From: Candidatus Bathyarchaeota archaeon
Lineage (GTDB): Archaea > Thermoproteota > Bathyarchaeia > 40CM-2-53-6
DNA: 64,000 nucleotides
NCBI GenBank assembly: GCA_963726255.1
Contig: CAVSBL010000002.1
Span: 832,001 to 896,000 of the forward strand
Direction of reading: 5' to 3'
Part shown: one piece after another, positions 1 through 64,000 of the stretch
Numbering within the stretch: the stretch's first letter is position 1
Layout: each line of letters opens with the position of its first letter
Position numbers and translations under genes: made by a program
Notes under the pieces: generated by a model
The model's input: only the letters and a program-made list of their open reading frames with translations
Told to the model about the DNA's origin: nothing
Database searches by the model: none

Positions 1-1455
1 ATGCCCCGCGTAGAACAACAACTCTGCTATGTCCCAGGCAAAGTCTCTTCGCTTACCTGCTTGCTCAAGGTCCACCGTGAAAATGTCGCCATCTGAAGCT
101 ACAAAGTTCTCCGGCTTGGAATCTCCGACTGACACTCCAACGCTATGTATTCGGGCTAATGTCTCACCAAGACTCTTAGCGATCCGGGACTCCGACTCGG
201 TCAGTATGGCCTGATTGGCGGCCCGCGTCGCGAAATCACTCAACACAGTACCTGCGACATACTGCTCCACTAAGATTCGCTGCTTCAGGTTTACGTGGAT
301 TATGAGCGGAACCCTCAACCCTTTCTTGGCTAGGTAACGATTAATTCCGTACTCGTTGGTCATCCTCGTCTTTCCCGAGACCGCGAAGATTTTGCTGCCA
401 AACGAAACTAGGTTTAAGGTGAACCACTTGAAGCCGTGCCAGTCCGTAAACTTCTTCGCCACGAACTGCTCTTTGCCTACTGTTACGAGGACAACTTCGT
501 TGAGGACCCCTGCTAACGGAGAGATCGTGATGGGTCGACCGGGTCGCAGCTTTGCGACAATGTCTTCAAACGACGCTGTTTCATTGAAGGTGGCGAGTCC
601 TTCTGATGTTCGGAGGTATAGGTAGTCTTTCGGGTTCACAGGTTTCCTTCCCGCCAACGCGGGGTCCAATCCTGCTCTCAAGGGGTCACTAAGTTCACGT
701 GCAAGCAAGTCAAGACTGAGATAGATCGAACGCCCCTTCGTAAGGTAGGAGTAAAACGCCCTCTGGCTTTGACGGAGGATATTGACTGCCTGTTCCGATG
801 CCCTATCCCTAAGCCATTTGTCGATAGCGCTGTCCTGGAAGGTGACGTATTCGCCTTCAAGCTCAATCACATCGCCCTTCATCTCTAAGATCGCTGCTTT
901 GAAGGAGCCGTGAAGTATCGAAACGTTCTGTTGGCTAACCGAAGCATCCAACAGGCTCAGATAGTCTGCCATGCTTGGCAGAAAAACACGCGCCCGCTTT
1001 CGCATACGCGAAATTCCGAAGAACTCCGGCTTGGCAACTAAACCGCGACACATTTCCCCGTACTCGACCACCAAGTCTCGAGCCTCTTCTTTGACCACAC
1101 GCGTCTTTGCTTGGAGGTTAACCTTCTCTAGGTAATCGCCATTGACTAATGCATGGTTCGGGTACAGGAATTTCTCGGTTAGAAAATCACCGAGTGTTCC
1201 CTTCGTGATATCTGACTCCAGCAAGCCGCGATCCGCGATTAGAAACCTGATTTCATGCCCATCAATAACCCTCAGATGCGCCCGCAAGCCATTCGCGTAA
1301 CTCTCGCATACCGCCAAAAGGTCTTGGCACTTATACGAGCCGGGTTTCGCATATACTGCGGGGCCGTATTCGCACAGTGCCACCCTCTGAGTTGACGGAG
1401 CTAACTCGTCCAGTACGCCTAGAGCGATTTCCTTTAGCTCCGTAGCAGGGGTCAA
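1..1455 (-). CDS. Partial (runs off window) protein with C-terminal Kdo/RIO/Bud32-like kinase domain and an N-terminal domain of uncertain, possibly nucleotidyltransferase-like, fold
   Basis: Not in ORF track. Manual translation from TTG at 1455 (MTPATELKEIAL...) stays open to base 1. Kinase motifs FVAKKF, IHSVGVSVGDSKPENF, TVDLEQ, WDIAELLFY. Confidence 0.75.
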   Translation of the reverse strand, partial: MTPATELKEIALGVLDELAPSTQRVALCEYGPAVYAKPGSYKCQDLLAVCESYANGLRAHLRVIDGHEIRFLIADRGLLESDITKGTLGDFLTEKFLYPNHALVNGDYLEKVNLQAKTRVVKEEARDLVVEYGEMCRGLVAKPEFFGISRMRKRARVFLPSMADYLSLLDASVSQQNVSILHGSFKAAILEMKGDVIELEGEYVTFQDSAIDKWLRDRASEQAVNILRQSQRAFYSYLTKGRSIYLSLDLLARELSDPLRAGLDPALAGRKPVNPKDYLYLRTSEGLATFNETASFEDIVAKLRPGRPITISPLAGVLNEVVLVTVGKEQFVAKKFTDWHGFKWFTLNLVSFGSKIFAVSGKTRMTNEYGINRYLAKKGLRVPLIIHVNLKQRILVEQYVAGTVLSDFATRAANQAILTESESRIAKSLGETLARIHSVGVSVGDSKPENFVASDGDIFTVDLEQAGKRRDFAWDIAELLFYAGH

Positions 1456-1512
1456 TGAATCTCAACCTGAAAATGTCCAAGGGGATGCTATCTTAAACGT
1501 CTTGTAAGTGCT

Positions 1513-2286
1513 CTAAGATAAGTAGACTCTGCAAAAGAGCTCTAAGAGACCAGTTCCATGGAGCCAAACGTCTTTCAACAGCCGCATGATGGGAGTTTTT
1601 TTTCCTTTCTTTTCTGTCCAGTACACTGGAATCTCCTTCACTCTAAACCCCAATCTCTTAGCGAGAACAATCACTTCGGTGTCCCAAAACCATGAGTCAC
1701 TTTTGGCTTCAACTGCCAGTCGTTCGACGAGTTCTCGCGAAAATGACTTGAATCCGCACTGGTGGTCGTGAACTCCCGTCTGGAAAACCATACGCACCCA
1801 CCAGTTATACGCGATAGATGCAGCTTCTCGAAGCCAAGGCCGTGACGTAATCGAATCGGGGATATACCTTGAACCAGTGACCAGGTCAAAGTCTCTTTGT
1901 TGCTCGATCAAGTTCTTGTAGGCGTCGAGCTTCGCGAGGTCTGTCGCCAAATCCACGTCTACGTAGGAATAGATGTCTCCTCGGACTTTCTTCCACGCCT
2001 CCCGCAAGGCCTTTCCTCGACCCAGTCTCCGATCATTTTGGAAGTATGCTACGTTTCCATATTTTTTCTGAAGGCCTACGACTATTTCTGAAGAATTGGA
2101 CCCATCTTCAGCGATCAACAGTGTGAAATCTTTCACAAGTGTTGGGGTGACATCCTCCATAGTCTTGGAAGTCTCCTCGAGGAACTTGGTGTCCTTGTAG
2201 ACAGGAAGCGTGACAATAAGCCGCGAGGGCCGAACCTGCAAGCAGTCTCTGCCTACGCTACCCTGGTATCGAGATGCGGACATCAC
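1513..2286 (-). CDS. Glycosyltransferase family 2, dolichyl-phosphate hexosyltransferase-like
   Basis: AEDGS, GRGKAL, YVDVDL (DxD), GSRY, DHQCGFK, WFWDTE motifs. Confidence 0.9.
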   Translation of the reverse strand: MMSASRYQGSVGRDCLQVRPSRLIVTLPVYKDTKFLEETSKTMEDVTPTLVKDFTLLIAEDGSNSSEIVVGLQKKYGNVAYFQNDRRLGRGKALREAWKKVRGDIYSYVDVDLATDLAKLDAYKNLIEQQRDFDLVTGSRYIPDSITSRPWLREAASIAYNWWVRMVFQTGVHDHQCGFKSFSRELVERLAVEAKSDSWFWDTEVIVLAKRLGFRVKEIPVYWTEKKGKKTPIMRLLKDVWLHGTGLLELFCRVYLS

Positions 2287-3236
2287 GCCGAGAGCTCCCT
2301 GGCGGCTTTGCGGACTGCTGATTCGCTGTTCAATTTAGGTTTCCAACCTAGCCTTTGCAGTTTTCCGATTGAGAGATGCATTTGCTTGACGTCTCCAAGC
2401 CATCCCCTTCCGCCGTCAACGCCCCCAGTGAACTTCATCTCTACCGCACGAATCCCCATTTCTTCAGTGACAATCTCAGCGATGCGTTGTACCTTGACCT
2501 GATCGGCCGAACTTAGGTTGTAAACTTCGACTCGTTGGTGCGAGGGGAAGAAGCGATCACTAATGAAAGTCGTCGCGTCAACGAAATCGTCAACATGTAT
2601 GTAGGACTTCTCTTGGCTCCCATCGCCTAGAATTTCTAGCGTACTCGAATCCACCTTCAATTTCCTTATGAAATCCACTACGACCCCGTGCCGTGCCCGT
2701 GAACCCACGCAGTTGCCAAGGCGCAAGATCAGAGCCCGCATGCCATGCGTGTATGCGTAGGAGCTGAGTAGGACTTCGCAGCCGAGTTTTGAAGCGCCGT
2801 ATGTGGATATGGGCAAGAGCGGGCCGTAGTCCTCTGGGGTGGGTAGCACTGATGCTTCACCATATACGGTGGACGTGGAAGCGAATACGAGATTCTTTGT
2901 TCCTTTGCTCTTGCGCATAGCCTCGAGTAACCTGAAGGTAGCGAAGAGGTTGTCTTGGAAATGGAGGGATGGCTCAGTTTCGCCGACGTTTACTTCGGGG
3001 TTGGCTGCGAAATGGTAGACCAGCTTTACCCCGTCGAAAACTTCGTCCCATCCCTCAAAGTCCTTCAAGTCTGCCTCCACGAAGCTGAATCCGGGTTTGG
3101 TGGAGGCAAGGCGAAGGTTATCCTTGCTGCCGCTGCTGAGGTTATCCAAAACGGCCACCTCATCGCCCCGCGTCGTCAGAGCGTCGACGAGATGGCTTCC
3201 GATGAACCCAGCCCCGCCCGTAACAATAACTTTCAT
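2283..3236 (-). CDS. NAD-dependent nucleotide-sugar epimerase/dehydratase (UDP-glucose 4-epimerase-like)
   Basis: VTGGAGFIGSH Rossmann motif, STSTVYG, YGASK. Start placed at MKVIV; the ORF track extends to 3269. Confidence 0.92.
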   Translation of the reverse strand: MKVIVTGGAGFIGSHLVDALTTRGDEVAVLDNLSSGSKDNLRLASTKPGFSFVEADLKDFEGWDEVFDGVKLVYHFAANPEVNVGETEPSLHFQDNLFATFRLLEAMRKSKGTKNLVFASTSTVYGEASVLPTPEDYGPLLPISTYGASKLGCEVLLSSYAYTHGMRALILRLGNCVGSRARHGVVVDFIRKLKVDSSTLEILGDGSQEKSYIHVDDFVDATTFISDRFFPSHQRVEVYNLSSADQVKVQRIAEIVTEEMGIRAVEMKFTGGVDGGRGWLGDVKQMHLSIGKLQRLGWKPKLNSESAVRKAARELSA

Positions 3237-3316
3237 GAGTCTACGAGGAGCCCCCGCTAGCCATCTCACTGTTGGAACTTAATCGATAAAGGTAGAAGGC
3301 AGCCCTAATCACCGTT

Positions 3317-4078
3317 GTGGAGAGAAGATTAATGCAGGTTAGCAGTCGGAACCGATTGGTTTCGGTAGTTCTCTCAACCTACAACGAACGCGATAACCTG
3401 TCGAGGATGGTGCCGGTTATTGAGGGAATTTTGAAGCGGAATAAGATGAGGGGTGAGATCGTTGTGGTCGATGATAATTCTCCTGATGGCACTTCAGATT
3501 TGGTCAAGGAATTCGGGAAGAGGTATGGCAATGTTCAGTTATTGTGGCGCCCTTCGAAGATGGGACCGGGGTCGGCCCACGCTGACGGATATCGATTCGC
3601 CAAGGGCGATATCATAGTCGGGATGGATACTGACTTCTCTCACAGTCCCTACGACATTCCCCGATTCGTTGCTAAGCTCAATGAGGGCTATGATCTAGTC
3701 GTCGGCTCCCGGTACATTCGGGGCGGCCAGTACGAGGTTCGGTCTTTCCAAACTTTGAGGAAGAGTATAGCGAGCAGGCTCGGAAACATTGTCATATTCC
3801 TCTTCTCAGGCGTACCGTTGCACGACTTCACCACGGCATTGCGAGCGATTCGACGCGAAGTGGTGGATAATGTTAGGACTGAATCAAAAGGGAATTCGTT
3901 TTTTATGGAATTCATCATTAAGGCTTACTGGAAAGGATACAGAACCAGCGAGATCCCGATCGTCTTCAGGGACAGGGTGATTGGGCAATCAAAGCTAAGT
4001 TTGGGTAAACAGTCGTTTAAGATGCTCGCAGACCTGTTTAGGCTTAGCTCCAAACCTAAGCTTTCGTCATCGGCTTAA
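3317..4078 (+). CDS. Polyprenol/dolichol-phosphate mannose synthase-like GT2 (Dpm1-like)
   Basis: TYNE, VDDNSPDGT, MDTDFSH, GSRY, FRDR..G.SKL motifs. Confidence 0.9.
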   Translation: MERRLMQVSSRNRLVSVVLSTYNERDNLSRMVPVIEGILKRNKMRGEIVVVDDNSPDGTSDLVKEFGKRYGNVQLLWRPSKMGPGSAHADGYRFAKGDIIVGMDTDFSHSPYDIPRFVAKLNEGYDLVVGSRYIRGGQYEVRSFQTLRKSIASRLGNIVIFLFSGVPLHDFTTALRAIRREVVDNVRTESKGNSFFMEFIIKAYWKGYRTSEIPIVFRDRVIGQSKLSLGKQSFKMLADLFRLSSKPKLSSSA

Positions 4079-5357
4079 GCAGGCCGGAAATGAAATCCCC
4101 AACAATATAGCCAAGCTTCCATACTGGCGCGGCGAGTCTGGCCGCCGCGCCCTTGAGTCGTTTCTGCAGTTTCGGATTGAAGCTTACGAAATACGCGCTT
4201 AGGAAGATGAGCTGCCGCAGTGCCGCGGACATGTTGATCAAGCCGAAGGGTGTCAGCTGATCCGTTAAATATCCAGGCCAATTCGGGTGGCCTCCCCCGA
4301 TGAAGTAGAATAGTATGATGAACCCGTTCAGGAGGTCCGCAATCCTGTAGAAGAGAAAGTTGAAATCTGGAGTCAGAATCACGATGGGAAAGAGTTGGAT
4401 AAACATCTGAGGGTCGAACAGGTAGATAGCTCCGTACCACGCGTACCAAGAAAGAAGGATTTTTTCAAGCGGTGTTCGCCGGCTAAGTACCGCCCGTATG
4501 ATTAGGTAAATGATGATCGCGAAGCTCAGGATTTGGCCGTACCTGGCGCCGGAGACAATGTCCCCCAGGCCTGCTGTCACGATTACCCATGAAATCCAGG
4601 TGTTTTGAAGCTGATGGTTCGGGCCTGAGTACCCGATGAAGAGCTTAATCCAGAGACCGAAGTTGAGCAGGGCGAAGGGCGCGTTCGCGACGATCCAAAC
4701 CGCTGCCGCGATAGCGGTGAACCTGAGGCGAGCCCTATTGTTCGGTAGCCCAGCGAGCATGGCAGGCAGCATGATGCCTGGAATGAACTTCGTCAGGACC
4801 GACGCGGTCAGAGCTAGGGAACTTGCGTCATACCTCTTGTCAAGGTAAAGCCAGATCGAAAGGGTGACGAAGTAAGCGACTATGAAGTCCCAGTTGTAGA
4901 ACCCGTAGATTACAAATGTCAATGTCGTGAGCATGTAGAGGTAGATGCGCTTTCGATTCAGCCTAAGCTTTCCGCACAGCATGTAGATGTTGAATAATGT
5001 TCCAATCATGAATGGGTACTGTAGAATGGATTCCACTGCGACGAACGTATTGTATTGGTCTGCCATGATCGGCAAGTAGGTCGATATTGCTTGACCGAGC
5101 AGAATGATGGCGCCAATGACCTGTGGGTATTCGAGCTCGTACTGCAGGTAGGGTATCTGCAGGTTGTGGTGTGCTAGGTAGATGTCTCTGATCCAGAGCC
5201 AGCCCACGTCACTGTAGAGGCTAGGCTGCACAAATGGTAGCTTCATAATGGATGAATACGTCCAGAGCGTAGTGGCAACAAGAAAGATTATCCTGAACTC
5301 GGTGTCGCGGTAGGCGAGTTGCCAGAAGCCTAGGAAGCCGTAACTTGTGCGAGCCAT
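4056..5357 (-). CDS. Polytopic membrane GT-C glycosyltransferase (GT87-like)
   Basis: Many TM helices. YSD, PY...EYP, NWD and KFIP motifs typical of GT87-like enzymes. Confidence 0.7.
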   Translation of the reverse strand: MARTSYGFLGFWQLAYRDTEFRIIFLVATTLWTYSSIMKLPFVQPSLYSDVGWLWIRDIYLAHHNLQIPYLQYELEYPQVIGAIILLGQAISTYLPIMADQYNTFVAVESILQYPFMIGTLFNIYMLCGKLRLNRKRIYLYMLTTLTFVIYGFYNWDFIVAYFVTLSIWLYLDKRYDASSLALTASVLTKFIPGIMLPAMLAGLPNNRARLRFTAIAAAVWIVANAPFALLNFGLWIKLFIGYSGPNHQLQNTWISWVIVTAGLGDIVSGARYGQILSFAIIIYLIIRAVLSRRTPLEKILLSWYAWYGAIYLFDPQMFIQLFPIVILTPDFNFLFYRIADLLNGFIILFYFIGGGHPNWPGYLTDQLTPFGLINMSAALRQLIFLSAYFVSFNPKLQKRLKGAAARLAAPVWKLGYIVGDFISGLLKPMTKA

Positions 5358-5404
5358 GACGCCCTCTCACACCCAACTGTCATTAGAAACTTTCTAAGAG
5401 CCAC

Positions 5405-6559
5405 CTAATCTTTCGGTTTCGTGAACGGCGGGGTCTTCTGCGGTCTTACTAACTCAGGCACCTTTCTTGGCGGGCGTATACGAGATTGTCGGAGGTCAGC
5501 TTTCGTTCTTTTGACGCCGGGTTTGGTGGGCTGCTTTCGAGCGTACCCGTCCTCTATGTGCAGAACAAGGAGGAGGTAAATGAAAATCCAGCAGATGAAC
5601 AGAACTTCGCCAATGGATTGATGAAAAGCTTCCACGTCGAGGCTGACGTAGGTTACGTAGAGCACTATCGATGTGATGCGTATCACGTTGACGAAATAGG
5701 TTCCTGCGGCTCCTATGAAGGCGTAGACTAGTTTGCGCCATCTTGGTGCCTCCAGTTTGACCATTAGAACTAGTATGACCAGACTGTAGACAATCATGCT
5801 TACCACCCCAGATGAGGGCCAGAATATGGCAAGGGTCATGGGACCCTTGAAGCCCCACAAGTACAAGCGGTTCCCTTGCAGTAGTACGCTAGGTATTGGT
5901 ATTTGCCCGTGAAGTGGGTCTGGGCGAGTATTGTATCCCATGAGGCCTAGTAAGAAGACCACGACATTCCAGATCAAGTAGACCCAGACTTGTAAGAAGG
6001 CGAGGGAATCTTCGGGGAAGAAGGCGTCCATCATATCAAGTAGGCCGCTTCCCACCACGTAGATGACCGGCGTGGCCATTCGGAGAATTGCTTTCGGAGA
6101 GTACAAGATGGCGGTTGTTGCCACGCAGTACACGGCGTACGTGAGGTAATCCATTGCGAGAAGGAAACTGAGTGGCGATTCTTGTGAAACGCCCAACTGG
6201 CTGGTAACGTAAACTCGGAGGTAGTCTGTTAGACCTACGTTGACGACACGTTCCCAGTAGTAAGCAAGAATTAGAATTAAGAACAGAACCGCTAGGATGT
6301 ATCGCCACCTCGCCCGAGTGGCTTTCAACATTTTTCTGGAGTCGTGCCAATCCCAAGCTACGAGGAAGAATAGGAACACGAAACCGGCCCTGCCAACTTG
6401 GCGACCCCAAAACCACACAAGCGAGAAGGACCCCGGGTCGATCGCAATCAGGAAAATTACAGGAAATACAAGTATTAAGAGTGGAATGGCGTCGCGCGTG
6501 CGGAACTCACGATACACATTTACACAGAATTTCTTGAGCCGTCCGCTTAATGTCGGCAT
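5405..6559 (-). CDS. Archaeosortase/exosortase family, thaumarchaeosortase-like (Ser at the catalytic Cys position)
   Basis: Polytopic. IFWPSSGVVS, VNVIRI (Arg), FHQSIGE (His). Confidence 0.8.
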   Translation of the reverse strand: MPTLSGRLKKFCVNVYREFRTRDAIPLLILVFPVIFLIAIDPGSFSLVWFWGRQVGRAGFVFLFFLVAWDWHDSRKMLKATRARWRYILAVLFLILILAYYWERVVNVGLTDYLRVYVTSQLGVSQESPLSFLLAMDYLTYAVYCVATTAILYSPKAILRMATPVIYVVGSGLLDMMDAFFPEDSLAFLQVWVYLIWNVVVFLLGLMGYNTRPDPLHGQIPIPSVLLQGNRLYLWGFKGPMTLAIFWPSSGVVSMIVYSLVILVLMVKLEAPRWRKLVYAFIGAAGTYFVNVIRITSIVLYVTYVSLDVEAFHQSIGEVLFICWIFIYLLLVLHIEDGYARKQPTKPGVKRTKADLRQSRIRPPRKVPELVRPQKTPPFTKPKD

Positions 6560-6612
6560 TATCCATCAGTTGTCCTTCAATTCAGCCTCTTCGACACAGC
6601 CTTGGCGGACGG

Positions 6613-7224
6613 TTACTTGCCCAGAAGCGCTTCTATCAGCTCTCTCTCATGTCGAGTTCTGTCGATTCGATGGATGTAGTCAATTAGGAAGATTGACATG
6701 AAAAATATCACGACGACCATTTTCGAGGCGAAGACCACGTTGATTGGGGTTGGGTTCACAGAGACAGGGAACGGGTTCACTATGATATCCGGGTTGGCTA
6801 GGCCCTGCACGGCGAGGGCGGCGGACCAAATAACTATCTGGTAGACAATCTCGAAACCACTCCCCATTGCGACGAGCCATGCCCCTATGTATACTGTCCG
6901 AAGCAAACTTGGCCTTGCTCCGAGGAACCTGCGCCTAGTCTGGGGTGAGTACAGGCCGAAGGCGAAGGAGAGGAATAGGGCGAACGTGAAGAACGTAATG
7001 GGTTTCATGTAGAAACCTGGAAGAACTTGAACTTCAATTAAGACAAGACTCTGCCCGGTTATCTGTCCCGTTGGCGCGAGGGTTGCTCCCAGTATCATCG
7101 CCAGCGCTGCCACGCCGAAAGCGATGGATAGAACTGAAAATGAATTGGCTTTGAGTAGGGTTAGGATTTGGGATTTAGTTGGGGCCGCGGCACCCTTCAG
7201 TTCGTGAGGAGATTTCCTATGCAT
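6613..7224 (-). CDS. Hypothetical 4-TM membrane protein
   Basis: Hydrophobic helices; tight spacing within the minus-strand run. Confidence 0.7.
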   Translation of the reverse strand: MHRKSPHELKGAAAPTKSQILTLLKANSFSVLSIAFGVAALAMILGATLAPTGQITGQSLVLIEVQVLPGFYMKPITFFTFALFLSFAFGLYSPQTRRRFLGARPSLLRTVYIGAWLVAMGSGFEIVYQIVIWSAALAVQGLANPDIIVNPFPVSVNPTPINVVFASKMVVVIFFMSIFLIDYIHRIDRTRHERELIEALLGK

Positions 7225-7230
7225 TACCGT

Positions 7231-8094
7231 TCACCTTTTTGACTTGAGCCTTCTATGGACCCTAGCGACTCTTCCTTCTCCTATTCGCATGTGGAAGCTG
7301 ATTGCGGCAGCCGAGATGGCTAGTATAGCCACGCCACTAATGGCTAGAACCGTTAGCTGCTGTGATGAAGATAGACTTTCAGTTTGCAACGGGCCTACAT
7401 CTACGGTCAGTCCTGAGACATAACCAACCCAGTTACCGGGGTGACCCCTCGTTGTTCCCAACAGAAGGATGAAAGACAGCGACTGAGGCTTCTTCCAGCC
7501 CGCTTGATCATATTGCTTGGCGATATCAATTTCCCTTGGTGACCAAGCGTTCAGCGGCGTCTGGGTCAATACAATTCTGTGATGGGGAAATTGGAAGACT
7601 TGACTGGGTTCATCGGCGAATATGAACCACACCAAATTCGTTCCGTCGTTAACCTCGACACCAAACGCGTTCTCAGGGTTGTGGGTCGTGCTGTCGTACG
7701 CATATGTGAAGGTTGGAAAGACCCACATCGAAATCGTGGATCGAAAGAGAGTATCGAGCCCCTGGCCATTCAAATCTTGCCTGACGTGCAGGGTCGTCCA
7801 AACCGAAGTGTTGTTTTGGTTACTCCGCTCTACTCTCAGAGCGATCGAGTCGCGGTTTTGTACATTGAATTGGTAGATACTGACGTTGTCAAAGGCCCCT
7901 TTGATAATGTCAACTTGCCAAACGTATGGTTTGGTAATGTTGTTCGCGGGGTCAAGGGTCCAGAATTTCATGTTTGTGTTCAATAGTGGCGATGGTTGGT
8001 ACACTTGGCCGAAATAGGAAATGAAACTCAGGCTAATGATCAGAATACATACCGATAAAGCAACCACTACCACGGCCGGCCTGATTGCCTTCAT
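7231..8094 (-). CDS. Hypothetical exported beta-rich protein anchored at both termini
   Basis: N-terminal signal/TM, several NxT/S sequons, C-terminal TM plus basic tail. Confidence 0.7.
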   Translation of the reverse strand: MKAIRPAVVVVALSVCILIISLSFISYFGQVYQPSPLLNTNMKFWTLDPANNITKPYVWQVDIIKGAFDNVSIYQFNVQNRDSIALRVERSNQNNTSVWTTLHVRQDLNGQGLDTLFRSTISMWVFPTFTYAYDSTTHNPENAFGVEVNDGTNLVWFIFADEPSQVFQFPHHRIVLTQTPLNAWSPREIDIAKQYDQAGWKKPQSLSFILLLGTTRGHPGNWVGYVSGLTVDVGPLQTESLSSSQQLTVLAISGVAILAISAAAISFHMRIGEGRVARVHRRLKSKR

Positions 8095-9317
8095 CGTCCC
8101 GCCTTCTTATACAGCATAACTACGGACATCACTAGCAAGGGCGTCCAGAAGATGAAGTAGTTCTGTAAACCACGATAGGAGAACCAGAGTACAATTGCTG
8201 GGAAAGCCCAAACAGTTAGGGCGAGCTTTTCGAAGTAAGTGAAGTAGCATACTAGAAGGGCTCCGGCGACTGAGAGCGTTGCGATCAGGTAGAAGGTGGG
8301 GGGCAATGGTACGCCCGCCGCGAGGGTGATAAGAGATAACCCTTGACTCAAGACCACCAGGTTACCGAATGCTGGGGTCACCACCCCCGAATACCAAGCC
8401 CCGAAGTCAGCCAGCATGAAGCCTAGGTTCGGAATTATGAATGATGCTAGCGCGGAAATGGCGAAAGTCCCTGTTCGCTTCACCCGCCCTTTCAACGGCA
8501 AAGTTTGGTTGCTTTGCAGATACCAGACAAGAAGGAAGGGAGCCAATACCCAAGGTGTCTGCTTTATTGCACTAGCCACCCCGAACATGATTCCGGCGGT
8601 TCTAGGCCGGTCAACGTAAACCACCATTAGCACTAAGGGTAGAACCCAGAGAAAATCTGCCACTGATCCTGCGCTGAAGTTTACGGCCAAGTCTGAGCCT
8701 GCGAATAGTGGAATTAGCGCTAGGGGCCGAATCTCCTTCGGCGCCCACAAGTAGACCACGACGATGGACGCTATCTCGAAAATGTAAACGACAACCCTTC
8801 CGTCATGCAGCCCAAGCCAAACTACGGGAAGAAAAAGAAAAACTTGCAGCGCAGGATAGTTTAGCGTGCTAACCAAGCCCCCGTTGGGCGTAAGTGTGAT
8901 GAACTGTGGGTCTACGGAGAACATCGAGAGTGCGGACTGAAGGTCTTGAGTGTACGGGTTCACCCCATGGGAGAGTAGGATGGCCGAGTAATGTGCGAAG
9001 GCAAGCGCGTCAGTTTGGTATGCGCCTGGATATTCTACTTGGGTTATGACATACCAGCTCGCCATCGCCGCAAGAATCAGGGAAATCAAGGCAACGTTTC
9101 GGAGTTTCAGAATTGCATTAGTGTTCAAGGTTGCGAGGATGAAGAGACCAAACGCGGCTACGTAAGTCAAGAGCAGCAATGCCACGACTTCGGGATGTGT
9201 TACTATCCTTCCGCGTATCCAGTTCTGCAGTCCCTCTGCGAATATGAAGCCGGCTGCGAAGAGGAAGCTTATCCTTATGAGGAATTGCTCCTCAAGAACC
9301 AAACTACGCTTTGACAT
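8091..9317 (-). CDS. Polytopic membrane GT-C-like glycosyltransferase
   Basis: QTDA, GVNPY, LNYP and IKQTPW motifs; about 10 TM segments. Confidence 0.65.
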   Translation of the reverse strand: MSKRSLVLEEQFLIRISFLFAAGFIFAEGLQNWIRGRIVTHPEVVALLLLTYVAAFGLFILATLNTNAILKLRNVALISLILAAMASWYVITQVEYPGAYQTDALAFAHYSAILLSHGVNPYTQDLQSALSMFSVDPQFITLTPNGGLVSTLNYPALQVFLFLPVVWLGLHDGRVVVYIFEIASIVVVYLWAPKEIRPLALIPLFAGSDLAVNFSAGSVADFLWVLPLVLMVVYVDRPRTAGIMFGVASAIKQTPWVLAPFLLVWYLQSNQTLPLKGRVKRTGTFAISALASFIIPNLGFMLADFGAWYSGVVTPAFGNLVVLSQGLSLITLAAGVPLPPTFYLIATLSVAGALLVCYFTYFEKLALTVWAFPAIVLWFSYRGLQNYFIFWTPLLVMSVVMLYKKAGR

Positions 9318-9320
9318 AAC

Positions 9321-11489
9321 TCAAGCCTTCCGTCGTCTTCCCCTTGTGAGCGACCAGGCAATTAGACCGGCACAGGTTAACAAGCTGACGATGGAAACAA
9401 CATTCCAAAGGTTGCTCGCCGGTTCTTGGTAGATTGTGACTTGTCGAGTGTCAGCCGGAATTTGTAGCATGATGTAGTTTGTGCCGGGTTGACTCTTGAC
9501 GGGCAGCGTTTGCCCATCTGCTTTTGCGGCCCATGTTGGGAAATAGGCCTCCTTCACGATTAACGTATTTCTGCTGGGAATGGGTTTGAGGTTCAGAATG
9601 ATGATATCCGGGTTTGGGCGTGTGACGTTCTCCAATGGCTGCGGACCGGAGTCAACGAGCGATGGCACCTGTATTGCCTTGTAAATTTTCAAGTCGACTT
9701 TTCCATATGGCACGGTCAGCTGCTCATTGAAGGGCGCGTCCTTCATGATCCTGTCTGCCAGCGTCCCGTTATCACCTATGATAACCCATGTTGCGTCAAG
9801 TTGAGTAGCTTCTGAAACGAGCTTTTGCCAATTGTTCAAGCGTACTGTATCGTTGGCGGCAGTTTCCAAGTCATCGAGTCTGTAGTCATTTATGTCAACG
9901 AGTTGGGTGACCAGTTTGGTTTGTGGGTACCATCCATCAACGATCGGTTTGTCGATGTAGTTGGGGAGAACGTAAATCCAGAAGGGTACGTTGAAGGCTA
10001 GAATCCTTCCCGGCGATGGGTCATTTTGGAAGTAGTGTATCATCATGGGCGGGATTTCTGCGTTCGCTGTGGAGTAGGGTAGCACGAGGTTGACGTCGTG
10101 GTTGAAGGCATAATTCATCTTCAGCAAGACCCCAGCGCTGATTGGAGCGACCACCAAGGCGAGTAGAAAGACTGCGGCCAGCGGCTTCCAAGTATGAAGC
10201 TTCGAAATGCTTCTGAGGAATCCCCAAGCAGCAAGAATGCTCATGGGAAGGGCTAGGTATAGCCATATTCTGTAGACGTCCATGGTCTTCACCCAAACTG
10301 CGCTAATGTATGGAAGCTGAAGGATTGGCAGAGCGTAGTATCCTAGGCCGAGCCAGAGGAAGAGGATGAACCACACCGTCAAGAAAATGGAGCCATTCAC
10401 GCGCGACAAGATCCGCCGAACGTGACTGGAAAGAATCAGTTGCCCGAGGAAAACTACGAAAGAACCCGCGACAACCACTTCTCCCAAAGTCCGCAGGCCA
10501 ACACTACTGACGACCTCTCCTGCCTGAAACAATGCCATCCCACTCAGCAGAATTGGGAAGAAAATCATCGGCTTCATTGGAATGCGTCGCCCGAACTTGC
10601 GCCCGATGATTGATTGTATCCCGATAGCGGCAAGAATGAATTGTGCGATTCCCAGAAGGTAAGAGGCCACGTCGAAGCCGAAGTACGTGAACCTTAGGAA
10701 CGGGAACGTTACGTTCCTGTTATAGAATTGATTCGCCGAGAACAAATCGAATGACATTAGGAAGGGGGCAAGCCAAAAGGCCGTGACCCCAGCTGTTCCT
10801 ATCCCGACAAGAATGAGTTTCAGTAACGGCCTGGTCAAGCCCTGTTTTCCCAGCATAAGTAGAACCATTAGGACAGCGACTATTCCGGCGATCAGCGCCG
10901 AGAGATGATGTGTAAGGAGTAGGGCCGACATGGTTAGAATCGCACCTAATCCATAAACTGGACTGGCCTGCTTCTCGAGGAACTTGTGGAACATTATGAT
11001 GAAAACACAGAAGATCGGGATGGCAATCACGGTCGGGAACCTATCAAAGAAGATGTAGTTTTCTACAACTTCAGGAACGACGCTGAAGAGCAGGGCAGCC
11101 AAGGCGTTTAGGCCTTTGCTGAAGCCCAACTCATCCGCGAGAAAGTAGACTCCCACTGGTGCGAGCCAGTACCCGACTGCGTCGACCAACTTGTATGAGA
11201 GGAGTGAATCTAACCCGAGCAGCGAAACTCCCGCCGTTATGTAATAGCCCAGCGGTGGGTAGAGCAAAAGCGCAGGTGACCCACCATACCAATCGGGGCT
11301 CCAAAATGGGAAAACGCCCTGCCTCCACCAGTACTGGAGGAACAGTATCTTGTAGAGGTGGCTGGTCGTATCGACACCCATTGGAATACCGCCACCGAAG
11401 CGAGGTATCGTAACAGCGATCGAAATCAGTATGGCCCCAATCATCAAGTAGATAGAATTCCTATTGAGGAATACTTCGAGGATGTCCAT
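9321..11489 (-). CDS. Large membrane protein of the PTPS-related/YfhO-like GT-C class
   Basis: DTTSH, WSPDWYGGSP..LYPPL, THH, FWLAP motifs; C-terminal exported domain with YFPTWAAKADG. Confidence 0.75.
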   Translation of the reverse strand: MDILEVFLNRNSIYLMIGAILISIAVTIPRFGGGIPMGVDTTSHLYKILFLQYWWRQGVFPFWSPDWYGGSPALLLYPPLGYYITAGVSLLGLDSLLSYKLVDAVGYWLAPVGVYFLADELGFSKGLNALAALLFSVVPEVVENYIFFDRFPTVIAIPIFCVFIIMFHKFLEKQASPVYGLGAILTMSALLLTHHLSALIAGIVAVLMVLLMLGKQGLTRPLLKLILVGIGTAGVTAFWLAPFLMSFDLFSANQFYNRNVTFPFLRFTYFGFDVASYLLGIAQFILAAIGIQSIIGRKFGRRIPMKPMIFFPILLSGMALFQAGEVVSSVGLRTLGEVVVAGSFVVFLGQLILSSHVRRILSRVNGSIFLTVWFILFLWLGLGYYALPILQLPYISAVWVKTMDVYRIWLYLALPMSILAAWGFLRSISKLHTWKPLAAVFLLALVVAPISAGVLLKMNYAFNHDVNLVLPYSTANAEIPPMMIHYFQNDPSPGRILAFNVPFWIYVLPNYIDKPIVDGWYPQTKLVTQLVDINDYRLDDLETAANDTVRLNNWQKLVSEATQLDATWVIIGDNGTLADRIMKDAPFNEQLTVPYGKVDLKIYKAIQVPSLVDSGPQPLENVTRPNPDIIILNLKPIPSRNTLIVKEAYFPTWAAKADGQTLPVKSQPGTNYIMLQIPADTRQVTIYQEPASNLWNVVSIVSLLTCAGLIAWSLTRGRRRKA

Positions 11490-11509
11490 TCTTCGTTTCG
11501 CTGGCAGGT

Positions 11510-12262
11510 TTAGAGGCCCCCGGAATCCTTCCCAGGCTTCCTCGCAGTCGGCCTGGAATTGTATATGGGGTTGAGAAGGATAATGGTGAAGGCCGCACCC
11601 ACGACTAATGCGAGTACTAGGTAGGCATCGATTGTTTCTTGTGCGAAGAATACATGCGGGGAGAAAGACCTCGGTAGGTATTGCGTTATGCTACGCCCGG
11701 TCTCTGTGTCTTCCCACAATACAACGCCTGTCTCCTTATTTATGAACTGAAACGTTGTGGTTCCCGCGCCCGCCAGCATTAGGTAAACCGATACGCTCGT
11801 TATGTCCAGGTTTACGTCGAGTACTACGTCCGCGAACATCTTGGAATGCTTGAAATCATTATTGCCTTTGAAGAATCCGATAATGTCACCCGTCCTCGTA
11901 ACCGTTGAGTTGTACATTACGTCCAGGAAAGTGAGGCCATAGCCGGCGTCTATTCGGTCGTCGCTATCATTGCCCAGGAGCCACCCGTGAGAATGAAACG
12001 CGAGAATTCGGATGCCGTTGAGGTTGGTGCCGTAAAAGTCGTTGAACATTATGCGCGCCCAATCGGCGGTCGAGTCCATGACTATCCGTACTTCGGGTGT
12101 TTTCTGCCACCCAGTTGACGCTATGTCGCTACGAGGATTCGTTCGGAGAAAACGTACCATGACGAGGGTTGAACCAAGAATGATTAGCACTAGGATGGAA
12201 ATGAGAACAACTCCCTTCAGGATCGACCCCTCGTGCTTTCGGATTACTTCACGCTTGCTCAT
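11510..12262 (-). CDS. Hypothetical exported protein with N- and C-terminal TM anchors
   Basis: Two terminal hydrophobic helices around a beta-rich domain. Confidence 0.65.
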   Translation of the reverse strand: MSKREVIRKHEGSILKGVVLISILVLIILGSTLVMVRFLRTNPRSDIASTGWQKTPEVRIVMDSTADWARIMFNDFYGTNLNGIRILAFHSHGWLLGNDSDDRIDAGYGLTFLDVMYNSTVTRTGDIIGFFKGNNDFKHSKMFADVVLDVNLDITSVSVYLMLAGAGTTTFQFINKETGVVLWEDTETGRSITQYLPRSFSPHVFFAQETIDAYLVLALVVGAAFTIILLNPIYNSRPTARKPGKDSGGL

Positions 12263-12349
12263 GCTCCCCGCCTCTAGGTACTAGTCTCAAGCCCGAGCAC
12301 CAATTTGGTTGGAAGACTAGGCAGTATGAAAACTTCCAACTGAGAACTG

Positions 12350-13141
12350 CTAAAACACTTTGTCCTTTGGAAAGACCTCTACGCCTGACGGACCAATTTG
12401 ATACGGGCGGAGTTGGGCGTCGTGGCTTATGCCTCGCATCTTCTCGACCTGCAAGCCTCGAATCACGTTTCCGTCGTGTACCATCGTGTGAAGCAGCACC
12501 ACGCCTTGGGATAGGTATTCTTCGAGTTGAAATCGCCGGGCGAGCATTGACGTGCGGAGTTCGGTGGTTACGATGCAGGAACATCCGGTTGATTCGAGCG
12601 CGTCGAAGAACAGTAGCAGTGCCCGCCTTCGCTTTGCCTCTTCAGGATAGCGGAGCATCAGCGAGGTTATCGGGTCGACTACGATCCTTTGCGTTCCTTC
12701 TTCCGCTGCAACACGCCTAATGGTTCGAACAAGTGATCCTAAGGTTAATTCTGGGATGGTTAGGCTCACAGGGTTTTCCGAGTCAAGGGTTGGTTGGGTG
12801 ATCCGCTGCCCCGGCCGTTTAAGTTGGGTGGCGTCTATGAAGGTGAGCTTCCCGGCATCCTCAAGGGAGTCTAAATTCCAGCCGAATGATGAGAGGTTAG
12901 CTTTGACGTGTTCAGGCTTCTCATCTAATGAGACATAGAGGCCCGGTTCCCCAGCCTTCGCTCCACCAACTAGGAACTGTACCGCGAAGGTTGTTTTTCC
13001 TGACCCTGGGCTTCCGACAACTAAGATGGTTCTAGCTTTTGGTAGGCCGCCATTTAGCACTTCATCGAACCCCCTGACGCCCGTAACGACCCGGTCCACT
13101 TCATTCATCCTCGTAGCGTCATGACGTTCACCTAGACCCAT
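12350..13141 (-). CDS. KaiC/RAD55-like single-domain ATPase
   Basis: TGVRGFDEVLNGGLP, Walker A GSPGSGKT, Walker B IVVDP, EEYLSQGVV, VEKMRG. Confidence 0.92.
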   Translation of the reverse strand: MGLGERHDATRMNEVDRVVTGVRGFDEVLNGGLPKARTILVVGSPGSGKTTFAVQFLVGGAKAGEPGLYVSLDEKPEHVKANLSSFGWNLDSLEDAGKLTFIDATQLKRPGQRITQPTLDSENPVSLTIPELTLGSLVRTIRRVAAEEGTQRIVVDPITSLMLRYPEEAKRRRALLLFFDALESTGCSCIVTTELRTSMLARRFQLEEYLSQGVVLLHTMVHDGNVIRGLQVEKMRGISHDAQLRPYQIGPSGVEVFPKDKVF

Positions 13142-13229
13142 TATTTACTTCAGTGGTTCTTGCATAGCCCCAGCCCCATAACAGCTTAAATCGTCCAATG
13201 CAGGCCTAGGAACGCAGGCCGATAATTCG

Positions 13230-14735
13230 ATGAGGTTTTCAGTGATCTTCCTGTTGGCGCTAGCGGTGGTGCCCGCATTTGTGCCAATTAACATCGCCGT
13301 TAGTTCGCCTCTTGATATCGAGGGTCGGATTCTGCGCGCAATCAAGTTCGCTGAGAGTCAATATCATAGTGGCGGGGCTGTTTCTGGATACCTTCACGAC
13401 GAAAACGGTTCTCAGATGCAGTCGTATACGGAAGACAATTCATTGGTTGCCCTGGCGCTGTCCGCATACCAGGAAACTCATTTTTCTGCAACCTACTATG
13501 CGCAGCTGCAGAAGGCGGTAGAATTCGTGACAGCCGCCCAGGCGCCAGACGGTGATTTCTACCAATACTACGACTTTGGAAACGGGGCATGGAAATCCGC
13601 TGGGAAATTCTACTATTGGAATTCCATTGTTCTGATGAGCCTTGCATACGCCGCCTTTACGATTACTACTCAGATTAGTTCCGAAAGTTTCTTTTGGTCT
13701 CCAATAGTTAAGAAGCTACGTTCATGCGTTGACATCTGGCTTCCCGGTTCCCTGAGCCAAAACGGGAGCATCATATTCGCGTTTCCTGACGGCTCTCGAG
13801 CTACCGACGTGAGGTACCAAGGAGCGCTCTTGATGGGGCTGATCTACCTGGCAGCTTTCGAATACTATTGGGGGAGCCGAGATGTTGCAGTCCGGTATGC
13901 TGGATATTCTCGACTCATGGCGACTTGGCTCTATTCCTTGCAGGAGCGTAACATGTCAAGCTGGGGACGGGGCGGCTTCTACTCGAACGCTTCGATGAGC
14001 CTGCAAACGAGTGAGGAGAACGCGTTCGCGATGTTCGGATTGAACAGTTACTACAAAGGAATCGGCTTGATGATGCCGAGCCAGCGATCCGAACTGAATG
14101 GCATGCGCGGCCTGATGCAGAGCTGGGAGGAAGGTTACGTGGAGAATGTCACAGACACCTACGGGGCAGTGTCATTTGGACGCAATGTGGATGGCGTCGT
14201 GTTGTACCCGAGGCTAACATGGACGACCTCCGCGACGCTGGCAGATACAGTCGACGTCTGGATTAACCTCGGCCCTGCAAGATACTGGAACGATTCAAGC
14301 CGGATCTACGCTTGGCTGACAGGAAGTAATGAGCGATCGACAGACATGCAGACCCCGGAGGGAAACTTCTACGAAGAGGAGCCCGTTGCTGGAAGCCCGC
14401 TGCGCCCATCAGACTTGGCAGTTGCCATGCTCGCCCTTTACTCAATCATCAGAACAGCGTTTGTCAAGATCCCAGGCACATACCCGGTTTCGAATTCTAA
14501 CCCCAAGTTCACTAGGACCTCAACCTCAACCTCAACCCCTCCCGCAGTCACTGAGCCAACAACGAGCACAGCTCAAGAGACGCCAGCCAAGACAACAAAC
14601 CTTACTCTTTACACGGTAGCAGCGATAGTTGTCGTTCTAGGAGCCTTGGCAGGATTGTTCGCTCTTCGATTGAGCGCAAAGAAAAAACACAAACGTCCGG
14701 TAAGTCGACGCTCGACACGCTCACACAAACGATAG
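13230..14735 (+). CDS. Secreted, C-terminally membrane-anchored protein; probable (alpha/alpha)-barrel glycoside-hydrolase-like domain with Thr/Ser linker
   Basis: Signal peptide, YTEDN-type helical repeats, TSTSTSTPP linker, TM plus basic tail. The fold is an inference. Confidence 0.55.
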   Translation: MRFSVIFLLALAVVPAFVPINIAVSSPLDIEGRILRAIKFAESQYHSGGAVSGYLHDENGSQMQSYTEDNSLVALALSAYQETHFSATYYAQLQKAVEFVTAAQAPDGDFYQYYDFGNGAWKSAGKFYYWNSIVLMSLAYAAFTITTQISSESFFWSPIVKKLRSCVDIWLPGSLSQNGSIIFAFPDGSRATDVRYQGALLMGLIYLAAFEYYWGSRDVAVRYAGYSRLMATWLYSLQERNMSSWGRGGFYSNASMSLQTSEENAFAMFGLNSYYKGIGLMMPSQRSELNGMRGLMQSWEEGYVENVTDTYGAVSFGRNVDGVVLYPRLTWTTSATLADTVDVWINLGPARYWNDSSRIYAWLTGSNERSTDMQTPEGNFYEEEPVAGSPLRPSDLAVAMLALYSIIRTAFVKIPGTYPVSNSNPKFTRTSTSTSTPPAVTEPTTSTAQETPAKTTNLTLYTVAAIVVVLGALAGLFALRLSAKKKHKRPVSRRSTRSHKR

Positions 14736-14966
14736 CTAGGCACAGTGCAGCCCAGTCCTAGCCTACTTGTTTGCTCCTCTTCGAGGCGCGCTGAAAACAA
14801 CTCGCCCGTGACTTGGCGTGTTACACGCCCAGATTGTTGTTTTCTCACCCGGTCGGATGATCAACGTAAGTAGAACCAACTGGTTATTGATGAATTGAAG
14901 CGCGACGTTCCCGCGCGGGAGCGTTCCGAAGTCTAGGGTATAGACTGGCGTCTTAGGAGCTTTGGA

Positions 14967-14990
14967 ATAAGAAAAAGGGGAAGGGAGTTT
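14967..14990 (-). terminator. Pyrimidine/T-rich archaeal terminator downstream of the 1382-aa gene
   Basis: Minus strand reads aaactcccttcccctttttcttat just after the stop at 15008. Confidence 0.55.
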
Positions 14991-15007
14991 CTACGTGCGC
15001 AGTCGCC

Positions 15008-18000
15008 TTAGCGGCGTCTGCGTCGTAGTAGGTATAGTGATGCTGCTAGGGCTGAGAATGCCACAATTGCGATTCCGCTGAATTCTGGGACTGGAATGTT
15101 GCTTTGTTCCAAGTAGAGTTGTTGGCCTGTTCCTACACCTGAGGATTGGCCTGCTGTTACGACGATGCTCCACGATTGCGAAGCAATGCCCGGCGCTGCG
15201 ATCGTTAGACTGTACGATCCAGGCGCTAGGTAGCCTTCGTAGATGCCGTCGTAGGTGTACTGGTGGAAGGTCCATTTGCCGTCTGCGCTAGCCATCGTCA
15301 CGCTAGCCCAGCTGAGTGGTCTGAACTCGTTGCTCCATGAGAAGGCCCACGCTGAGCCTGACACGTAGCCTGCGAGGTCAAGTTCGAATACTCCGCTGAC
15401 TTCACCGCTTAGGTGAGCGTTGGATAGTTGCCAGACTCCTTGTTGCTCGTACGGACCAAGGTGGTTACGCTCCATTCCTGGTGCTGCGAGTCCAAGGAAC
15501 GCACTGTTCTCGGCGCCGTCCTCAGTCAAGCTTACGCCTGACGTAGCTGTGGTGCCGGGGATTATGTGGAACGACTCACCTTGCAGTAAGCCGATCACTG
15601 GCGGGTAGTATTGTGGAACGATGCCTGTGTTGTTAGCGTACCAGTTGACGAAGTCGGTTTCAACAGTCCAGCTTCCGGTATAGTCCGGTGCACCTGATAT
15701 GCCGTTGTTGACAAACCAGGGTGTCGGGTAACCTAAGCCCGGGCCTGTGCAGTCCGGTTCGAAGTCGCAGTTGATAGCCGTGTTCGCGAAGACTGGGTCA
15801 CCCCACTCCCACGTGTATCCGTCCGAGAAGGTCGGATTGAGGCCTGCTATTACGACGTGGAGGTTGGTGACTCCGCCGGGTAGATAGTTGAAGCCTGACG
15901 GGTCTGCACCATAGAAGTTTCCGTCCCATGGGTACTTGCAAATTGTTTCAGCGGTTCCCACGTAGAAATCGCCGCATTGCGCTGAGGTCGCAGTTCCTGG
16001 TCCCGTGACGTAGGTGCCTTCACTGGTCATCCATTCGCCTTGAAGGACGCCTGAGTCGTCGAAGACGCGGACTCTCGCTGACATGTTGAACGGCGTTGGC
16101 GTTATGACATGCTCTTTCTTGAAGAGTATGTCCAACGTGACGTTCACGCCGATCAGCATGTTCACTTTGATGTCTGCGATTTCGCCCTTGTTTGCGTAGA
16201 CACAGAACTGCTTGTCTTGGACGTAGCCGTAGGTCCATCCTGCGATGCAGTACTGGCCGGAGTCGAGTGCGGTAGGCTTGTAGAAGCCGGTGTGGCTCCA
16301 AGTGTTGATGACGCTAGTTGTCCAGCCGAAGCCTCCAACCATTGAAGACAGTGCTGTTGGGTCTGCGCCGTATGCGCTGCCCGTGCCCCCGGTCGACGCG
16401 TAGCTTGTGTATCCGCCAACGTCTGCGTGGCCATCTAGTGCAGCACCTAGGGGTTCTGTACCGAACCAGACTCCGTTGGCATTACCGATGCCTAAGCCTG
16501 GAACCTCATAGGAGCTGGAATTGGATTCTTGGTCAGTGAATGGTTGAGTATTGCCGTAGTCTGGACCTAAGCCACCAAACGCGCCACCTGGGAGCTGAAT
16601 ACCATTGTAATTGGTTAAGCCTCCAGTTACTCCGTTTCCGCCCCAGCAGGTGAAGCATATTTGGTTGACTTGGTTCCCGTTGCTGTCTAGCACTACGAAG
16701 TCGATTTCAGCGCCGTCCCACACCCAGTTTCTGTTGACTCTGGGTCTCTCCCAGTCGATGCTGTAGGCCGTGATGTTGAGGCCTACGCCCCGATACATGT
16801 GGTCGCTGATGTATGTTGGGTTCCCGCTGAGAGTTACGGAAACTTGTTCGAAGGTTTGCTGTAAGTATCCTTGCACCCACACCTTCGGGGTGTACGTGCC
16901 GGCGGGGATACCGTAATTGTCGCCGATCCATGTGTCGTTGAAGCCGTAGAAAGTGATGAAGCAGCTCTTAATCAGCGGAGTGCATGCACCGCTGGTCGCG
17001 GAAAGTGCAGTGACGTTCCATGAAGCTATGCTGGCTGACTTACTGGGGTCCCCGTATGGGCCGCCGTAGAGTCCACCAACCATGAAGGGGTCTTCCGAGT
17101 TGTTGGCCCCTGTGCTCATGGGGTCTTCGTTAATGGTGCCTGCCAGGTCGTGGAAGTGAACAGTCTTGTTCACCCAGCTGCTCAAGCGGAGGTCGATTGG
17201 TACTGTAATGTCACCCGCCCATTCTTGCGGTGTGACATCGATTGGGTATTCCTGGAAGGTTGCACCGTCAAGCGCGGATTGCACATACCTGAAGGTCCAT
17301 GCTCGCACATAGTATCTTCCAGGCGTTAGCCCGTTGACCCATGTGGCGAACAGTTGCGGAACGTGCCCGTCCATGTCCCTTGGTGCTCCGAACTCGCCTT
17401 TCATGCCGAATTCGAAGTGGAATGGATCGCTCGTACCGCCCTTCACGAACCAGTTCTGTGCTGGCCCAACTCCTTGTGGGTCAGTTGTCAGCATTCCGGT
17501 GTTGTCACCGGCGCTTGGAATCGCAGCGGGGAACGACGCACTCTGGAGCTGTGGATCCGCAGACAGTGAGAAGTCGTAGGTGTAGCCGTTGCTCATTCCT
17601 GGAAATCCGTCGGAGGTCAGCCATTCATGCCATGGGAAGGCAATCTGGCTGGCAAACCGTGGGTCTCCTACGTGGTTTGAGTTGGACTTAGCGCAACCCT
17701 GCGCATCGGTCCCGCCACGCCACACATCTTGGCCCGCTGCAACGCATGGAAGCGGAGACCAAGACACTGGTACGAGAGCGTTGCCCGAGGAGTCTTGTGG
17801 TGCGTGGTTGTTGGTTGGTTGGTCGTATAGCTCGATTTTCATGTACGCTGTGTACGGCCATGGTTCAATTCCAAACTGGTGTTTGGAGTTGACATCGCCG
17901 TGAATTACTGCCCCCGGTTGTAGGTATCCATCAAAGTGCAGCGACTGTCCCTTAAGAACAGTCACGCCTGATGCGATAACTACCTGCGGGTACCCTGCCG

Positions 18001-19156
18001 CTTCAGCATAGACATCGTAGGTACCTGGCGCAACACCCTCGACCTCATAGTGGCCGTGCGATGTTGCGTTGAAGTATCCAACGGCATCAGTGCATCCAGC
18101 AGTAGGTGCCATCAGCGTTCCAGTAGAGCAATCGATGAGCTTGTTGCCGGTGTACGGGTCAAGCTTGGTCGTCATATGAGCCCAAACTTGTCCTGCCTCC
18201 TCCACGGGTAATCCGTAGAGCGAAGCATTGTATCCACCGTACTTGAGGTTCCCAGTAATGATTGCCGGATCAATCTCACCCTTAACGAGCAAGACTGGCC
18301 AGTTCTCAACTGGGACAAAGTAATTGCGGTCCGTGCCGACTCTGAATGATAGCTTGAAGAAGTATTTTCCAGCAACTGTGGGTGCAGTGACGCCGTTAAT
18401 CCTCACGTAGTACCATGGGTCACAAACGCCGCCCGTCGTGGTAACACCGTTCGGACCAAGGTCCTCACATCCACCCGCTGTGGTTTGTTTGAAGACGATT
18501 CCTGCCCCTGCGCCTGGATTGATGTGGTCTGGTATGTTGTCAGCTACGATTCGTAGCAATGTCCACCCTGGAGCCCATCTGTCAAATGGGCTGATTTTTC
18601 CGTAGTTGATGATGTTTCCGTAGGAGTTGGTTACGGTGGTGACGATATTATCGACACCGCCCGGTACGCCGAATTCAGGTGGGATGGCTATGTAGAGTCT
18701 ACTGTAACCTACAGTAGCAGTTAGCTGGGTTGCGTTCACTGCGAAAATCAAGTCACCGGTTGTGCCGGTGAGGATTGCTCCGAATGGAGCGTACGCGTGC
18801 CCGTCAACCTGAAGCCAGTTCTGTGGCGCGTTAGTTCCAAGGTCTGTTGCGGGGTATGGGGGCATGTAGCCCGGTGCAGCGGTATTCGAATATGGTGAGA
18901 ATGTTCCCTCGTATGTGGCTGCGCCAGATCCTGGCCAGACATAACCGATTACGCCTGGCACGTGAACCTGTGTGTTGAAGCTGGAGAGACAGTCGGCGGC
19001 GTTACCGCCGTCGAAGTCGCATGTATGGTATGGGTAGTTTGGAGTGTAGTCGCCCAATGTGAAGTGGGCGCTAACCGGAGTCAGTTGACTCACAATCGCT
19101 AGAGTGCTAATTAGGAATATGGCTATTGTTAGCCCTGCAGTAAATTTCTTATGCAA
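15008..19156 (-). CDS. 1382-aa secreted surface glycoprotein with carboxypeptidase-regulatory-like beta domains and a PEF-CTERM-type sorting signal; S-layer candidate
   Basis: Signal peptide, Gly/Thr/Asn-rich, many sequons, C-terminus IPVPEFSGIAIVAFSALAASLYLLRRRRR. Confidence 0.8.
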   Translation of the reverse strand: MHKKFTAGLTIAIFLISTLAIVSQLTPVSAHFTLGDYTPNYPYHTCDFDGGNAADCLSSFNTQVHVPGVIGYVWPGSGAATYEGTFSPYSNTAAPGYMPPYPATDLGTNAPQNWLQVDGHAYAPFGAILTGTTGDLIFAVNATQLTATVGYSRLYIAIPPEFGVPGGVDNIVTTVTNSYGNIINYGKISPFDRWAPGWTLLRIVADNIPDHINPGAGAGIVFKQTTAGGCEDLGPNGVTTTGGVCDPWYYVRINGVTAPTVAGKYFFKLSFRVGTDRNYFVPVENWPVLLVKGEIDPAIITGNLKYGGYNASLYGLPVEEAGQVWAHMTTKLDPYTGNKLIDCSTGTLMAPTAGCTDAVGYFNATSHGHYEVEGVAPGTYDVYAEAAGYPQVVIASGVTVLKGQSLHFDGYLQPGAVIHGDVNSKHQFGIEPWPYTAYMKIELYDQPTNNHAPQDSSGNALVPVSWSPLPCVAAGQDVWRGGTDAQGCAKSNSNHVGDPRFASQIAFPWHEWLTSDGFPGMSNGYTYDFSLSADPQLQSASFPAAIPSAGDNTGMLTTDPQGVGPAQNWFVKGGTSDPFHFEFGMKGEFGAPRDMDGHVPQLFATWVNGLTPGRYYVRAWTFRYVQSALDGATFQEYPIDVTPQEWAGDITVPIDLRLSSWVNKTVHFHDLAGTINEDPMSTGANNSEDPFMVGGLYGGPYGDPSKSASIASWNVTALSATSGACTPLIKSCFITFYGFNDTWIGDNYGIPAGTYTPKVWVQGYLQQTFEQVSVTLSGNPTYISDHMYRGVGLNITAYSIDWERPRVNRNWVWDGAEIDFVVLDSNGNQVNQICFTCWGGNGVTGGLTNYNGIQLPGGAFGGLGPDYGNTQPFTDQESNSSSYEVPGLGIGNANGVWFGTEPLGAALDGHADVGGYTSYASTGGTGSAYGADPTALSSMVGGFGWTTSVINTWSHTGFYKPTALDSGQYCIAGWTYGYVQDKQFCVYANKGEIADIKVNMLIGVNVTLDILFKKEHVITPTPFNMSARVRVFDDSGVLQGEWMTSEGTYVTGPGTATSAQCGDFYVGTAETICKYPWDGNFYGADPSGFNYLPGGVTNLHVVIAGLNPTFSDGYTWEWGDPVFANTAINCDFEPDCTGPGLGYPTPWFVNNGISGAPDYTGSWTVETDFVNWYANNTGIVPQYYPPVIGLLQGESFHIIPGTTATSGVSLTEDGAENSAFLGLAAPGMERNHLGPYEQQGVWQLSNAHLSGEVSGVFELDLAGYVSGSAWAFSWSNEFRPLSWASVTMASADGKWTFHQYTYDGIYEGYLAPGSYSLTIAAPGIASQSWSIVVTAGQSSGVGTGQQLYLEQSNIPVPEFSGIAIVAFSALAASLYLLRRRRR

Positions 19157-19185
19157 ATTTTCTTTTTCTCCCTTAATTTTTCGGT

Positions 19186-19243
19186 TACGTCAACTTGCTT
19201 GACGTATACCAATTCCCCGCTAGGCCCATCAAACCATATATAA
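19186..19243 (-). promoter_or_regulatory. TATA box and 5'UTR hairpin of the 1382-aa gene
   Basis: Minus-strand TTATATA near 19243-19237; perfect 8-bp stem TACGTCAA/TTGACGTA at 19186-19206. Confidence 0.55.
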
Positions 19244-19305
19244 GGGGACAACTTGGGCAACGATATTTAAGTAGCAATAAGCAATTCGCATGAACGGTCT
19301 CGAAA

Positions 19306-19887
19306 ATGTCAACACCCTACCAAAAGTACAAGCAATACTTCCGAAACTACCATCGAAACTACTGGCGGGCCCACAAGGAATACCGCGACCGGCAAAAACA
19401 AATCAAAAGAGAACACTACAGCGCAAACCTCGAAAAAGAACGGCTCAGAGTGAAGAAGTACATATCCGCACTCTACTCGAATTGGTTTGGAGTAAGTCCG
19501 AGCCCAACCCTCGTCCGTGAAAAACTGCTCGCAGCAAAGAAACTAGCCGTAGAAAGAATCCTACCAAAAGAAGGTTTTAGGGGAATACTCTGGCCCGGGA
19601 TGTTGACGACGGGTGAAACGGGGAACGTGACAAGTTTCTGGGTATTCGACGCGCTGGCTTACAAAGGTGGAAAGCCATGCGCCATCCAAATCACGACTTC
19701 GCCTGCTCATCAAATACGAAATCGCGCCATGGTTTCGGCGTTCTTGCAGTTCCTCGGAATGAAGCTCTACGTTTGTGCGGTACGACCGAATTTGGAGGAA
19801 TATCACCTCATCAAATACAGTCCCAGTGAAATCCCTAGCGCTGTTGTGATCAATCTGAAACGCATGCGAGAACTGAAGCGAGTATAG
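19306..19887 (+). CDS. Basic hypothetical protein, possible PD-(D/E)xK nuclease-like C-terminal domain
   Basis: N-terminal K/R/Y helical repeats; FDALAYKGGKPCAIQITT; own TATA (ATTTAAGT near 19265). Confidence 0.5.
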   Translation: MSTPYQKYKQYFRNYHRNYWRAHKEYRDRQKQIKREHYSANLEKERLRVKKYISALYSNWFGVSPSPTLVREKLLAAKKLAVERILPKEGFRGILWPGMLTTGETGNVTSFWVFDALAYKGGKPCAIQITTSPAHQIRNRAMVSAFLQFLGMKLYVCAVRPNLEEYHLIKYSPSEIPSAVVINLKRMRELKRV

Positions 19888-20038
19888 AGATGGACTCTCA
19901 ACTAGGCTCGGAGGTTCGCGATTGTCTAACACTTGAAACAGTCCGCGCAAAACGGTGCTTCTGTTTGACCGTCGAAGTCGGATTAAACAACAATAACCCT
20001 AATTTGGGACGAGGAAGTACCACGGACCGGCCACGGTA

Positions 20039-22225
20039 ATGCGCTCTCTACGCTTACTTCTTCTCTCAATCCTTCTCCTGCCGATTTTGATGGCGCCGGC
20101 CGCGCAAGCCCAGCCAGCCCCGCATTACATCGTGCTCTACGCGCATTCAATCGGGAACCAGCGTATTCTCAATGCTCTTCAACAATGGGGCGGCGAGAAG
20201 GTCGCTAACATCACTAAGGGGGTCACTTTCACGCTGAGCCCAGTACTTGGTGACGATTTGCGGATCGATGGAGCTATCACTTTCACGATATATCTCCAAG
20301 CGAACAACTTCTTCTTCGGGACAGTTGGGCTGAGTCTGGCTGAACTCCCTAAGGGAGGGACGGAAATCGAAGTCCCAGGGGCAAGCGTGGACACATCTCC
20401 TATCAGGTTGGGGCCTGGGGCAACGGTTTTGCCAGTGACAGTTGGGGTTGGAATTATCGATTATCAATTCCGAGCCGGTTCCGCAATATTACTTCATGTT
20501 GGCGTTGATCAAGCCTCAGGGTCCGGAACACCGCTGCTGTTATGGGATGACCCAGTCGCGCCTTCAAGCCTTAGACTTCCGGCCTTGTCACCTACAACCG
20601 CCGAGCTTAGCTTAGCGGGAGCGCAAAAGTTCGGCCGGATTTTCCAGACGGAAACCAATGGCACCGCTGCAGTCAGCATCGGTGGCGTAGTCAGGGATGC
20701 GATTGGTGCCTACCGTTTCACTTCCGGTTCCTATCTACTGACGGCTCCCAACGGAACTAACATAAGTTTCCAAGTTGACCCGAAGAACGAAACTGACTAC
20801 TCGAGCGCATCCTCGGTTGCCTCAAACTTCAGTGAGGGGAATTGGCAAATCAGCTTGGTTCTACGCGACGTTTCAGGCGACAGTTATTCCTTTGCTGATA
20901 ATTTCTGGGTAAGCCAGTTCTTCCCTGTTTCAGTCGAAGTTGTAACCTCCGGTGGCTCCCCTCTTGCGAATGCGAATTTAACTGTAAACTGTGGGGGCGA
21001 AGCAAGTTGGAGCACGCTGACAAACGCCACTGGTCTTGGAGTGTTGTGGCTACCTTCGAGCCTGATTATCGGGCCTATGAATCTGACAGTCTCGTGGCAT
21101 GGAACACAAACGTCCCTGCTTCTCCCAACTATCGACCGACCTTCGATGTTTGCTATGCGACTGGCCGTGTACGATATCTCCGTCCGGATTGTATTGTATA
21201 CTCCGCTCCTCGCCTTGCCTATCCCGTTCGTTCACGTCACTCTGTCTCAGGAAGGCCGCTACGTTAATGATTCATTAACTGGGGTAAACGGTGCTGCCGA
21301 TTTCAAGACAATTCCCGGCGGCAACTACACGGTGCGCGTAGACTACTTCTTTGCCACGCATCAGGCGCCAATGAGTGTTAAGGCAGACGGCGGTGCAGTC
21401 GTCGCCGTACCGTTCCCACATACGACAATTACGATCGCCACTGCTCTGGCTCTGATATCAATCGCATCGGTCGTACTAGTTAGAAGAAGGAGAGGCAAAC
21501 TCTACCCGTGTAGTTTCGACTACTTTACAGAGTTAACCCGTGGCGGCCTACCCGCGGCGTGTTTCATAACCATAGCCGGGAATTCCGGCTCAGGCAAGAC
21601 TGTTCTATTGAACTCTCTGGCCGGACAGCATCTGGCCTCCGGCAAAGTAATCTACATAACCAACACTGAGTATCCCGACAAAATCCGCGATAGCCTCATC
21701 AAACTTGGAGTTTGTAACGAATCCGATGTGAAAAACGGCAGGCTGATTTTTATCGATGCCTACTCCGCGATAGGGGGCGGCTTGTCGAAAGAAGAGTTCT
21801 CGGTCAGTTCACATACTGACCTGACGACTCTGGGGTTAAGCATTTCCAAGTGCCTTCAGATTGCAGGTCCTGATGCGGACATTTATCTCGACTCGTTGAA
21901 CCCGCTCATCGCCGCATTGCGTATTGATTACCTGATAAATTTCCTCCAATCCGTCGCGGCCAAGGTTAAAGCAAATAACGGAAAATTCTGCGTGATCGTC
22001 GGGACGGGGATAGAGAAAGAGGATATGACAAAGCTCGAGGAATTTTCCGATGGTGTCATAGAGACCCAGCTCCAGGAATCTGGGAGAGGCCAACGAAGAC
22101 GACTGAGAATTAAGAAGCTACGGGACAAACCCTACGTCGACAGTTGGATGCGGTTCCAAGTTGAGCAGGCGAGGGGCATCGTGTTCCTTACGAGATCAAA
22201 AGACCATAGCTCGGCTCATGCGTAA
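20039..22225 (+). CDS. Signal peptide + large extracellular beta region + TM + cytoplasmic KaiC/RAD55-like ATPase
   Basis: TM followed by RRRR, LTRGGLP, GNSGSGKT, FIDAYS, YLDSL, LEEFSDGVIE, IKKLR. Confidence 0.8.
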   Translation: MRSLRLLLLSILLLPILMAPAAQAQPAPHYIVLYAHSIGNQRILNALQQWGGEKVANITKGVTFTLSPVLGDDLRIDGAITFTIYLQANNFFFGTVGLSLAELPKGGTEIEVPGASVDTSPIRLGPGATVLPVTVGVGIIDYQFRAGSAILLHVGVDQASGSGTPLLLWDDPVAPSSLRLPALSPTTAELSLAGAQKFGRIFQTETNGTAAVSIGGVVRDAIGAYRFTSGSYLLTAPNGTNISFQVDPKNETDYSSASSVASNFSEGNWQISLVLRDVSGDSYSFADNFWVSQFFPVSVEVVTSGGSPLANANLTVNCGGEASWSTLTNATGLGVLWLPSSLIIGPMNLTVSWHGTQTSLLLPTIDRPSMFAMRLAVYDISVRIVLYTPLLALPIPFVHVTLSQEGRYVNDSLTGVNGAADFKTIPGGNYTVRVDYFFATHQAPMSVKADGGAVVAVPFPHTTITIATALALISIASVVLVRRRRGKLYPCSFDYFTELTRGGLPAACFITIAGNSGSGKTVLLNSLAGQHLASGKVIYITNTEYPDKIRDSLIKLGVCNESDVKNGRLIFIDAYSAIGGGLSKEEFSVSSHTDLTTLGLSISKCLQIAGPDADIYLDSLNPLIAALRIDYLINFLQSVAAKVKANNGKFCVIVGTGIEKEDMTKLEEFSDGVIETQLQESGRGQRRRLRIKKLRDKPYVDSWMRFQVEQARGIVFLTRSKDHSSAHA

Positions 22226-22267
22226 CGTTTTAGCTGTCGACTTGTTATCGTAGGATAGCGCGTAGCA

Positions 22268-25159
22268 CTAGTCGCTGTTGTCAAAGTGTGAATTTCCTTG
22301 CCGGCGTCTTCGAGCGGCAGCCAACATTAGCGACCCAATAAGGATGCCTAAGAGGGTCGCTTCGATTGGGAACCCAGGTATTGGTGGGAGTGCAAGGGAG
22401 TTTGAGTATGAGGCCACATAGGTGTCGGGGGCGTTGACTACCAATGGTCCTTCGATTATTCCTCCGGTCGCGTTTCGCCAACCTGCGAACTGGTGAACGG
22501 TGAACCCGTCGATTACAGTTTGGTTCAACGTGGGGATAATCGTCGTGCCCTTTTGGTACCAGAACTGGTAGTTGTTGTTCACTGACAAGTCATGGTACGT
22601 GTTGTTGAGGTTGAGTTTGAGGATCGTAGAGTTTGAGACACCATTAACTTTGAAAGTGATCAAGTACGCGGTGTTCCAGTTCGCTGTCAATGTTTTCGGT
22701 GCATCTGCCCGTAGTGTCAGGCTCGGCGAGGACCCAGAGTAGTCGCCTGTCCAGCCCACGAATGTTCGGCGTGTTGCGTTTCCGTAATCGACCTGGGCTT
22801 GTACGTTAACTGGTACGGTTGACCCTGCGTCATACCAACCCGCGCCTGAGGGCGTTCCATATTCAGAGTTCACAGTGACCAAGTACTGCATCTTCCACAC
22901 CGCCTGAAGTGTCATCGGTGCATTTACTGAGACTTGTCCTGTCGGGCTGTTTCCAAGAGAAGTTGAATTCCAACCAGTAAAGACCTGTCTGGTGCCGTTA
23001 GAAAACTGGACAATTGATTGTACGGCCACCGTCGCAACGTCGCCAGCGTTATACCAACCGCTCCCTGTGGGCGAGCCGGTGGGGGATATTATCGTAACAT
23101 AGAACTGTTTCAGCCAGTTCGCTTTCACCGTGACAGGTTTAGTCATATTGACGGTAATTGTAGTTGAGTTTGCATCCACGTCGCCCATCCAACTTGAAAA
23201 TATTAGGCGTGAGGCGTTCGCCGTCACATTTGACGGGTTCTCCGCATTAACCTGCACGACGCTGTCTGGCGTGTACCATCCGCTGGATGTGGTTGTGCCG
23301 CCGCTCGGGTCGATGTCGAGCAGATATTGAGTGGCGTACTGAGCCTGCAGGGTTGTATCGGAGGTGACTGTAATTGTGCGCGGGTTCGTTAGGTTTCCGT
23401 CCGACCACCCGGTAAACGCTTGACGTATGCCCAACGATGTGTTGACAGCCGGCTGGATTTCCACCGTTATTGTGCCGTTGGGGACGCTCGTTTGAAATTG
23501 GTTCGAAGTGAAGTTATATTTCACACCATTAATCAGGACCCAGATATTCCCAGCTGAAGTCACGTTTCCTGGAACGTTGATTGAAAGTACTGGTCCAACG
23601 TTCACCGTGAAAGTCGCGACGTTGTTCGCGGTGTTTGTATCATTCAACGTGTGGTACGGATCTATGGTTATCTCGAAGAGGTGGGTTCCGAGGACTGAGT
23701 TCCAAGTGAAACTCGTCTGAGTTGAAGACCCTGCGCCGACGCTGACTTCGGTGTTCGTATAGTGCTGGCCGTCAAGATCCATTGCAACTGGAACATTGGT
23801 TACGCTACTAGTGCCTAAGTTTGATACTTGGACGGTGATCGTAACCGTCGTGTTTGGAACAGTAATTACAGGCGGTTGAGCAGAGACTCCGGTTATTGCA
23901 AGGTCAACGTAGGTTTGATTCTGATTCTGTGGCGGCGGCGCGCTACCCCTATTCACAGTAACCTGGTAGGAATTACCTACCTTGCCAGTCACAGTTACGG
24001 CTATGTTGTTCTGCCTGTCGCTGAAGGTTTGGCCAACGTTCCAAACAGCATCTTCCAGCTCTGATACACCTGGGTGTCCATCCATAACATGCACTCTGCC
24101 GATTATGGCGTTCTCGTCTACAGAGGTGATCAGCACGCCAGTCGCCGGCAACGCCTTGTCGAAACCTGTGAATGATCTCACTTCGACAAGGTAGTATTGA
24201 CTTGGGTCCGCGCTTAGGGGTATCTGTATCGCATGCACGTTACTTGATGGTACCTCGGTTGGATCAACAGTAAAGCTGCTGGTGAAACCATTGTTTGCCA
24301 CTGCAAGTTGAGATCCGCTGATGAAGCCGAGCTGAATCTTGGGCCAAGCCGTCATGTGGGCTGGGCTTGATCCGGCAGGGGCGCCGTTCCATAGACCTTT
24401 GTCCATCAACTCCCAAGGTCCAAGGATGGTTTTTCCAGTGTTAATGTTGTATAAGTCCGGTAGTCCTAAGTTGTGGCCGAATTCGTGGACCCAGACGCCG
24501 TTTGGTACAGTCCCTCCTGCTTCAAGTTCCGGGTCAATGTTGAATTTGGTGAGAGTTTTCGAGTTTGTTCTAACCCATACTCCACCTAGGTAGGTCACTG
24601 ACCATACGTCGCTCTTGACACCACTGGATTCTTCACCATTCCCAGAATGGATGAAGACGAAATAGTCGTAATTCATGAAGTTCACATCCTTCTGCGCGAG
24701 AAGCGCAGCGTCCTGTGCGATATTCCATGATTGGTCCGCTCCGCTGCAGTCAGCATCGTCGATGGCCTGACAGTCCATTCCATAGTGCGATTCCGGATAG
24801 GGAAGCTTGTACCAACCGTAAGCGTCACCTTGGACGGTCAAAGTGCCCAGCGATGCTTCATGGTAGTATGCATTCAGAGTTCCAAAATACTCCTGTTTTA
24901 GCGTAGCAATGCTGACTGTGTAGTTGAGGTTGGAGAATGCGGCGGCTATCAGTAGAACCCGTATGACTCCTGAAACGGGGGCGGGATGGGGTGTGTAGCC
25001 CGGGCTGGGACTTGGGAGCGGCATTGAGGGACTGGGCGCGAATACCATAATCGGATGCGCACTCTGCGCAAACACTATCGACGACACGTTTGCCGCGGGA
25101 AATAGCCCGAAAAGAAGGAGAGCGAGTATCGTAAGTGTCCGTCTATTGTCCGCGAACAT
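22268..25159 (-). CDS. M6 (immune inhibitor A-like) metalloprotease with CARDB and repeated beta domains, PGF-like sorting signal
   Basis: HEFGHNLGLPDLY, WELMDKG, repeated GSGWY units, C-terminal IPGFP + TM + RRRR. Confidence 0.88.
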   Translation of the reverse strand: MFADNRRTLTILALLLFGLFPAANVSSIVFAQSAHPIMVFAPSPSMPLPSPSPGYTPHPAPVSGVIRVLLIAAAFSNLNYTVSIATLKQEYFGTLNAYYHEASLGTLTVQGDAYGWYKLPYPESHYGMDCQAIDDADCSGADQSWNIAQDAALLAQKDVNFMNYDYFVFIHSGNGEESSGVKSDVWSVTYLGGVWVRTNSKTLTKFNIDPELEAGGTVPNGVWVHEFGHNLGLPDLYNINTGKTILGPWELMDKGLWNGAPAGSSPAHMTAWPKIQLGFISGSQLAVANNGFTSSFTVDPTEVPSSNVHAIQIPLSADPSQYYLVEVRSFTGFDKALPATGVLITSVDENAIIGRVHVMDGHPGVSELEDAVWNVGQTFSDRQNNIAVTVTGKVGNSYQVTVNRGSAPPPQNQNQTYVDLAITGVSAQPPVITVPNTTVTITVQVSNLGTSSVTNVPVAMDLDGQHYTNTEVSVGAGSSTQTSFTWNSVLGTHLFEITIDPYHTLNDTNTANNVATFTVNVGPVLSINVPGNVTSAGNIWVLINGVKYNFTSNQFQTSVPNGTITVEIQPAVNTSLGIRQAFTGWSDGNLTNPRTITVTSDTTLQAQYATQYLLDIDPSGGTTTSSGWYTPDSVVQVNAENPSNVTANASRLIFSSWMGDVDANSTTITVNMTKPVTVKANWLKQFYVTIISPTGSPTGSGWYNAGDVATVAVQSIVQFSNGTRQVFTGWNSTSLGNSPTGQVSVNAPMTLQAVWKMQYLVTVNSEYGTPSGAGWYDAGSTVPVNVQAQVDYGNATRRTFVGWTGDYSGSSPSLTLRADAPKTLTANWNTAYLITFKVNGVSNSTILKLNLNNTYHDLSVNNNYQFWYQKGTTIIPTLNQTVIDGFTVHQFAGWRNATGGIIEGPLVVNAPDTYVASYSNSLALPPIPGFPIEATLLGILIGSLMLAAARRRRQGNSHFDNSD

Positions 25160-25320
25160 AATCTCGTCGACCGAAGCTTTGCTGCCGCGTTCTCTCAGAA
25201 ATCATAAAGTGTTTAGCGGCATGAAAACATGCACGCTCAAATGCGTGGCTTCAAACGGATTAACAGCAACCATGCAACGTTACTGCCCAGTCGCTAATTC
25301 TGAAAGATTTCAGATTATCA

Positions 25321-27627
25321 TTATACGACAAACCTGGCAAGGTGGAACGCTGCAAGCAAGGGAATCACAAACACGTTGCTAATTACCAGTAGGAGCTGTG
25401 ATGCCACGAACAGAGGCGCTGGAGTTAGGAGCGCTGTTCTAAACAGAACTAAAGCTAGGGATGCCAACCAAATAGTGAGAAGTGGCGTTAGCCAGAGCAA
25501 ACTGGGCTTCCGCCTTGTCTTCGAAGCCCCCACGAGCACTACTGCAGCACTCAACGGAAAAACGTAGACGAAGCCGACGATGATACTTCCGATGAAATAT
25601 CCTAACATTGGTGAACCGCTCGGGACAAAGAATGATGTCAAAACATATCCCAACGTTATCATCGAAGCAGCGAATGTGATCAGACCGGAGAGGTACGGCA
25701 CACCTTTGATAACTGCCAGGCCGGCCTGCAAGAGTTGCGTCAGCACATCAGGACCACCGAACGTCGGAACCGAGGAATCCACCACTCTTACAGCGACAAC
25801 TCGGGAGCCTGAAGAATGCGTAAGGTCACCAGGCCAAGACGCTTTGATAGAATAGTTTCCCGCAGTATTCGGTTGCCATGTGTAAGCAAACACGCCGTTC
25901 TGCGCTGCCGGCACCTTTGCGAGCTCTTGCCAGCTGCCGACAGTTGAGCTATACTCGATGTCGACGGTAGCGGGCTCACTCGCCAACCCATCAACCGAGC
26001 CCGTGATCGATAGTGGGTACCCCACGACTGCAACAGCCGGCAGAATATTGAGGCTAAGCTTCGAAGCTTGTTTTGGCGTTGCAGAATATACGAGCGAGAT
26101 GACGACGGGCTTTGCAATGTTAAGGGCTCCCGCGAAGGTTTGATTGTCCGCGCGAAGCTCGGAAAAGAAATAGGTGTTGGCAGAACCCGTAATCTGCTTG
26201 CTCTGGACGTCAATCGGCAGCTGTGTGTTCTCATCAATCCATTGAGTATACACTTGAGATCCTTTGAGGGTTACAAGGCTATTGCCAACGAGGGCAATTG
26301 AACTTGTGTCCGATGGTAAGCCGACCGCATTTACTGTCACTTCGAATTGAGTTTTCCATATCGCCGATACGTGTATTGGCGCGTCGACAATAACCCATGC
26401 CTGATTTATCGTAGAATTTGAACCGGCCTCCCAACTTTGGAAGAGCCTTCTCGTCCCGTTACCATAATCGACTTCGCTCTCCACCGAGAAAGTTGCATTT
26501 GTGCCGCGCAAGTACCACCCCGAACCCTGCGGATTTCCGTAAAGGCTCGCTACAACCAATGGAAATTGTTGAGCGTATTTCGCTGTAATATCCAACGTCG
26601 AATTCACCAATATGTTAAGCGGGTTTGAAGCGCCATACTTGCTCCATCCTGAGAACATTACCTTCGCGTCAGCCGAGTTCGTGATCTCGTTAGGCACCTC
26701 TACCGTCACGACGCCGTCGGGCACACTGGTCGAAGCTACGCCGTTGCTATTGGTCTGAAACGGAAAACCGTCGACATTGACAGTGACGTTGGAGGCCGGC
26801 ATTCTAACGATCACATCGTGATCAAACGGCCCCTTACTCCATCCCGCGTCGAGCGTCTGGCCGTTGAATCGTCGATAATCATTCAATCTTAGCTGATGTT
26901 CGACAATTACATGAGACCTGTCGCCATTTTGCATGTAAAGTATCGCGAAATAGTAATCTCCAACGTCATCAATGAGGAGCGACCAGAGCTCGTTATAGTC
27001 GGTTGGCCCGTCGAAGAGTTGGTTCAACAGAGGAGTGATTCCGAGTCGCCGTGTGTCATTCAGTAGGACCCCTCCTTTCGAGTTCAGGTAGAGTCGGGGA
27101 CCGAGGGCGAATAGACTGTTCGCCGCCGTCGCCGTTGTTGGCATGCGTAACCTCGGCAGTTGCACGGAACTCGTTGTTACAGTTCTGTTAAACACGTGCT
27201 GAACACCTTGGAGGTTCAAGCTGGTAACCTGGCCGCTGCTATAATCGAACCAACGCAGGAGGAACGCCTGACCCGAAGAGTTGGTCAGGTAAAGAAAACC
27301 AATTCTGAAATTTGTTTCTGTGACATTGACCAGGAATATGATGTATATTCGGCCGACGGCCCATTTTGCGGTGACGTAGCCCCAAGGCATTAGGCTCATT
27401 GCAAGATTATTGTTTATCGTTAATGTGCCGCCCTTAGGTGAAACTTGAAGCTGATAACCCTCGCTGCTTCCCCCCGCGTAGAAATCGATCATTTGGTTAG
27501 ATACAGAACCATTCGGCTGCGGCACCGTAAGGAAGACGTTCTGCCCACTTACGGAGGGGGAAACGAAGCCCGCCACGATGACCGCCAGAAGGATGCTGAG
27601 CGCTAGGTTTCTGGATACCATGGCCAA
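25321..27627 (-). CDS. Large exported protein with Ig-like repeats and about 4 C-terminal TM helices
   Basis: Signal peptide; GSGWY/NGTRRLF repeat shared with the neighbouring protease; hydrophobic C-terminus. Confidence 0.7.
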   Translation of the reverse strand: MAMVSRNLALSILLAVIVAGFVSPSVSGQNVFLTVPQPNGSVSNQMIDFYAGGSSEGYQLQVSPKGGTLTINNNLAMSLMPWGYVTAKWAVGRIYIIFLVNVTETNFRIGFLYLTNSSGQAFLLRWFDYSSGQVTSLNLQGVQHVFNRTVTTSSVQLPRLRMPTTATAANSLFALGPRLYLNSKGGVLLNDTRRLGITPLLNQLFDGPTDYNELWSLLIDDVGDYYFAILYMQNGDRSHVIVEHQLRLNDYRRFNGQTLDAGWSKGPFDHDVIVRMPASNVTVNVDGFPFQTNSNGVASTSVPDGVVTVEVPNEITNSADAKVMFSGWSKYGASNPLNILVNSTLDITAKYAQQFPLVVASLYGNPQGSGWYLRGTNATFSVESEVDYGNGTRRLFQSWEAGSNSTINQAWVIVDAPIHVSAIWKTQFEVTVNAVGLPSDTSSIALVGNSLVTLKGSQVYTQWIDENTQLPIDVQSKQITGSANTYFFSELRADNQTFAGALNIAKPVVISLVYSATPKQASKLSLNILPAVAVVGYPLSITGSVDGLASEPATVDIEYSSTVGSWQELAKVPAAQNGVFAYTWQPNTAGNYSIKASWPGDLTHSSGSRVVAVRVVDSSVPTFGGPDVLTQLLQAGLAVIKGVPYLSGLITFAASMITLGYVLTSFFVPSGSPMLGYFIGSIIVGFVYVFPLSAAVVLVGASKTRRKPSLLWLTPLLTIWLASLALVLFRTALLTPAPLFVASQLLLVISNVFVIPLLAAFHLARFVV

Positions 27628-27834
27628 TTCCCCTGAGTGGGATCAAGTTGCCTGGTGAAAATGTAGACATGTGCCTTCCCCACTTTTACCGTTAAATGTC
27701 AACGGAGCAATCCTTTGCGCAATTGCTTCATTCATGTGCAGGTATCTCATCTACAGAATGGATTTTGTGTAGATAATGGCCCGTCATTGCAAAACGTTTA
27801 TTGGAAGTCTCATCCGTCCGTCTATCGACCCCCG

Positions 27835-28308
27835 ATGAAGTCCGCTCGTTACATCCTAATGGCGGCTGGAATAATCGCGATTGCTCTGCTAGGAGCAAGA
27901 GTCGCGCTCGCACAGACTCAACCAGCTCAAAGCTACGGCCCAGGCGGCGGACAAATAGCCGGACAAGTTCTAGGGTTCGACATGTACGACCAGCTTGAGC
28001 CCATTGAATGGGCTTCTGTAGCCGCAGACAACGGTCCATACCACTTTGTGGCGTATACGGGTTCAGGTGGGTGGTATTCAATGTACGTACCTGCTGGCGT
28101 TTACAATGTTACCGTGGTCGAGCCAGGCTACCAGACTTATAGTCAAACCGTTGCGGTCTCGGACGGTTCAGCGAGCACAATCAATTTCAACCTTGTACAA
28201 TCCCACGTGCCAGTTCCTGAGTTTCCCACCGGAATGGTGTCAACCATTGCAATAGTTGCGATCACGGCTGCCCTAGGGGTAATGAGGCTTAAGAAACGAA
28301 AACGATAG
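27835..28308 (+). CDS. Small secreted carboxypeptidase-regulatory-like domain protein with PEF-CTERM-type signal
   Basis: MKSARYILMAAG signal peptide after TTTATT TATA; ends VPVPEFPTG + TM + KKRKR. Confidence 0.8.
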   Translation: MKSARYILMAAGIIAIALLGARVALAQTQPAQSYGPGGGQIAGQVLGFDMYDQLEPIEWASVAADNGPYHFVAYTGSGGWYSMYVPAGVYNVTVVEPGYQTYSQTVAVSDGSASTINFNLVQSHVPVPEFPTGMVSTIAIVAITAALGVMRLKKRKR

Positions 28309-28518
28309 CGGAACGAACGAACCGTACTCCCATTATTTTCTCTGCCGGCGAAGGTTCTGCGTTTTATGTGGGAGTTTACGAATACGGAAGCCCCTGAACT
28401 TGTTGTGTTCTTGCAAGATTCTCGGCCTATACCCCTTCTTACAGCGTCCTTCGGTTTCAGCCACCGTGAAGGGATAGCAAGCAACTTTCATTATGTGCGA
28501 TGCGGGGAAACATAAGAT

Positions 28519-29052
28519 ATGGAATTGAAGCACCCGCATCGGCAGAAGATCATCGAGGTTCTCCAGGTTCTTGGAATCACGTCCGCGATTGCTCTGGCAG
28601 TGTACTATTTACCGAACTATTTCTTCTACGAGAAGTTAACTGCGGAACATTCAGCTATCTTGATGGAGTTAATTGGAATAAAGGCGACAATTTGGTATCA
28701 AGGCAATCAAGTCTTCCTGAATCAATTCGAAATCCAGCGAATGTGCACGGGTGTTCAGGTGATTGCGGTCTTCTTGGGAATCATTGTTGCCATGCCTAAG
28801 GTTACGATTAAGAAGAGACTGACGGCTCTTGCGGTAGTTGTCGTCACCGTTTATTTTGCGAACATTGGCCGGATCGCATTCGAGATATGGCTTCTATACA
28901 ACGGGATTTTGCCTTGGTCCCTCGCCCACTACCCCACAGGATTCATCCTCGGCGTGTTCGCGGTAGCGGTTCTAATTGTCGTGGCGGACCATTTCATTCC
29001 AGAGATTGGTGATCTTGCATTCTCGACGCTTGACGGATTCTTGAAAACCTAA
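28519..29052 (+). CDS. Short Cys-type archaeosortase/exosortase
   Basis: Cys-Arg-His triad: RMCTGV, ANIGRI, LAHYP; TM helices. Confidence 0.85.
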   Translation: MELKHPHRQKIIEVLQVLGITSAIALAVYYLPNYFFYEKLTAEHSAILMELIGIKATIWYQGNQVFLNQFEIQRMCTGVQVIAVFLGIIVAMPKVTIKKRLTALAVVVVTVYFANIGRIAFEIWLLYNGILPWSLAHYPTGFILGVFAVAVLIVVADHFIPEIGDLAFSTLDGFLKT

Positions 29053-29064
29053 TGAATCAATATT

Positions 29065-29748
29065 TCATTTAGTCCTGGTCTGACGTCTTAACGCCCATTC
29101 GGTCGCTTTACTGATCGCTTCGCTGGAATTCCTCGCGATTACAACGGAGGCCTGAACAGTTTCGGGCAAGCCGGGTGCAACTGGGATGACTTCAAATTTC
29201 GTTTTGAACCCTCCGCGTTCAAGAGCTTCAATGAAGTTCTGCAATTGTGTCTCAACTTCCTCACCCGAGAGCAAAGGAACAACTAAATCCGCTCCGAGTT
29301 CTTCCGAGTTTCGGAGGAGTTCCAACGGTGTCTGGCTCTTGCCCAAGTTTACGGATCGAAATCCCACGGACCTGAGGGATGCAGACACCCCCATTGAAAC
29401 CAGGTTTCCAGCTTTGAGGCCGATAGGGCCTGTAGTCGCCTTTAGGTTGAACTTCCCTTCGGCCACGGCAAGCCGGTCTTCAATTACTTGAAGGCACGAA
29501 CCAACCGCATTCTCAACGGCAGCCACTCTCTCCTCATCGTATTCCCCAACCTCACGTAGGTCTGCGGCGATGTTCGCGGCATCAACCAAGGCATCTAATA
29601 TCTCGTTGGGTGTGCTACCCTGAGCTAGCGCGGCGAAGGCACTTTGTCGGACTTCTTCAGCTCTTCCCGCGAGCAGCGCGTTCGTCAGCAGCTGGATTTT
29701 CGGTTCAATATCGCTCAAGGTTGTTGCCGTTGTGCCGGTCCAACGCAA
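29065..29748 (-). CDS. Corrinoid (B12-binding) protein-like fold with degenerate cobalt-ligand motif
   Basis: Four-helix cap-like N-terminus, then LRSVGFRSVNLG...EELGADLV; no DxHxxG. Confidence 0.6.
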   Translation of the reverse strand: MRWTGTTATTLSDIEPKIQLLTNALLAGRAEEVRQSAFAALAQGSTPNEILDALVDAANIAADLREVGEYDEERVAAVENAVGSCLQVIEDRLAVAEGKFNLKATTGPIGLKAGNLVSMGVSASLRSVGFRSVNLGKSQTPLELLRNSEELGADLVVPLLSGEEVETQLQNFIEALERGGFKTKFEVIPVAPGLPETVQASVVIARNSSEAISKATEWALRRQTRTK

Positions 29749-30480
29749 TTAGGCCTTCGGTTCTTCTCCGGCGAGTGTGGCGATACCTAAATCCTTGACA
29801 GGAAACATGAAAAATCTCTCGTCGAGAGGTGAAATTCCATACAAGAAACTCATGAGCTTCGAGATGGAGACGACAGGAACCCGATCAACGACCGTCTGGC
29901 GTGCATTACCTAACGTGAGTATTGTGGGCATAATTTTTCTCCGACTCGCCCGCAAAACTCCAAATTTACGCAGTATTTCTGGGCGGCCGGCCAAAGCCGC
30001 GGATCTTTCGACCTGGGCTCGAACAGCGTCTCTGATTCTTGCGGTGGAAAGGCCTCGAAGCCAGTGCTTGCAATCTACTGCGAAAAGAAATGTATCGTTC
30101 CAAGCGAGTATATCGACTTCTCTCCGTGCACCTCTCGTCTTAAAGACGACATGTTTAGCTGTGAGGTACCCGTTCTTCTCGAACGAGAGCACAGCGAAAT
30201 CTTCGAATTCTTGCCAAGCCAAGAACCGCGAAACTCTCTGAGGGTCGCGGCCGCTATGGATCAGTTCCTCAGCCAGCATGATTCGTTGCCGTGCATCAAG
30301 TTCGAGGTTCTCCTGGCTAAAGGCCACTAAGCCTTTGGCCCGTAGCCCTTCGATTTGTGGGACCAAAGTAGCTGGTCCGGCGTGGAGTTCTTGCGCCAAT
30401 CCATCGAAGGAAATTCTCTGCCCATGCCTAGTAAGTTCAAGCAGTTTGAGCTGAAGGTCTTCCGGCAATCGTTTTCCCAT
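29749..30480 (-). CDS. wHTH + Mrr/NERD-like PD-(D/E)xK endonuclease domain protein
   Basis: WQEFEDF, REVDIL, AVDCKHW motifs; N-terminal HTH-like segment. Confidence 0.75.
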   Translation of the reverse strand: MGKRLPEDLQLKLLELTRHGQRISFDGLAQELHAGPATLVPQIEGLRAKGLVAFSQENLELDARQRIMLAEELIHSGRDPQRVSRFLAWQEFEDFAVLSFEKNGYLTAKHVVFKTRGARREVDILAWNDTFLFAVDCKHWLRGLSTARIRDAVRAQVERSAALAGRPEILRKFGVLRASRRKIMPTILTLGNARQTVVDRVPVVSISKLMSFLYGISPLDERFFMFPVKDLGIATLAGEEPKA

Positions 30481-30493
30481 TAGTTTAGGGGTT

Positions 30494-31639
30494 TTAGAAT
30501 ATTACGAATGTGAGGACGAGCATACCAAGAGCTAAGGCAAACAGTGCTTTCCTTGTGTTCGAAAGTGGGGATACGTCATCCAAAGGTTCAACACCTTCGA
30601 GGGGTCGGCGGCTTACGAACATGAATACAAGGAGGATTAGTGCAAACCCCCAGTAACCGGCTAGTAGGAGGACACCCAAACCGACTAGCGCAGTGAACTT
30701 GTGCCCTTGGTTTCCAAATGTGGCTCGCGAAATATGGCCACCATCGAGCTGCCAGATTGGCAGAATGTTCAAGAATGTTATGAGTGCGCCCACTTCAGCC
30801 GCGAACGCAACTTGGGTCAGAACTAGTATATGGCCTGCTGGAACTGTTCTCAAACTCAATTCGCTCAATAGTTCCAGGAATAGTGGAGTATGGGGCCAAG
30901 GGCTCGAGGAGAGAAGGTTCGCAGATATGAGGCTTGATGCCTCCTGTTCAGCGATTATGGGTGCTGTAAGAATTGCGTATATTCCAACCCCAATCGTGGC
31001 GAGGAAACCAGCGAGGGGGCCGCTGAAGCCGAGGTCAAACAACTGGTCACGGTTGGCCGGCGGGCCGCGCAGTGAAATAACCGCGCCAAGGGTTCCGATA
31101 GGAAACGGGGGCGGGACGGGAACGAAATACGGTAAAGTTGCGTCCATCCCATGATGACGAACCGCGACCACATGCCCTAATTCATGTATGCCTATTATTC
31201 CAAGAATTGATGCGCCGAGAATTACAACCTGCATATTCAAGTTGGAGTTTGCAAACAGGGCGGCGTTCAGCCGTGGGTCAACATTAAAGACGAGTGCAGA
31301 ACTCGCTATTCCGACTGTTAGGATCGTGGCGAAGAACAGGACCAAATTAATGATCCTTCGAGGTTTGCCGAGGTTCGGCTTGGGAAATATAGAGATGACA
31401 AGCTTGTCATCAATCCTCCTAATCTTTGCCATGAGGTTGTGATTGGACAAATCGTGCAGCAGTTCCCTGAACTTATCTTTCATCGATTCCTGGACAACTA
31501 TGAATGTGGGCAAGCCTTGGACATCAACATAAGCATCTCTTAGGGTAAAGCGATATTCAACCATGTTACGCAATGAGCCGAAATCCACTTGGAAGGATGG
31601 CGGGCGCGGCTCAGCTGCCTGGGGCGTTTCGGTGGTCAC
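30494..31639 (-). CDS. Site-2 protease (M50) intramembrane metalloprotease
   Basis: HELGH, SGPLAG, LNILPIWQLDGG. Confidence 0.93.
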   Translation of the reverse strand: MTTETPQAAEPRPPSFQVDFGSLRNMVEYRFTLRDAYVDVQGLPTFIVVQESMKDKFRELLHDLSNHNLMAKIRRIDDKLVISIFPKPNLGKPRRIINLVLFFATILTVGIASSALVFNVDPRLNAALFANSNLNMQVVILGASILGIIGIHELGHVVAVRHHGMDATLPYFVPVPPPFPIGTLGAVISLRGPPANRDQLFDLGFSGPLAGFLATIGVGIYAILTAPIIAEQEASSLISANLLSSSPWPHTPLFLELLSELSLRTVPAGHILVLTQVAFAAEVGALITFLNILPIWQLDGGHISRATFGNQGHKFTALVGLGVLLLAGYWGFALILLVFMFVSRRPLEGVEPLDDVSPLSNTRKALFALALGMLVLTFVIF

Positions 31640-31745
31640 TCAATTGTCCTTCTGGTTTTCTGCGCCTACCGGAAGATCATCATTTAAACAATTCTCAGAA
31701 CCGTCGTGCGAAAACGCAGATAATATCATATAGTCCAACGGCTGC

Positions 31746-32252
31746 ATGGAAAAACTGAGAAGCCCTTTGCTGATTCAGAAAGACTATACACTCCGCCGCT
31801 TTAGCCCTTCAGACCTTGAAGCGGTCATCAACATTAACCGCGTCTGCCTCCCTGAAAATTACGCTGCCTACTTCTTCATCGACACTTTCAACACTTTGCC
31901 AGAAACCTTCATTGTGGCTGAGTCTCAGGTGCAGGTCGTGGGCTATATAATGTGCCGCTTGGAACACGGTTTCTCAGACTTGAAGAAGCTCAGGTTCGCG
32001 AGAAAAGGGCATGTCATTTCGGTGGCAGTTATGCCGAACTTCAGGAACCTGGGAATTGGGAACTCGCTTGTGGAACAAGCGTTATCGGCGCTGTCGGCAC
32101 ACAATGCTGATGAGTGTTACTTGGAGGTCAGGCTCAGTAATACGGAGGCCATCAATCTATACAAGAAAATGGGGTTCGAGGTCGTCCGTACGATTCCCCA
32201 CTACTATTTTGATGGTTTCGACGCCTACGTCATGGCGAAGGCGCTCAGCTGA
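31746..32252 (+). CDS. Ard1/RimI-type N-terminal acetyltransferase (GNAT)
   Basis: CLPENY, GHVISVAV, LEVRLSN, YYFDG.DA. Confidence 0.93.
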   Translation: MEKLRSPLLIQKDYTLRRFSPSDLEAVININRVCLPENYAAYFFIDTFNTLPETFIVAESQVQVVGYIMCRLEHGFSDLKKLRFARKGHVISVAVMPNFRNLGIGNSLVEQALSALSAHNADECYLEVRLSNTEAINLYKKMGFEVVRTIPHYYFDGFDAYVMAKALS

Positions 32253-32290
32253 CTCCCCAACAAGCCAACGGCGACACCCACTTGTGAAGG

Positions 32291-33650
32291 TCATCGCCGA
32301 ACAGGTTCAGGGTGTATCGTTACGATTGCATTGTTGATCTTCTGCCTGATCCCTTCTTCGATACGTGAAATCATCGCGTGTATTTCTGAGATAGGTGCGT
32401 CGCCGGTGAAAAGGCAGTGCACGTTGATGTGTAACTTGTCGCCGGTTGTATAGATCGTGATCGCGCTGATTTGAAGTACGTCTGGGTAACCTTGAATCAC
32501 GGACCTAATCTTCTCGGCTACGTATTTGTCGTCAACCAATGCGCCCCTCGCACTTTCAGCCATCGATGGTTCAAGGTGGACTGTAACTTGGCGAACTTCC
32601 GGAACCGATTTTTCAATCCCTCTTTCAATGGACTCTGCTATCCCATGCGCTTTCTCAAGGGGCAATGAAGGGTCAACCTGAACGTGAAGCGTCACGTACA
32701 ACCCGTTGCCAATTCTGCGTCACCGATAGATTGTGAAGCCCCCGGGCACCTTCGACTTTCCCGGTTGCGTCTCGGATCTTCAATTCAAGCGGGACGTCCC
32801 ATTCCAGCGGTTCCAGATGAATCAAGATCGACGATTTGCCGAGAAGTTTCCCAAGGTTGTTTTCAATCTTTGAAGCGATTGTATCTGCATCTTTGATTCC
32901 CGCGAATGGTGAGACAGCCACCACGGCATCGACGTACGTTACTTCCCCGACACGCCTGGCACGGAGTTCCTTGATTTTGAGCACCTCGACAGTTTTGCGG
33001 ATTTCGCCCATGATTGATTGAACAAGTTTTCCAGATACGGCGTCACTGAGGTCGAGTATCGATGCGTAGATCAGTCGAGTGCTCAGATAGCCGAGCATCG
33101 CTGCGAGTGCGAGTGAAATAGCTGTGTCTCCAATCAGGTAACCAAAGCTGACCAACGCCAAAGCAACGAACACGAGTGAGGTCGAAAAGAAATCCGATAT
33201 TGCATGGTAAAGGTCAGCGCGGACCGATAGGCTTCCGGTTTTCAATGCGACGGTCAAAACTCCCATCCTTATGATGTCTATGCCGATCGTGTAAGCGGCC
33301 GCAGCATAGCCCAACGCACTAGGGTGAATCACACTTCCAATGCTCAATCGAAATGCGGCTAGGGCTACGATGCCGATCGCTAGGATAAGTAGTATAATTC
33401 CGCCTACGAGAGCGCCTAGTGATTCGAATTTTCCATGGCCGTAAGTATGGTCTTCATCTGCAGGTTTCAAAGATAAGCTCGTCGCGAGGAGCAGGATCAA
33501 AGTCGATAGTGCATCAAATGAGGCGTGGGCGGAATCGCTTAGCAGTGCTAAGCTTCCGGTATGGATTGCGGCGAAGCTTTCTACCACTATTACTGAGACG
33601 ATTCCGACTAGAGACACCTTAAGTGCTCTAGTCTTCGTGATCCTTGGCAT
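32291..33650 (-). CDS. Cation diffusion facilitator with tandem ZT_dimer domains, split by a +1 frameshift near 32711
   Basis: SLALLSDSAH, HTYGHGKFE, HAISD motifs. Removing one A from cagaattggc restores TQIGNGLYVTLHV and joins the two ORFs. Confidence 0.85.
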
Positions 33651-33719
33651 CGATGTAAACGCGAATGGGTCGAAGGTTGGCGGGTTTATGGGTTTATCGG
33701 AGAATTGCTTGTTCGGAGG

Positions 33720-34364
33720 TCATCTGATACGGTAACTCAAGGCCACGCCGTCTCCCAATGGAACGATTATGCTGGACAGCCTCGGGTCCCCGAAAATGCG
33801 TTTCGTGTATTCCATGATGCCGCGTACACCTTCCCTCCCCACGTCGCCTCGAACAGTCGCACCGCTCCATAGCATGTTATCTGCCAAGATTGTGCTTCCG
33901 GTTCTAGTCAGTCTCAGAGCATGATCTAAGTATGCGGGATATTCGTCTTTGTCGGCGTCAATGAAGACTAAATCGAATGGCCCATTCATATTGTGAAGCA
34001 TGTCGAGGGCTGGGCCACGATGAATCTCAACGCGTCCTTCCAGACCAGCCTTTCCTATGACATTCCGGAGAACCTCTACGACTTTCGGGTTGACTTCAAT
34101 TGCGTGCAATGTTCCCTTATTGCCCATGCCTTTCATGAACCAGAGCGCGCTGTAGCCGGCACCAGAACCAATTTCGAGGACACTTTGAGGGCTAGTCATT
34201 CTGGCCAGTAACTCAAGGAAGCGACCTCTTGTTGGATCGATTGGAAAGACGCCCTGTTCCCTCAGTTCCTGCGATTTCCCATAGACCCATTTCTGAAGCC
34301 TAGAATCTTCCCCAACGAGCCGTTGGACATAGCCCAAGACTTCTTCGTACTCCATTAAATCCAC
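33720..34364 (-). CDS. SAM-dependent O-methyltransferase (COMT/CCoAOMT-like)
   Basis: VLEIGSGAGYS, FDLVFIDADK..Y, ADNMLWSG. Confidence 0.92.
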   Translation of the reverse strand: MDLMEYEEVLGYVQRLVGEDSRLQKWVYGKSQELREQGVFPIDPTRGRFLELLARMTSPQSVLEIGSGAGYSALWFMKGMGNKGTLHAIEVNPKVVEVLRNVIGKAGLEGRVEIHRGPALDMLHNMNGPFDLVFIDADKDEYPAYLDHALRLTRTGSTILADNMLWSGATVRGDVGREGVRGIMEYTKRIFGDPRLSSIIVPLGDGVALSYRIR

Positions 34365-34472
34365 CTAGCAACAATCGTCGTAGAAACCGCAGTTCCTGCA
34401 TCTCGACCTGGCCTTGCTACCCGAAACGAACTCAAGAGGACCACCGCAACTCGGACAGCTCGTAAGCTCCAT
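34365..34472 (-). CDS. 35-aa zinc-ribbon microprotein
   Basis: MELTSCPSCGG...CRNCGFYDDCC; abuts the methyltransferase gene. Confidence 0.65.
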   Translation of the reverse strand: MELTSCPSCGGPLEFVSGSKARSRCRNCGFYDDCC

Positions 34473-34577
34473 ATCTATCCCAATTGACCCCCAGTTTGAA
34501 AACTCCGCATTCATAAGAATTAGTTCCGACGGTGCGGCGGAAATATTATCTTGCTCGTCCGCATTTGTCATTATTGC

Positions 34578-34955
34578 GTGAACAGGTTGGTTAAGAAGTG
34601 CTCAGCCTGCGGAGCCGAGAACAGAAACGAAGCCAATTACTGTTTGAAATGCGGGCGATCAGTCGTAATTCGACCTGCCCACTTTGTTCGTGAAGCTGAG
34701 GCTCCTTCCGCTACTCAAGTCCTGCCCATTGGACGGCCGGATGGATGCGTTTACCATCCGTGGCTTGCGAGTCAGTTCAATTGCTCGATGTGCGGCGTGC
34801 CGATTTGCATGAGCTGCGTACGGTACGAATATCGAAGTGTCTACTGCCCAGTCTGCCACGCACGCAACTTCCCACCCAGGCTTACCGTGCCGTTCGTCCG
34901 TGGACCGGCCTTGCTCTACCAAAACTACCCCTACTGGCGCAAAATCCTTAGCTGA
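34578..34955 (+). CDS. Zinc-ribbon + B-box-like protein
   Basis: CSACG..N...ANYCLKCG, then CVYHP...CSMCG.PIC.SC...YCPVC. Confidence 0.75.
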   Translation: MNRLVKKCSACGAENRNEANYCLKCGRSVVIRPAHFVREAEAPSATQVLPIGRPDGCVYHPWLASQFNCSMCGVPICMSCVRYEYRSVYCPVCHARNFPPRLTVPFVRGPALLYQNYPYWRKILS

Positions 34956-34980
34956 TTCGGGAAGCCTTAGCTCCAGAAGC

Positions 34981-35193
34981 CTACCGACTGGATTTCGGCC
35001 TGATGAAGAAGTAAAGAGTAATTATCCCTGCAAGTGCTGTAGGCAAGTACACAATCATAACTTCGAAGTCCAACGCCAGGAATGCGCTCTCCAACAGGCG
35101 CATGCTTAGGATGCAGACGGAGACTACTAGCAGGATCAAGAACGCGAAAAGCCAGAGCCTTCTCTCGTCCTCTGAATTTGGCGAAGCTGCCAA
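34981..35193 (-). CDS. Small 2-TM hypothetical protein
   Basis: TTG start directly after the rpoK stop; two hydrophobic helices. Confidence 0.5.
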   Translation of the reverse strand: MAASPNSEDERRLWLFAFLILLVVSVCILSMRLLESAFLALDFEVMIVYLPTALAGIITLYFFIRPKSSR

Positions 35194-35194
35194 A

Positions 35195-35497
35195 CTATAA
35201 TTCCGCTTCTTCACGTTCGCCCTCAAGAAGTGTTTTGAGCGGAATGTTCATGCTGGTCCCGTCGGGCAGTGCTCTTCGAATACTAATCGGAAGCGCACCT
35301 TCTTGAAGTTCAAGTTCGGCAAGTTCTATGGGGGACTTGATTGACTCGGGTACGTCCAAGAGTACGGGGGCGCCCATGGAAATTTGTAGAGCTCGCGCAC
35401 CCACGATCCGAGCACGTTCAAAACGTGTTAGTTTTTTCGGACCGATAAGCTGAATTGCAGTTTTCCTATGACTCGCCTTCTCCTTCTTCTTTGGCAC
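35195..35497 (-). CDS. rpoK: RNA polymerase subunit Rpo6 (K)
   Basis: LTRFERARIVGARALQISMGAP, LPISIRRALPDG. Confidence 0.95.
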   Translation of the reverse strand: MPKKKEKASHRKTAIQLIGPKKLTRFERARIVGARALQISMGAPVLLDVPESIKSPIELAELELQEGALPISIRRALPDGTSMNIPLKTLLEGEREEAEL

Positions 35498-37130
35498 TTT
35501 CTTCGGGCCCCTTGGGCGCTCCGCCTTGCTTCGACTTTGAGGACGCTATGATATCGTCAATCCTCAGGATCATCGCAGCGGCTTCGCCAGCGGATTTCAG
35601 AGCTTGTACCTTTACTGCGAGGGGCTCATAAACTTCGAGTTTTGAGAGATCCGCTACGTTTCCTTTGAATGGATCAATACCTACCCACTTTGCTTTGGCG
35701 GCTTTGGCTTGGTGCTTCGACCTCACTTCCATTAGAGAGTCAATTGGGTCCATGCCAGCGTTTTCCGCTAGGGTCATTGGAATAACCTCCAGTGCCTCCG
35801 CGTAGGCTTGAACTGCCAATTGCTCCTTCCCCGACAGCTTTTGAGCATAACCCCTGAGCATTCTGGCCACTTCGGCCTCAGGAGCTCCTCCACCCGCAAC
35901 CACTAGAGGTTCAACAACGACATCGCGTACAACGCATAACGCATCGTGAATAGCGCGCTCCGCTTCATCCACCACCCTTTCAGTCCCGCCCCGAACTAGG
36001 ATACTGACGGCCTTCGGGTTCCTACAGCCTTCCACAAACGTCATCTTATCATCAGAAACTTTCCGTTCCTCGACCAGATTCGCCCGTCCCAGGTCGGAGG
36101 ACTTCAAGTCTTCGAGTTGTGTAAGGATTGTTGCGCCTGTCGCTTTGGCAAGGTTCTCCATGTCCGATTCTTTGACACGCCTAACGGCCAATATGTTCTT
36201 CTTGGACATGAAATGTTGCGCAACATCGTCGATACCTTTCTCGCAGATGACCACGTTGGCCCCGCTTGAGGCAATTTTGTCAACCATTTCCCGAAGGATT
36301 TTCTCCTCCTCGTCGAGGAAGCTTTTCATCTGATTCGGGTCCTTGATGTTGAGTTTAGCATCGAACTCGGTCTTCTCTACCTCCAACGGGCAATTCAGCA
36401 GAGCAATGTGAGCATTCTCGACGCGGTGGGGCATTCCCGGGTGAACGACTTCCTTATCGAGCACAATACCCTGAATCAGTGCAGTGTCGGTGAGTGAGCC
36501 GCCAGGCTTTTTTTCGACCTTGATGTCATCGATATCAGCTTTGAAGTCGGTATCCGACTTTTCAGTCACCTGTAGAACGGCCTTCACGGCAAGCTCCGCA
36601 GCGAAGTCCTTGTGTTCGGCCAGCAGTTTGCTCGCGAGGGCAACTTTGGCGATTTTCTTCAGCATTACTTTGTCAGTGGGGCTGACTTTCACGGCGATCT
36701 TCCGTAGGAATTCAAGTGCCTTTTCATTGGCAATCTGGTAGCCGTCAACGATCACTGTTGGGTGGACATCCTTGTCCATCAAGGCTTGGGCTTTAGATAA
36801 TAGCTCGCCAGCGAGAACCACTGCCGTAGTGGTTCCGTCTCCCACTTCGTCATCCTGTGTCTTAGCTACTTCCACCATCATTTTTGCGGCAGGGTGTTGG
36901 ACGTCCATCTCGTCAAGAATCGTCGCGCCGTCATTGCTGATGGTGACGTCCCCAAAACCATCGACAAGCATCTTATCCATCCCTTTGGGGCCAAGGGAGG
37001 ACCTGACCGATTCTGCAATCACCATTGCGGCCATAATATCTGCATGCTGAGCTTCTCGGCCTTGGGTGCTGGAAGTTCCTTCTTTGAGTATCTGTGCCCG
37101 TTGCCCACCGATAATTGCAGACAAACCCAA
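35466..37130 (-). CDS. ths: Thermosome (group II chaperonin) subunit
   Basis: [30 protein letters not shown]. Confidence 0.97.
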
Positions 37131-37492
37131 AAGCCTCCGCTACACCGAGCAACTCTCCAACAAAAACAACTTCATATAAGGCTTCTGTTAGCCGGCCTTG
37201 GTACCTTGGCGTTTGGTCGGTTGGCTGGTTTTGGCTGTTACTTATCGTTTGGTGAGGGAATTTGGACGGGCTCCTCCACACCGCACAGGTGACGGAATGA
37301 CTGCGCGTTCACAGTACCTCTAACGTCTTCACCTGGATTGCTATACAGTTCTACTTCGATTTTCCCAAAACCGAAAGGGTGTTTTCACCTCGGCCATTCC
37401 CCATTTGCCATTCCATCCATTCCCTGCCATGTCTAGAAACACTTTTAGATGGACGTTCGAGTAGCAGCGAACGCGGCTTCGGGACGATTATC

Positions 37493-38611
37493 GTGCGCGA
37501 CTTAATCCGAATAAACCAGCCCATTATCGGCAAAGAAGAGATTGATGCCGCGACTGAAGTCTTGAAGAGCGGAATTCTGACCGAAAAGAGTGGGATGGGC
37601 CCTAGAGTCCTTGAATTCGAGAAGGACTTCGCGCGTTATGTTGGGGCCAAGCATGCTGTGGCTTTGAATACTGGAACGGCAGCGCTTCATACTGCCGTGC
37701 TGGTCGCGGGCGTTAAGTCTGGAGATGAAGTAATCATCCCGTCATTTACATTTCACGCCACGGCGGAAGTGGTCCTGATGGCGGGGGCTGAACCAGTCTT
37801 CGCGGACATAGACCCAGACACATACACAATAACAGCCGAGACCGTCGAGGCCGTAATGACGCGGAATACGAAAGTGATCATGCCGGTTCATTTGTACGGG
37901 TTGCCAGCGGATTTGGACCCCTTGAAGAAACTTGCCAGGGAACGCGGGGTTACCTTGATTGAGGATGCGGCGCAGGCACACGGAGCGGAGTACAATGGGT
38001 CGAAGATCGGGTCTATCGGTGACATGACCTGCTTCAGCATGTACGCGGGTAAGAACATGACCACCGGCGAGGGGGGCATGGTCACAACGAACGATGACGA
38101 CTACTCCGAAAGGTTACGTATGGTTAGGTCCCACGGCGAACAACGCCCCTATTGGCCAGTGACCGTTGGAAACAATTACAGGATGACTGAACTGCTTGCT
38201 GCGGTGGGAGAGGCGCAGTTGAAGAAACTCCCCTCTTTCTTGGAGCGTAGAAGAAAGAATGCTCAGTTTTTCGGCGAGAAGTTTGGGGTTCTCGGAAAAG
38301 TGGTGCCCCCGAAAGAGCCTGAGGGTAGGAAAAGTGCGTGGTATCTGTATACGTTGAGGTTGCGTGGGGCGAATGCTGGGAAACGTAACAAGGTTATCGA
38401 AAAGCTTCGGTCAAGGAACATTGAGGCGGCGGTCTACTATGAGTCCCCGTTGCATCTCCTACCGTTGTACCGCGAACGATCTACTTCACGCCGGCCTCTA
38501 CCTGAGACAGAGAAAGCTTGCAGGCAAGTCTTCTCCCTACCGGTGCACCCGAAGCTCGCAGAACCCGAGCTGGAATATATTTTCGATACAGTGAAGCGGG
38601 TTCTAACGTGA
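37493..38611 (+). CDS. DegT/DnrJ/EryC1/StrS PLP aminotransferase
   Basis: GTAALH, PVHLYG, IEDAAQAHG, SMYAGKNMTTGEGG. Start moved to GTG after the CTTTTA TATA. Confidence 0.93.
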   Translation: MRDLIRINQPIIGKEEIDAATEVLKSGILTEKSGMGPRVLEFEKDFARYVGAKHAVALNTGTAALHTAVLVAGVKSGDEVIIPSFTFHATAEVVLMAGAEPVFADIDPDTYTITAETVEAVMTRNTKVIMPVHLYGLPADLDPLKKLARERGVTLIEDAAQAHGAEYNGSKIGSIGDMTCFSMYAGKNMTTGEGGMVTTNDDDYSERLRMVRSHGEQRPYWPVTVGNNYRMTELLAAVGEAQLKKLPSFLERRRKNAQFFGEKFGVLGKVVPPKEPEGRKSAWYLYTLRLRGANAGKRNKVIEKLRSRNIEAAVYYESPLHLLPLYRERSTSRRPLPETEKACRQVFSLPVHPKLAEPELEYIFDTVKRVLT

Positions 38612-39031
38612 CTTCTGGGTTACCAGAATAGGGACCGAACGCAGGATTTCATCCAAAGTCGGCCTCGTGGTTTCCCGAATCTCGTAGCCGACGCGAAGAG
38701 CAGGCTTAGCGATGTTTTGAAAATTCTTTCCTCATCCCGTAGAACATGACATTCTTCATCCTTCTTCCATGATTGAGTTGAGCATGGTCATCGTGTTTCG
38801 AGTGACCATTTTCAGGTGACCAAGCACTTTGAGCAAATCTGGAATGAGAACGTGGGTTTTGCCTTTTTCCGCTCAAGGAGAGATCTCGTCAACTATTATG
38901 AGGATCTTGGCACCGTTAAACTACGCAGAAGCGCTAAAGGATGTAAAATGATCAGCTGCACAATTAGCTGTGACGACGATGCCTTTGCCATGCAGAGAGC
39001 GCCGAATCCAGAACGGTGGAATACTTGCCTA

Positions 39032-39059
39032 GTGTGTGCGCACCACTAGACCCACACAC
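39032..39059 (+). repeat. 28-bp 11-6-11 inverted-repeat site S1
   Basis: GTGTGTGCGCA-CCACTA-GACCCACACAC. Confidence 0.7.
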
Positions 39060-39064
39060 ACTGA

Positions 39065-39111
39065 GACGACGGTTCAAATCCAGTCGCCCGCACCACCATG
39101 CCCACACACAC
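39065..39111 (+). repeat. 47-bp direct repeat copy A: tRNA 3'-end mimic + right arm
   Basis: GACGACGGTTCAAATCCAGTCGCCCGCACCACCATGCCCACACACAC, identical to 39681-39727. Confidence 0.9.
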
Positions 39112-39130
39112 ATTTTTACGAACGATGGGC

Positions 39131-39161
39131 GACGACGGTTCAAATTCCGCAGGGCACACCA
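39131..39161 (+). repeat. Degenerate third tRNA 3'-end mimic
   Basis: GACGACGG-TTCAAAT-TCCGC-AGGGCAC-A-CCA; same T-loop-to-CCA spacing. Confidence 0.7.
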
Positions 39162-39198
39162 GAAACGCTTAAGTAACGAAAATGCACGACGCTTCGGC

Positions 39199-39618
39199 AT
39201 GAAAGCAATAGCCCTTTTCTTCCCCTTGGCTGCCTTCGTCGTCTTCGCTCAGGGCCTGACGGGAGCGTATACGGTCCTAGCCTTCTACGACTTCGGAGCC
39301 CACATGACCACTGGCTACGTGACAGGCATCTTCGCTCTGGTAGCTGTGATTCTGGCCTTTGCCGCGAAACCGAAGTACAACGCGCTGCGATACTCGTCAG
39401 TGGTCTTCTTCGCGCTCGTTGTCATACAGGGCCTCATAGGGTTTTCCGCTGAGACAAGCGACGAGATCGTGGGCATCCACTTCATCAACTTTCTAGTACT
39501 CTTCGGCATTTCCATCGCCATGGTGTTCTACGCCTTCCGATGGAACAGGATGGGAAGTGCCACCCAGCGGCAAAGCGACAGAGCGGCCGCCAGGCGGCGT
39601 AAGACGCGTACACGGTAG
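39199..39618 (+). CDS. Small 4-TM membrane protein with two intramembrane His
   Basis: ATG about 25 nt after the GAAACG-CTTAAGTA promoter; FGAHM and GIHF. Confidence 0.7.
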   Translation: MKAIALFFPLAAFVVFAQGLTGAYTVLAFYDFGAHMTTGYVTGIFALVAVILAFAAKPKYNALRYSSVVFFALVVIQGLIGFSAETSDEIVGIHFINFLVLFGISIAMVFYAFRWNRMGSATQRQSDRAAARRRKTRTR

Positions 39619-39680
39619 TAATAGAGAGACCGATATGACTAGTGTAGGTGTGCACACGCACACTTCTACTAACGAAGAAC

Positions 39681-39727
39681 GACGACGGTTCAAATCCAGT
39701 CGCCCGCACCACCATGCCCACACACAC
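39681..39727 (+). repeat. 47-bp direct repeat copy B
   Basis: Identical to 39065-39111. Confidence 0.9.
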
Positions 39728-39784
39728 GAAAACGACCACAAACGACGTTTCACCATAAAGCGACCGCCGGGAGTCTGACCCGTT

Positions 39785-40237
39785 TCATGCAGTATGAGGT
39801 TTCTGCCGAAGCTGCCGAAGTATGCTCCCCATGTCGAATTCTGCCCATTCCTCAACAATCCTTCCTTCCTCGATACGGGATATATCGATGAACGCAAACT
39901 TCGTTCGTGCTCCTGTGGACGGGATGCTCTGATACTCGCCTGTGTGATCTGCGTACATTTTCACACGACTTGCTACTCTGTCTCCTTCTGCTATCTGATC
40001 CTCAACGGTCGTGCGTATGTTCGAGAAAGCATAGAAGAAGAACATCTCATCATGCTTGCGACCAGTCGAGTCCATTGGCTCACCCCCACCTGGAGGATAA
40101 TATGCGTGCTTTGGGGCTAGGAACGACCAGACTGTATTCGCATCTCCCGAATCGTACGCTTTGAAATACGCTCGGATCAGGGTTTTGTTCTGTTCTCTTC
40201 GATCTCCTTCATCTTTCTGCAACTGTCTTGTCTTCAA
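39785..40237 (-). CDS. SnoaL-like ester cyclase (NTF2 fold)
   Basis: EQNKTLIR, VEDQIAEGDRV, HTGEYQSIPSTG, GRIVEEWAEFD. Confidence 0.9.
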   Translation of the reverse strand: MKTRQLQKDEGDRREQNKTLIRAYFKAYDSGDANTVWSFLAPKHAYYPPGGGEPMDSTGRKHDEMFFFYAFSNIRTTVEDQIAEGDRVASRVKMYADHTGEYQSIPSTGARTKFAFIDISRIEEGRIVEEWAEFDMGSILRQLRQKPHTA

Positions 40238-40310
40238 ATACCTAATCCAACATGAGACCCGTCAAGTTAACAGCTTCAATGCCTGAATTCGATGCCCACA
40301 TACAAGCATT

Positions 40311-40338
40311 TAGTGTGGGTCCAATGGTGCGCGCACAC
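40311..40338 (-). repeat. 28-bp 11-6-11 site S3 (inverted orientation)
   Basis: Minus strand GTGTGCGCGCA-CCATTG-GACCCACACTA. Confidence 0.65.
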
Positions 40339-40480
40339 ACTTCAGAACGGTCCAGAGTGCAACAGGAAAGATTGTATTCGCGCGCTTAGATCAATCCGAC
40401 GAGGCTTTGATTTGGCCAGACATGAATGGCAGAGGAAACGAAAAAGAATAGTAAGCCAGATGGGGCCGTCCGAAATCAAG

Positions 40481-40660
40481 ATGGATCTAAATGAAGCCGC
40501 AAGACGTGCGGAGGCGTTCGCCAAGAGCGAGTCGGATCAGGCAGCGGTCACGGACAAATATGAAGATGCGGACTATTACGTTATCAAAGGCGTTTCCCCA
40601 AGCGGCGAATGGACAGTTATGTTCGATAAGAGAAACGGGAGAAGAGCATTCCCTCCATAA
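40481..40660 (+). CDS. 59-aa hypothetical protein, PepSY-like pattern
   Basis: MDLNEAARRAEAF...YYVI...WTVMFDKRNG. Start uncertain (40460 also possible). Confidence 0.5.
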   Translation: MDLNEAARRAEAFAKSESDQAAVTDKYEDADYYVIKGVSPSGEWTVMFDKRNGRRAFPP

Positions 40661-40722
40661 ATGCGCGATTTTCGTGCATGTCGCACCGACCGGTCGTCCG
40701 CCGTCGTTTTCGTTTGTTTTGT

Positions 40723-40750
40723 GTGTGTGCGCACCACCATGCCACACATA
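40723..40750 (+). repeat. 28-bp 11-6-11 site S4
   Basis: GTGTGTGCGCA-CCACCA-TGCCACACATA. Confidence 0.7.
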
Positions 40751-40971
40751 GAAAGACTGGTCCGCCTAAGTCTAAGTGAGCCTCTCGGCCGTCATGCCTC
40801 CTGACCTTGTAGTCAGTCGTCGGGGACCATCTGCACGGTCGCTGAGCACGATGCAATGCGTAATGCACCCGATGTTGGGTGCAATGCACCCCCTCAAGAT
40901 AGTGCGGACAGGAGCGCGTGTCAGCATTGCCGGCGAATATCGCTCTCTCTCAGAGCATTTCGCCTTGCATG

Positions 40972-42369
40972 CTAGTTGAAGCGTTTGCTCAAGAGCTCTT
41001 CTAGGTTCGGCGACCCCAACTCCTCGAGCTCATATCTAGCGCGAACCGCTGGTTTGTTCAAGTTCATCACTTTCCGCAGGTCAATTGGAGTTCCCACAAC
41101 TACAGCGTCACATGGTGTGGCGTTGATTGTTTCTTGGAGCTCTTTGATCTGGTGTTCACCGTAGCCCAACGCAGGTAGCACATTTGCCAAGTGCGTGAAC
41201 TTCTCGTATGCTTTTTGGATTGAGCCTACGGCAAATGGTCTCGGGTCCACAATTTCACTTGCGCCAAAGGTCTGAGCTGCTATGGTACCCGCTCCATACG
41301 GCATGCCTCCGTGAGTGACCGTTGGGCCGTCTTCGATCACGAGAACGCGTTTACCTTTCACGATTTCAGGGTTATCAAGTGTCACGACCGAAGCCCCCAT
41401 GATTATGGTTGCCTTTGGATTGACTTCTTGGATGTTTTTCCGCACGGTCTCGACATTTTTCGGGTCAGCCGTGTTAACCTTGTTTATGACGACAACATCA
41501 GCCATCCTAATGTTGGCTTCTCCAGGGTGATAGGTAAGCTCATGGTTCGGTCGATAGGGGTCAGCTACGACTATTTGTAGATCTGGTTTGTAGAAGGGTA
41601 GGTCATTGTTGCCGCCGTCCCAAATGATTACGTCTGCTTCCTTCTCGGCTTCGTGTAGAATACGTTCATAATCAACTCCAGCGTAGATCACCATACCTCT
41701 AGCTACGTATGCCTCGTATTCTTCGCGTTCTTCGATTGTACATTGGTACTTGTCAAGGTCTTGGAACGTGCCAAAACGCTCACAAATCTGCTTGGACAAG
41801 TCACCATAAGGCATCGGATGCCTTACAGCGACAACACGGTAGCCTCGATCCTGCAAGATCTTGCAGACTTTGCGGGATGTTTGACTCTTACCACAACCCG
41901 TCCGCACAGCGCAAATCGAAACCACAGGCTTCTTTGACTTGAGCATAGTGTTGGACGCACCCATTAAGCGGAAATCAGGTCCGGCAGCGATGACCGCTGA
42001 ACCCTTGTGCATCACATATTCGTGCGATACATCGCTGTACGCAAAAACTACCTCTCCGACTCCATGTTTTCGAATAATGTCCAGTAATTGGTCTTCAGGG
42101 CGTATTGGAATTCCCTTTGGATATAGTGAGCCTGCCAGTACACGGGGATAAGTACGACTCTCTATTCCTGGAATCTGAGTCGCCGTGAATGCCACAACTT
42201 CATACGCCTTATTGTGGCGGTAGAACACGTTGAAATTATGAAAATCTCTACCCGCGGCACCCATTATGACAACTTTTACAGGAGAATTCTTCGGTGAATT
42301 TCTAATTCTTCTGGATGACTGACGAGTCTTCCGCGCACGATTTGGCTTCTTCATAGACATTCTCAGCAT
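40972..42369 (-). CDS. Cyclic 2,3-diphosphoglycerate synthetase-like P-loop protein (arginine synthetase ArcE-like family)
   Basis: GAAGRDFHNFN, AVRTGCGKSQTSR, RHPMPYG, WDGGNND, EDGPT.THGGM. Confidence 0.8.
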   Translation of the reverse strand: MLRMSMKKPNRARKTRQSSRRIRNSPKNSPVKVVIMGAAGRDFHNFNVFYRHNKAYEVVAFTATQIPGIESRTYPRVLAGSLYPKGIPIRPEDQLLDIIRKHGVGEVVFAYSDVSHEYVMHKGSAVIAAGPDFRLMGASNTMLKSKKPVVSICAVRTGCGKSQTSRKVCKILQDRGYRVVAVRHPMPYGDLSKQICERFGTFQDLDKYQCTIEEREEYEAYVARGMVIYAGVDYERILHEAEKEADVIIWDGGNNDLPFYKPDLQIVVADPYRPNHELTYHPGEANIRMADVVVINKVNTADPKNVETVRKNIQEVNPKATIIMGASVVTLDNPEIVKGKRVLVIEDGPTVTHGGMPYGAGTIAAQTFGASEIVDPRPFAVGSIQKAYEKFTHLANVLPALGYGEHQIKELQETINATPCDAVVVGTPIDLRKVMNLNKPAVRARYELEELGSPNLEELLSKRFN

Positions 42370-42558
42370 TCAGCGAACGGTTCCACTCAATTCGTGTTAC
42401 CTGTTGGGCGGCTAGAAACCGGTATTAGTTATCCTTTTTGTCGGAAAACTACACTTTTGGACGTATTTTGGCTGAAATGGAAGGGCACGCCCAACTTTAA
42501 AGAACAGAAGGCGAAAAGGGATTTTCCACAGATCAATGGTTTTACTGAGGAAAAATTC

Positions 42559-42977
42559 ATGTCTACCAGTTCTTCACCGGCTCCTGAACCTTCTGTTAAA
42601 CCACCGGAGAGCGACGTAAGTCGTTACAAGGTTAGGTTGGTTGTGGAGGATTACGGCGCGGCCGAGGGTGAATTGATTCGATTTCAAAGCCCAATCACTG
42701 TTGACAACTTGGCGAAAGCATTACCGTTCGAAGGTCGCGCGGCAAGGTGGAAGGAAGAAATCTATTTTGAGACTCCTGTGAAGTTGGGGGTTGAGAAACC
42801 AAAGAGCAACGTTGACGTTGGAACTATCGCTTACTGGCCCATGGGCTCGGCGCTGTGCATCTTCTACGGTACAACGCAGCCGTATAGCCCTGTCAATTTA
42901 GTTGGAAAAATCACAAGTAACCTGGAGTTGTTCGCAAAATAAAGAGTGGCACGAAAATACGGGTTGAGAAAGTCTAG
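42559..42977 (+). CDS. Cyclophilin-like fold protein (TM1367/DUF369-like), C-terminal -1 frameshift at 42936-42940
   Basis: LPFEG.A.RWKEEIYF, GTIAYWPMGSALCIFYG.T, SPVN.VGKI. One extra A gives FAKIKSGTKIRVEKV. Confidence 0.8.
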
Positions 42978-43306
42978 GCTGCAGCCAACTTGTAGACTTT
43001 GATCCTCGCATTACCGCCGACAGATTTCACCATTCGGCGACGTTCCAGCTCCTCGAGGATATCCCTGGCAACACTGATCCTGACGTTGAACTGGGAAGCT
43101 ATGGCGTAGGGTGTGAGCGCACCCATCTTAGAGAGTTCACTCGTGAACTTGGCGTCTTCGAAGTTCGGAAGCCCTATTCCTGCGGTCTTCTTCTCGGCAA
43201 CGGTCTTACCCTTCGATTTCTTTGCTGGTTCAGGCTTCTTAGCAGCGTCTTGCTGAACCTGCTGCTTTTCCATTTGTGCTATGCTCTTCTTCTTGGCCCC
43301 ACCCAA
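42974..43306 (-). CDS. rps25e: 30S ribosomal protein S25e
   Basis: TTG start MGGAKKKS; LTPYAIASQFNVRISVARDILEEL; own TTTTTAT TATA. Confidence 0.92.
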   Translation of the reverse strand: MGGAKKKSIAQMEKQQVQQDAAKKPEPAKKSKGKTVAEKKTAGIGLPNFEDAKFTSELSKMGALTPYAIASQFNVRISVARDILEELERRRMVKSVGGNARIKVYKLAAA

Positions 43307-43545
43307 TAGAAACCACTGGTAGCCGGCTACAAATGCAGCTAGATAAAAATCTTGGTCTAGGAGTTGACATATTCCAAGTAATGTGGCCGAGGGAATCGGC
43401 CCATTGAATCCACCGCCGTTCCATGTCCAGAGCGAGTATGGAACATGTTCCAGAATGGCCGATAGCCAGCAGCGTGCTGGCGCATCAAGCACGAGGCTCC
43501 TCCATTGGATAATGGACCGGTGTTAAGCTCGACAGAATAAGGCGA

Positions 43546-44250
43546 TTATTTGGGGAAAATTGGCATGTCCTTCACGTCGACGATTTTTGCGTAGAAGAAT
43601 TTGGCGTCGCTTGTGCTGTTTGAGTATTCAACCTTCTCGCCAGTGGGTTTGACGGCGATATATTTTACGAACCCCTTTTCAGGTGCCTCGTCTTGGGACA
43701 CGTAGAAGAAGACTGGCAGCGCGTCTGCTTCGTAGTAGTGTTCAAAGGGAATGCACGTGCCGATAATATGTTTCTTTCCTCGCATGAAATGCCACAGCGG
43801 GAACAACGTTCCTTCCCTTACTGAGAGCGGGAGCAAGATTCTAGCGATTGACTTGACGCCTTCAACCTCTGCCAGCATAGGGTGCGGCAGCTCTGGTGAT
43901 TCGCCGTCTAAGCTTTTCGCAAACGCTTCTGGCAAGGTTTTCAACTCCACGAACGAGGCGTATCGGAAACGAGTGTCATCCACGTCGTCGGTGAACATCC
44001 ACTCTTCGCCCTTCACTGAGTCGCTTCTGTACGCGAGGAACGCCCTGGGCGGAGTGTCAGAATAAGCGTAGGCAAGTATTGGGATGTCTCCTTCCCAGTA
44101 CATGTAAGCGGTAAACAATCCCAAGACATGCTTTCCTTTATGCTTGAAGTACCATAGGATTTGTGAGCCGTCGGTCAAGGCAAGTGCGAGCCGCACGAAA
44201 GCCTGCATATCTGTAACATGGACAGGGACTGGCGGCTTGATCGACTCCAT
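43546..44250 (-). CDS. Hypothetical protein made of two homologous ~110-aa domains
   Basis: Halves align: LWYF..KGKHVLG / LWHF..GKKHIIG, IPILAY / LPVFFY, GEE / GEK, YASFVEL / YAKIVDV. Confidence 0.75.
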   Translation of the reverse strand: MESIKPPVPVHVTDMQAFVRLALALTDGSQILWYFKHKGKHVLGLFTAYMYWEGDIPILAYAYSDTPPRAFLAYRSDSVKGEEWMFTDDVDDTRFRYASFVELKTLPEAFAKSLDGESPELPHPMLAEVEGVKSIARILLPLSVREGTLFPLWHFMRGKKHIIGTCIPFEHYYEADALPVFFYVSQDEAPEKGFVKYIAVKPTGEKVEYSNSTSDAKFFYAKIVDVKDMPIFPK

Positions 44251-44741
44251 CTAACACACCGTTTCAGCTAGACACAGGGTTAGGAATAATTAAGCTTGCG
44301 AAGGGCCAATTTCAAACGATCGTCCTCTACGATGAGGACAAAATGTCCGAGGACAAGAAGGTCACTGAATCAATCTACCAACTAATCAGCGGCCCAAGGC
44401 TCTAAGCGAACCAAGTAGCTCAAATCCCCAGACCAACAGAACACTCCTCCGGACTTTGCGACACGCGGCCCCGTTACAAAGGCAAGTACCAACTTACCGG
44501 CGAAACGGTGTCATTTCAACCGCCGAAAAGGCATCATCTCGCCCGCGAATAGGCTACATTTCACGTCTGCATCCCCCCTGGTCTGGAGGCGGAGGTTGCT
44601 GCCTCTATCCCCGGGCTTAGTCCATGGTTTATCCTGGGAATACTCGTGGTAATCGGTGCGGAGAAATGCTGCGTCAACGGAGACGAAGGATCAAGCAAGC
44701 GGTGAACGAATTGATTCCAAGAGCTATTGGATGCGAGCCAA

Positions 44742-45488
44742 CTAGCGAAACAGATCGTCTTCCTCGGGTCTGACCAGGTCGCGAGCTGAACCCGTCCCGT
44801 GAACGTAATCGACGCCTTTGATGATTGCGACGGGCACCCCATCGCTCTTTCTCATGGCCAATTCAGCTGCCGAGGCCAATTCGTCGGCTACCGCCATTTG
44901 GGTAACGTTGAGAACGTAGCTGAACATATCTTTGGATCCTCTATAATCGACGATAGGTGGCAACCCATCAACACCAATCGCCACGTTCACTTGGCCAATT
45001 CGCCAGGCGCGGCCGAAAGTGTCTGAGATTATCACACCCACATCGACTCCGGTTAGCTGTCGAATTCGTTGCCTTATTTCGCCAGCTGACTTGTCGGGAT
45101 CCACAGGGAGTACAACGACCGCATCCGGATCTTCGACGTTGGACTTGTCGACGCCAGCGTTTGCACAGACGAACCCGTGTTCAGTCTGTACGATAATGTG
45201 GGGGCCCTGCAACCGCACGATCTTCGTGCTTTCTCTAAGGATGGTTTCAACGTGCCTAGGATCTTTCCCGCTGGCCTTCGAGATTTCCTCAGCCTTTGCG
45301 GAGGGCGTTATCGTCTTCAGGTTGACGACCCGCCCCTCAGCCTTTGACACAATTTTCTGAGCGATCACTACGATGTCATGCTCAGAGATTTGCACGCCTT
45401 CCTCTTTGGCGGCCTTAACAATTTGATCGGCTATGTTATCGCCGCGTTTGATGAGCGGGATTTTCCTAAGCCCGATTATTTGAATCAA
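44742..45488 (-). CDS. cofE: Coenzyme F420-0:L-glutamate ligase
   Basis: QKIVSKAEG, CANAGVDKSN, SDTFGRAWRIG, ADELASAA. Confidence 0.95.
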   Translation of the reverse strand: MIQIIGLRKIPLIKRGDNIADQIVKAAKEEGVQISEHDIVVIAQKIVSKAEGRVVNLKTITPSAKAEEISKASGKDPRHVETILRESTKIVRLQGPHIIVQTEHGFVCANAGVDKSNVEDPDAVVVLPVDPDKSAGEIRQRIRQLTGVDVGVIISDTFGRAWRIGQVNVAIGVDGLPPIVDYRGSKDMFSYVLNVTQMAVADELASAAELAMRKSDGVPVAIIKGVDYVHGTGSARDLVRPEEDDLFR

Positions 45489-45493
45489 GGTGT

Positions 45494-48052
45494 CTACCCG
45501 CCGAAGAAGGATTCCAGTTTTTTCACGCCTGCCAAATCCTCGAATTCTACCCCTAAAGCGTCAAGTACCTGCTCAAACGTGCCGCGTATGTATTCGACGT
45601 ATTTCTCCGAATCGACCTCGTCGAGTCTCGCAAGTTGCACCGGTTTAACTCCGGACTCACCCCGAACTTTCACGAAGGAGATGATGTCACCTGGTTTCAT
45701 TTCAGCCCCGGCTTGCTGTAATTGCCTAGCCGCTTTGACATGCTGCGGGGTGGTTTTGGTGTAATGTTCTGGGGTTCTGCTCATCATCATTGAGAAGGCC
45801 AGCTCATGGAGCGTGTATTCCTTGCTTCGCAGCTTCACGAGGCACCTTTTCACAATTTCAGTGATTTTGGTTTTCGCTATGCCGATGTCTTCTGGGGATT
45901 TGACTTCGCTCAGAGTTGAAACCATTTGGTAGAAAGCGGTATGCAAGAACTCGGGTATGTGCCTCTTTTTCCCAGTCAAACCTTTGATATCCACGCTTCC
46001 ATCAGGGAGCACGCCGAAGTAGTTTTTCTTCCTTGAGCTTAGGGCTAGGTAGCGGTAGTTCTTGTCAATCTCTAACTCCATTCTCAGTTGGTCGCGGGAC
46101 CATTCAATTAGTCTGTTTAGCGCCTTCGTATCTTGGCCTTGTAGGAATATGGAATCTGTATCCCCGTAAAAAACCTCCAAGTCTAATTCCTGAGCCTTCT
46201 GCAATGCTTGGGTTATGACGTGGCGGCCTATTGCTGCTGTAGCCTCGGCGACAGGAGGGCAATACAACGCAAAATTGTCAGCCCCGAACACGCCGTATGA
46301 TGCGTTCAATTCGACTTTCAAAGCGTCAGATACGATTTTGTACCAACTTTGCACGTTTCTTGGTAGGGTACGGTCCTTTGACCTGACTTTGTACCTGCCA
46401 ACTCGAAGATCCCTAAGCGAACCGATCAGTAAGCTCTCGAGCCCCCGTTTCTTCTTGCAAACCCAGTGTGGGGTTCCTGGAACCAGGTTTGTCTTACAAT
46501 CATCATGCGGGCACCGAACAGTCTCATAGCCGAGGTTCCAGACTTTAATGATCGAAGGGTACAGAGACGCAAAGTCGAGGACGGCGACGTTAAAGTGCAC
46601 GCCTGGCTTGGGCTCTACAACGATGGCACCTTTGTACTTCTTGCCTTTAATGACCGCTTCTGTTGTCGTTTGCCCTTTGACCTCAAGAATTTCGTCCCTT
46701 CTGGGTATCAAGTATCCGCGCTTGCGGTGATGGCAGAACATTATGCTTCGAATCCAACCCGAGACGCCCTGCCTCGAGACATCATCCAAAGTCATGTAAC
46801 TGATCCTCGAAATCGCTGTCATCAACTTCAGGACCAAGTCTTCATTGAATGAGGTTAGGTTGAGAACGATTTCGGAGTCACGGTAACAATAGGCCGCCAG
46901 TTGTCTGTAGGATGCTTTCGACACTGATTCTATCTCCACCTTTGGAGTGCCGATCAGCGCTTCACCGACAGCGTCCAACGTGTTCTCGCGGTATTTCTGG
47001 CCGAATGCGTAAATCTGAATGGACCTGTTGAAGAAGAACTTGTAAAGGTCTAAGTGAACCCCATACCTGAGAAATGCAACATCTCGTCCCAACTCAATCG
47101 GAATTTCTTCATTCCTGAAACCCAACCTTTGGGCGCGATGGTAGAGGTACTTGAGGTCGAAATCGTCGCCGTTGAATGTGACTACAATAGGATATTCCAA
47201 GAAGTTTTGGAAAAGGGCTAACAGCAACTCCACTTCAGAATCAAAGAACTCTAGTTTAACAGCTGGAGGCAGCGGAGATTCTCCATCTGATATCCCCTCT
47301 CTGCGAAGTAACAGAACCCGATTCACTCCATCTGACCCCACAAGGCTTGCGCAAATCACCTGTTGTTCCGATAATTCCGGATCGGGGATGCGTGACTCCA
47401 CTGTTTGGTGTACTTCAATGTCGACTGCAACCCTGCGGTACTGCGGCACGGGGCATTCGAGTAGCCTTGTCCATTCCTTGGCGAGCTCTTTGTATTCATC
47501 AGATTCTTCTTGAAACAGTCCTTCAATTTCCTTACTTGCTTGCTCTGGAAGTTCGTACTTGACTGGCGTGAGGCGTTTCTCTTTGAGTTCGTACATCATT
47601 CCGGGTTCGAGGCCGCGGTCGTAGATGTAGTTCTCGACATACTTTATGTCAGCCTCCCAGGCAGTTATCGAGTCTCGGATGGACCCAGTGGGCTTTCCGC
47701 CGATTGTTAGGGGGTCTTTCGCAACGATTTTCGTCACCCTTACCTGTTGGCTTCTGAGTGCATCAAATTTCTCTTCCTCTTCGAAATGGTCGAAGCCTAG
47801 GTTCTTTGCCACTGCATCGACTTTCTGAAGTTCGTTGATCGGTTGCTTGCTGTAACAGTAGGGCTTGTGGCCGGAATCATCGAACCAGAAATAGATCTTA
47901 TGCGACTTTGGCTCGTAAAGGCGCAGGAAACACTTCTTGAGGCCCCCGTCATAACCTATGGAGATTAGGTACGATGGTGGAATTGTCGGAGACGCTGCGG
48001 GAGAGAAAAGCAAGCTCTGCCGGTTCAGAAGCGGCTTCGGTGCTGGATTCAC
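45494..48052 (-). CDS. polB1: Family B DNA polymerase, PolB1 type
   Basis: Exonuclease motifs AVDIEV and FNGDDFD; polymerase motifs DFASLYPS, NASYG, YGDTDS, KKNY; no intein. Confidence 0.95.
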   Translation of the reverse strand: MNPAPKPLLNRQSLLFSPAASPTIPPSYLISIGYDGGLKKCFLRLYEPKSHKIYFWFDDSGHKPYCYSKQPINELQKVDAVAKNLGFDHFEEEEKFDALRSQQVRVTKIVAKDPLTIGGKPTGSIRDSITAWEADIKYVENYIYDRGLEPGMMYELKEKRLTPVKYELPEQASKEIEGLFQEESDEYKELAKEWTRLLECPVPQYRRVAVDIEVHQTVESRIPDPELSEQQVICASLVGSDGVNRVLLLRREGISDGESPLPPAVKLEFFDSEVELLLALFQNFLEYPIVVTFNGDDFDLKYLYHRAQRLGFRNEEIPIELGRDVAFLRYGVHLDLYKFFFNRSIQIYAFGQKYRENTLDAVGEALIGTPKVEIESVSKASYRQLAAYCYRDSEIVLNLTSFNEDLVLKLMTAISRISYMTLDDVSRQGVSGWIRSIMFCHHRKRGYLIPRRDEILEVKGQTTTEAVIKGKKYKGAIVVEPKPGVHFNVAVLDFASLYPSIIKVWNLGYETVRCPHDDCKTNLVPGTPHWVCKKKRGLESLLIGSLRDLRVGRYKVRSKDRTLPRNVQSWYKIVSDALKVELNASYGVFGADNFALYCPPVAEATAAIGRHVITQALQKAQELDLEVFYGDTDSIFLQGQDTKALNRLIEWSRDQLRMELEIDKNYRYLALSSRKKNYFGVLPDGSVDIKGLTGKKRHIPEFLHTAFYQMVSTLSEVKSPEDIGIAKTKITEIVKRCLVKLRSKEYTLHELAFSMMMSRTPEHYTKTTPQHVKAARQLQQAGAEMKPGDIISFVKVRGESGVKPVQLARLDEVDSEKYVEYIRGTFEQVLDALGVEFEDLAGVKKLESFFGG

Positions 48053-48221
48053 TTCAACGGGTTTTTCGATGAAGTAGCTTTCAAGTGTCTTCGCCGTGTG
48101 CAGGCCTCCGGAAAACCGCCTAGGATGCTTACTGTTCCTACTAAATAGTATTGCAATCTTTGCAAACCTCCCTGACAGAGTACTACCGGTGCAGTTATGC
48201 TCGCACTAAATAACTGCGCAG

Positions 48222-49568
48222 ATGAATAGCGCGCAAGGTGCTGGCGTGGCCCTGATGAAAGATTCGCTCGCCGTAGCAATCGAAGCTCTCAGCTGGATGG
48301 CCTACACAGGCCTCGGCGAAAGAACTGCCCTATTCAGAGCCGCTGACCAGATGAAGGTCAAGGACTCGGCTGAACTTCGCCAAGCGCATAGATTGATTAT
48401 GGAAACGACACGATTCCAGAACCGACTTGACTACCTGATTTCACAGGTAGTCTCCAATGAAGAGATTGCGCGCGTTCCTCATGGTATAAGGAGCTTCTTG
48501 AGAATTATTGCTTACCTCAAGTACGTTCAAGGCGCGCGGCAAAACGACCTAGAACGTCAGGTAGGCTTGGCCAGGCAAATCCTAGGTTGGAAGGACTTAC
48601 GCTCATACGAGACACAGCTCGCGATAATTGTCGCCGGGGGAGCAGTTCGGCACCCCGCCTTACCCGAGTCCATAGGACTTTCGCTGGAAACATGCCACCC
48701 ACCCTGGTTTGTCGAGCGGATCGTGAACGTGTTCGGGAGAAGTTTCGGTCTCCGAATCTTGCAAAGAAATTTGGAACCCATGCTTTCGTACTTTCGCCTA
48801 AACTCGCTGAAGCCCGTTGACGAAGCTCGCGCCGGCTTAATGAGCGGAGAGGTAGGAGATTTGGTTAATGGAGTTGATGGAGTTTTCCGCTCTGATAGGA
48901 AAGGCCGACCGTCCCGGCTCGTCGAATCTGGCGCGGTGGTGGTGCAAGATCTTGCGAGCATTACTGCTGGGCTCGTAGCGTCCCCCAAGCCTGGGGATGT
49001 TGTCCTCGACATTTGCGCCGCACCAGGAAACAAAACAACCCACCTTGCTGCCCAGATGCAGAATAGAGGCCAAATCTATTCGGTCGACATTTCCAGTCGC
49101 CGCCTTTCTTATTGGATGAGGGAAATGGCGAGATGCGGCTGCGAAATAGCAGCGCCCATTCGCACCGACGCGAGACGACTCCCCTTCAGGACTGAGGCAA
49201 ACGTCGTCCTCGTCGATCCACCATGCTCAAACAGCGGAGTATTCGCGAGAAGCCCCGGCGGGAAATGGAAACTAACGCCTGCGGGCGTAAATGAGTTCGC
49301 ATTGAGACAATACTCGATACTTCAAGCGGCAGCCGGCTATGTAACGTGGGACGCCCCACTCGTCTATTGCACCTGCAGCATTTTGCCTGAAGAGAACGAA
49401 TTCGTCATCGATAGTTTCCTGAGGAGAAATCCGGACTTCAAATTGATCCCGCAAACCCCATTCTTAGGTTCGCATGGATTGTGGGGGTTCGACCTGTGCC
49501 AGAGGTTCTACCCGCACTTGCATGAATGTAATGGGTACTTTATAGCGAAATTGAAGAGAACGGGTTAG
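48222..49568 (+). CDS. RsmB/NOP2-family RNA m5C methyltransferase
   Basis: DICAAPGNKT, VDPPCS, YCTCS.LPEENE. Confidence 0.92.
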   Translation: MNSAQGAGVALMKDSLAVAIEALSWMAYTGLGERTALFRAADQMKVKDSAELRQAHRLIMETTRFQNRLDYLISQVVSNEEIARVPHGIRSFLRIIAYLKYVQGARQNDLERQVGLARQILGWKDLRSYETQLAIIVAGGAVRHPALPESIGLSLETCHPPWFVERIVNVFGRSFGLRILQRNLEPMLSYFRLNSLKPVDEARAGLMSGEVGDLVNGVDGVFRSDRKGRPSRLVESGAVVVQDLASITAGLVASPKPGDVVLDICAAPGNKTTHLAAQMQNRGQIYSVDISSRRLSYWMREMARCGCEIAAPIRTDARRLPFRTEANVVLVDPPCSNSGVFARSPGGKWKLTPAGVNEFALRQYSILQAAAGYVTWDAPLVYCTCSILPEENEFVIDSFLRRNPDFKLIPQTPFLGSHGLWGFDLCQRFYPHLHECNGYFIAKLKRTG

Positions 49569-50470
49569 TGCTTCCTTGACTTCTCAGCCTTCGAGATAAC
49601 TTCGAATATTAGTCGGGCGGCGGCTACGGCAGTGGCACCCGAATCGTAGTTTGGACAGACCTCCACAAGGTCGAACCCGACCATCTTCTCGTCAGCTACC
49701 GCTGTGGTTAGGGTGATGAGTTCCTCTGGAGTTAAGCCGTCGAATTCAGGGTTCGATACTCCGGGTGCGAAGGCTGGGTCCAGAACGTCGGTGTCGATGG
49801 TTAGGTAAGTGTGTTCGAACTTGCGAGTGAATGTCTTCACCCGTTCCGTGGCTTTGGCCAAGCCTAGTTCTCTAATCTCCCAAGGGGTCATCTTCTCGAT
49901 TTTTCGTTGCGCAATGAAATCGACTTCTTCTTTGCAGAGGGCTCGCACGCCGCACACAAGAACGTTGTCTGCACCAACAATTTCCGTAATACGTCTCAGA
50001 ACTGTTGCGTGTGACAACTTCCCCCCGCCGTATTCGTCCCTCAAGTCTCCGTGTGCATCGAAACTGATTACTCCAACAGGTTTCGGCAGGCTGCGAACTG
50101 GGCCTTGGGTAATCGTGTGTTCACCACCGATGATAACTGGCATCTTTCCCACGGAGAGAATATCTTTCGTAACCTTAGTCAGCCGGTCAAGCGTTTCAGA
50201 AACGTTATCGACGACGTGAAGGTCTCCTGCGTCGTGTATTGGAACATTTTCGATGTCAATGCCTGTTCGAAGGCTGTAGGTTTCAATGTTCAGGGATGCG
50301 TCGCGAATCGCTCTTGGCGCAAAACGGGAACCCGCCCTAAAGGTACTTGTATGATCATACGGCACACCCAGTACCACGTATCGCGACTCGTCTAACGGTT
50401 TTGAGTAACCTGAAAAATCGTCGACCTTTGACGTGTGAAAGCTCAGATTCTCTAACAAATTCCGTATCAC
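49565..50470 (-). CDS. speB: Agmatinase
   Basis: GGEH, DAHGD, DTDVLDPAFAPG, DLVEV. Confidence 0.92.
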   Translation of the reverse strand: MIRNLLENLSFHTSKVDDFSGYSKPLDESRYVVLGVPYDHTSTFRAGSRFAPRAIRDASLNIETYSLRTGIDIENVPIHDAGDLHVVDNVSETLDRLTKVTKDILSVGKMPVIIGGEHTITQGPVRSLPKPVGVISFDAHGDLRDEYGGGKLSHATVLRRITEIVGADNVLVCGVRALCKEEVDFIAQRKIEKMTPWEIRELGLAKATERVKTFTRKFEHTYLTIDTDVLDPAFAPGVSNPEFDGLTPEELITLTTAVADEKMVGFDLVEVCPNYDSGATAVAAARLIFEVISKAEKSRKH

Positions 50471-50526
50471 TTCGGACTGGCAAAGCTTTATGGCACATGT
50501 TCAGGCGTAATAAGGCCTCCCAAAAT

Positions 50527-50985
50527 TTGGCGGCGGAGAGATTGACGGAAAAGTTCAGTGAACGGACGGTGGGCCTCTGGGTGCCCCTAGGATTCTATGC
50601 GATTGGCGGAGTGTACATGCTGGCCTTCTGGGGCCTGTTCGATAGGGCCGCGTACCATCTCTTGGTTCTTGGTGGCATATCAATAATCATCGCTGTTGCC
50701 TTGTACTTCATATCGCGTTGGGCCTACTGGCTTGGGATTTTCACCTTCCCGTTGCTGTTCGCTCTTTTTGCCTACGCGATTGCGTTCTCGGTTAATGTTG
50801 TGGGATGGGATCCGAACATCCCGAACGCCGTACTGAACGCATCGATGGTCGTTTACCTCGTATTCCTGACGCTGTCATTCCTCCTGTTGATTGACAGAAG
50901 GAATACGCTCAAAAGCGACAGGATACTCGACATGCTGCACAAACCACTCGCGGCACCGTCAACAGAGAAGCAGACACAGCCGTAG
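50527..50985 (+). CDS. 4-TM hypothetical membrane protein
   Basis: Hydrophobic helices; TTG start chosen after the CTTTAT TATA. Confidence 0.65.
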   Translation: MAAERLTEKFSERTVGLWVPLGFYAIGGVYMLAFWGLFDRAAYHLLVLGGISIIIAVALYFISRWAYWLGIFTFPLLFALFAYAIAFSVNVVGWDPNIPNAVLNASMVVYLVFLTLSFLLLIDRRNTLKSDRILDMLHKPLAAPSTEKQTQP

Positions 50986-51050
50986 ACTGCATATCAAAAC
51001 GAACGTTTTCGCACGCAACTCCCGGCACGAATAACGAAGCCTATGGGCGA

Positions 51051-52382
51051 TTAGTCTCCGCTCATATGCGCCCAACTTTCTGCTGCATTCGGAATTGAAC
51101 CAAGCTTGGGTGTGCGGTAGAAGTACGGCGTCCGCGAAAATAGGCCCTCAATGACGGCCTTTGTATTGCTAAGAAGCAGGCCATAGACAAGTGCACCCAA
51201 GTAGCCGAGGTGTAGTAGCCGCCTGGCTTTTGTTATGCCGAGTTGCGAAAATTCAGACAACGTAACCCCAGAAGCGATGAGGGGAGCGCTGTAGATTACG
51301 AGCGAGAGAAAGAAGGTTAACAGTGCGACCTGGTACCTCCAGAACCCCATCAACCAGAAGGATGGAGGAAAAATCGAGTAGTACAACAAGGCGACAACAA
51401 CGCCTATGATCGTCAATGGGCAGATGAAGTAAGTTCCTAAGTGCAGCAAGGCTTCCATTTTCTGAAAGAAGTTCAGGCGGTCGCTGCGAATGATTGAGCC
51501 ACCGTATTTCCTCAAGCATTCAGAGAAGCCTTTCGCCCAACGGAATTGTTGGTGCCTCAAATTGTCGAAGCTCGGTGGAATCTCGCCTGGGCACACAACC
51601 GTGGGGACGTAAATGTATCGCCATCCTTTCAGGTGCAACCTTATTGATAGGTCGAGGTCCTCTGCAAGCGTGTCAGAACTCCACCCGCCCGCGTCCTCGA
51701 TCGCACCCCTTCTGAAAACTCCGCATGTCCCGCTGAAATGTGCAAGTAGGTTGCCGACGTACCTAGCCCGCTGATCTACAAAGGCGTAAACATCTATTCC
51801 AAGGGAAATGGCTTTGGCGATCCAGGAGAACTGGCCGTCAAGGTAACTCCACCTCGATTGCACAAACGCGACCTTCTCATCTACGTAAAGGTAGGGAATC
51901 ATCTTCCTCAAGAAATCTCGAGGAGGGACATAATCCGCGTCAAAGAGGGCAATGAATTCGCCGTCACTATTCTCCATCGCCAGCTGAAGAGCGCCGGCCT
52001 TGAACCCGGTCCGGTCCTCTCGATGGATTAACTTCACCAAGCCAGGAAATTTGGCTTCAAATTCCCGAGCAATCTTGGTCGTTCCATCCGACGAGTCGTC
52101 TACTACAACTATTTCGAGCTTATCGCGCGGATAATCGAGTTTCGTACAAGCGTCGAGAATGCGTTTCGCGACGCCTTCCTCGTTGAAAAGTGGCAGGTGA
52201 ACCGAAACCTTCGGCAACGAATCAAGGCTTGGAGGATCCGCAACTTTGCTCCTTCCCCTAAGGGACAGGATCGTTAGGACCCAGATGTTGAAGGCATAAA
52301 TCGAAATTAGGCCCGTGACCATCGCAACCAGGAACAGCACTAATTGCTGTAGGTTGGTCAGGTTCGCTGGAAACCAATTCAT
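51051..52382 (-). CDS. Processive GT2 (cellulose-synthase-like)
   Basis: DDS, KAGAL, FDADY, AEDL, QQFRW (QxxRW); TM helices. Confidence 0.92.
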   Translation of the reverse strand: MNWFPANLTNLQQLVLFLVAMVTGLISIYAFNIWVLTILSLRGRSKVADPPSLDSLPKVSVHLPLFNEEGVAKRILDACTKLDYPRDKLEIVVVDDSSDGTTKIAREFEAKFPGLVKLIHREDRTGFKAGALQLAMENSDGEFIALFDADYVPPRDFLRKMIPYLYVDEKVAFVQSRWSYLDGQFSWIAKAISLGIDVYAFVDQRARYVGNLLAHFSGTCGVFRRGAIEDAGGWSSDTLAEDLDLSIRLHLKGWRYIYVPTVVCPGEIPPSFDNLRHQQFRWAKGFSECLRKYGGSIIRSDRLNFFQKMEALLHLGTYFICPLTIIGVVVALLYYSIFPPSFWLMGFWRYQVALLTFFLSLVIYSAPLIASGVTLSEFSQLGITKARRLLHLGYLGALVYGLLLSNTKAVIEGLFSRTPYFYRTPKLGSIPNAAESWAHMSGD

Positions 52383-52459
52383 AAAGGCCGACTTCCAAAT
52401 GACGAAACGGTTCGTAGCGTAACCTCAACGGGTATAAGGCTTTCCAGACCGTTGAACTG

Positions 52460-53620
52460 GTGAAAATTGTGAAACTAGAGAGAAAGGCGTCCGAGAGGAA
52501 TCGACAAATCAACGTTACGATGTTTTCATCCGAGTATCCGCCGTGCTGGGGCGGAGTGGGCAAACACGTCCAGAACCTTTGCAGAAGGTTGCAACATTCC
52601 GTCAACCTAAGGCTCATCACCGCCACTTATGGACGGCCCGTTGAACAATTCGAAATCAACAACCTCGCGCGGCTTCGAGCGCGAAACTTCCCTCTCCTGC
52701 TCGCTCAGTATCTTTCGGGCCTGAGGTTCGTACGATTGAACGGGAACGAATTAGTCCACATCCACGTACCACATGCCTTTCTGCCCAGAAGGAGGAGACG
52801 AATTGTTTCGACTTTCCATGTGGTTTGGGCTGACTATTCGGATGCCCTTCGCCGTCAGCGGCCGATGTCGGTTTTTGATTTGCAACTGGCCGGAATGAAT
52901 CGCAGACTGATCATCGCTGAGAAGAAACTCGCTGACAGTTCCGAAGCCGTGATTGCGGTTTCGCAGAGCGTCAAGCATGAACTCGTTTCCCGGTATGGCA
53001 TTGACCAAGACAAGGTGCATGTTGTACATAATGGAGTGGACTTAGGGAAATCGCAACCCTCACGAAAACGCCAGAATATCTTTCTGTATATTGGTAGGCA
53101 AACGGCACACAAGGGACTGCCTTACCTCTTACAAGCATTCGGAAAATTCGCACGCAGCCACCGAAGATACGACTTAGTGATTGTGGGCGAACGCTTGGAA
53201 GGCGGCGTCGACCCATCGCTCATACGCTTATCGAACGAACTCGGCATTCGTGATAGGGTCAAGTTCGCCGGCAGACTTTCCGAAAGGCGTACGTGGGAAA
53301 TCCTTGGCCGGGCTAGGTGTCTCGTTCTTCCGTCCCTGGCTGAAGCCTTCGGCATGACTGTGTTGGAGGCGATGGCTTCAGAGACGCCTGTAATCGCCAC
53401 TCGTGTGGGTGGAATACCAGAAGTTGTCCGCAATGGGCGCAACGGGCTACTCGTTCCCCCAGGTGATGCCGACGCTCTGTCGGAGTCTATGGAGCGTATC
53501 GCCTCGGATTCGCGGCTCCGACGCAACTTGGCAGCGGAGGGTAGAAGGAGTTGTGCGCAATTCACTTGGGATGAGATGGCGAGAAGGACGATTAAAATCT
53601 ACGCCGAGGCGCTGTCGTGA
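52460..53620 (+). CDS. Glycosyltransferase family 4
   Basis: EYPP..GG, HNGVD, KG, EAFGMTVLEAMA. Confidence 0.92.
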   Translation: MKIVKLERKASERNRQINVTMFSSEYPPCWGGVGKHVQNLCRRLQHSVNLRLITATYGRPVEQFEINNLARLRARNFPLLLAQYLSGLRFVRLNGNELVHIHVPHAFLPRRRRRIVSTFHVVWADYSDALRRQRPMSVFDLQLAGMNRRLIIAEKKLADSSEAVIAVSQSVKHELVSRYGIDQDKVHVVHNGVDLGKSQPSRKRQNIFLYIGRQTAHKGLPYLLQAFGKFARSHRRYDLVIVGERLEGGVDPSLIRLSNELGIRDRVKFAGRLSERRTWEILGRARCLVLPSLAEAFGMTVLEAMASETPVIATRVGGIPEVVRNGRNGLLVPPGDADALSESMERIASDSRLRRNLAAEGRRSCAQFTWDEMARRTIKIYAEALS

Positions 53621-53743
53621 ATGGTTATCTAGCCTTGGCCAAACAGCATTCTCGACATGGCCTCTAAACCGCTTCGTATGAGGGGATCGAGGCGTAAAAT
53701 GCGCCGAGGGTTACCTTCGCTTGGCACCGTTTGGCACCACCCC

Positions 53744-55885
53744 TCAACGGGTGGATCCACCCTCTTCCTTGTGGGCGGCCTCCTTCGCTTTGACGACCAC
53801 TGTTGCCGCCGGTTTCTTGGCTTTCAGCTTGTCCACGAAACACTTAGGGCATGAAACCAGGGGGCGCCGCCCCTTCGACTTTACCTGTATTAGTTGAAAA
53901 CCGCACTCAGAGCACCGTTTTTCCGAGAGTTTTAGTGCCCCGAACTGTGGCAAAGGCAATCCGAATGTGCAGTTCTTCGCCCATTTGCCGGCGCAACCGA
54001 TGAACCGCTTTTTCGTCTTCGGGTTTCTCACAACTCTTAGCGCTGACCCGCACTGTGGGCATAGCACAAACAATGTCACCGACGCCAGCGACATGTCTCT
54101 GATTATTACCGTGAGCTCTTTGCCAACCTCTAGCTCCTTCGTCTTCAGGTCCTCGATCACGGGCTTCAGATAGGCAACAGTTTCCAGAACGACGGTTTCG
54201 CGGGTTTGTTTTCCGACTTCAATTTGCTCCATCTTGGTTTCTAGTTCCCGGGTGAAAGTTACATCAATCACTCTCGGGCAATATTTCCTCAGAATTTCTG
54301 TGACTCTGAATGCTAGGGGGGTTGCGGTGATTTGCTCTCCCTTCACATACCCGCGCTTGTAGAGAGTTTCAATTATGTCGGCGCGTGTTGCCTTCGTTCC
54401 GATCTCCGCCTCCTCCATTGTTTTCAGTAGGCTGCTCGCGTTGTAACGAGGGTGAGGTTGAGTGTACTTTTCCTCCAGTGAGAGCGTGGCCATTGTAACT
54501 TGCTGTCCCTCCTTCAACGGAGGCAGGGTAACTTCTTGGAATTTCGCGTAAGGCCCGTAGAGGTCGATCCATCCCTTCTCAAGGATTCTTGAGCCACGTA
54601 AGAAGAACAGATGCTTACCGACTTTGACCGTAGCCTTCTCGCTCTGTTTTGTAGCGGTCTTGCCGAAGGTGGAAAGAAAACGCCTTACGACCAGATCGAA
54701 GAGCTTCTGCCCCCGGGCGTCGAGTTCCCCTCTTGGGACGGCCCCAGTTGGGTACACCGCCGGGTGCGCTGGATCGTCCTTCTTTCCGTCGTTGGGGCGC
54801 AAAATTCCTGAGGCCAGAAGGCTTGACGACTCAGAGCGATAAGCACCCATCTTGCAGAGCGCTCTCAGGATTTCTTCGTAGTTGATTGAGGGAGGAAGCT
54901 TTTGGCTGGAGGTTCGCGGATAGGAGATTAATTGGTCTAAGTAGAGGCGTTCTGCGACGCTGAGCGCGATACGAGGAGTGAATCCAAAATGCCTGTACGC
55001 TTCGCTTTGAAGTGCGGATAGGTCAAATGGAGTCGGGGGCGACACTTGGTATGTTTTGGATTCAAGTTTCTCAATAACTCCCTTTTTTCCTGCGCAGTCT
55101 TTGACCACCTCCTCGGCATGCGACTTTGTATCTAACCGCTCGAACTCGTATTCAGCTTCGATGACCTTGCCGTCAACGTCGAATCCGGCCCTCAGAACCC
55201 AGTACGGTAATGGGACAAAGGTTTCGATTTCCCGTTCCCTGTCAACGACAAATCGTAGAGTTGGTCCTTGCACTCGTCCTGTGCTAAGGGTTGAATACCG
55301 GTTGCCAGCTTTGAGCGCAGATTGCGTAAGTGCGCGGGACAAATTTACGCCGTAGAGCCAATCGACCTCGTGCCGACACATCCCCGCGAAAGCGAGCGGA
55401 AAATCAAGCTCTGGCAGTGCTTTAGTGTACGATTCACGCAATTCCTTGACTGTAAGGGTTGAGAACCTCATTCGACGCGCTTTCTTGTCCGCGCCGCCAC
55501 AAGCATACTTGAGTATCGTATACCCAATCAGAGAACCCTCAATATCGTAATCGCATGCGCTGATGAAACGGTCAGCCTCTTTCGATACTTTCGAAATGGC
55601 TTCTATCCATTTCTCCTGTCTTCCTTGGCCGCGTTCCGCTAGATGCTTGGGCTTCCACGTAAGGTCCCAGACCGGGTACTGTGAACGTACCTGGGTTCCC
55701 TTGGCGGATACTGCGTATAGGTGGCCCAGCGCTGAGCAAACGAGTATGCGATCACCTGCCTCCTGGACCTCGAAGAATGGAACGCCACCCACGTTGATCT
55801 TCTTCGGACTCTGGTCGCGCGCGAGAGCCTCCGCCACGTGGAGCGCTGCATCCGGCTTTTCAGTTACGATGAGAGTTGTTGCCAC
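53744..55885 (-). CDS. topA: Type IA DNA topoisomerase with C-terminal zinc ribbons
   Basis: VTEKP, CDYDIEG, STGRVQ, ISYPRT (catalytic Tyr), GTKATR. Confidence 0.95.
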   Translation of the reverse strand: MATTLIVTEKPDAALHVAEALARDQSPKKINVGGVPFFEVQEAGDRILVCSALGHLYAVSAKGTQVRSQYPVWDLTWKPKHLAERGQGRQEKWIEAISKVSKEADRFISACDYDIEGSLIGYTILKYACGGADKKARRMRFSTLTVKELRESYTKALPELDFPLAFAGMCRHEVDWLYGVNLSRALTQSALKAGNRYSTLSTGRVQGPTLRFVVDREREIETFVPLPYWVLRAGFDVDGKVIEAEYEFERLDTKSHAEEVVKDCAGKKGVIEKLESKTYQVSPPTPFDLSALQSEAYRHFGFTPRIALSVAERLYLDQLISYPRTSSQKLPPSINYEEILRALCKMGAYRSESSSLLASGILRPNDGKKDDPAHPAVYPTGAVPRGELDARGQKLFDLVVRRFLSTFGKTATKQSEKATVKVGKHLFFLRGSRILEKGWIDLYGPYAKFQEVTLPPLKEGQQVTMATLSLEEKYTQPHPRYNASSLLKTMEEAEIGTKATRADIIETLYKRGYVKGEQITATPLAFRVTEILRKYCPRVIDVTFTRELETKMEQIEVGKQTRETVVLETVAYLKPVIEDLKTKELEVGKELTVIIRDMSLASVTLFVLCPQCGSALRVVRNPKTKKRFIGCAGKWAKNCTFGLPLPQFGALKLSEKRCSECGFQLIQVKSKGRRPLVSCPKCFVDKLKAKKPAATVVVKAKEAAHKEEGGSTR

Positions 55886-56116
55886 TTAGGCCTCGCCTTT
55901 CTCGCGAAGGTATTGGATGACAGATTTCACAGCGCGGCCTGTTTCTTCTTTTTCCTCAAGCTTGTCGAAGTATTCCCTTTTGGTCAGATTGCCGCCGTAG
56001 GTTTTGCTCCAGGCGGGGTACGCGTTTTCGAGGTTAGAGCGGGCTGCTTCGTGGAAGGGGCAGAATTTCGATGGCGGTTGCCTCGCCGATCCGCAGATCG
56101 GGCAATTATCTGCCAT
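55886..56116 (-). CDS. Small C3H zinc-finger protein abutting topA
   Basis: MADNCPICG...KFCPFH followed by helices. Confidence 0.7.
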   Translation of the reverse strand: MADNCPICGSARQPPSKFCPFHEAARSNLENAYPAWSKTYGGNLTKREYFDKLEEKEETGRAVKSVIQYLREKGEA

Positions 56117-56195
56117 ACTGTTTGCCGTCGTGATTCGACCATCGCTAAACGGCGACGGAGCCCTTTTAGGCCTTATTGCCTCGACTTTGCGAGCT

Positions 56196-56756
56196 TCACC
56201 GCAGCTTCCGAGGTCGCCTTGCAATCCTTGCACATGCCCAGGCGACAACAACCATGGCCGCGGTGGCGAGGATTTGCGATATGGAGTACTGCCAAAGTGG
56301 GTCCAGGGTCATGATCGACTCTTGTGCGTTCAGCAGTGACCGACCCAGGCCTAGAACTTGGGGAAGACTCCGCCCGACTTTACTCAGTTTGGCCCAGAAC
56401 CAAACAGAACCAACAAGGTAAGGAACGTACAGAACCAATACGAAGGCCATGACTGAGAGAACGATTGCCCGCATCAAACGAGCGCCCGCGAGCGGGTCAG
56501 TTTCGGGTCCGGCTCGCCGAGGAAAAATCTTCGCCGAGACCTCGAACCAAGCGATCAACGTCACTAAGAAGACACCGATGACGGGCAGCCATTGAATTGG
56601 AAGAGCGAATTTGAAGCCGCCGACCTCTAAGGTCTGTATCTTGACTTCGAAGTTGTACGAGGTAATGTAAAACATGTAAAACCAGTCCAACGCGGCGATG
56701 ATCAGTGAAATTCCTAGCACGACAGGCGACTTTGCGCGGTAGATGCTTGAGGCCAT
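56196..56756 (-). CDS. 4-TM hypothetical membrane protein
   Basis: Hydrophobic helices, basic tail. Confidence 0.7.
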   Translation of the reverse strand: MASSIYRAKSPVVLGISLIIAALDWFYMFYITSYNFEVKIQTLEVGGFKFALPIQWLPVIGVFLVTLIAWFEVSAKIFPRRAGPETDPLAGARLMRAIVLSVMAFVLVLYVPYLVGSVWFWAKLSKVGRSLPQVLGLGRSLLNAQESIMTLDPLWQYSISQILATAAMVVVAWACARIARRPRKLR

Positions 56757-56862
56757 GAACAGACTTCCTAAGCGGTTGTGTGTGTTACGGTTTTGGTACC
56801 GTAACGGCCTATTGCTATAAAGAATATCTTAATCGAGCCGCATACTAACAACAAGAGCCTGA

Positions 56863-58497
56863 TTGAATTTGGGGACCCGTACGAAGCTCGAGGTCGTGGG
56901 CCGGGGAACATGGCTCGACATGGTTGCCCATCGGGTCCTTCAGCGCGAAGAACAGCTTGGTAGAAAAGTCGACGTGTTGAGAACGGAGAGCGGCCTGGGA
57001 GCTTCAGGAATTCCTCACATCGGCAGCCTAGGCGACGTGATTCGGGCTTACGGGGTTAAGCTTGCTCTCGATACCCAGGGAAGAAAGGCGGAATTCATCG
57101 CCTATTCCGACGACTTGGACGGGCTGAGAAAGGTTCCCTCTGGGATGCCTGATTCGCTCAAGAAGTATCTGGGGCACCCAGTGTCAGCGATCCCGGACCC
57201 ATACAATTGCCATGAGAGTTACGGTTTGCACATGAACTCTCTGTTGAGGGAAGCGATGGACAAGTGCGGAGTTGAGTACGTTTTCCATTCAGCGACAGAG
57301 GATTACAGAAAGGGAATATTCACAACGCAGATTCGGAAGATACTGCTCGAAGCCGACCGTGTCGGGAAGATTGTGAAGGAGGAGGTTGGGCAAGAGAAGT
57401 TTACCGCGGCCCTGCCATACTTTCCTATTTGTGGTTCCTGTGGAAGGATCTACACGACACGAAGCCTTGAGTTCGAACCAGGAACGGACAAGGTTCAGTA
57501 TGTCTGCGAAGGCGGGTCGGAGATTAAAGGGCAGACGCTCCAGGGATGCGGCTACAAAGGCGAAGTAGACTTCAAAGAAGGCCGTGGAAAGGTCCCATGG
57601 AAAGCCGAATTCGCTGTTCGCTGGGACGGATTGAAGATAAACTTCGAGGCACACGGCAAAGAGCTCATAGATTCAGTTCGAATCAACGACAGAGTATGCG
57701 AGGAAATCTTAGGCTCACCCCCACCGTACCATGTCCGCTACGAACTATTCCTCGATAAAGGCGGCAAGAAGATTTCTAAGTCGAAATCAGCGATTGATGT
57801 AATGACGCCGCAGACTTGGTTCAAGTACGCTCCTCCAACATCACTCAATTTGCTCATGTTCAAGCGCATCACTGGGGCGCGTAGCGTCGGAGTTGAAGAC
57901 ATACCGACCTACGCGAATGAACTGGACTATCTGGAACAAATCTACTTCAATATCAAGAAGGCGAACGATGAGAAGGAAGGCGCGAAACTTAGAGGCCTCT
58001 ATGAATACTCATGGTTCCTGAAACCGCCCTCTGCCCCTGGCACCCACTTACCGTACAATCTCCTCGTGTACTTGGTGACAATAGCGCCGCCTGAGAGGAG
58101 AAGGGAATACGTTGAATCGAAGCTTCGCGAATACGGCTACTTGAAAACCCAACCGTCATCCGATTTCCAGCAGAGACTAGACTATGCGGTGAATTGGGCG
58201 AAGGACTTCACTCAGATACCTGAAACACGAATGGCGATCACCGGCCCCCAGAAGTTGGCGATTGAAGACCTCATCTCGGTCGTTAAGTCGGAGACTGACG
58301 AAAGGATTATTCAAAATTCAATATTCAACATCGCCAAACGTTACTCGCTTGACCCACCCGAGTTTTTCAGACTGCTCTACACGATTCTACTGGGTTCCCC
58401 GAAAGGGCCGAGGTTGGGCCCATACATCAAAGCTATGGGAAGCGCGAACGTCGCAAGCGCTTTAGAGAGGGCAATCGAAAATTCCAAACAAACCTGA
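56863..58497 (+). CDS. lysS: Class I lysyl-tRNA synthetase
   Basis: GASGIPHIGS, SDDLDGLRKVP, KISKSK, GPRLG. Confidence 0.96.
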   Translation: MNLGTRTKLEVVGRGTWLDMVAHRVLQREEQLGRKVDVLRTESGLGASGIPHIGSLGDVIRAYGVKLALDTQGRKAEFIAYSDDLDGLRKVPSGMPDSLKKYLGHPVSAIPDPYNCHESYGLHMNSLLREAMDKCGVEYVFHSATEDYRKGIFTTQIRKILLEADRVGKIVKEEVGQEKFTAALPYFPICGSCGRIYTTRSLEFEPGTDKVQYVCEGGSEIKGQTLQGCGYKGEVDFKEGRGKVPWKAEFAVRWDGLKINFEAHGKELIDSVRINDRVCEEILGSPPPYHVRYELFLDKGGKKISKSKSAIDVMTPQTWFKYAPPTSLNLLMFKRITGARSVGVEDIPTYANELDYLEQIYFNIKKANDEKEGAKLRGLYEYSWFLKPPSAPGTHLPYNLLVYLVTIAPPERRREYVESKLREYGYLKTQPSSDFQQRLDYAVNWAKDFTQIPETRMAITGPQKLAIEDLISVVKSETDERIIQNSIFNIAKRYSLDPPEFFRLLYTILLGSPKGPRLGPYIKAMGSANVASALERAIENSKQT

Positions 58498-58548
58498 CCT
58501 CTTTCGCTCCCAACAATTCTTTAACCACAAACCGCAATCACCCCCCCT

Positions 58549-58679
58549 GGGCCCGTAGTCTAGTCAGGATTAGGACGCTGAGAGACTCACAACAGATCTC
58601 ACGTAAGCCTGCGGACAGGTACCGCAAAGACCTGACAGCAAGCCGGAGGTCCGGGGTTCGAATCCCCGCGGGCCCGCCA
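58549..58679 (+). tRNA. tRNA-Arg(GCG) with two 26-nt introns (58581-58606 at 29/30; 58615-58640 at 37/38), encoded CCA
   Basis: Acceptor GGGCCCG/CGGGCCC, T-arm CGGGG-TTCGAAT-CCCCG; spliced anticodon arm CTGGC-CTGCGGA-GCCGG; both introns form BHB-like motifs; TTTAACC TATA upstream. Confidence 0.9.
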
Positions 58680-59091
58680 CGTTTCTTGGGGTTGCGAGAA
58701 GTGAAAATCTTGACCTCTCTTTCCAAGTATGTTTGGGAGTAATACTTTCGACAGGTTGAAAATCATACGATTACTTTTATTCGCAGACCGCCAATTCACA
58801 ACTCGTAGTGTGGGTAAATGAGCAAGTCGGACGGCCTCGAGGAACTAATGTCCCTCGGGTCATACCAGAAGAAAATGTCTAGATTCAAGAAGCTCATGAG
58901 CCTCCTGCTCTAGACATAGGGACTCTAAGCTTCGCTGTAGCCCACACCCTAAACCCTAGAGCTGCATTCCGAATTTCGTGAACCTAAGCCTGATTCAAAG
59001 TTACGCCAGAATGACTTCAAACAACAGCCAAATTACATGTACTGAAACTGAAAACTAGAACGTAGGGAGAAGCCCGAAAAAGGCGGGCCGA

Positions 59092-59268
59092 TTAACCTCG
59101 CATGGCTCGCATGTAATTTTGACCAGGTTTACGGCCTAAGTCAAAGCGTTTCTCGGAATTCCGCCTAACCCTCATCTTAGGAATCAGGGAGTGGCGTTCG
59201 CGCGCCGGGACCTTGGGGGTTTGGGAACGAACCTTCCCAGCCTTGGTCAATGATCCGTGAGTTGGTAA
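59092..59268 (-). CDS. rps30e: 30S ribosomal protein S30e (58 aa); first codon reads TTA
   Basis: Below the ORF-track cutoff. (M)PTHGSLTKAGKVRSQTPKV...RRNSEKR; SD GGAGGTG, BRE/TATA near 59312-59325, T-tract after the stop. Confidence 0.93.
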   Translation of the reverse strand, partial: LPTHGSLTKAGKVRSQTPKVPARERHSLIPKMRVRRNSEKRFDLGRKPGQNYMRAMRG

Positions 59269-59460
59269 CCCTTACACCTCCGCTGCCTAGGAGCGAAAGG
59301 GATTGCCATCGTATATAGTCTTTTCACACTCATCAACCAGTCCCCAAGAACTGCCCCGTAGACTGTTGCTTCATCGGTCATGATTTAGGCAACTTTGGTT
59401 GCGCTGCCCTGCGACGATTTTGACAACCCTTAAATTCACTCGAGGCCGGCGCCTACAGGA

Positions 59461-59619
59461 ATGGGTGCTACGTTGAGTCGTTGTTCCGGTTTTATGTGTG
59501 TAAGCCCTGGGCATTGGACTTGTTCTGAATGTGGCCACGAGTATTGCTTCTTCCATGCAACAACCCATGGCCACGAGCAGCGATCTGTACCTGAACAGGT
59601 TGTCGCAGTAGGCGCGTAG
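59461..59619 (+). CDS. 52-aa Cys/His zinc-finger microprotein
   Basis: MGATLSRCSGFMCVSPGHWTCSECGHEYCFFHATTHGH...; CTTAAAT TATA about 30 nt upstream. Confidence 0.65.
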   Translation: MGATLSRCSGFMCVSPGHWTCSECGHEYCFFHATTHGHEQRSVPEQVVAVGA

Positions 59620-59635
59620 ATTCCGCGCAGCCCTG

Positions 59636-61098
59636 TTAGGCTAAGGCGAATTGGTTTTCGAAAAAGTAACGCGTCGCCCCAAGTGTTTGAACCTCTAATG
59701 GCCTAACGTTCACTACGAGCGGAAAGTTAGCTACGACATCTCCAATCACTAAGCAGCGGTGCGGCGGCAAGTCGCGCACAATCATTCTTATCGTGTCCGC
59801 GTCTACCTTAGCGACTTTCGAAACTATCTCCAAATCATGTTCGTTGCTGAAGTTGAAGAGAAAAATGTTGTCGGCCTGGCGGTATATGCTACTCTGAATC
59901 GTGTCTGGTTGGTTGGTGATGAAGGTGGTGAACAAGCCTAGGTGCCGCATCCGCGTGACTACATCGTCCCAGTATGTTTCCCGGAGGTAAAGGTGGGCTT
60001 CTTCAGCGAACAGGAATAGCGCCCGCAGCCTCTGACTCGAGAGGAGGTCCGTGAGTTTGCTGATCAGCAGCTCGACTGTGATTCTCCGAAGCGCCGAATA
60101 CTGATCTTTCATGTTTACGATGAGAGCGCAGCCGTCGGCGTGGTTCCTGAAAACATCTTCAAGGTTAAGGGCAGTTCGTGCATCGTCCGTAAAGATGCCT
60201 GAATCTTCAAGTGTGTTGTACCTAGCTTGAAGGGCGTCCTTGATGCTTTCATGGCAGTCGAAGCTCGCGATTGCTGCACCTAGGCCGCTCATTGTGAGTT
60301 GGTTCTGTTCTTCGAGCTCATGCCAAATGCGGGCGAATACACGCGCCGAATTCTCCGGCAGCGAAAGGGCGTAGATCAGCGTCCCAAGGAGCGTACTCAA
60401 GCCGACTTGCTTCAAGCTGAACCTCAGGTTCAAGCCAGGGATCAAGGAAATGATCTTGGGTGAAAGGTGCATCTGCCGGCCGTCCGGCGTCTGTCCCAGG
60501 TTCACGTATTCTCCGTTGACGTCAAGGACGACGATGGGGGCACCCTCTTGTACCAAGCTGGTCACGAGAAGTTTCGTAAGGTGCGACTTACCCGTTCCCT
60601 TCCGCCCCGTAACAATGTTGAGCCGGCCATCCAACGCGCTGAGGTCGGATGACAGGTGGCGGATTCGACGCGTAGAGCCTAGCTCGAAAGAATGCTTCGC
60701 TGCGAGGGCCTCGATAAGGAATTTTGGCGGCATCACTTCAACCTGGGAGTGGTTTCTTGAAGGCAGCCAGGAAACGTCTCGACTGATTCGGCCCTCTTCA
60801 AGTGCTCCCGTATCTTTCCTAGAAGTAACCTCGTATCTTTGAGAACTGTGATTTGAGAAGATACCTTGAACGGGTCAACCTCGTCACCGGAGAGTGAACC
60901 CTCTGATATGCCATCCCGGAGAAGGTCTTCCAGGATGCCCGGGATGTTTGCGTATTCAATGTCGATTATCTGAACGATGAGAGAGCGTTCCTTGATCTTG
61001 TCGGTGATGAGTAAGTAGTCGCCTTTCTCCACTTCCTCCTCGGGGAAGCAGAGAAGTTGTATGCTGTCCCCTTCTTTGCGGAGGATTTTCAATGCCAT
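59636..61098 (-). CDS. herA: HerA-like ATPase, split by a -1 frameshift near 60807-60809
   Basis: HAS-barrel-like N-part; GRKGTGKS, LDVNGEY, FAEEAH, ITNQP. One extra G gives GKIRGALEEGRISRDVSWLPSR, joining the two ORFs. Confidence 0.8.
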
Positions 61099-62204
61099 GC
61101 CTCCCAAGCGGTCCCGAACGGGCCGAAGAGCGACCGGCGCAAGGCCAGTTTCGGTATCAGTTGTACGCCATAACGCGCGGCCGCAAAGGCTTGCATTGCT
61201 AACACGTCAGTGGCCGTGAAAGTTGAGATAATGTGTGCCATTCGGAGGGTTTCAGGATAGCCTTGGTCAACGATGTCCGTACCCGCCAATTCGCGAAAAC
61301 CCTTCATTGTTTCAGGTATCGAGATTCCCCGGTCCACATCCATTCTGAACGGGAACCCTGACCTTGCAAGCTTGCCAACGAACACACGGCCTAGGAAACG
61401 GACCGGGTACGGGGGAAACTGATCGGTGACTTGTTCGTCAACTCCCAAGATGCAGGGTTCTGACTTGCCCTCGAGAAGTTCAGTCAGCGACCGATTGTTG
61501 ATTCGCAGTTTAGTTTTCTTAGAGATGGCAATTACAGCACTTCCAGCTCGCCGGGCGGTTTCGAGGATTCGTTCGAGGTCCTTCGAGGGATTGTCGGGCG
61601 TCCCCGCGGTCAGCGAACCGTCAAGCAGGATGAACCCGTCCGCAATCGATGTACACGCGTTGAATTGCAGCCACCGTTCCAGAACGTTTCGTATTCGCTT
61701 GAGAAGGCTGTCGACATTTGGCTCGCCAGCGAAAGGCGGTAACCCTAACCCTGCGAAATCCTGAGAAGCGGCCAAATTGTTGTAACCGATTGAAAAGACG
61801 AGCGGCCCATACCTCACGTACCTGTAGTGTTTACCCTCAAGTATAACAAGGGCTCCCCTTACCGCGCAAAGCGCGCCGTCGACCATCTCGCCGAGCTTAA
61901 TGGTGGAGGTATCGACCGCAACAACTGGCCGAGTTGACGGTATTGGTTCTAGCCGAACGAGCTGCTCGTCGTCGAACGCGTTTAGTTCTAGCGTGGAGGC
62001 TTCGGCGCCGTCGTACTCTGTGGTAGCTAGGTCGGGCGAAAGGACGGGGTCGGTGTAGATGAGGTTGCCCCTTATGCCTTCGATTGAGTGTCGGCAAAAT
62101 TCGATGAAACGCTCTGGTATAGCTCCGCTGAGCGAATCCTCCTCGTAGAGAAAGTTACTTATCCTCTGTTGCGCATTCGAGGTTGGGTGGGTGCGGCGGT
62201 TCAT
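61089..62204 (-). CDS. nurA: NurA-like nuclease
   Basis: VAVDTS, LLDGSL, AISK, GYPETLRMAH; overlaps the herA start. Confidence 0.85.
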   Translation of the reverse strand: MNRRTHPTSNAQQRISNFLYEEDSLSGAIPERFIEFCRHSIEGIRGNLIYTDPVLSPDLATTEYDGAEASTLELNAFDDEQLVRLEPIPSTRPVVAVDTSTIKLGEMVDGALCAVRGALVILEGKHYRYVRYGPLVFSIGYNNLAASQDFAGLGLPPFAGEPNVDSLLKRIRNVLERWLQFNACTSIADGFILLDGSLTAGTPDNPSKDLERILETARRAGSAVIAISKKTKLRINNRSLTELLEGKSEPCILGVDEQVTDQFPPYPVRFLGRVFVGKLARSGFPFRMDVDRGISIPETMKGFRELAGTDIVDQGYPETLRMAHIISTFTATDVLAMQAFAAARYGVQLIPKLALRRSLFGPFGTAWEAWH

Positions 62205-62299
62205 TTCACTCTCGCCCCCTATGCGGTGGGATTCCCCCGAATCTCCCGCAGCCGCCGCACCACTCCGTTATGAGTGGCATGAGTTTACGAGACACCCCG

Positions 62300-62815
62300 C
62301 TACTGTGAGGTACCCCCTTTCGGAGAAACGCTGGATAGAGAGTTCTCCAGATCCATCAGCCCTTTCGAGGTGGCTCGATATTTCCCCCTCTCCGCCCGAT
62401 CGATAAGTCCGGATTTCTGAAGTTCGACTATAACGTTCCTAATCGTCTTGGGCGCCTTGCCAACCCCGGTGGCGATTTCCTCAATGCTAAGCGAGTCCCC
62501 GTCACGCTTACCCATCTTACCCGCCAAGTGAGCCATGAACAGAACAATCAAAATCGCCCTTTCGGCAGGGAGACCGTTTCTAACCAGAAGGAGCTGGCCC
62601 GTGTTAGTCATCTTCGCGAAATCGGAAATCTTGTCAGCCAAACCGGCCAGGTCAGGCACGTACACCAACTTCCTAGCCAGGTCGTAGGCTGGAACTGCTT
62701 GCGAGAGGAATTGAAGAATCTGCGGAACAATCTCTTCGACCGAACCGCTTCCATCGTAACGCATACCGTTTACTTCAATCTGAACCGTGATTTGCATGGT
62801 TTCGGCTTGCGTCAT
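62300..62815 (-). CDS. C-terminal wHTH protein, paralog 2
   Basis: LSIEEIATGVGKAPKTIRNVIVEL..SGLIDR...GKY. Confidence 0.75.
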   Translation of the reverse strand: MTQAETMQITVQIEVNGMRYDGSGSVEEIVPQILQFLSQAVPAYDLARKLVYVPDLAGLADKISDFAKMTNTGQLLLVRNGLPAERAILIVLFMAHLAGKMGKRDGDSLSIEEIATGVGKAPKTIRNVIVELQKSGLIDRAERGKYRATSKGLMDLENSLSSVSPKGGTSQ

Positions 62816-63354
62816 GGTTTGGAGCTCCCAGCTTCCCGCTTCAGTTTAGGAAGGACTTGAGTTTGGAAAACGTGCAAGCCGAGGGTGGTGGCTCTGTACT
62901 CACCCTTTCCCTTCCTCTCGGCCAAGCTTTCGCCGCAGAGTTCACTCAAGCGACCTGCGACTGTACCTGCAGTTTTCTTGCTTGATGCGATCAGATCTGC
63001 GGATTGAACGAAGTCTTTGTCGGACCTTCCGAGCATTTGCGCAATTCGCGCCTTCGCAAGGTGGAGGAGCATGAGTTCACGGTCCGCGAGGCTGTCAACG
63101 GGGACGGTGACGACGAGCCCCTCTGGGGTGAGTGCGAGGACGCCTTCGCACGCTTTGGCCAGTTCGTTTAGGTCGACTGATAACGCGAGGTGGGACGCGA
63201 GTTCGAGTTCAGGGATCGCTTTGGTCAGGAATGTGAAGACTTCTTTTGCGACTTGCTCGGGTTGGCCTGTAATCTTCTGCTCGAGGGTTCCGTACTTGAT
63301 GGTAACCTCTATCGGCAGTCCTACCCTTGTGAGCTGTTGTTGGCCTTCAGACAA
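62812..63354 (-). CDS. C-terminal wHTH protein, paralog 1
   Basis: TVAGRLSEL..ESLAERKGKGEYRAT; N-terminus similar to the downstream gene; 4-nt overlap. Confidence 0.75.
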   Translation of the reverse strand: MSEGQQQLTRVGLPIEVTIKYGTLEQKITGQPEQVAKEVFTFLTKAIPELELASHLALSVDLNELAKACEGVLALTPEGLVVTVPVDSLADRELMLLHLAKARIAQMLGRSDKDFVQSADLIASSKKTAGTVAGRLSELCGESLAERKGKGEYRATTLGLHVFQTQVLPKLKREAGSSKP

Positions 63355-63414
63355 TTTAGTTTCACTTCACATTCATTCCTACACTCTATAAAAGCTTTGA
63401 AGTGCAGAATGAGC

Positions 63415-63503
63415 CTGCTAGGTGTTACTCTGGTAGAGGCTGTGTTTTTGTGCGTAGGTGAGCAAGATGATGCTAGAAATGATGGTTCTGCTAGGTGTTA
63501 CTC
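63415..63503. repeat. Two exact 16-bp direct repeats CTGCTAGGTGTTACTC in a divergent promoter region
   Basis: Copies at 63415-63430 and 63488-63503, between TATA-like boxes near 63390 (minus) and 63555 (plus). Confidence 0.8.
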
Positions 63504-63589
63504 ACCTTCGACTCTGGCAAGTTCTGATGTGCATGGGCTCTGTTTTCGAACATTTTAAAGCTAGACTGTGCAGCATAGTCTGTTCAGCC

Positions 63590-63856
63590 TTGGACTATAA
63601 CGTACTGAAACTACGGATCTTGCGGTTGCTTTCGAAGACTGGGCCGGCGGATAGCAACTCCCTTGCAAACACGGTCATGGACACCAAGGATTCTGCGATC
63701 GATATTCATGCGCTTAGGATGGCTTTGATGCGTTACTACAAGCAGGGATTGTTGAGGCGTGAAAAGGCGGGCGGGATTTTCAGGTATGCGCTTACTGAGC
63801 GCGGAATTCAACGACTACGTTGGCTGGAAGGCCAGGCCGAGAAATCAAAAAGATAG
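63590..63856 (+). CDS. Small winged-helix DNA-binding protein
   Basis: TTG start MDYNVLKLRIL after TTTTAAAG; LRMALMRYYKQGLL.R...YALTERG. Confidence 0.75.
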   Translation: MDYNVLKLRILRLLSKTGPADSNSLANTVMDTKDSAIDIHALRMALMRYYKQGLLRREKAGGIFRYALTERGIQRLRWLEGQAEKSKR

Positions 63857-64000
63857 AAACATCGAACCCGGGGCGCCAGGAGCGTTATTAGTACTAATAG
63901 TATGATTAGGGCGTTATTGTGCTAAAAGTCATATTAGGCTTACGTGGTTGGGGGCCGGAGTTTGGGCAACACATCTTGCCTTATCCATTGCATTCCGGCG

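What the first reader, a model, noticed from the sequence alone, without database searches (positions are those of the whole stretch)
39032..40750. Candidate gene-cassette array delimited by five 28-bp 11-6-11 recombination-like sites
Seen: five related sites of consensus GTGTGTGCGCA-CCAyyr-(TG/GA)CCCACACAC at 39032, 39082, 39698, 40311 (inverted) and 40723. Degenerate pieces lie at 39641-39664 (near-palindrome) and 40292-40310. They separate three unrelated small genes (4-TM protein, SnoaL cyclase, PepSY-like) between two conserved genes, and I did not see the motif elsewhere in the window. Known: 11-bp inverted arms around a 6-bp asymmetric spacer is Xer/dif tyrosine-recombinase geometry, and bacterial pdif modules and integrons shuffle cargo genes with such sites. 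Inference: an archaeal cassette capture/shuffling platform run in trans, since no recombinase is present here.
Basis: partly seen in the sequence, partly recalled or inferred. Interest (0 to 1): 0.8.

Follow-up and report, generated by a model that had tools for sequence, protein, structure and literature searches.

The report
Recombination sites bounding small archaeal gene cassettes
The five short sites are real copies of a repeat that mimics the end of a tRNA gene and marks where small gene modules are inserted, lost and swapped between closely related archaeal strains, most likely by an integrase supplied by viruses.

Summary
The five sites are real (4 pattern matches in the window against 0.57 expected), but they are not one uniform 11-6-11 palindrome. 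They share a core, CGCACCA, which is also the 3' end of several real tRNA genes, followed by N4-5 and ACCCACACAC. To the left lies either a GTGTGTG arm (sites 1, 4, 5) or a tRNA T-loop/acceptor mimic at fixed spacing (sites 2, 3). About 80 copies lie in roughly a dozen intergenic clusters of this probable Bathyarchaeia genome, and 21 of 22 sister genomes carry the motif. A 97%-identical relative lacks window 38662-40869 entirely. Contigs from other samples carry the outer 'pad' with one site and no cassettes, a precise site-1-to-site-5 difference of 1688-1689 bp. Four filled/empty comparisons elsewhere all diverge immediately after CGCACCA, as attB/attL/attR sites would. This genome has no recombinase of the five families searched. 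A tyrosine-integrase family found in 10 of 22 sister genomes sits beside tRNA ends reading ...CGCACCA, and one provirus carries a member 270 nt from a site. My best reading is a tandem build-up of integrase-less mini-elements served in trans. That is a new variant of tRNA-att accretion, not an integron or a Xer/dif system.

The parts
38662..40869 (.). Strain-variable segment of 2208 bp holding all five sites and the three small genes
   Evidence: Absent from G021 (97-98% identical flanks), with a clean junction AAAGTCG|ATGTTGG and 2 nt of microhomology. A contig of run X2 joins 38659 to 40870.
38662..39031 (.). Left 'pad': sequence that stays next to the single site in the cassette-free alleles
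   Evidence: The X4 contig covers 38263-39061 and then continues at 40750. The X20 contig covers 38797-39031 and then continues at 40721. No other copy in the genome.
39032..39061 (+). Site 1, palindromic form: GTGTGTG arm - core CGCACCA - CTAG - ACCCACACACAC
   Evidence: 44.1 bits. Left limit of the 1688/1689-bp cassette block.
39065..39111 (+). Site 2, tRNA-like form: T-loop box TTCAAAT (39073-39079), 9 nt, core CGCACCA (39089-39095), CCAT, GCCCACACACAC
   Evidence: Exact 47-nt repeat with 39681-39727. 49 of 49 such copies have the 16-nt T-loop-to-core spacing of real tRNAs.
39131..39177 (+). Partial copy: T-loop box plus a CACACCA box, without the CACACAC arm (looks like an unoccupied target)
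   Evidence: 62% identical to the 47-mer. The same 'T-loop-core only' class occurs 11 times in the genome.
39199..39618 (+). Cassette gene 1: 139-aa membrane protein
   Evidence: ORF. Only sub-threshold Pfam matches. Unique in the genome.
39641..39664 (.). Degenerate near-palindrome (remnant of a GTGTG/CACAC arm pair) just upstream of site 3
   Evidence: Inverted pair I5, 16-nt arms, 88% complementary.
39681..39727 (+). Site 3, tRNA-like form, identical to site 2. Together they flank a 616-bp unit holding gene 1
   Evidence: 36.1 bits.
39785..40237 (-). Cassette gene 2: SnoaL-like protein, 150 aa
   Evidence: PF07366, E 2.6e-26. Matches at E<=1e-10 in 4 of 22 sister genomes, none with a site nearby.
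40311..40338 (-). Site 4, palindromic form on the reverse strand
   Evidence: 33.1 bits. Inverted pair with site 1, 88% (I1).
40460..40660 (+). Cassette gene 3: small protein of unknown family. The longest ORF starts at 40292 and overlaps site 4, so the real start is probably an inner ATG such as 40460
   Evidence: ORF. 0 Pfam families.
40723..40750 (+). Site 5, palindromic form with a shortened, degenerate right arm. Right limit of the cassette block
   Evidence: Its first 15 nt are identical to site 1 (D4). Joints 39061->40750 and 39031->40721.
40751..40869 (.). Right 'pad', ending in an imperfect 21-nt tandem copy of the flank (40849-40869 against 40870-40890)
   Evidence: (D3).
37379..38611 (+). 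Conserved left neighbour: DegT-family aminotransferase
   Evidence: PF01041, E 9e-124. Syntenic in G021.
40972..42369 (-).
   Evidence: Found in 18 of 22 sister genomes. None of the 26 loci around it that I held in other genomes has a site.

Best explanation
The sites are attachment (att) sites of a site-specific recombination system whose exchange point is the box CGCACCA. That box matches the last acceptor-stem bases, discriminator and CCA of several real tRNA genes of this organism. Sites are mosaics of interchangeable arms around this core. On the left is either a tRNA T-loop/acceptor mimic ('T arm') or GTGTGTG ('L arm'). On the right is either N4-ACCCACACAC ('R arm') or ordinary flanking DNA.

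Recombination between any two sites swaps the arms. That explains why all four combinations exist. It also explains why small DNA modules, mostly one gene (median site-to-site spacing 689 nt), pile up in tandem at such sites, move between islands and drop out precisely.

The window holds one such pile. A 'pad' carrying one L-core-R site was loaded with three integrase-less mini-elements: a membrane protein, a SnoaL protein and an unknown small protein.

The enzyme is not encoded here. The best candidate is a family of roughly 360-440-aa tyrosine integrases carried by proviruses and integrative elements of the genus, which insert exactly behind ...CGCACCA.

Shown: the sites, their classes, their genus-wide spread, the presence/absence alleles and the divergence point. 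Inferred: that a dedicated integrase, and this family in particular, catalyses the exchange, and that cassettes pass through a circular form.
For: (1) Non-random and conserved. There are 80 weight-matrix hits of at least 14 bits on the main contig, against 1 and 0 in two reversed controls. Of these, 72 of 80 are intergenic in a genome that is 82% coding by my crude gene calls. The motif occurs in 21 of 22 other genomes of the genus, up to 52 copies each, with 0-1 control matches, and in one genome of another family.

(2) Three allelic states of the window locus. G000 is full. G021 and an X2 contig lack 38662-40869. Contigs of X4 and X20 join 39061->40750 and 39031->40721, which leaves the pad plus one site and no cassettes.

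(3) Filled/empty comparisons that diverge directly after CGCACCA. At G000 1561376-1562116 the empty G021 site reads T-loop...CGCGCCA|CCGTAGCC. The G000 junctions read T-loop...CGCTCCA|CCCTAGTGACCCGCAC and GTGTGCATGTCCGCGCCA|CCGTAGCC. G000 2286275 against a 4.4-kb array in G021 C34, and G000 1557264 against G021 C89, behave the same way. The real tRNA-Ser at G000 1670787 is followed in G021 C158 by a 403-aa integrase gene.

(4) All arm combinations exist. Among the 290 exact CGCACCA words there are 19 L-core-R, 17 T-core-R, 14 L-core-only and 11 T-core-only. The reversed genome gives 0, 0, 1 and 0.

(5) Homology blocks between G000 and G021 end at sites. 13 of 113 block ends lie inside a G021 site, against 0.82 expected and a maximum of 5 in 2000 permutations. 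One KaiC-like cassette sits at G000 1774570-1775446 but in G021 lies at the place that in G000 is a single site at 438868.

(6) Integrase link. Two provirus-like viral contigs carry a T-core-R site about 880 bp from a contig end. In one of them a 363-aa PF00589 integrase lies 270 nt from the site, and a KaiC-like island-type gene lies beyond it. Homologues occur in 10 of 22 sister genomes. In 9 of 17 of their loci that I scanned (of 20 returned), the flank holds a ...CGCACCA word in T-loop/acceptor-like context, seven of them clear tRNA 3' ends. 9 of those 10 genomes have at least 24 motif hits, against 4 of the 13 genomes without the family, G000 included.
Against: G000 is 98.5% complete and has no PF00589, PF16795, PF00239, PF01548 or PF01797 match. 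tblastn with 15 ORFs from integrase loci of the genus (14 distinct, one an antisense ORF) gave nothing convincing. G015 (100% complete, 42 motif hits) lacks the candidate family.

The integrase-bearing elements at real tRNAs (G021 C158, G014, G002 and others) have no GTGTGTG/CACACAC arms behind the CCA. The link between this family and the L/R arms therefore rests on one provirus junction. The second provirus has no recognisable integrase within 8 kb. None of the 12 best integrase loci of the genus holds a strong site.

82 of 113 block ends lie more than 50 nt from any site. The 2208-bp segment itself ends 370 and 119 bp outside the sites, with only 2 nt of microhomology. Other processes therefore also shape these islands.

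The site-1-to-site-5 deletion could arise by ordinary recombination or slippage across 15 identical bases. No circular cassette form was seen. The exact cleavage positions cannot be read from the sequences.
Confidence: 0.68

Rival explanations
1. The motif is a selfish or neutral dispersed repeat of the REP/MITE kind. It has no dedicated recombinase, and the cassette-like variation comes from ordinary or short-homology recombination between its many copies.
For: There is no recombinase in G000. Site 1 and site 5 share 15 identical bases. Many island breakpoints are not at sites (82 of 113 lie more than 50 nt away). Copies are clustered and intergenic, as REP elements are.
Against: No Y1/RAYT transposase is present. 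In four filled/empty comparisons the partners share as little as the 7-9-nt core yet always diverge at the same point, right after CCA. Insertion of foreign modules at a single site needs more than deletion between repeats. The core equals the target of an integrase family present in the genus. No empty/filled polymorphism of the bare repeat itself was seen.
Confidence: 0.14
2. The system is: an integron-like or Xer/pdif-like platform in which 11-bp inverted arms flank a 6-bp spacer, where a Xer- or IntI-type enzyme cuts.
For: Sites 1, 4 and 5 do have inverted GTGTGTG/CACACAC arms around a central CCA+N3. The variable 4-5 nt after CCA fall into a few types (CTAG, TTAG, GCTG, GCAT, CCAG), as compatibility groups would. 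The T arm (TGCCCGCA) and the L arm (GTGTGCGCA) are similar enough to bind one protein.
Against: Two of the five sites, and 17 T-core-R sites against 19 L-core-R sites genome-wide, lack the left inverted arm. There is no XerA/IntI-type gene in G000. No attC-type R''/R' boxes were seen by eye, and no attC model was on hand. Single-strand folds are weak, with z-scores from -1.8 to +0.4. Arrays are not next to a recombinase gene in the genomes I checked.
Confidence: 0.1
3. The motif works in gene expression, as an operator for a transcription factor, a terminator or processing signal, or a tRNA-like RNA element. It merely travels with accessory genes.
For: All copies are intergenic. The tRNA-like form tends to be co-directional with its neighbours: a gene end lies upstream in 13 of 18 and a gene start downstream in 14 of 18. 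The tRNA geometry is kept exactly in 49 of 49 copies.
Against: The palindromic form shows no orientation bias (8/7). Distances to gene starts range from 0 to more than 1 kb. The tRNA promoters here are TTTAWA-like, and GGTTCAAAT does not resemble them. T-stem pairing is not kept. There is no Rfam or ARAGORN hit in the window. Folds are not better than shuffles. An expression role does not explain why homology between strains breaks at the core.
Confidence: 0.08

Closest known systems
Tandem accretion at tRNA-gene att sites, leaving integrase-less CIMEs (cis-mobilizable elements) beside ICEs/IMEs in bacteria (review PMC5704250, passages read)
   Same: Elements flanked by att sites that include the end of a target gene. 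Decayed or integrase-less units keep their att sites. [quoted passage not shown] The integrase acts in trans.
   Different: Here the units are tiny (median spacing 689 nt, mostly one gene). There are about 80 sites in roughly a dozen islands, most not next to a full tRNA gene. The sites carry extra conserved GTGTGTG/ACCCACACAC arms, and the tRNA-like arm is a mimic with its own consensus (TGCYCGCACCA) rather than a fragment of one tRNA. The host is an archaeon.
Tycheposons and their islands in Prochlorococcus (bioRxiv 10.1101/2020.12.28.424599, passages read)
   Same: Genomic islands seeded at tRNA genes. Partial tRNAs are scattered through the islands as traces of repeated integration. New arrivals push older elements inward. 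Cargo and defence genes are carried. Elements are rare per genome, and population heterogeneity shows excised and tandem forms.
   Different: Tycheposons carry their own tyrosine recombinase and are kilobases long. Their att repeats are true partial tRNAs of seven tRNA or tmRNA genes. Here most units lack any mobility gene and use one shared core with dedicated arms.
Integron gene cassettes and CALINs, including archaeal ones (PMC9668308, passages read)
   Same: Arrays of mostly single-gene, promoter-poor cassettes, each with a recombination site. Arrays without an adjacent integrase are common and can be served in trans. The site form with a left T arm tends to share the orientation of its gene.
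   Different: Integrons are defined by IntI (PF00589 plus the IntI-specific domain), an attI site and folded attC sites with R''/L''/L'/R' boxes. None of these was found here. The core here is a tRNA 3' end. That paper's main text does not mention Bathyarchaeia (0 occurrences). Its data files, which list the archaeal CALINs, could not be opened.
Xer/dif sites and pdif modules
   Same: 28-bp sites with two arms around a short centre. Modules are flanked by such sites, often in inverted orientation. The recombinase is encoded elsewhere.
   Different: No Xer-type gene exists in this genome. Nearly half of the sites have no inverted left arm. The sequences are unrelated to the archaeal dif sites I recall.
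ssrA-specific genomic islands of Dehalococcoides (PMC3146451, search listing and start of abstract only)
   Same: Islands integrated at the end of a small stable-RNA gene (its tmRNA gene ssrA) and mobilised site-specifically.
   Different: A single chromosomal target gene, and large islands with their own integrase. I did not read the details.

Membership tests
Integron (IntI + attI + attC cassettes) | An integron integrase: a tyrosine recombinase with the IntI-specific domain | tested here: not met
   0 PF00589 matches in G000, which is 98.5% complete. tblastn with ORFs from integrase loci of the genus gave nothing convincing. The IntI-specific profile was not available.
Integron (IntI + attI + attC cassettes) | attC sites: imperfect palindromes with R''(RYYYAAC)...R'(GTTRRRY) boxes that fold as a single strand | tested here: inconclusive
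   No attC covariance model was on hand. By eye the boxes are absent. Single-strand folds of five sites have z-scores from -1.8 to +0.4.
Integron (IntI + attI + attC cassettes) | Array of mostly single-gene cassettes, variable between strains | tested here: met
   Three small unrelated genes separated by sites. They are absent in G021 and in contigs of X2, X4 and X20. Median site spacing is 689 nt.
Xer/dif and pdif modules | A XerC/D/A-type recombinase encoded by the host | tested here: not met
   0 PF00589 matches in G000.
Xer/dif and pdif modules | 28-bp site with 11-bp inverted arms around a 6-bp centre, in every copy | tested here: not met
   Sites 1, 4 and 5 fit. Sites 2 and 3 have AGTCGCCCGCA as their left 11 nt. 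Genome-wide there are 19 L-core-R sites against 17 T-core-R sites.
att sites of tRNA-gene-targeting tyrosine integrases, with tandem accretion of integrase-less units | The core shared by all sites is identical to part of a tRNA gene | tested here: met
   CGCACCA ends real tRNA genes at G000 198075, 1459540, 1670787, 2186003, 2254127 and 2285765. 49 of 49 T-arm copies keep the tRNA spacing.
att sites of tRNA-gene-targeting tyrosine integrases, with tandem accretion of integrase-less units | Filled and empty alleles whose junctions are arm-swapped versions of the same core (attB, attL, attR) | tested here: met
   Four comparisons between G000 and G021, all diverging directly after CGCACCA. The window's own site-1/site-5 alleles add to this.
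att sites of tRNA-gene-targeting tyrosine integrases, with tandem accretion of integrase-less units | An integrase gene next to an att site in autonomous members | tested here: inconclusive
   Met for one provirus (integrase 270 nt from a T-core-R site). Also met for the same family at real tRNA ends in 9 of 17 loci scanned. But those tRNA-bound elements lack the L/R arms. G000 has no integrase, and the 12 best integrase loci of the genus hold no strong site.
att sites of tRNA-gene-targeting tyrosine integrases, with tandem accretion of integrase-less units | Excised circular form, and recombination that depends on the integrase | not testable with these tools
   Only assembled contigs of public runs could be laid. 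They show deletion alleles but cannot show circles.
REP/RAYT or IS200/IS605-derived palindromic repeats | A Y1 (HUH) transposase in the genome, and stable hairpin repeats | tested here: not met
   0 PF01797 matches. The two TnpB-like genes lie far from any cluster. Folds are weak.

The most novel reading that the evidence does not exclude
This Bathyarchaeia genus runs an integron-like gene-capture system built from different parts. Single-gene cassettes, each tagged with a mimic of a tRNA 3' end, are captured at dedicated GTGTGTG-CGCACCA-N4-ACCCACACAC landing pads scattered over a dozen islands. They are shuffled among islands and strains by integrases that viruses bring in. This would be a convergent archaeal counterpart of integrons. 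Its cargo is rich in TBP paralogues and in KaiC- and STAND-type (defence-like) proteins.
Probability: 0.35. Interest if true: 0.8.

Novelty: new variant of a known kind. Interest (0 to 1): 0.62.

Why it matters
Bathyarchaeia are abundant and uncultured, and little is known about how their genomes gain and lose genes. This locus gives a concrete sequence signature: a 7-nt tRNA-end core with two kinds of arm on each side. That signature marks the flexible parts of the genomes of a whole genus and can be searched for directly. It also gives a specific candidate enzyme family and defined DNA substrates for a recombination assay.

If the cassettes are moved one by one in trans, this would be a second, independently built cassette-capture system beside integrons. 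It would also explain how accessory genes, here TBP paralogues, pseudo-KaiC sensors and STAND NTPases, are exchanged between islands and strains. If ordinary recombination between repeats does the work, the finding is still a useful marker of island boundaries, but it is not a new mechanism.

Tried and rejected
Promoter reading. GGTTCAAAT does not resemble the TTTAWA-type boxes upstream of 17 tRNA genes, and the distances from sites to gene starts vary widely.

RNA or structure reading. There is no tRNA or Rfam family in the window. The T-stem pairing of the tRNA-like arm is not kept. Single-strand DNA folds are no better than shuffles.

Search for a recombinase inside the islands. Clustering ORFs from G000 island neighbourhoods, 20 G021 loci and 2 G011 loci gave KaiC-like proteins (10 members), KaiC/NB-ARC/TPR proteins (6), TBP (5), hydrolases and others, but no recombinase. 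The small KaiC-like proteins appear to lack a Walker A motif (by eye), so I dropped them as recombination enzymes.

Small contigs. C1, C3 and C5 of G000 are near-identical duplicates of chromosomal stretches and C4 is not clearly so. None is a plasmid candidate and none carries a site.

The G021 integrase on C158 sits in a classical tRNA-Ser-integrated element with no motif hits. The G011 integrase closest to the viral one (50% identity) has no T-core junction beside it, and the nearest sites lie 12 kb away. I could not decide whether they bound one element.

Cross-species travel of the SnoaL cassette. Homologues occur in 4 of 22 sister genomes, and none of the 5 loci I scanned (of 6 returned) has a site, so this gave no support.

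A shared 374-nt distance between a site and an insertion end at two loci looked like a common element end. The sequences are unrelated, so it is a coincidence.

The second provirus (G042) has no Pfam-recognisable integrase in its first 8 kb.

Three of the five viral-contig matches are chance hits: different G+C content and no T-loop or GTGTGTG arm.

Depth of the laid contigs and stretches without cover were not used as evidence.

Supplementary files of papers were not opened, so the data files of PMC9668308 that list archaeal CALINs could bear on whether such arrays were counted there.

Claims about print: I found no description of this motif. This rests on two full-text searches, which searched for integrons in Archaea and for Bathyarchaeia mobile elements, not for the sequence itself.


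Full report
WHAT IS THERE. The five sites are at the stated coordinates. They share CGCACCA, 4-5 variable bases and (A/G)CCCACAC. Sites 1, 4 (reverse strand) and 5 have GTGTGTG on the left, which is the inverted partner of the right arm. Sites 2 and 3 do not. They end an exact 47-nt direct repeat (39065-39111 = 39681-39727) whose left part is GACGACGG-TTCAAAT-9 nt. A third, partial copy (39131-39177) has the TTCAAAT box and a CACACCA box but no CACACAC arm. The core pattern occurs 4 times in the window, all in this stretch, against 0.57 expected, and 0 of 100 shuffles reach 4. Of the cargo, SnoaL is confirmed, the membrane protein has only sub-threshold matches, and the 'PepSY-like' call finds no support.

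A GENOME-WIDE, GENUS-WIDE REPEAT. The window is G000:C2:832001-896000. The genome has 2.42 Mb in 5 contigs. It is probably a Bathyarchaeia: the closest named relatives of the flanking 465-aa protein are Bathyarchaeia MAGs at 68-71% identity, and the tRNA genes are rich in introns and encode CCA. A weight matrix built from 44 strict matches finds 80 hits of at least 14 bits on the main contig. Reversed controls give 1 and 0. The hits form roughly a dozen clusters. 72 of 80 are intergenic, 7 lie in the first 150 nt of over-long ORF calls and 1 lies inside a 351-nt ORF. Adjacent hits are a median of 689 nt apart (n = 45 gaps under 5 kb). The strict pattern, with up to 1 mismatch, occurs in 21 of 22 other genomes of the genus at 2 to 52 copies, with reversed-pattern controls of 0-1. 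It also occurs 20 times in one genome of another family (G034). In the other 17 genomes searched it gives 0 or 1 match each: 15 have none, G024 and G032 have one each, and one control pattern also hit once.

TWO LEFT ARMS, AND tRNA GEOMETRY. Copies have either GTGTGTG ('L arm') or a GGTTCAAAT box ('T arm') on the left. In 49 of 49 T-arm copies from G000, G021 and G011, the T of TTCAAAT lies exactly 16 nt before the C of CGCACCA. That equals a 7-nt T-loop, a 5-nt T-stem, a 7-nt acceptor strand, discriminator A and CCA. Two of the 49 are real tRNA genes. Real tRNA genes of G000 end in ...CGCACCA at six places. The T-stem is not kept as a pairing stem, and the folds are weak. What is conserved is therefore two sequence boxes at a fixed distance. 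That suits protein recognition better than an RNA fold.

THE WINDOW LOCUS VARIES BETWEEN STRAINS. G021 shares 97-98% nucleotide identity on both sides but lacks 38662-40869. Its junction is clean, AAAGTCG|ATGTTGG. A contig of run X2, from another sample of the study that may be the source, shows the same joint, 38659->40870. A 1675-nt contig of X4 (another study, 90-95% similar) runs 38263-39061 and continues at 40750. A contig of X20 runs to 39031 and continues at 40721. These relatives therefore hold the outer 'pad' (38662-39031 and 40751-40869) with exactly one site and no cassettes. The full and cassette-free forms differ by a precise site-1-to-site-5 block of 1688-1689 bp. None of 26 loci around the 465-aa gene that I held in other genomes of the genus has a site. 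The pad is thus a recent arrival, and its own ends are not at sites.

SITES MARK MODULE BOUNDARIES ELSEWHERE. I compared 21 G021 stretches (247 kb) with G000. The clusters are mosaics of shuffled blocks. Of 113 internal block ends, 15 lie inside a site of either genome, 20 within 10 nt and 31 within 50 nt. Counting G021 sites only, 13 lie inside a site, against 0.82 expected and a maximum of 5 in 2000 permutations. The other 82 lie more than 50 nt away, so other rearrangements are also common. These stretches were chosen because they matched clusters. The test therefore speaks to the precision of the coincidence, not to genome-wide rates. One KaiC-like cassette lies at G000 1774570-1775446 between two sites. 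In G021 the same cassette sits, flanked by sites, at the place that in G000 is the single site 438868.

WHERE THE EXCHANGE HAPPENS. Four filled/empty comparisons can be read base by base.
(1) G000 has 740 bp at 1561376-1562116 that G021 lacks. The empty site reads T-loop...CGCGCCA|CCGTAGCC. The G000 junctions read T-loop...CGCTCCA|CCCTAGTGACCCGCAC and GTGTGCATGTCCGCGCCA|CCGTAGCC. The inserted DNA thus brought an L-core-R site and recombined with a T-core-flank site.
(2) G000 2286275 (reverse strand) is an unoccupied T-loop...TGCCCGCACCA|AGAGTCG site. G021 holds a 4.4-kb array there, bounded by T-loop...CGCACCA|GTAGACCCACACAC on one side and a second T-type arm...CGCACCA|AGAGTCG on the other.
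(3) G000 1557264 reads GTGTG...CGCACCA|GCACACAAAC. G021 has the same left side followed by |TTAGACCCCCACATAC and 5 kb more.
(4) The real tRNA-Ser at G000 1670787 reads ...CCCCCGCACCA|TTCTACTGG. In G021 it reads ...CGCACCA|AACTTAAC, followed by a 403-aa tyrosine integrase gene.
In all four the sequences part directly after CGCACCA. In agreement, all arm combinations exist among the 290 exact CGCACCA words of G000: 19 L-core-R, 17 T-core-R, 14 L-core-only and 11 T-core-only. The reversed genome gives 0, 0, 1 and 0. This is the pattern expected of attP-, attL-, attR- and attB-like sites that swap arms at a common core. Because all L arms and all R arms look alike, the cleavage points cannot be placed more exactly.

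THE ENZYME. G000 has no match to Phage_integrase, the archaeal phage integrase family, Resolvase, IS110 DEDD or Y1 transposases. It has two TnpB-like genes far from any cluster. tblastn with 15 ORFs from integrase loci of the genus gave nothing convincing. Tyrosine recombinases occur in 19 of 22 sister genomes, but their number does not track the motif: G009 has 3 and no motif. None of the 12 best loci holds a strong site.

A scan of viral contigs for the exact core-R pattern gave 5 places. Two of them are true T-core-R sites. Both lie about 880 bp from an end of a provirus-like contig, with the T arm towards the virus. In one (G041, 51.7 kb) a 363-aa PF00589 integrase with a C-terminal zinc ribbon lies 270 nt from the site. 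Beyond the site lies a KaiC-like gene that is 74-77% identical in DNA to G021 island genes. So an integrase-bearing virus appears to have inserted at a motif site of a related host. The other contig has no recognisable integrase within 8 kb.

Homologues of this integrase occur in 10 of 22 sister genomes and not in G000. The G004 copy is broken by 9 stops. In 9 of 17 of their loci that I scanned (of 20 returned), the flank holds a ...CGCACCA word in T-loop/acceptor-like context, seven of them clear tRNA 3' ends of two tRNA types. The family therefore targets this core. 9 of the 10 genomes with the family have at least 24 motif hits, against 4 of the 13 without it. The genomes are related, so this is only a hint. 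Against the link, the tRNA-bound elements have no L or R arms, and G000 and G015 hold 34 and 42 sites without the family.

READING. The most economical account is tandem accretion of integrase-less mini-elements at a tRNA-3'-end-like core, served in trans. This is the logic described for CIMEs beside ICEs and IMEs (PMC5704250, passages) and for the partial-tRNA-strewn islands of Prochlorococcus (10.1101/2020.12.28.424599, passages). The differences are single-gene units, a dedicated pair of GT/CA-rich arms, a tRNA mimic with its own consensus, and about a dozen islands that mostly lack a full tRNA gene. The system works much like an integron array without an integrase (a CALIN; PMC9668308, passages). 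It fails the membership tests for integrons and for Xer/dif.

Island cargo seen in passing includes three TBP paralogues, six small KaiC-like proteins, and KaiC/NB-ARC/TPR proteins.

LIMITS. The G021 data are 22 fetched stretches, not the whole genome. The public-run evidence comes from assembled contigs, which show alleles but neither circles nor frequencies. My gene calls are crude ORF calls. The organism's name rests on the titles of its nearest named relatives. The statements about tRNA sublocations preferred by integrases and about archaeal dif sites are recalled, not read here.

Noticed in passing
window 44320-44699: About 378 bp are present here but missing at the matching place in G021. 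A 243-bp part (94% identical) sits in G021 on another contig (C158 4805-5039), just before a tRNA-Ser that carries an integrated element. This is a second small mobile or duplicated piece, with no motif.
   Followed up: partly
window 42373-42382: G021 has about 313 extra bases (L100 3866-4180) between the 465-aa gene and its neighbour that G000 lacks.
   Followed up: no
G000:C2:121096-121665, 438918-439514, 1773698-1774375 (L114:2699-3376): Three paralogues of TATA-binding protein (PF00352, E 5.4e-57 for the one tested) lie inside the motif clusters, next to sites. Extra TBP genes as cassette cargo are unusual.
   Followed up: partly
G000:C2:923636-924151, 1249289-1250113, 1774623-1775375, 1839934-1840707, 1890475-1891257, plus L124:2827-5592, L124:6127-9072 and L132:3875-5974: The commonest island cargo is a family of roughly 250-aa KaiC-like proteins that seem to lack a Walker A motif. 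Larger proteins join a KaiC-like domain to NB-ARC and TPR domains (STAND type), which looks like a defence or signalling repertoire.
   Followed up: partly
L129:3962-6109 (G021 C38) against G000:C2:555285-555293: A 2149-bp insertion in G021, holding three motif sites, is flanked by a 9-bp direct duplication, AACGTTAAT, of a site that is single in G000. This points to a different, transposition-like way in which site-bearing DNA reaches new places.
   Followed up: partly
G000:C2:2286330-2286370 and 2287380-2287430; L152 about 1960 and about 10060; L151 about 6230 and 15080: A second repeat family, TTATATGTACCGGTAAAT next to a small GGGG...CCCC hairpin or a tRNA-like end, accompanies the motif clusters in G000 and G011. 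It also follows the CCA of a tRNA-like gene end (T-arm, acceptor strand and CCA recognisable; not called a tRNA by ARAGORN) that has a 319-aa integrase beside it in G011.
   Followed up: no
G000:C2 near 1249150, 1250380 and 1891500: Fragments reading TGGCGCCGGGGGTGGGATTTGAACC (the reverse complement of another tRNA 3' end) flank several KaiC-like cassettes. At least one further tRNA-end repeat therefore populates these islands.
   Followed up: no
G000 contigs C1, C3, C5 (and part of C4): The small contigs are 98-99.8% identical copies of stretches of the main contig (for example C1 and C5 = C2:2128307-2140107). These strain variants were assembled twice, which fits the 9% contamination estimate.
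   Followed up: yes
G013:C16:1240-12959: Six tyrosine-recombinase matches lie in a row within 12 kb at a contig start, with no motif site among them.
   Followed up: no
whole genome G000: ARAGORN without the intron option finds only 7 tRNAs. With it, it finds 35, several with implausibly long 'introns' (566-2802 nt) that probably join unrelated halves. No tRNA lies in the 64 kb window by the default search.
   Followed up: partly
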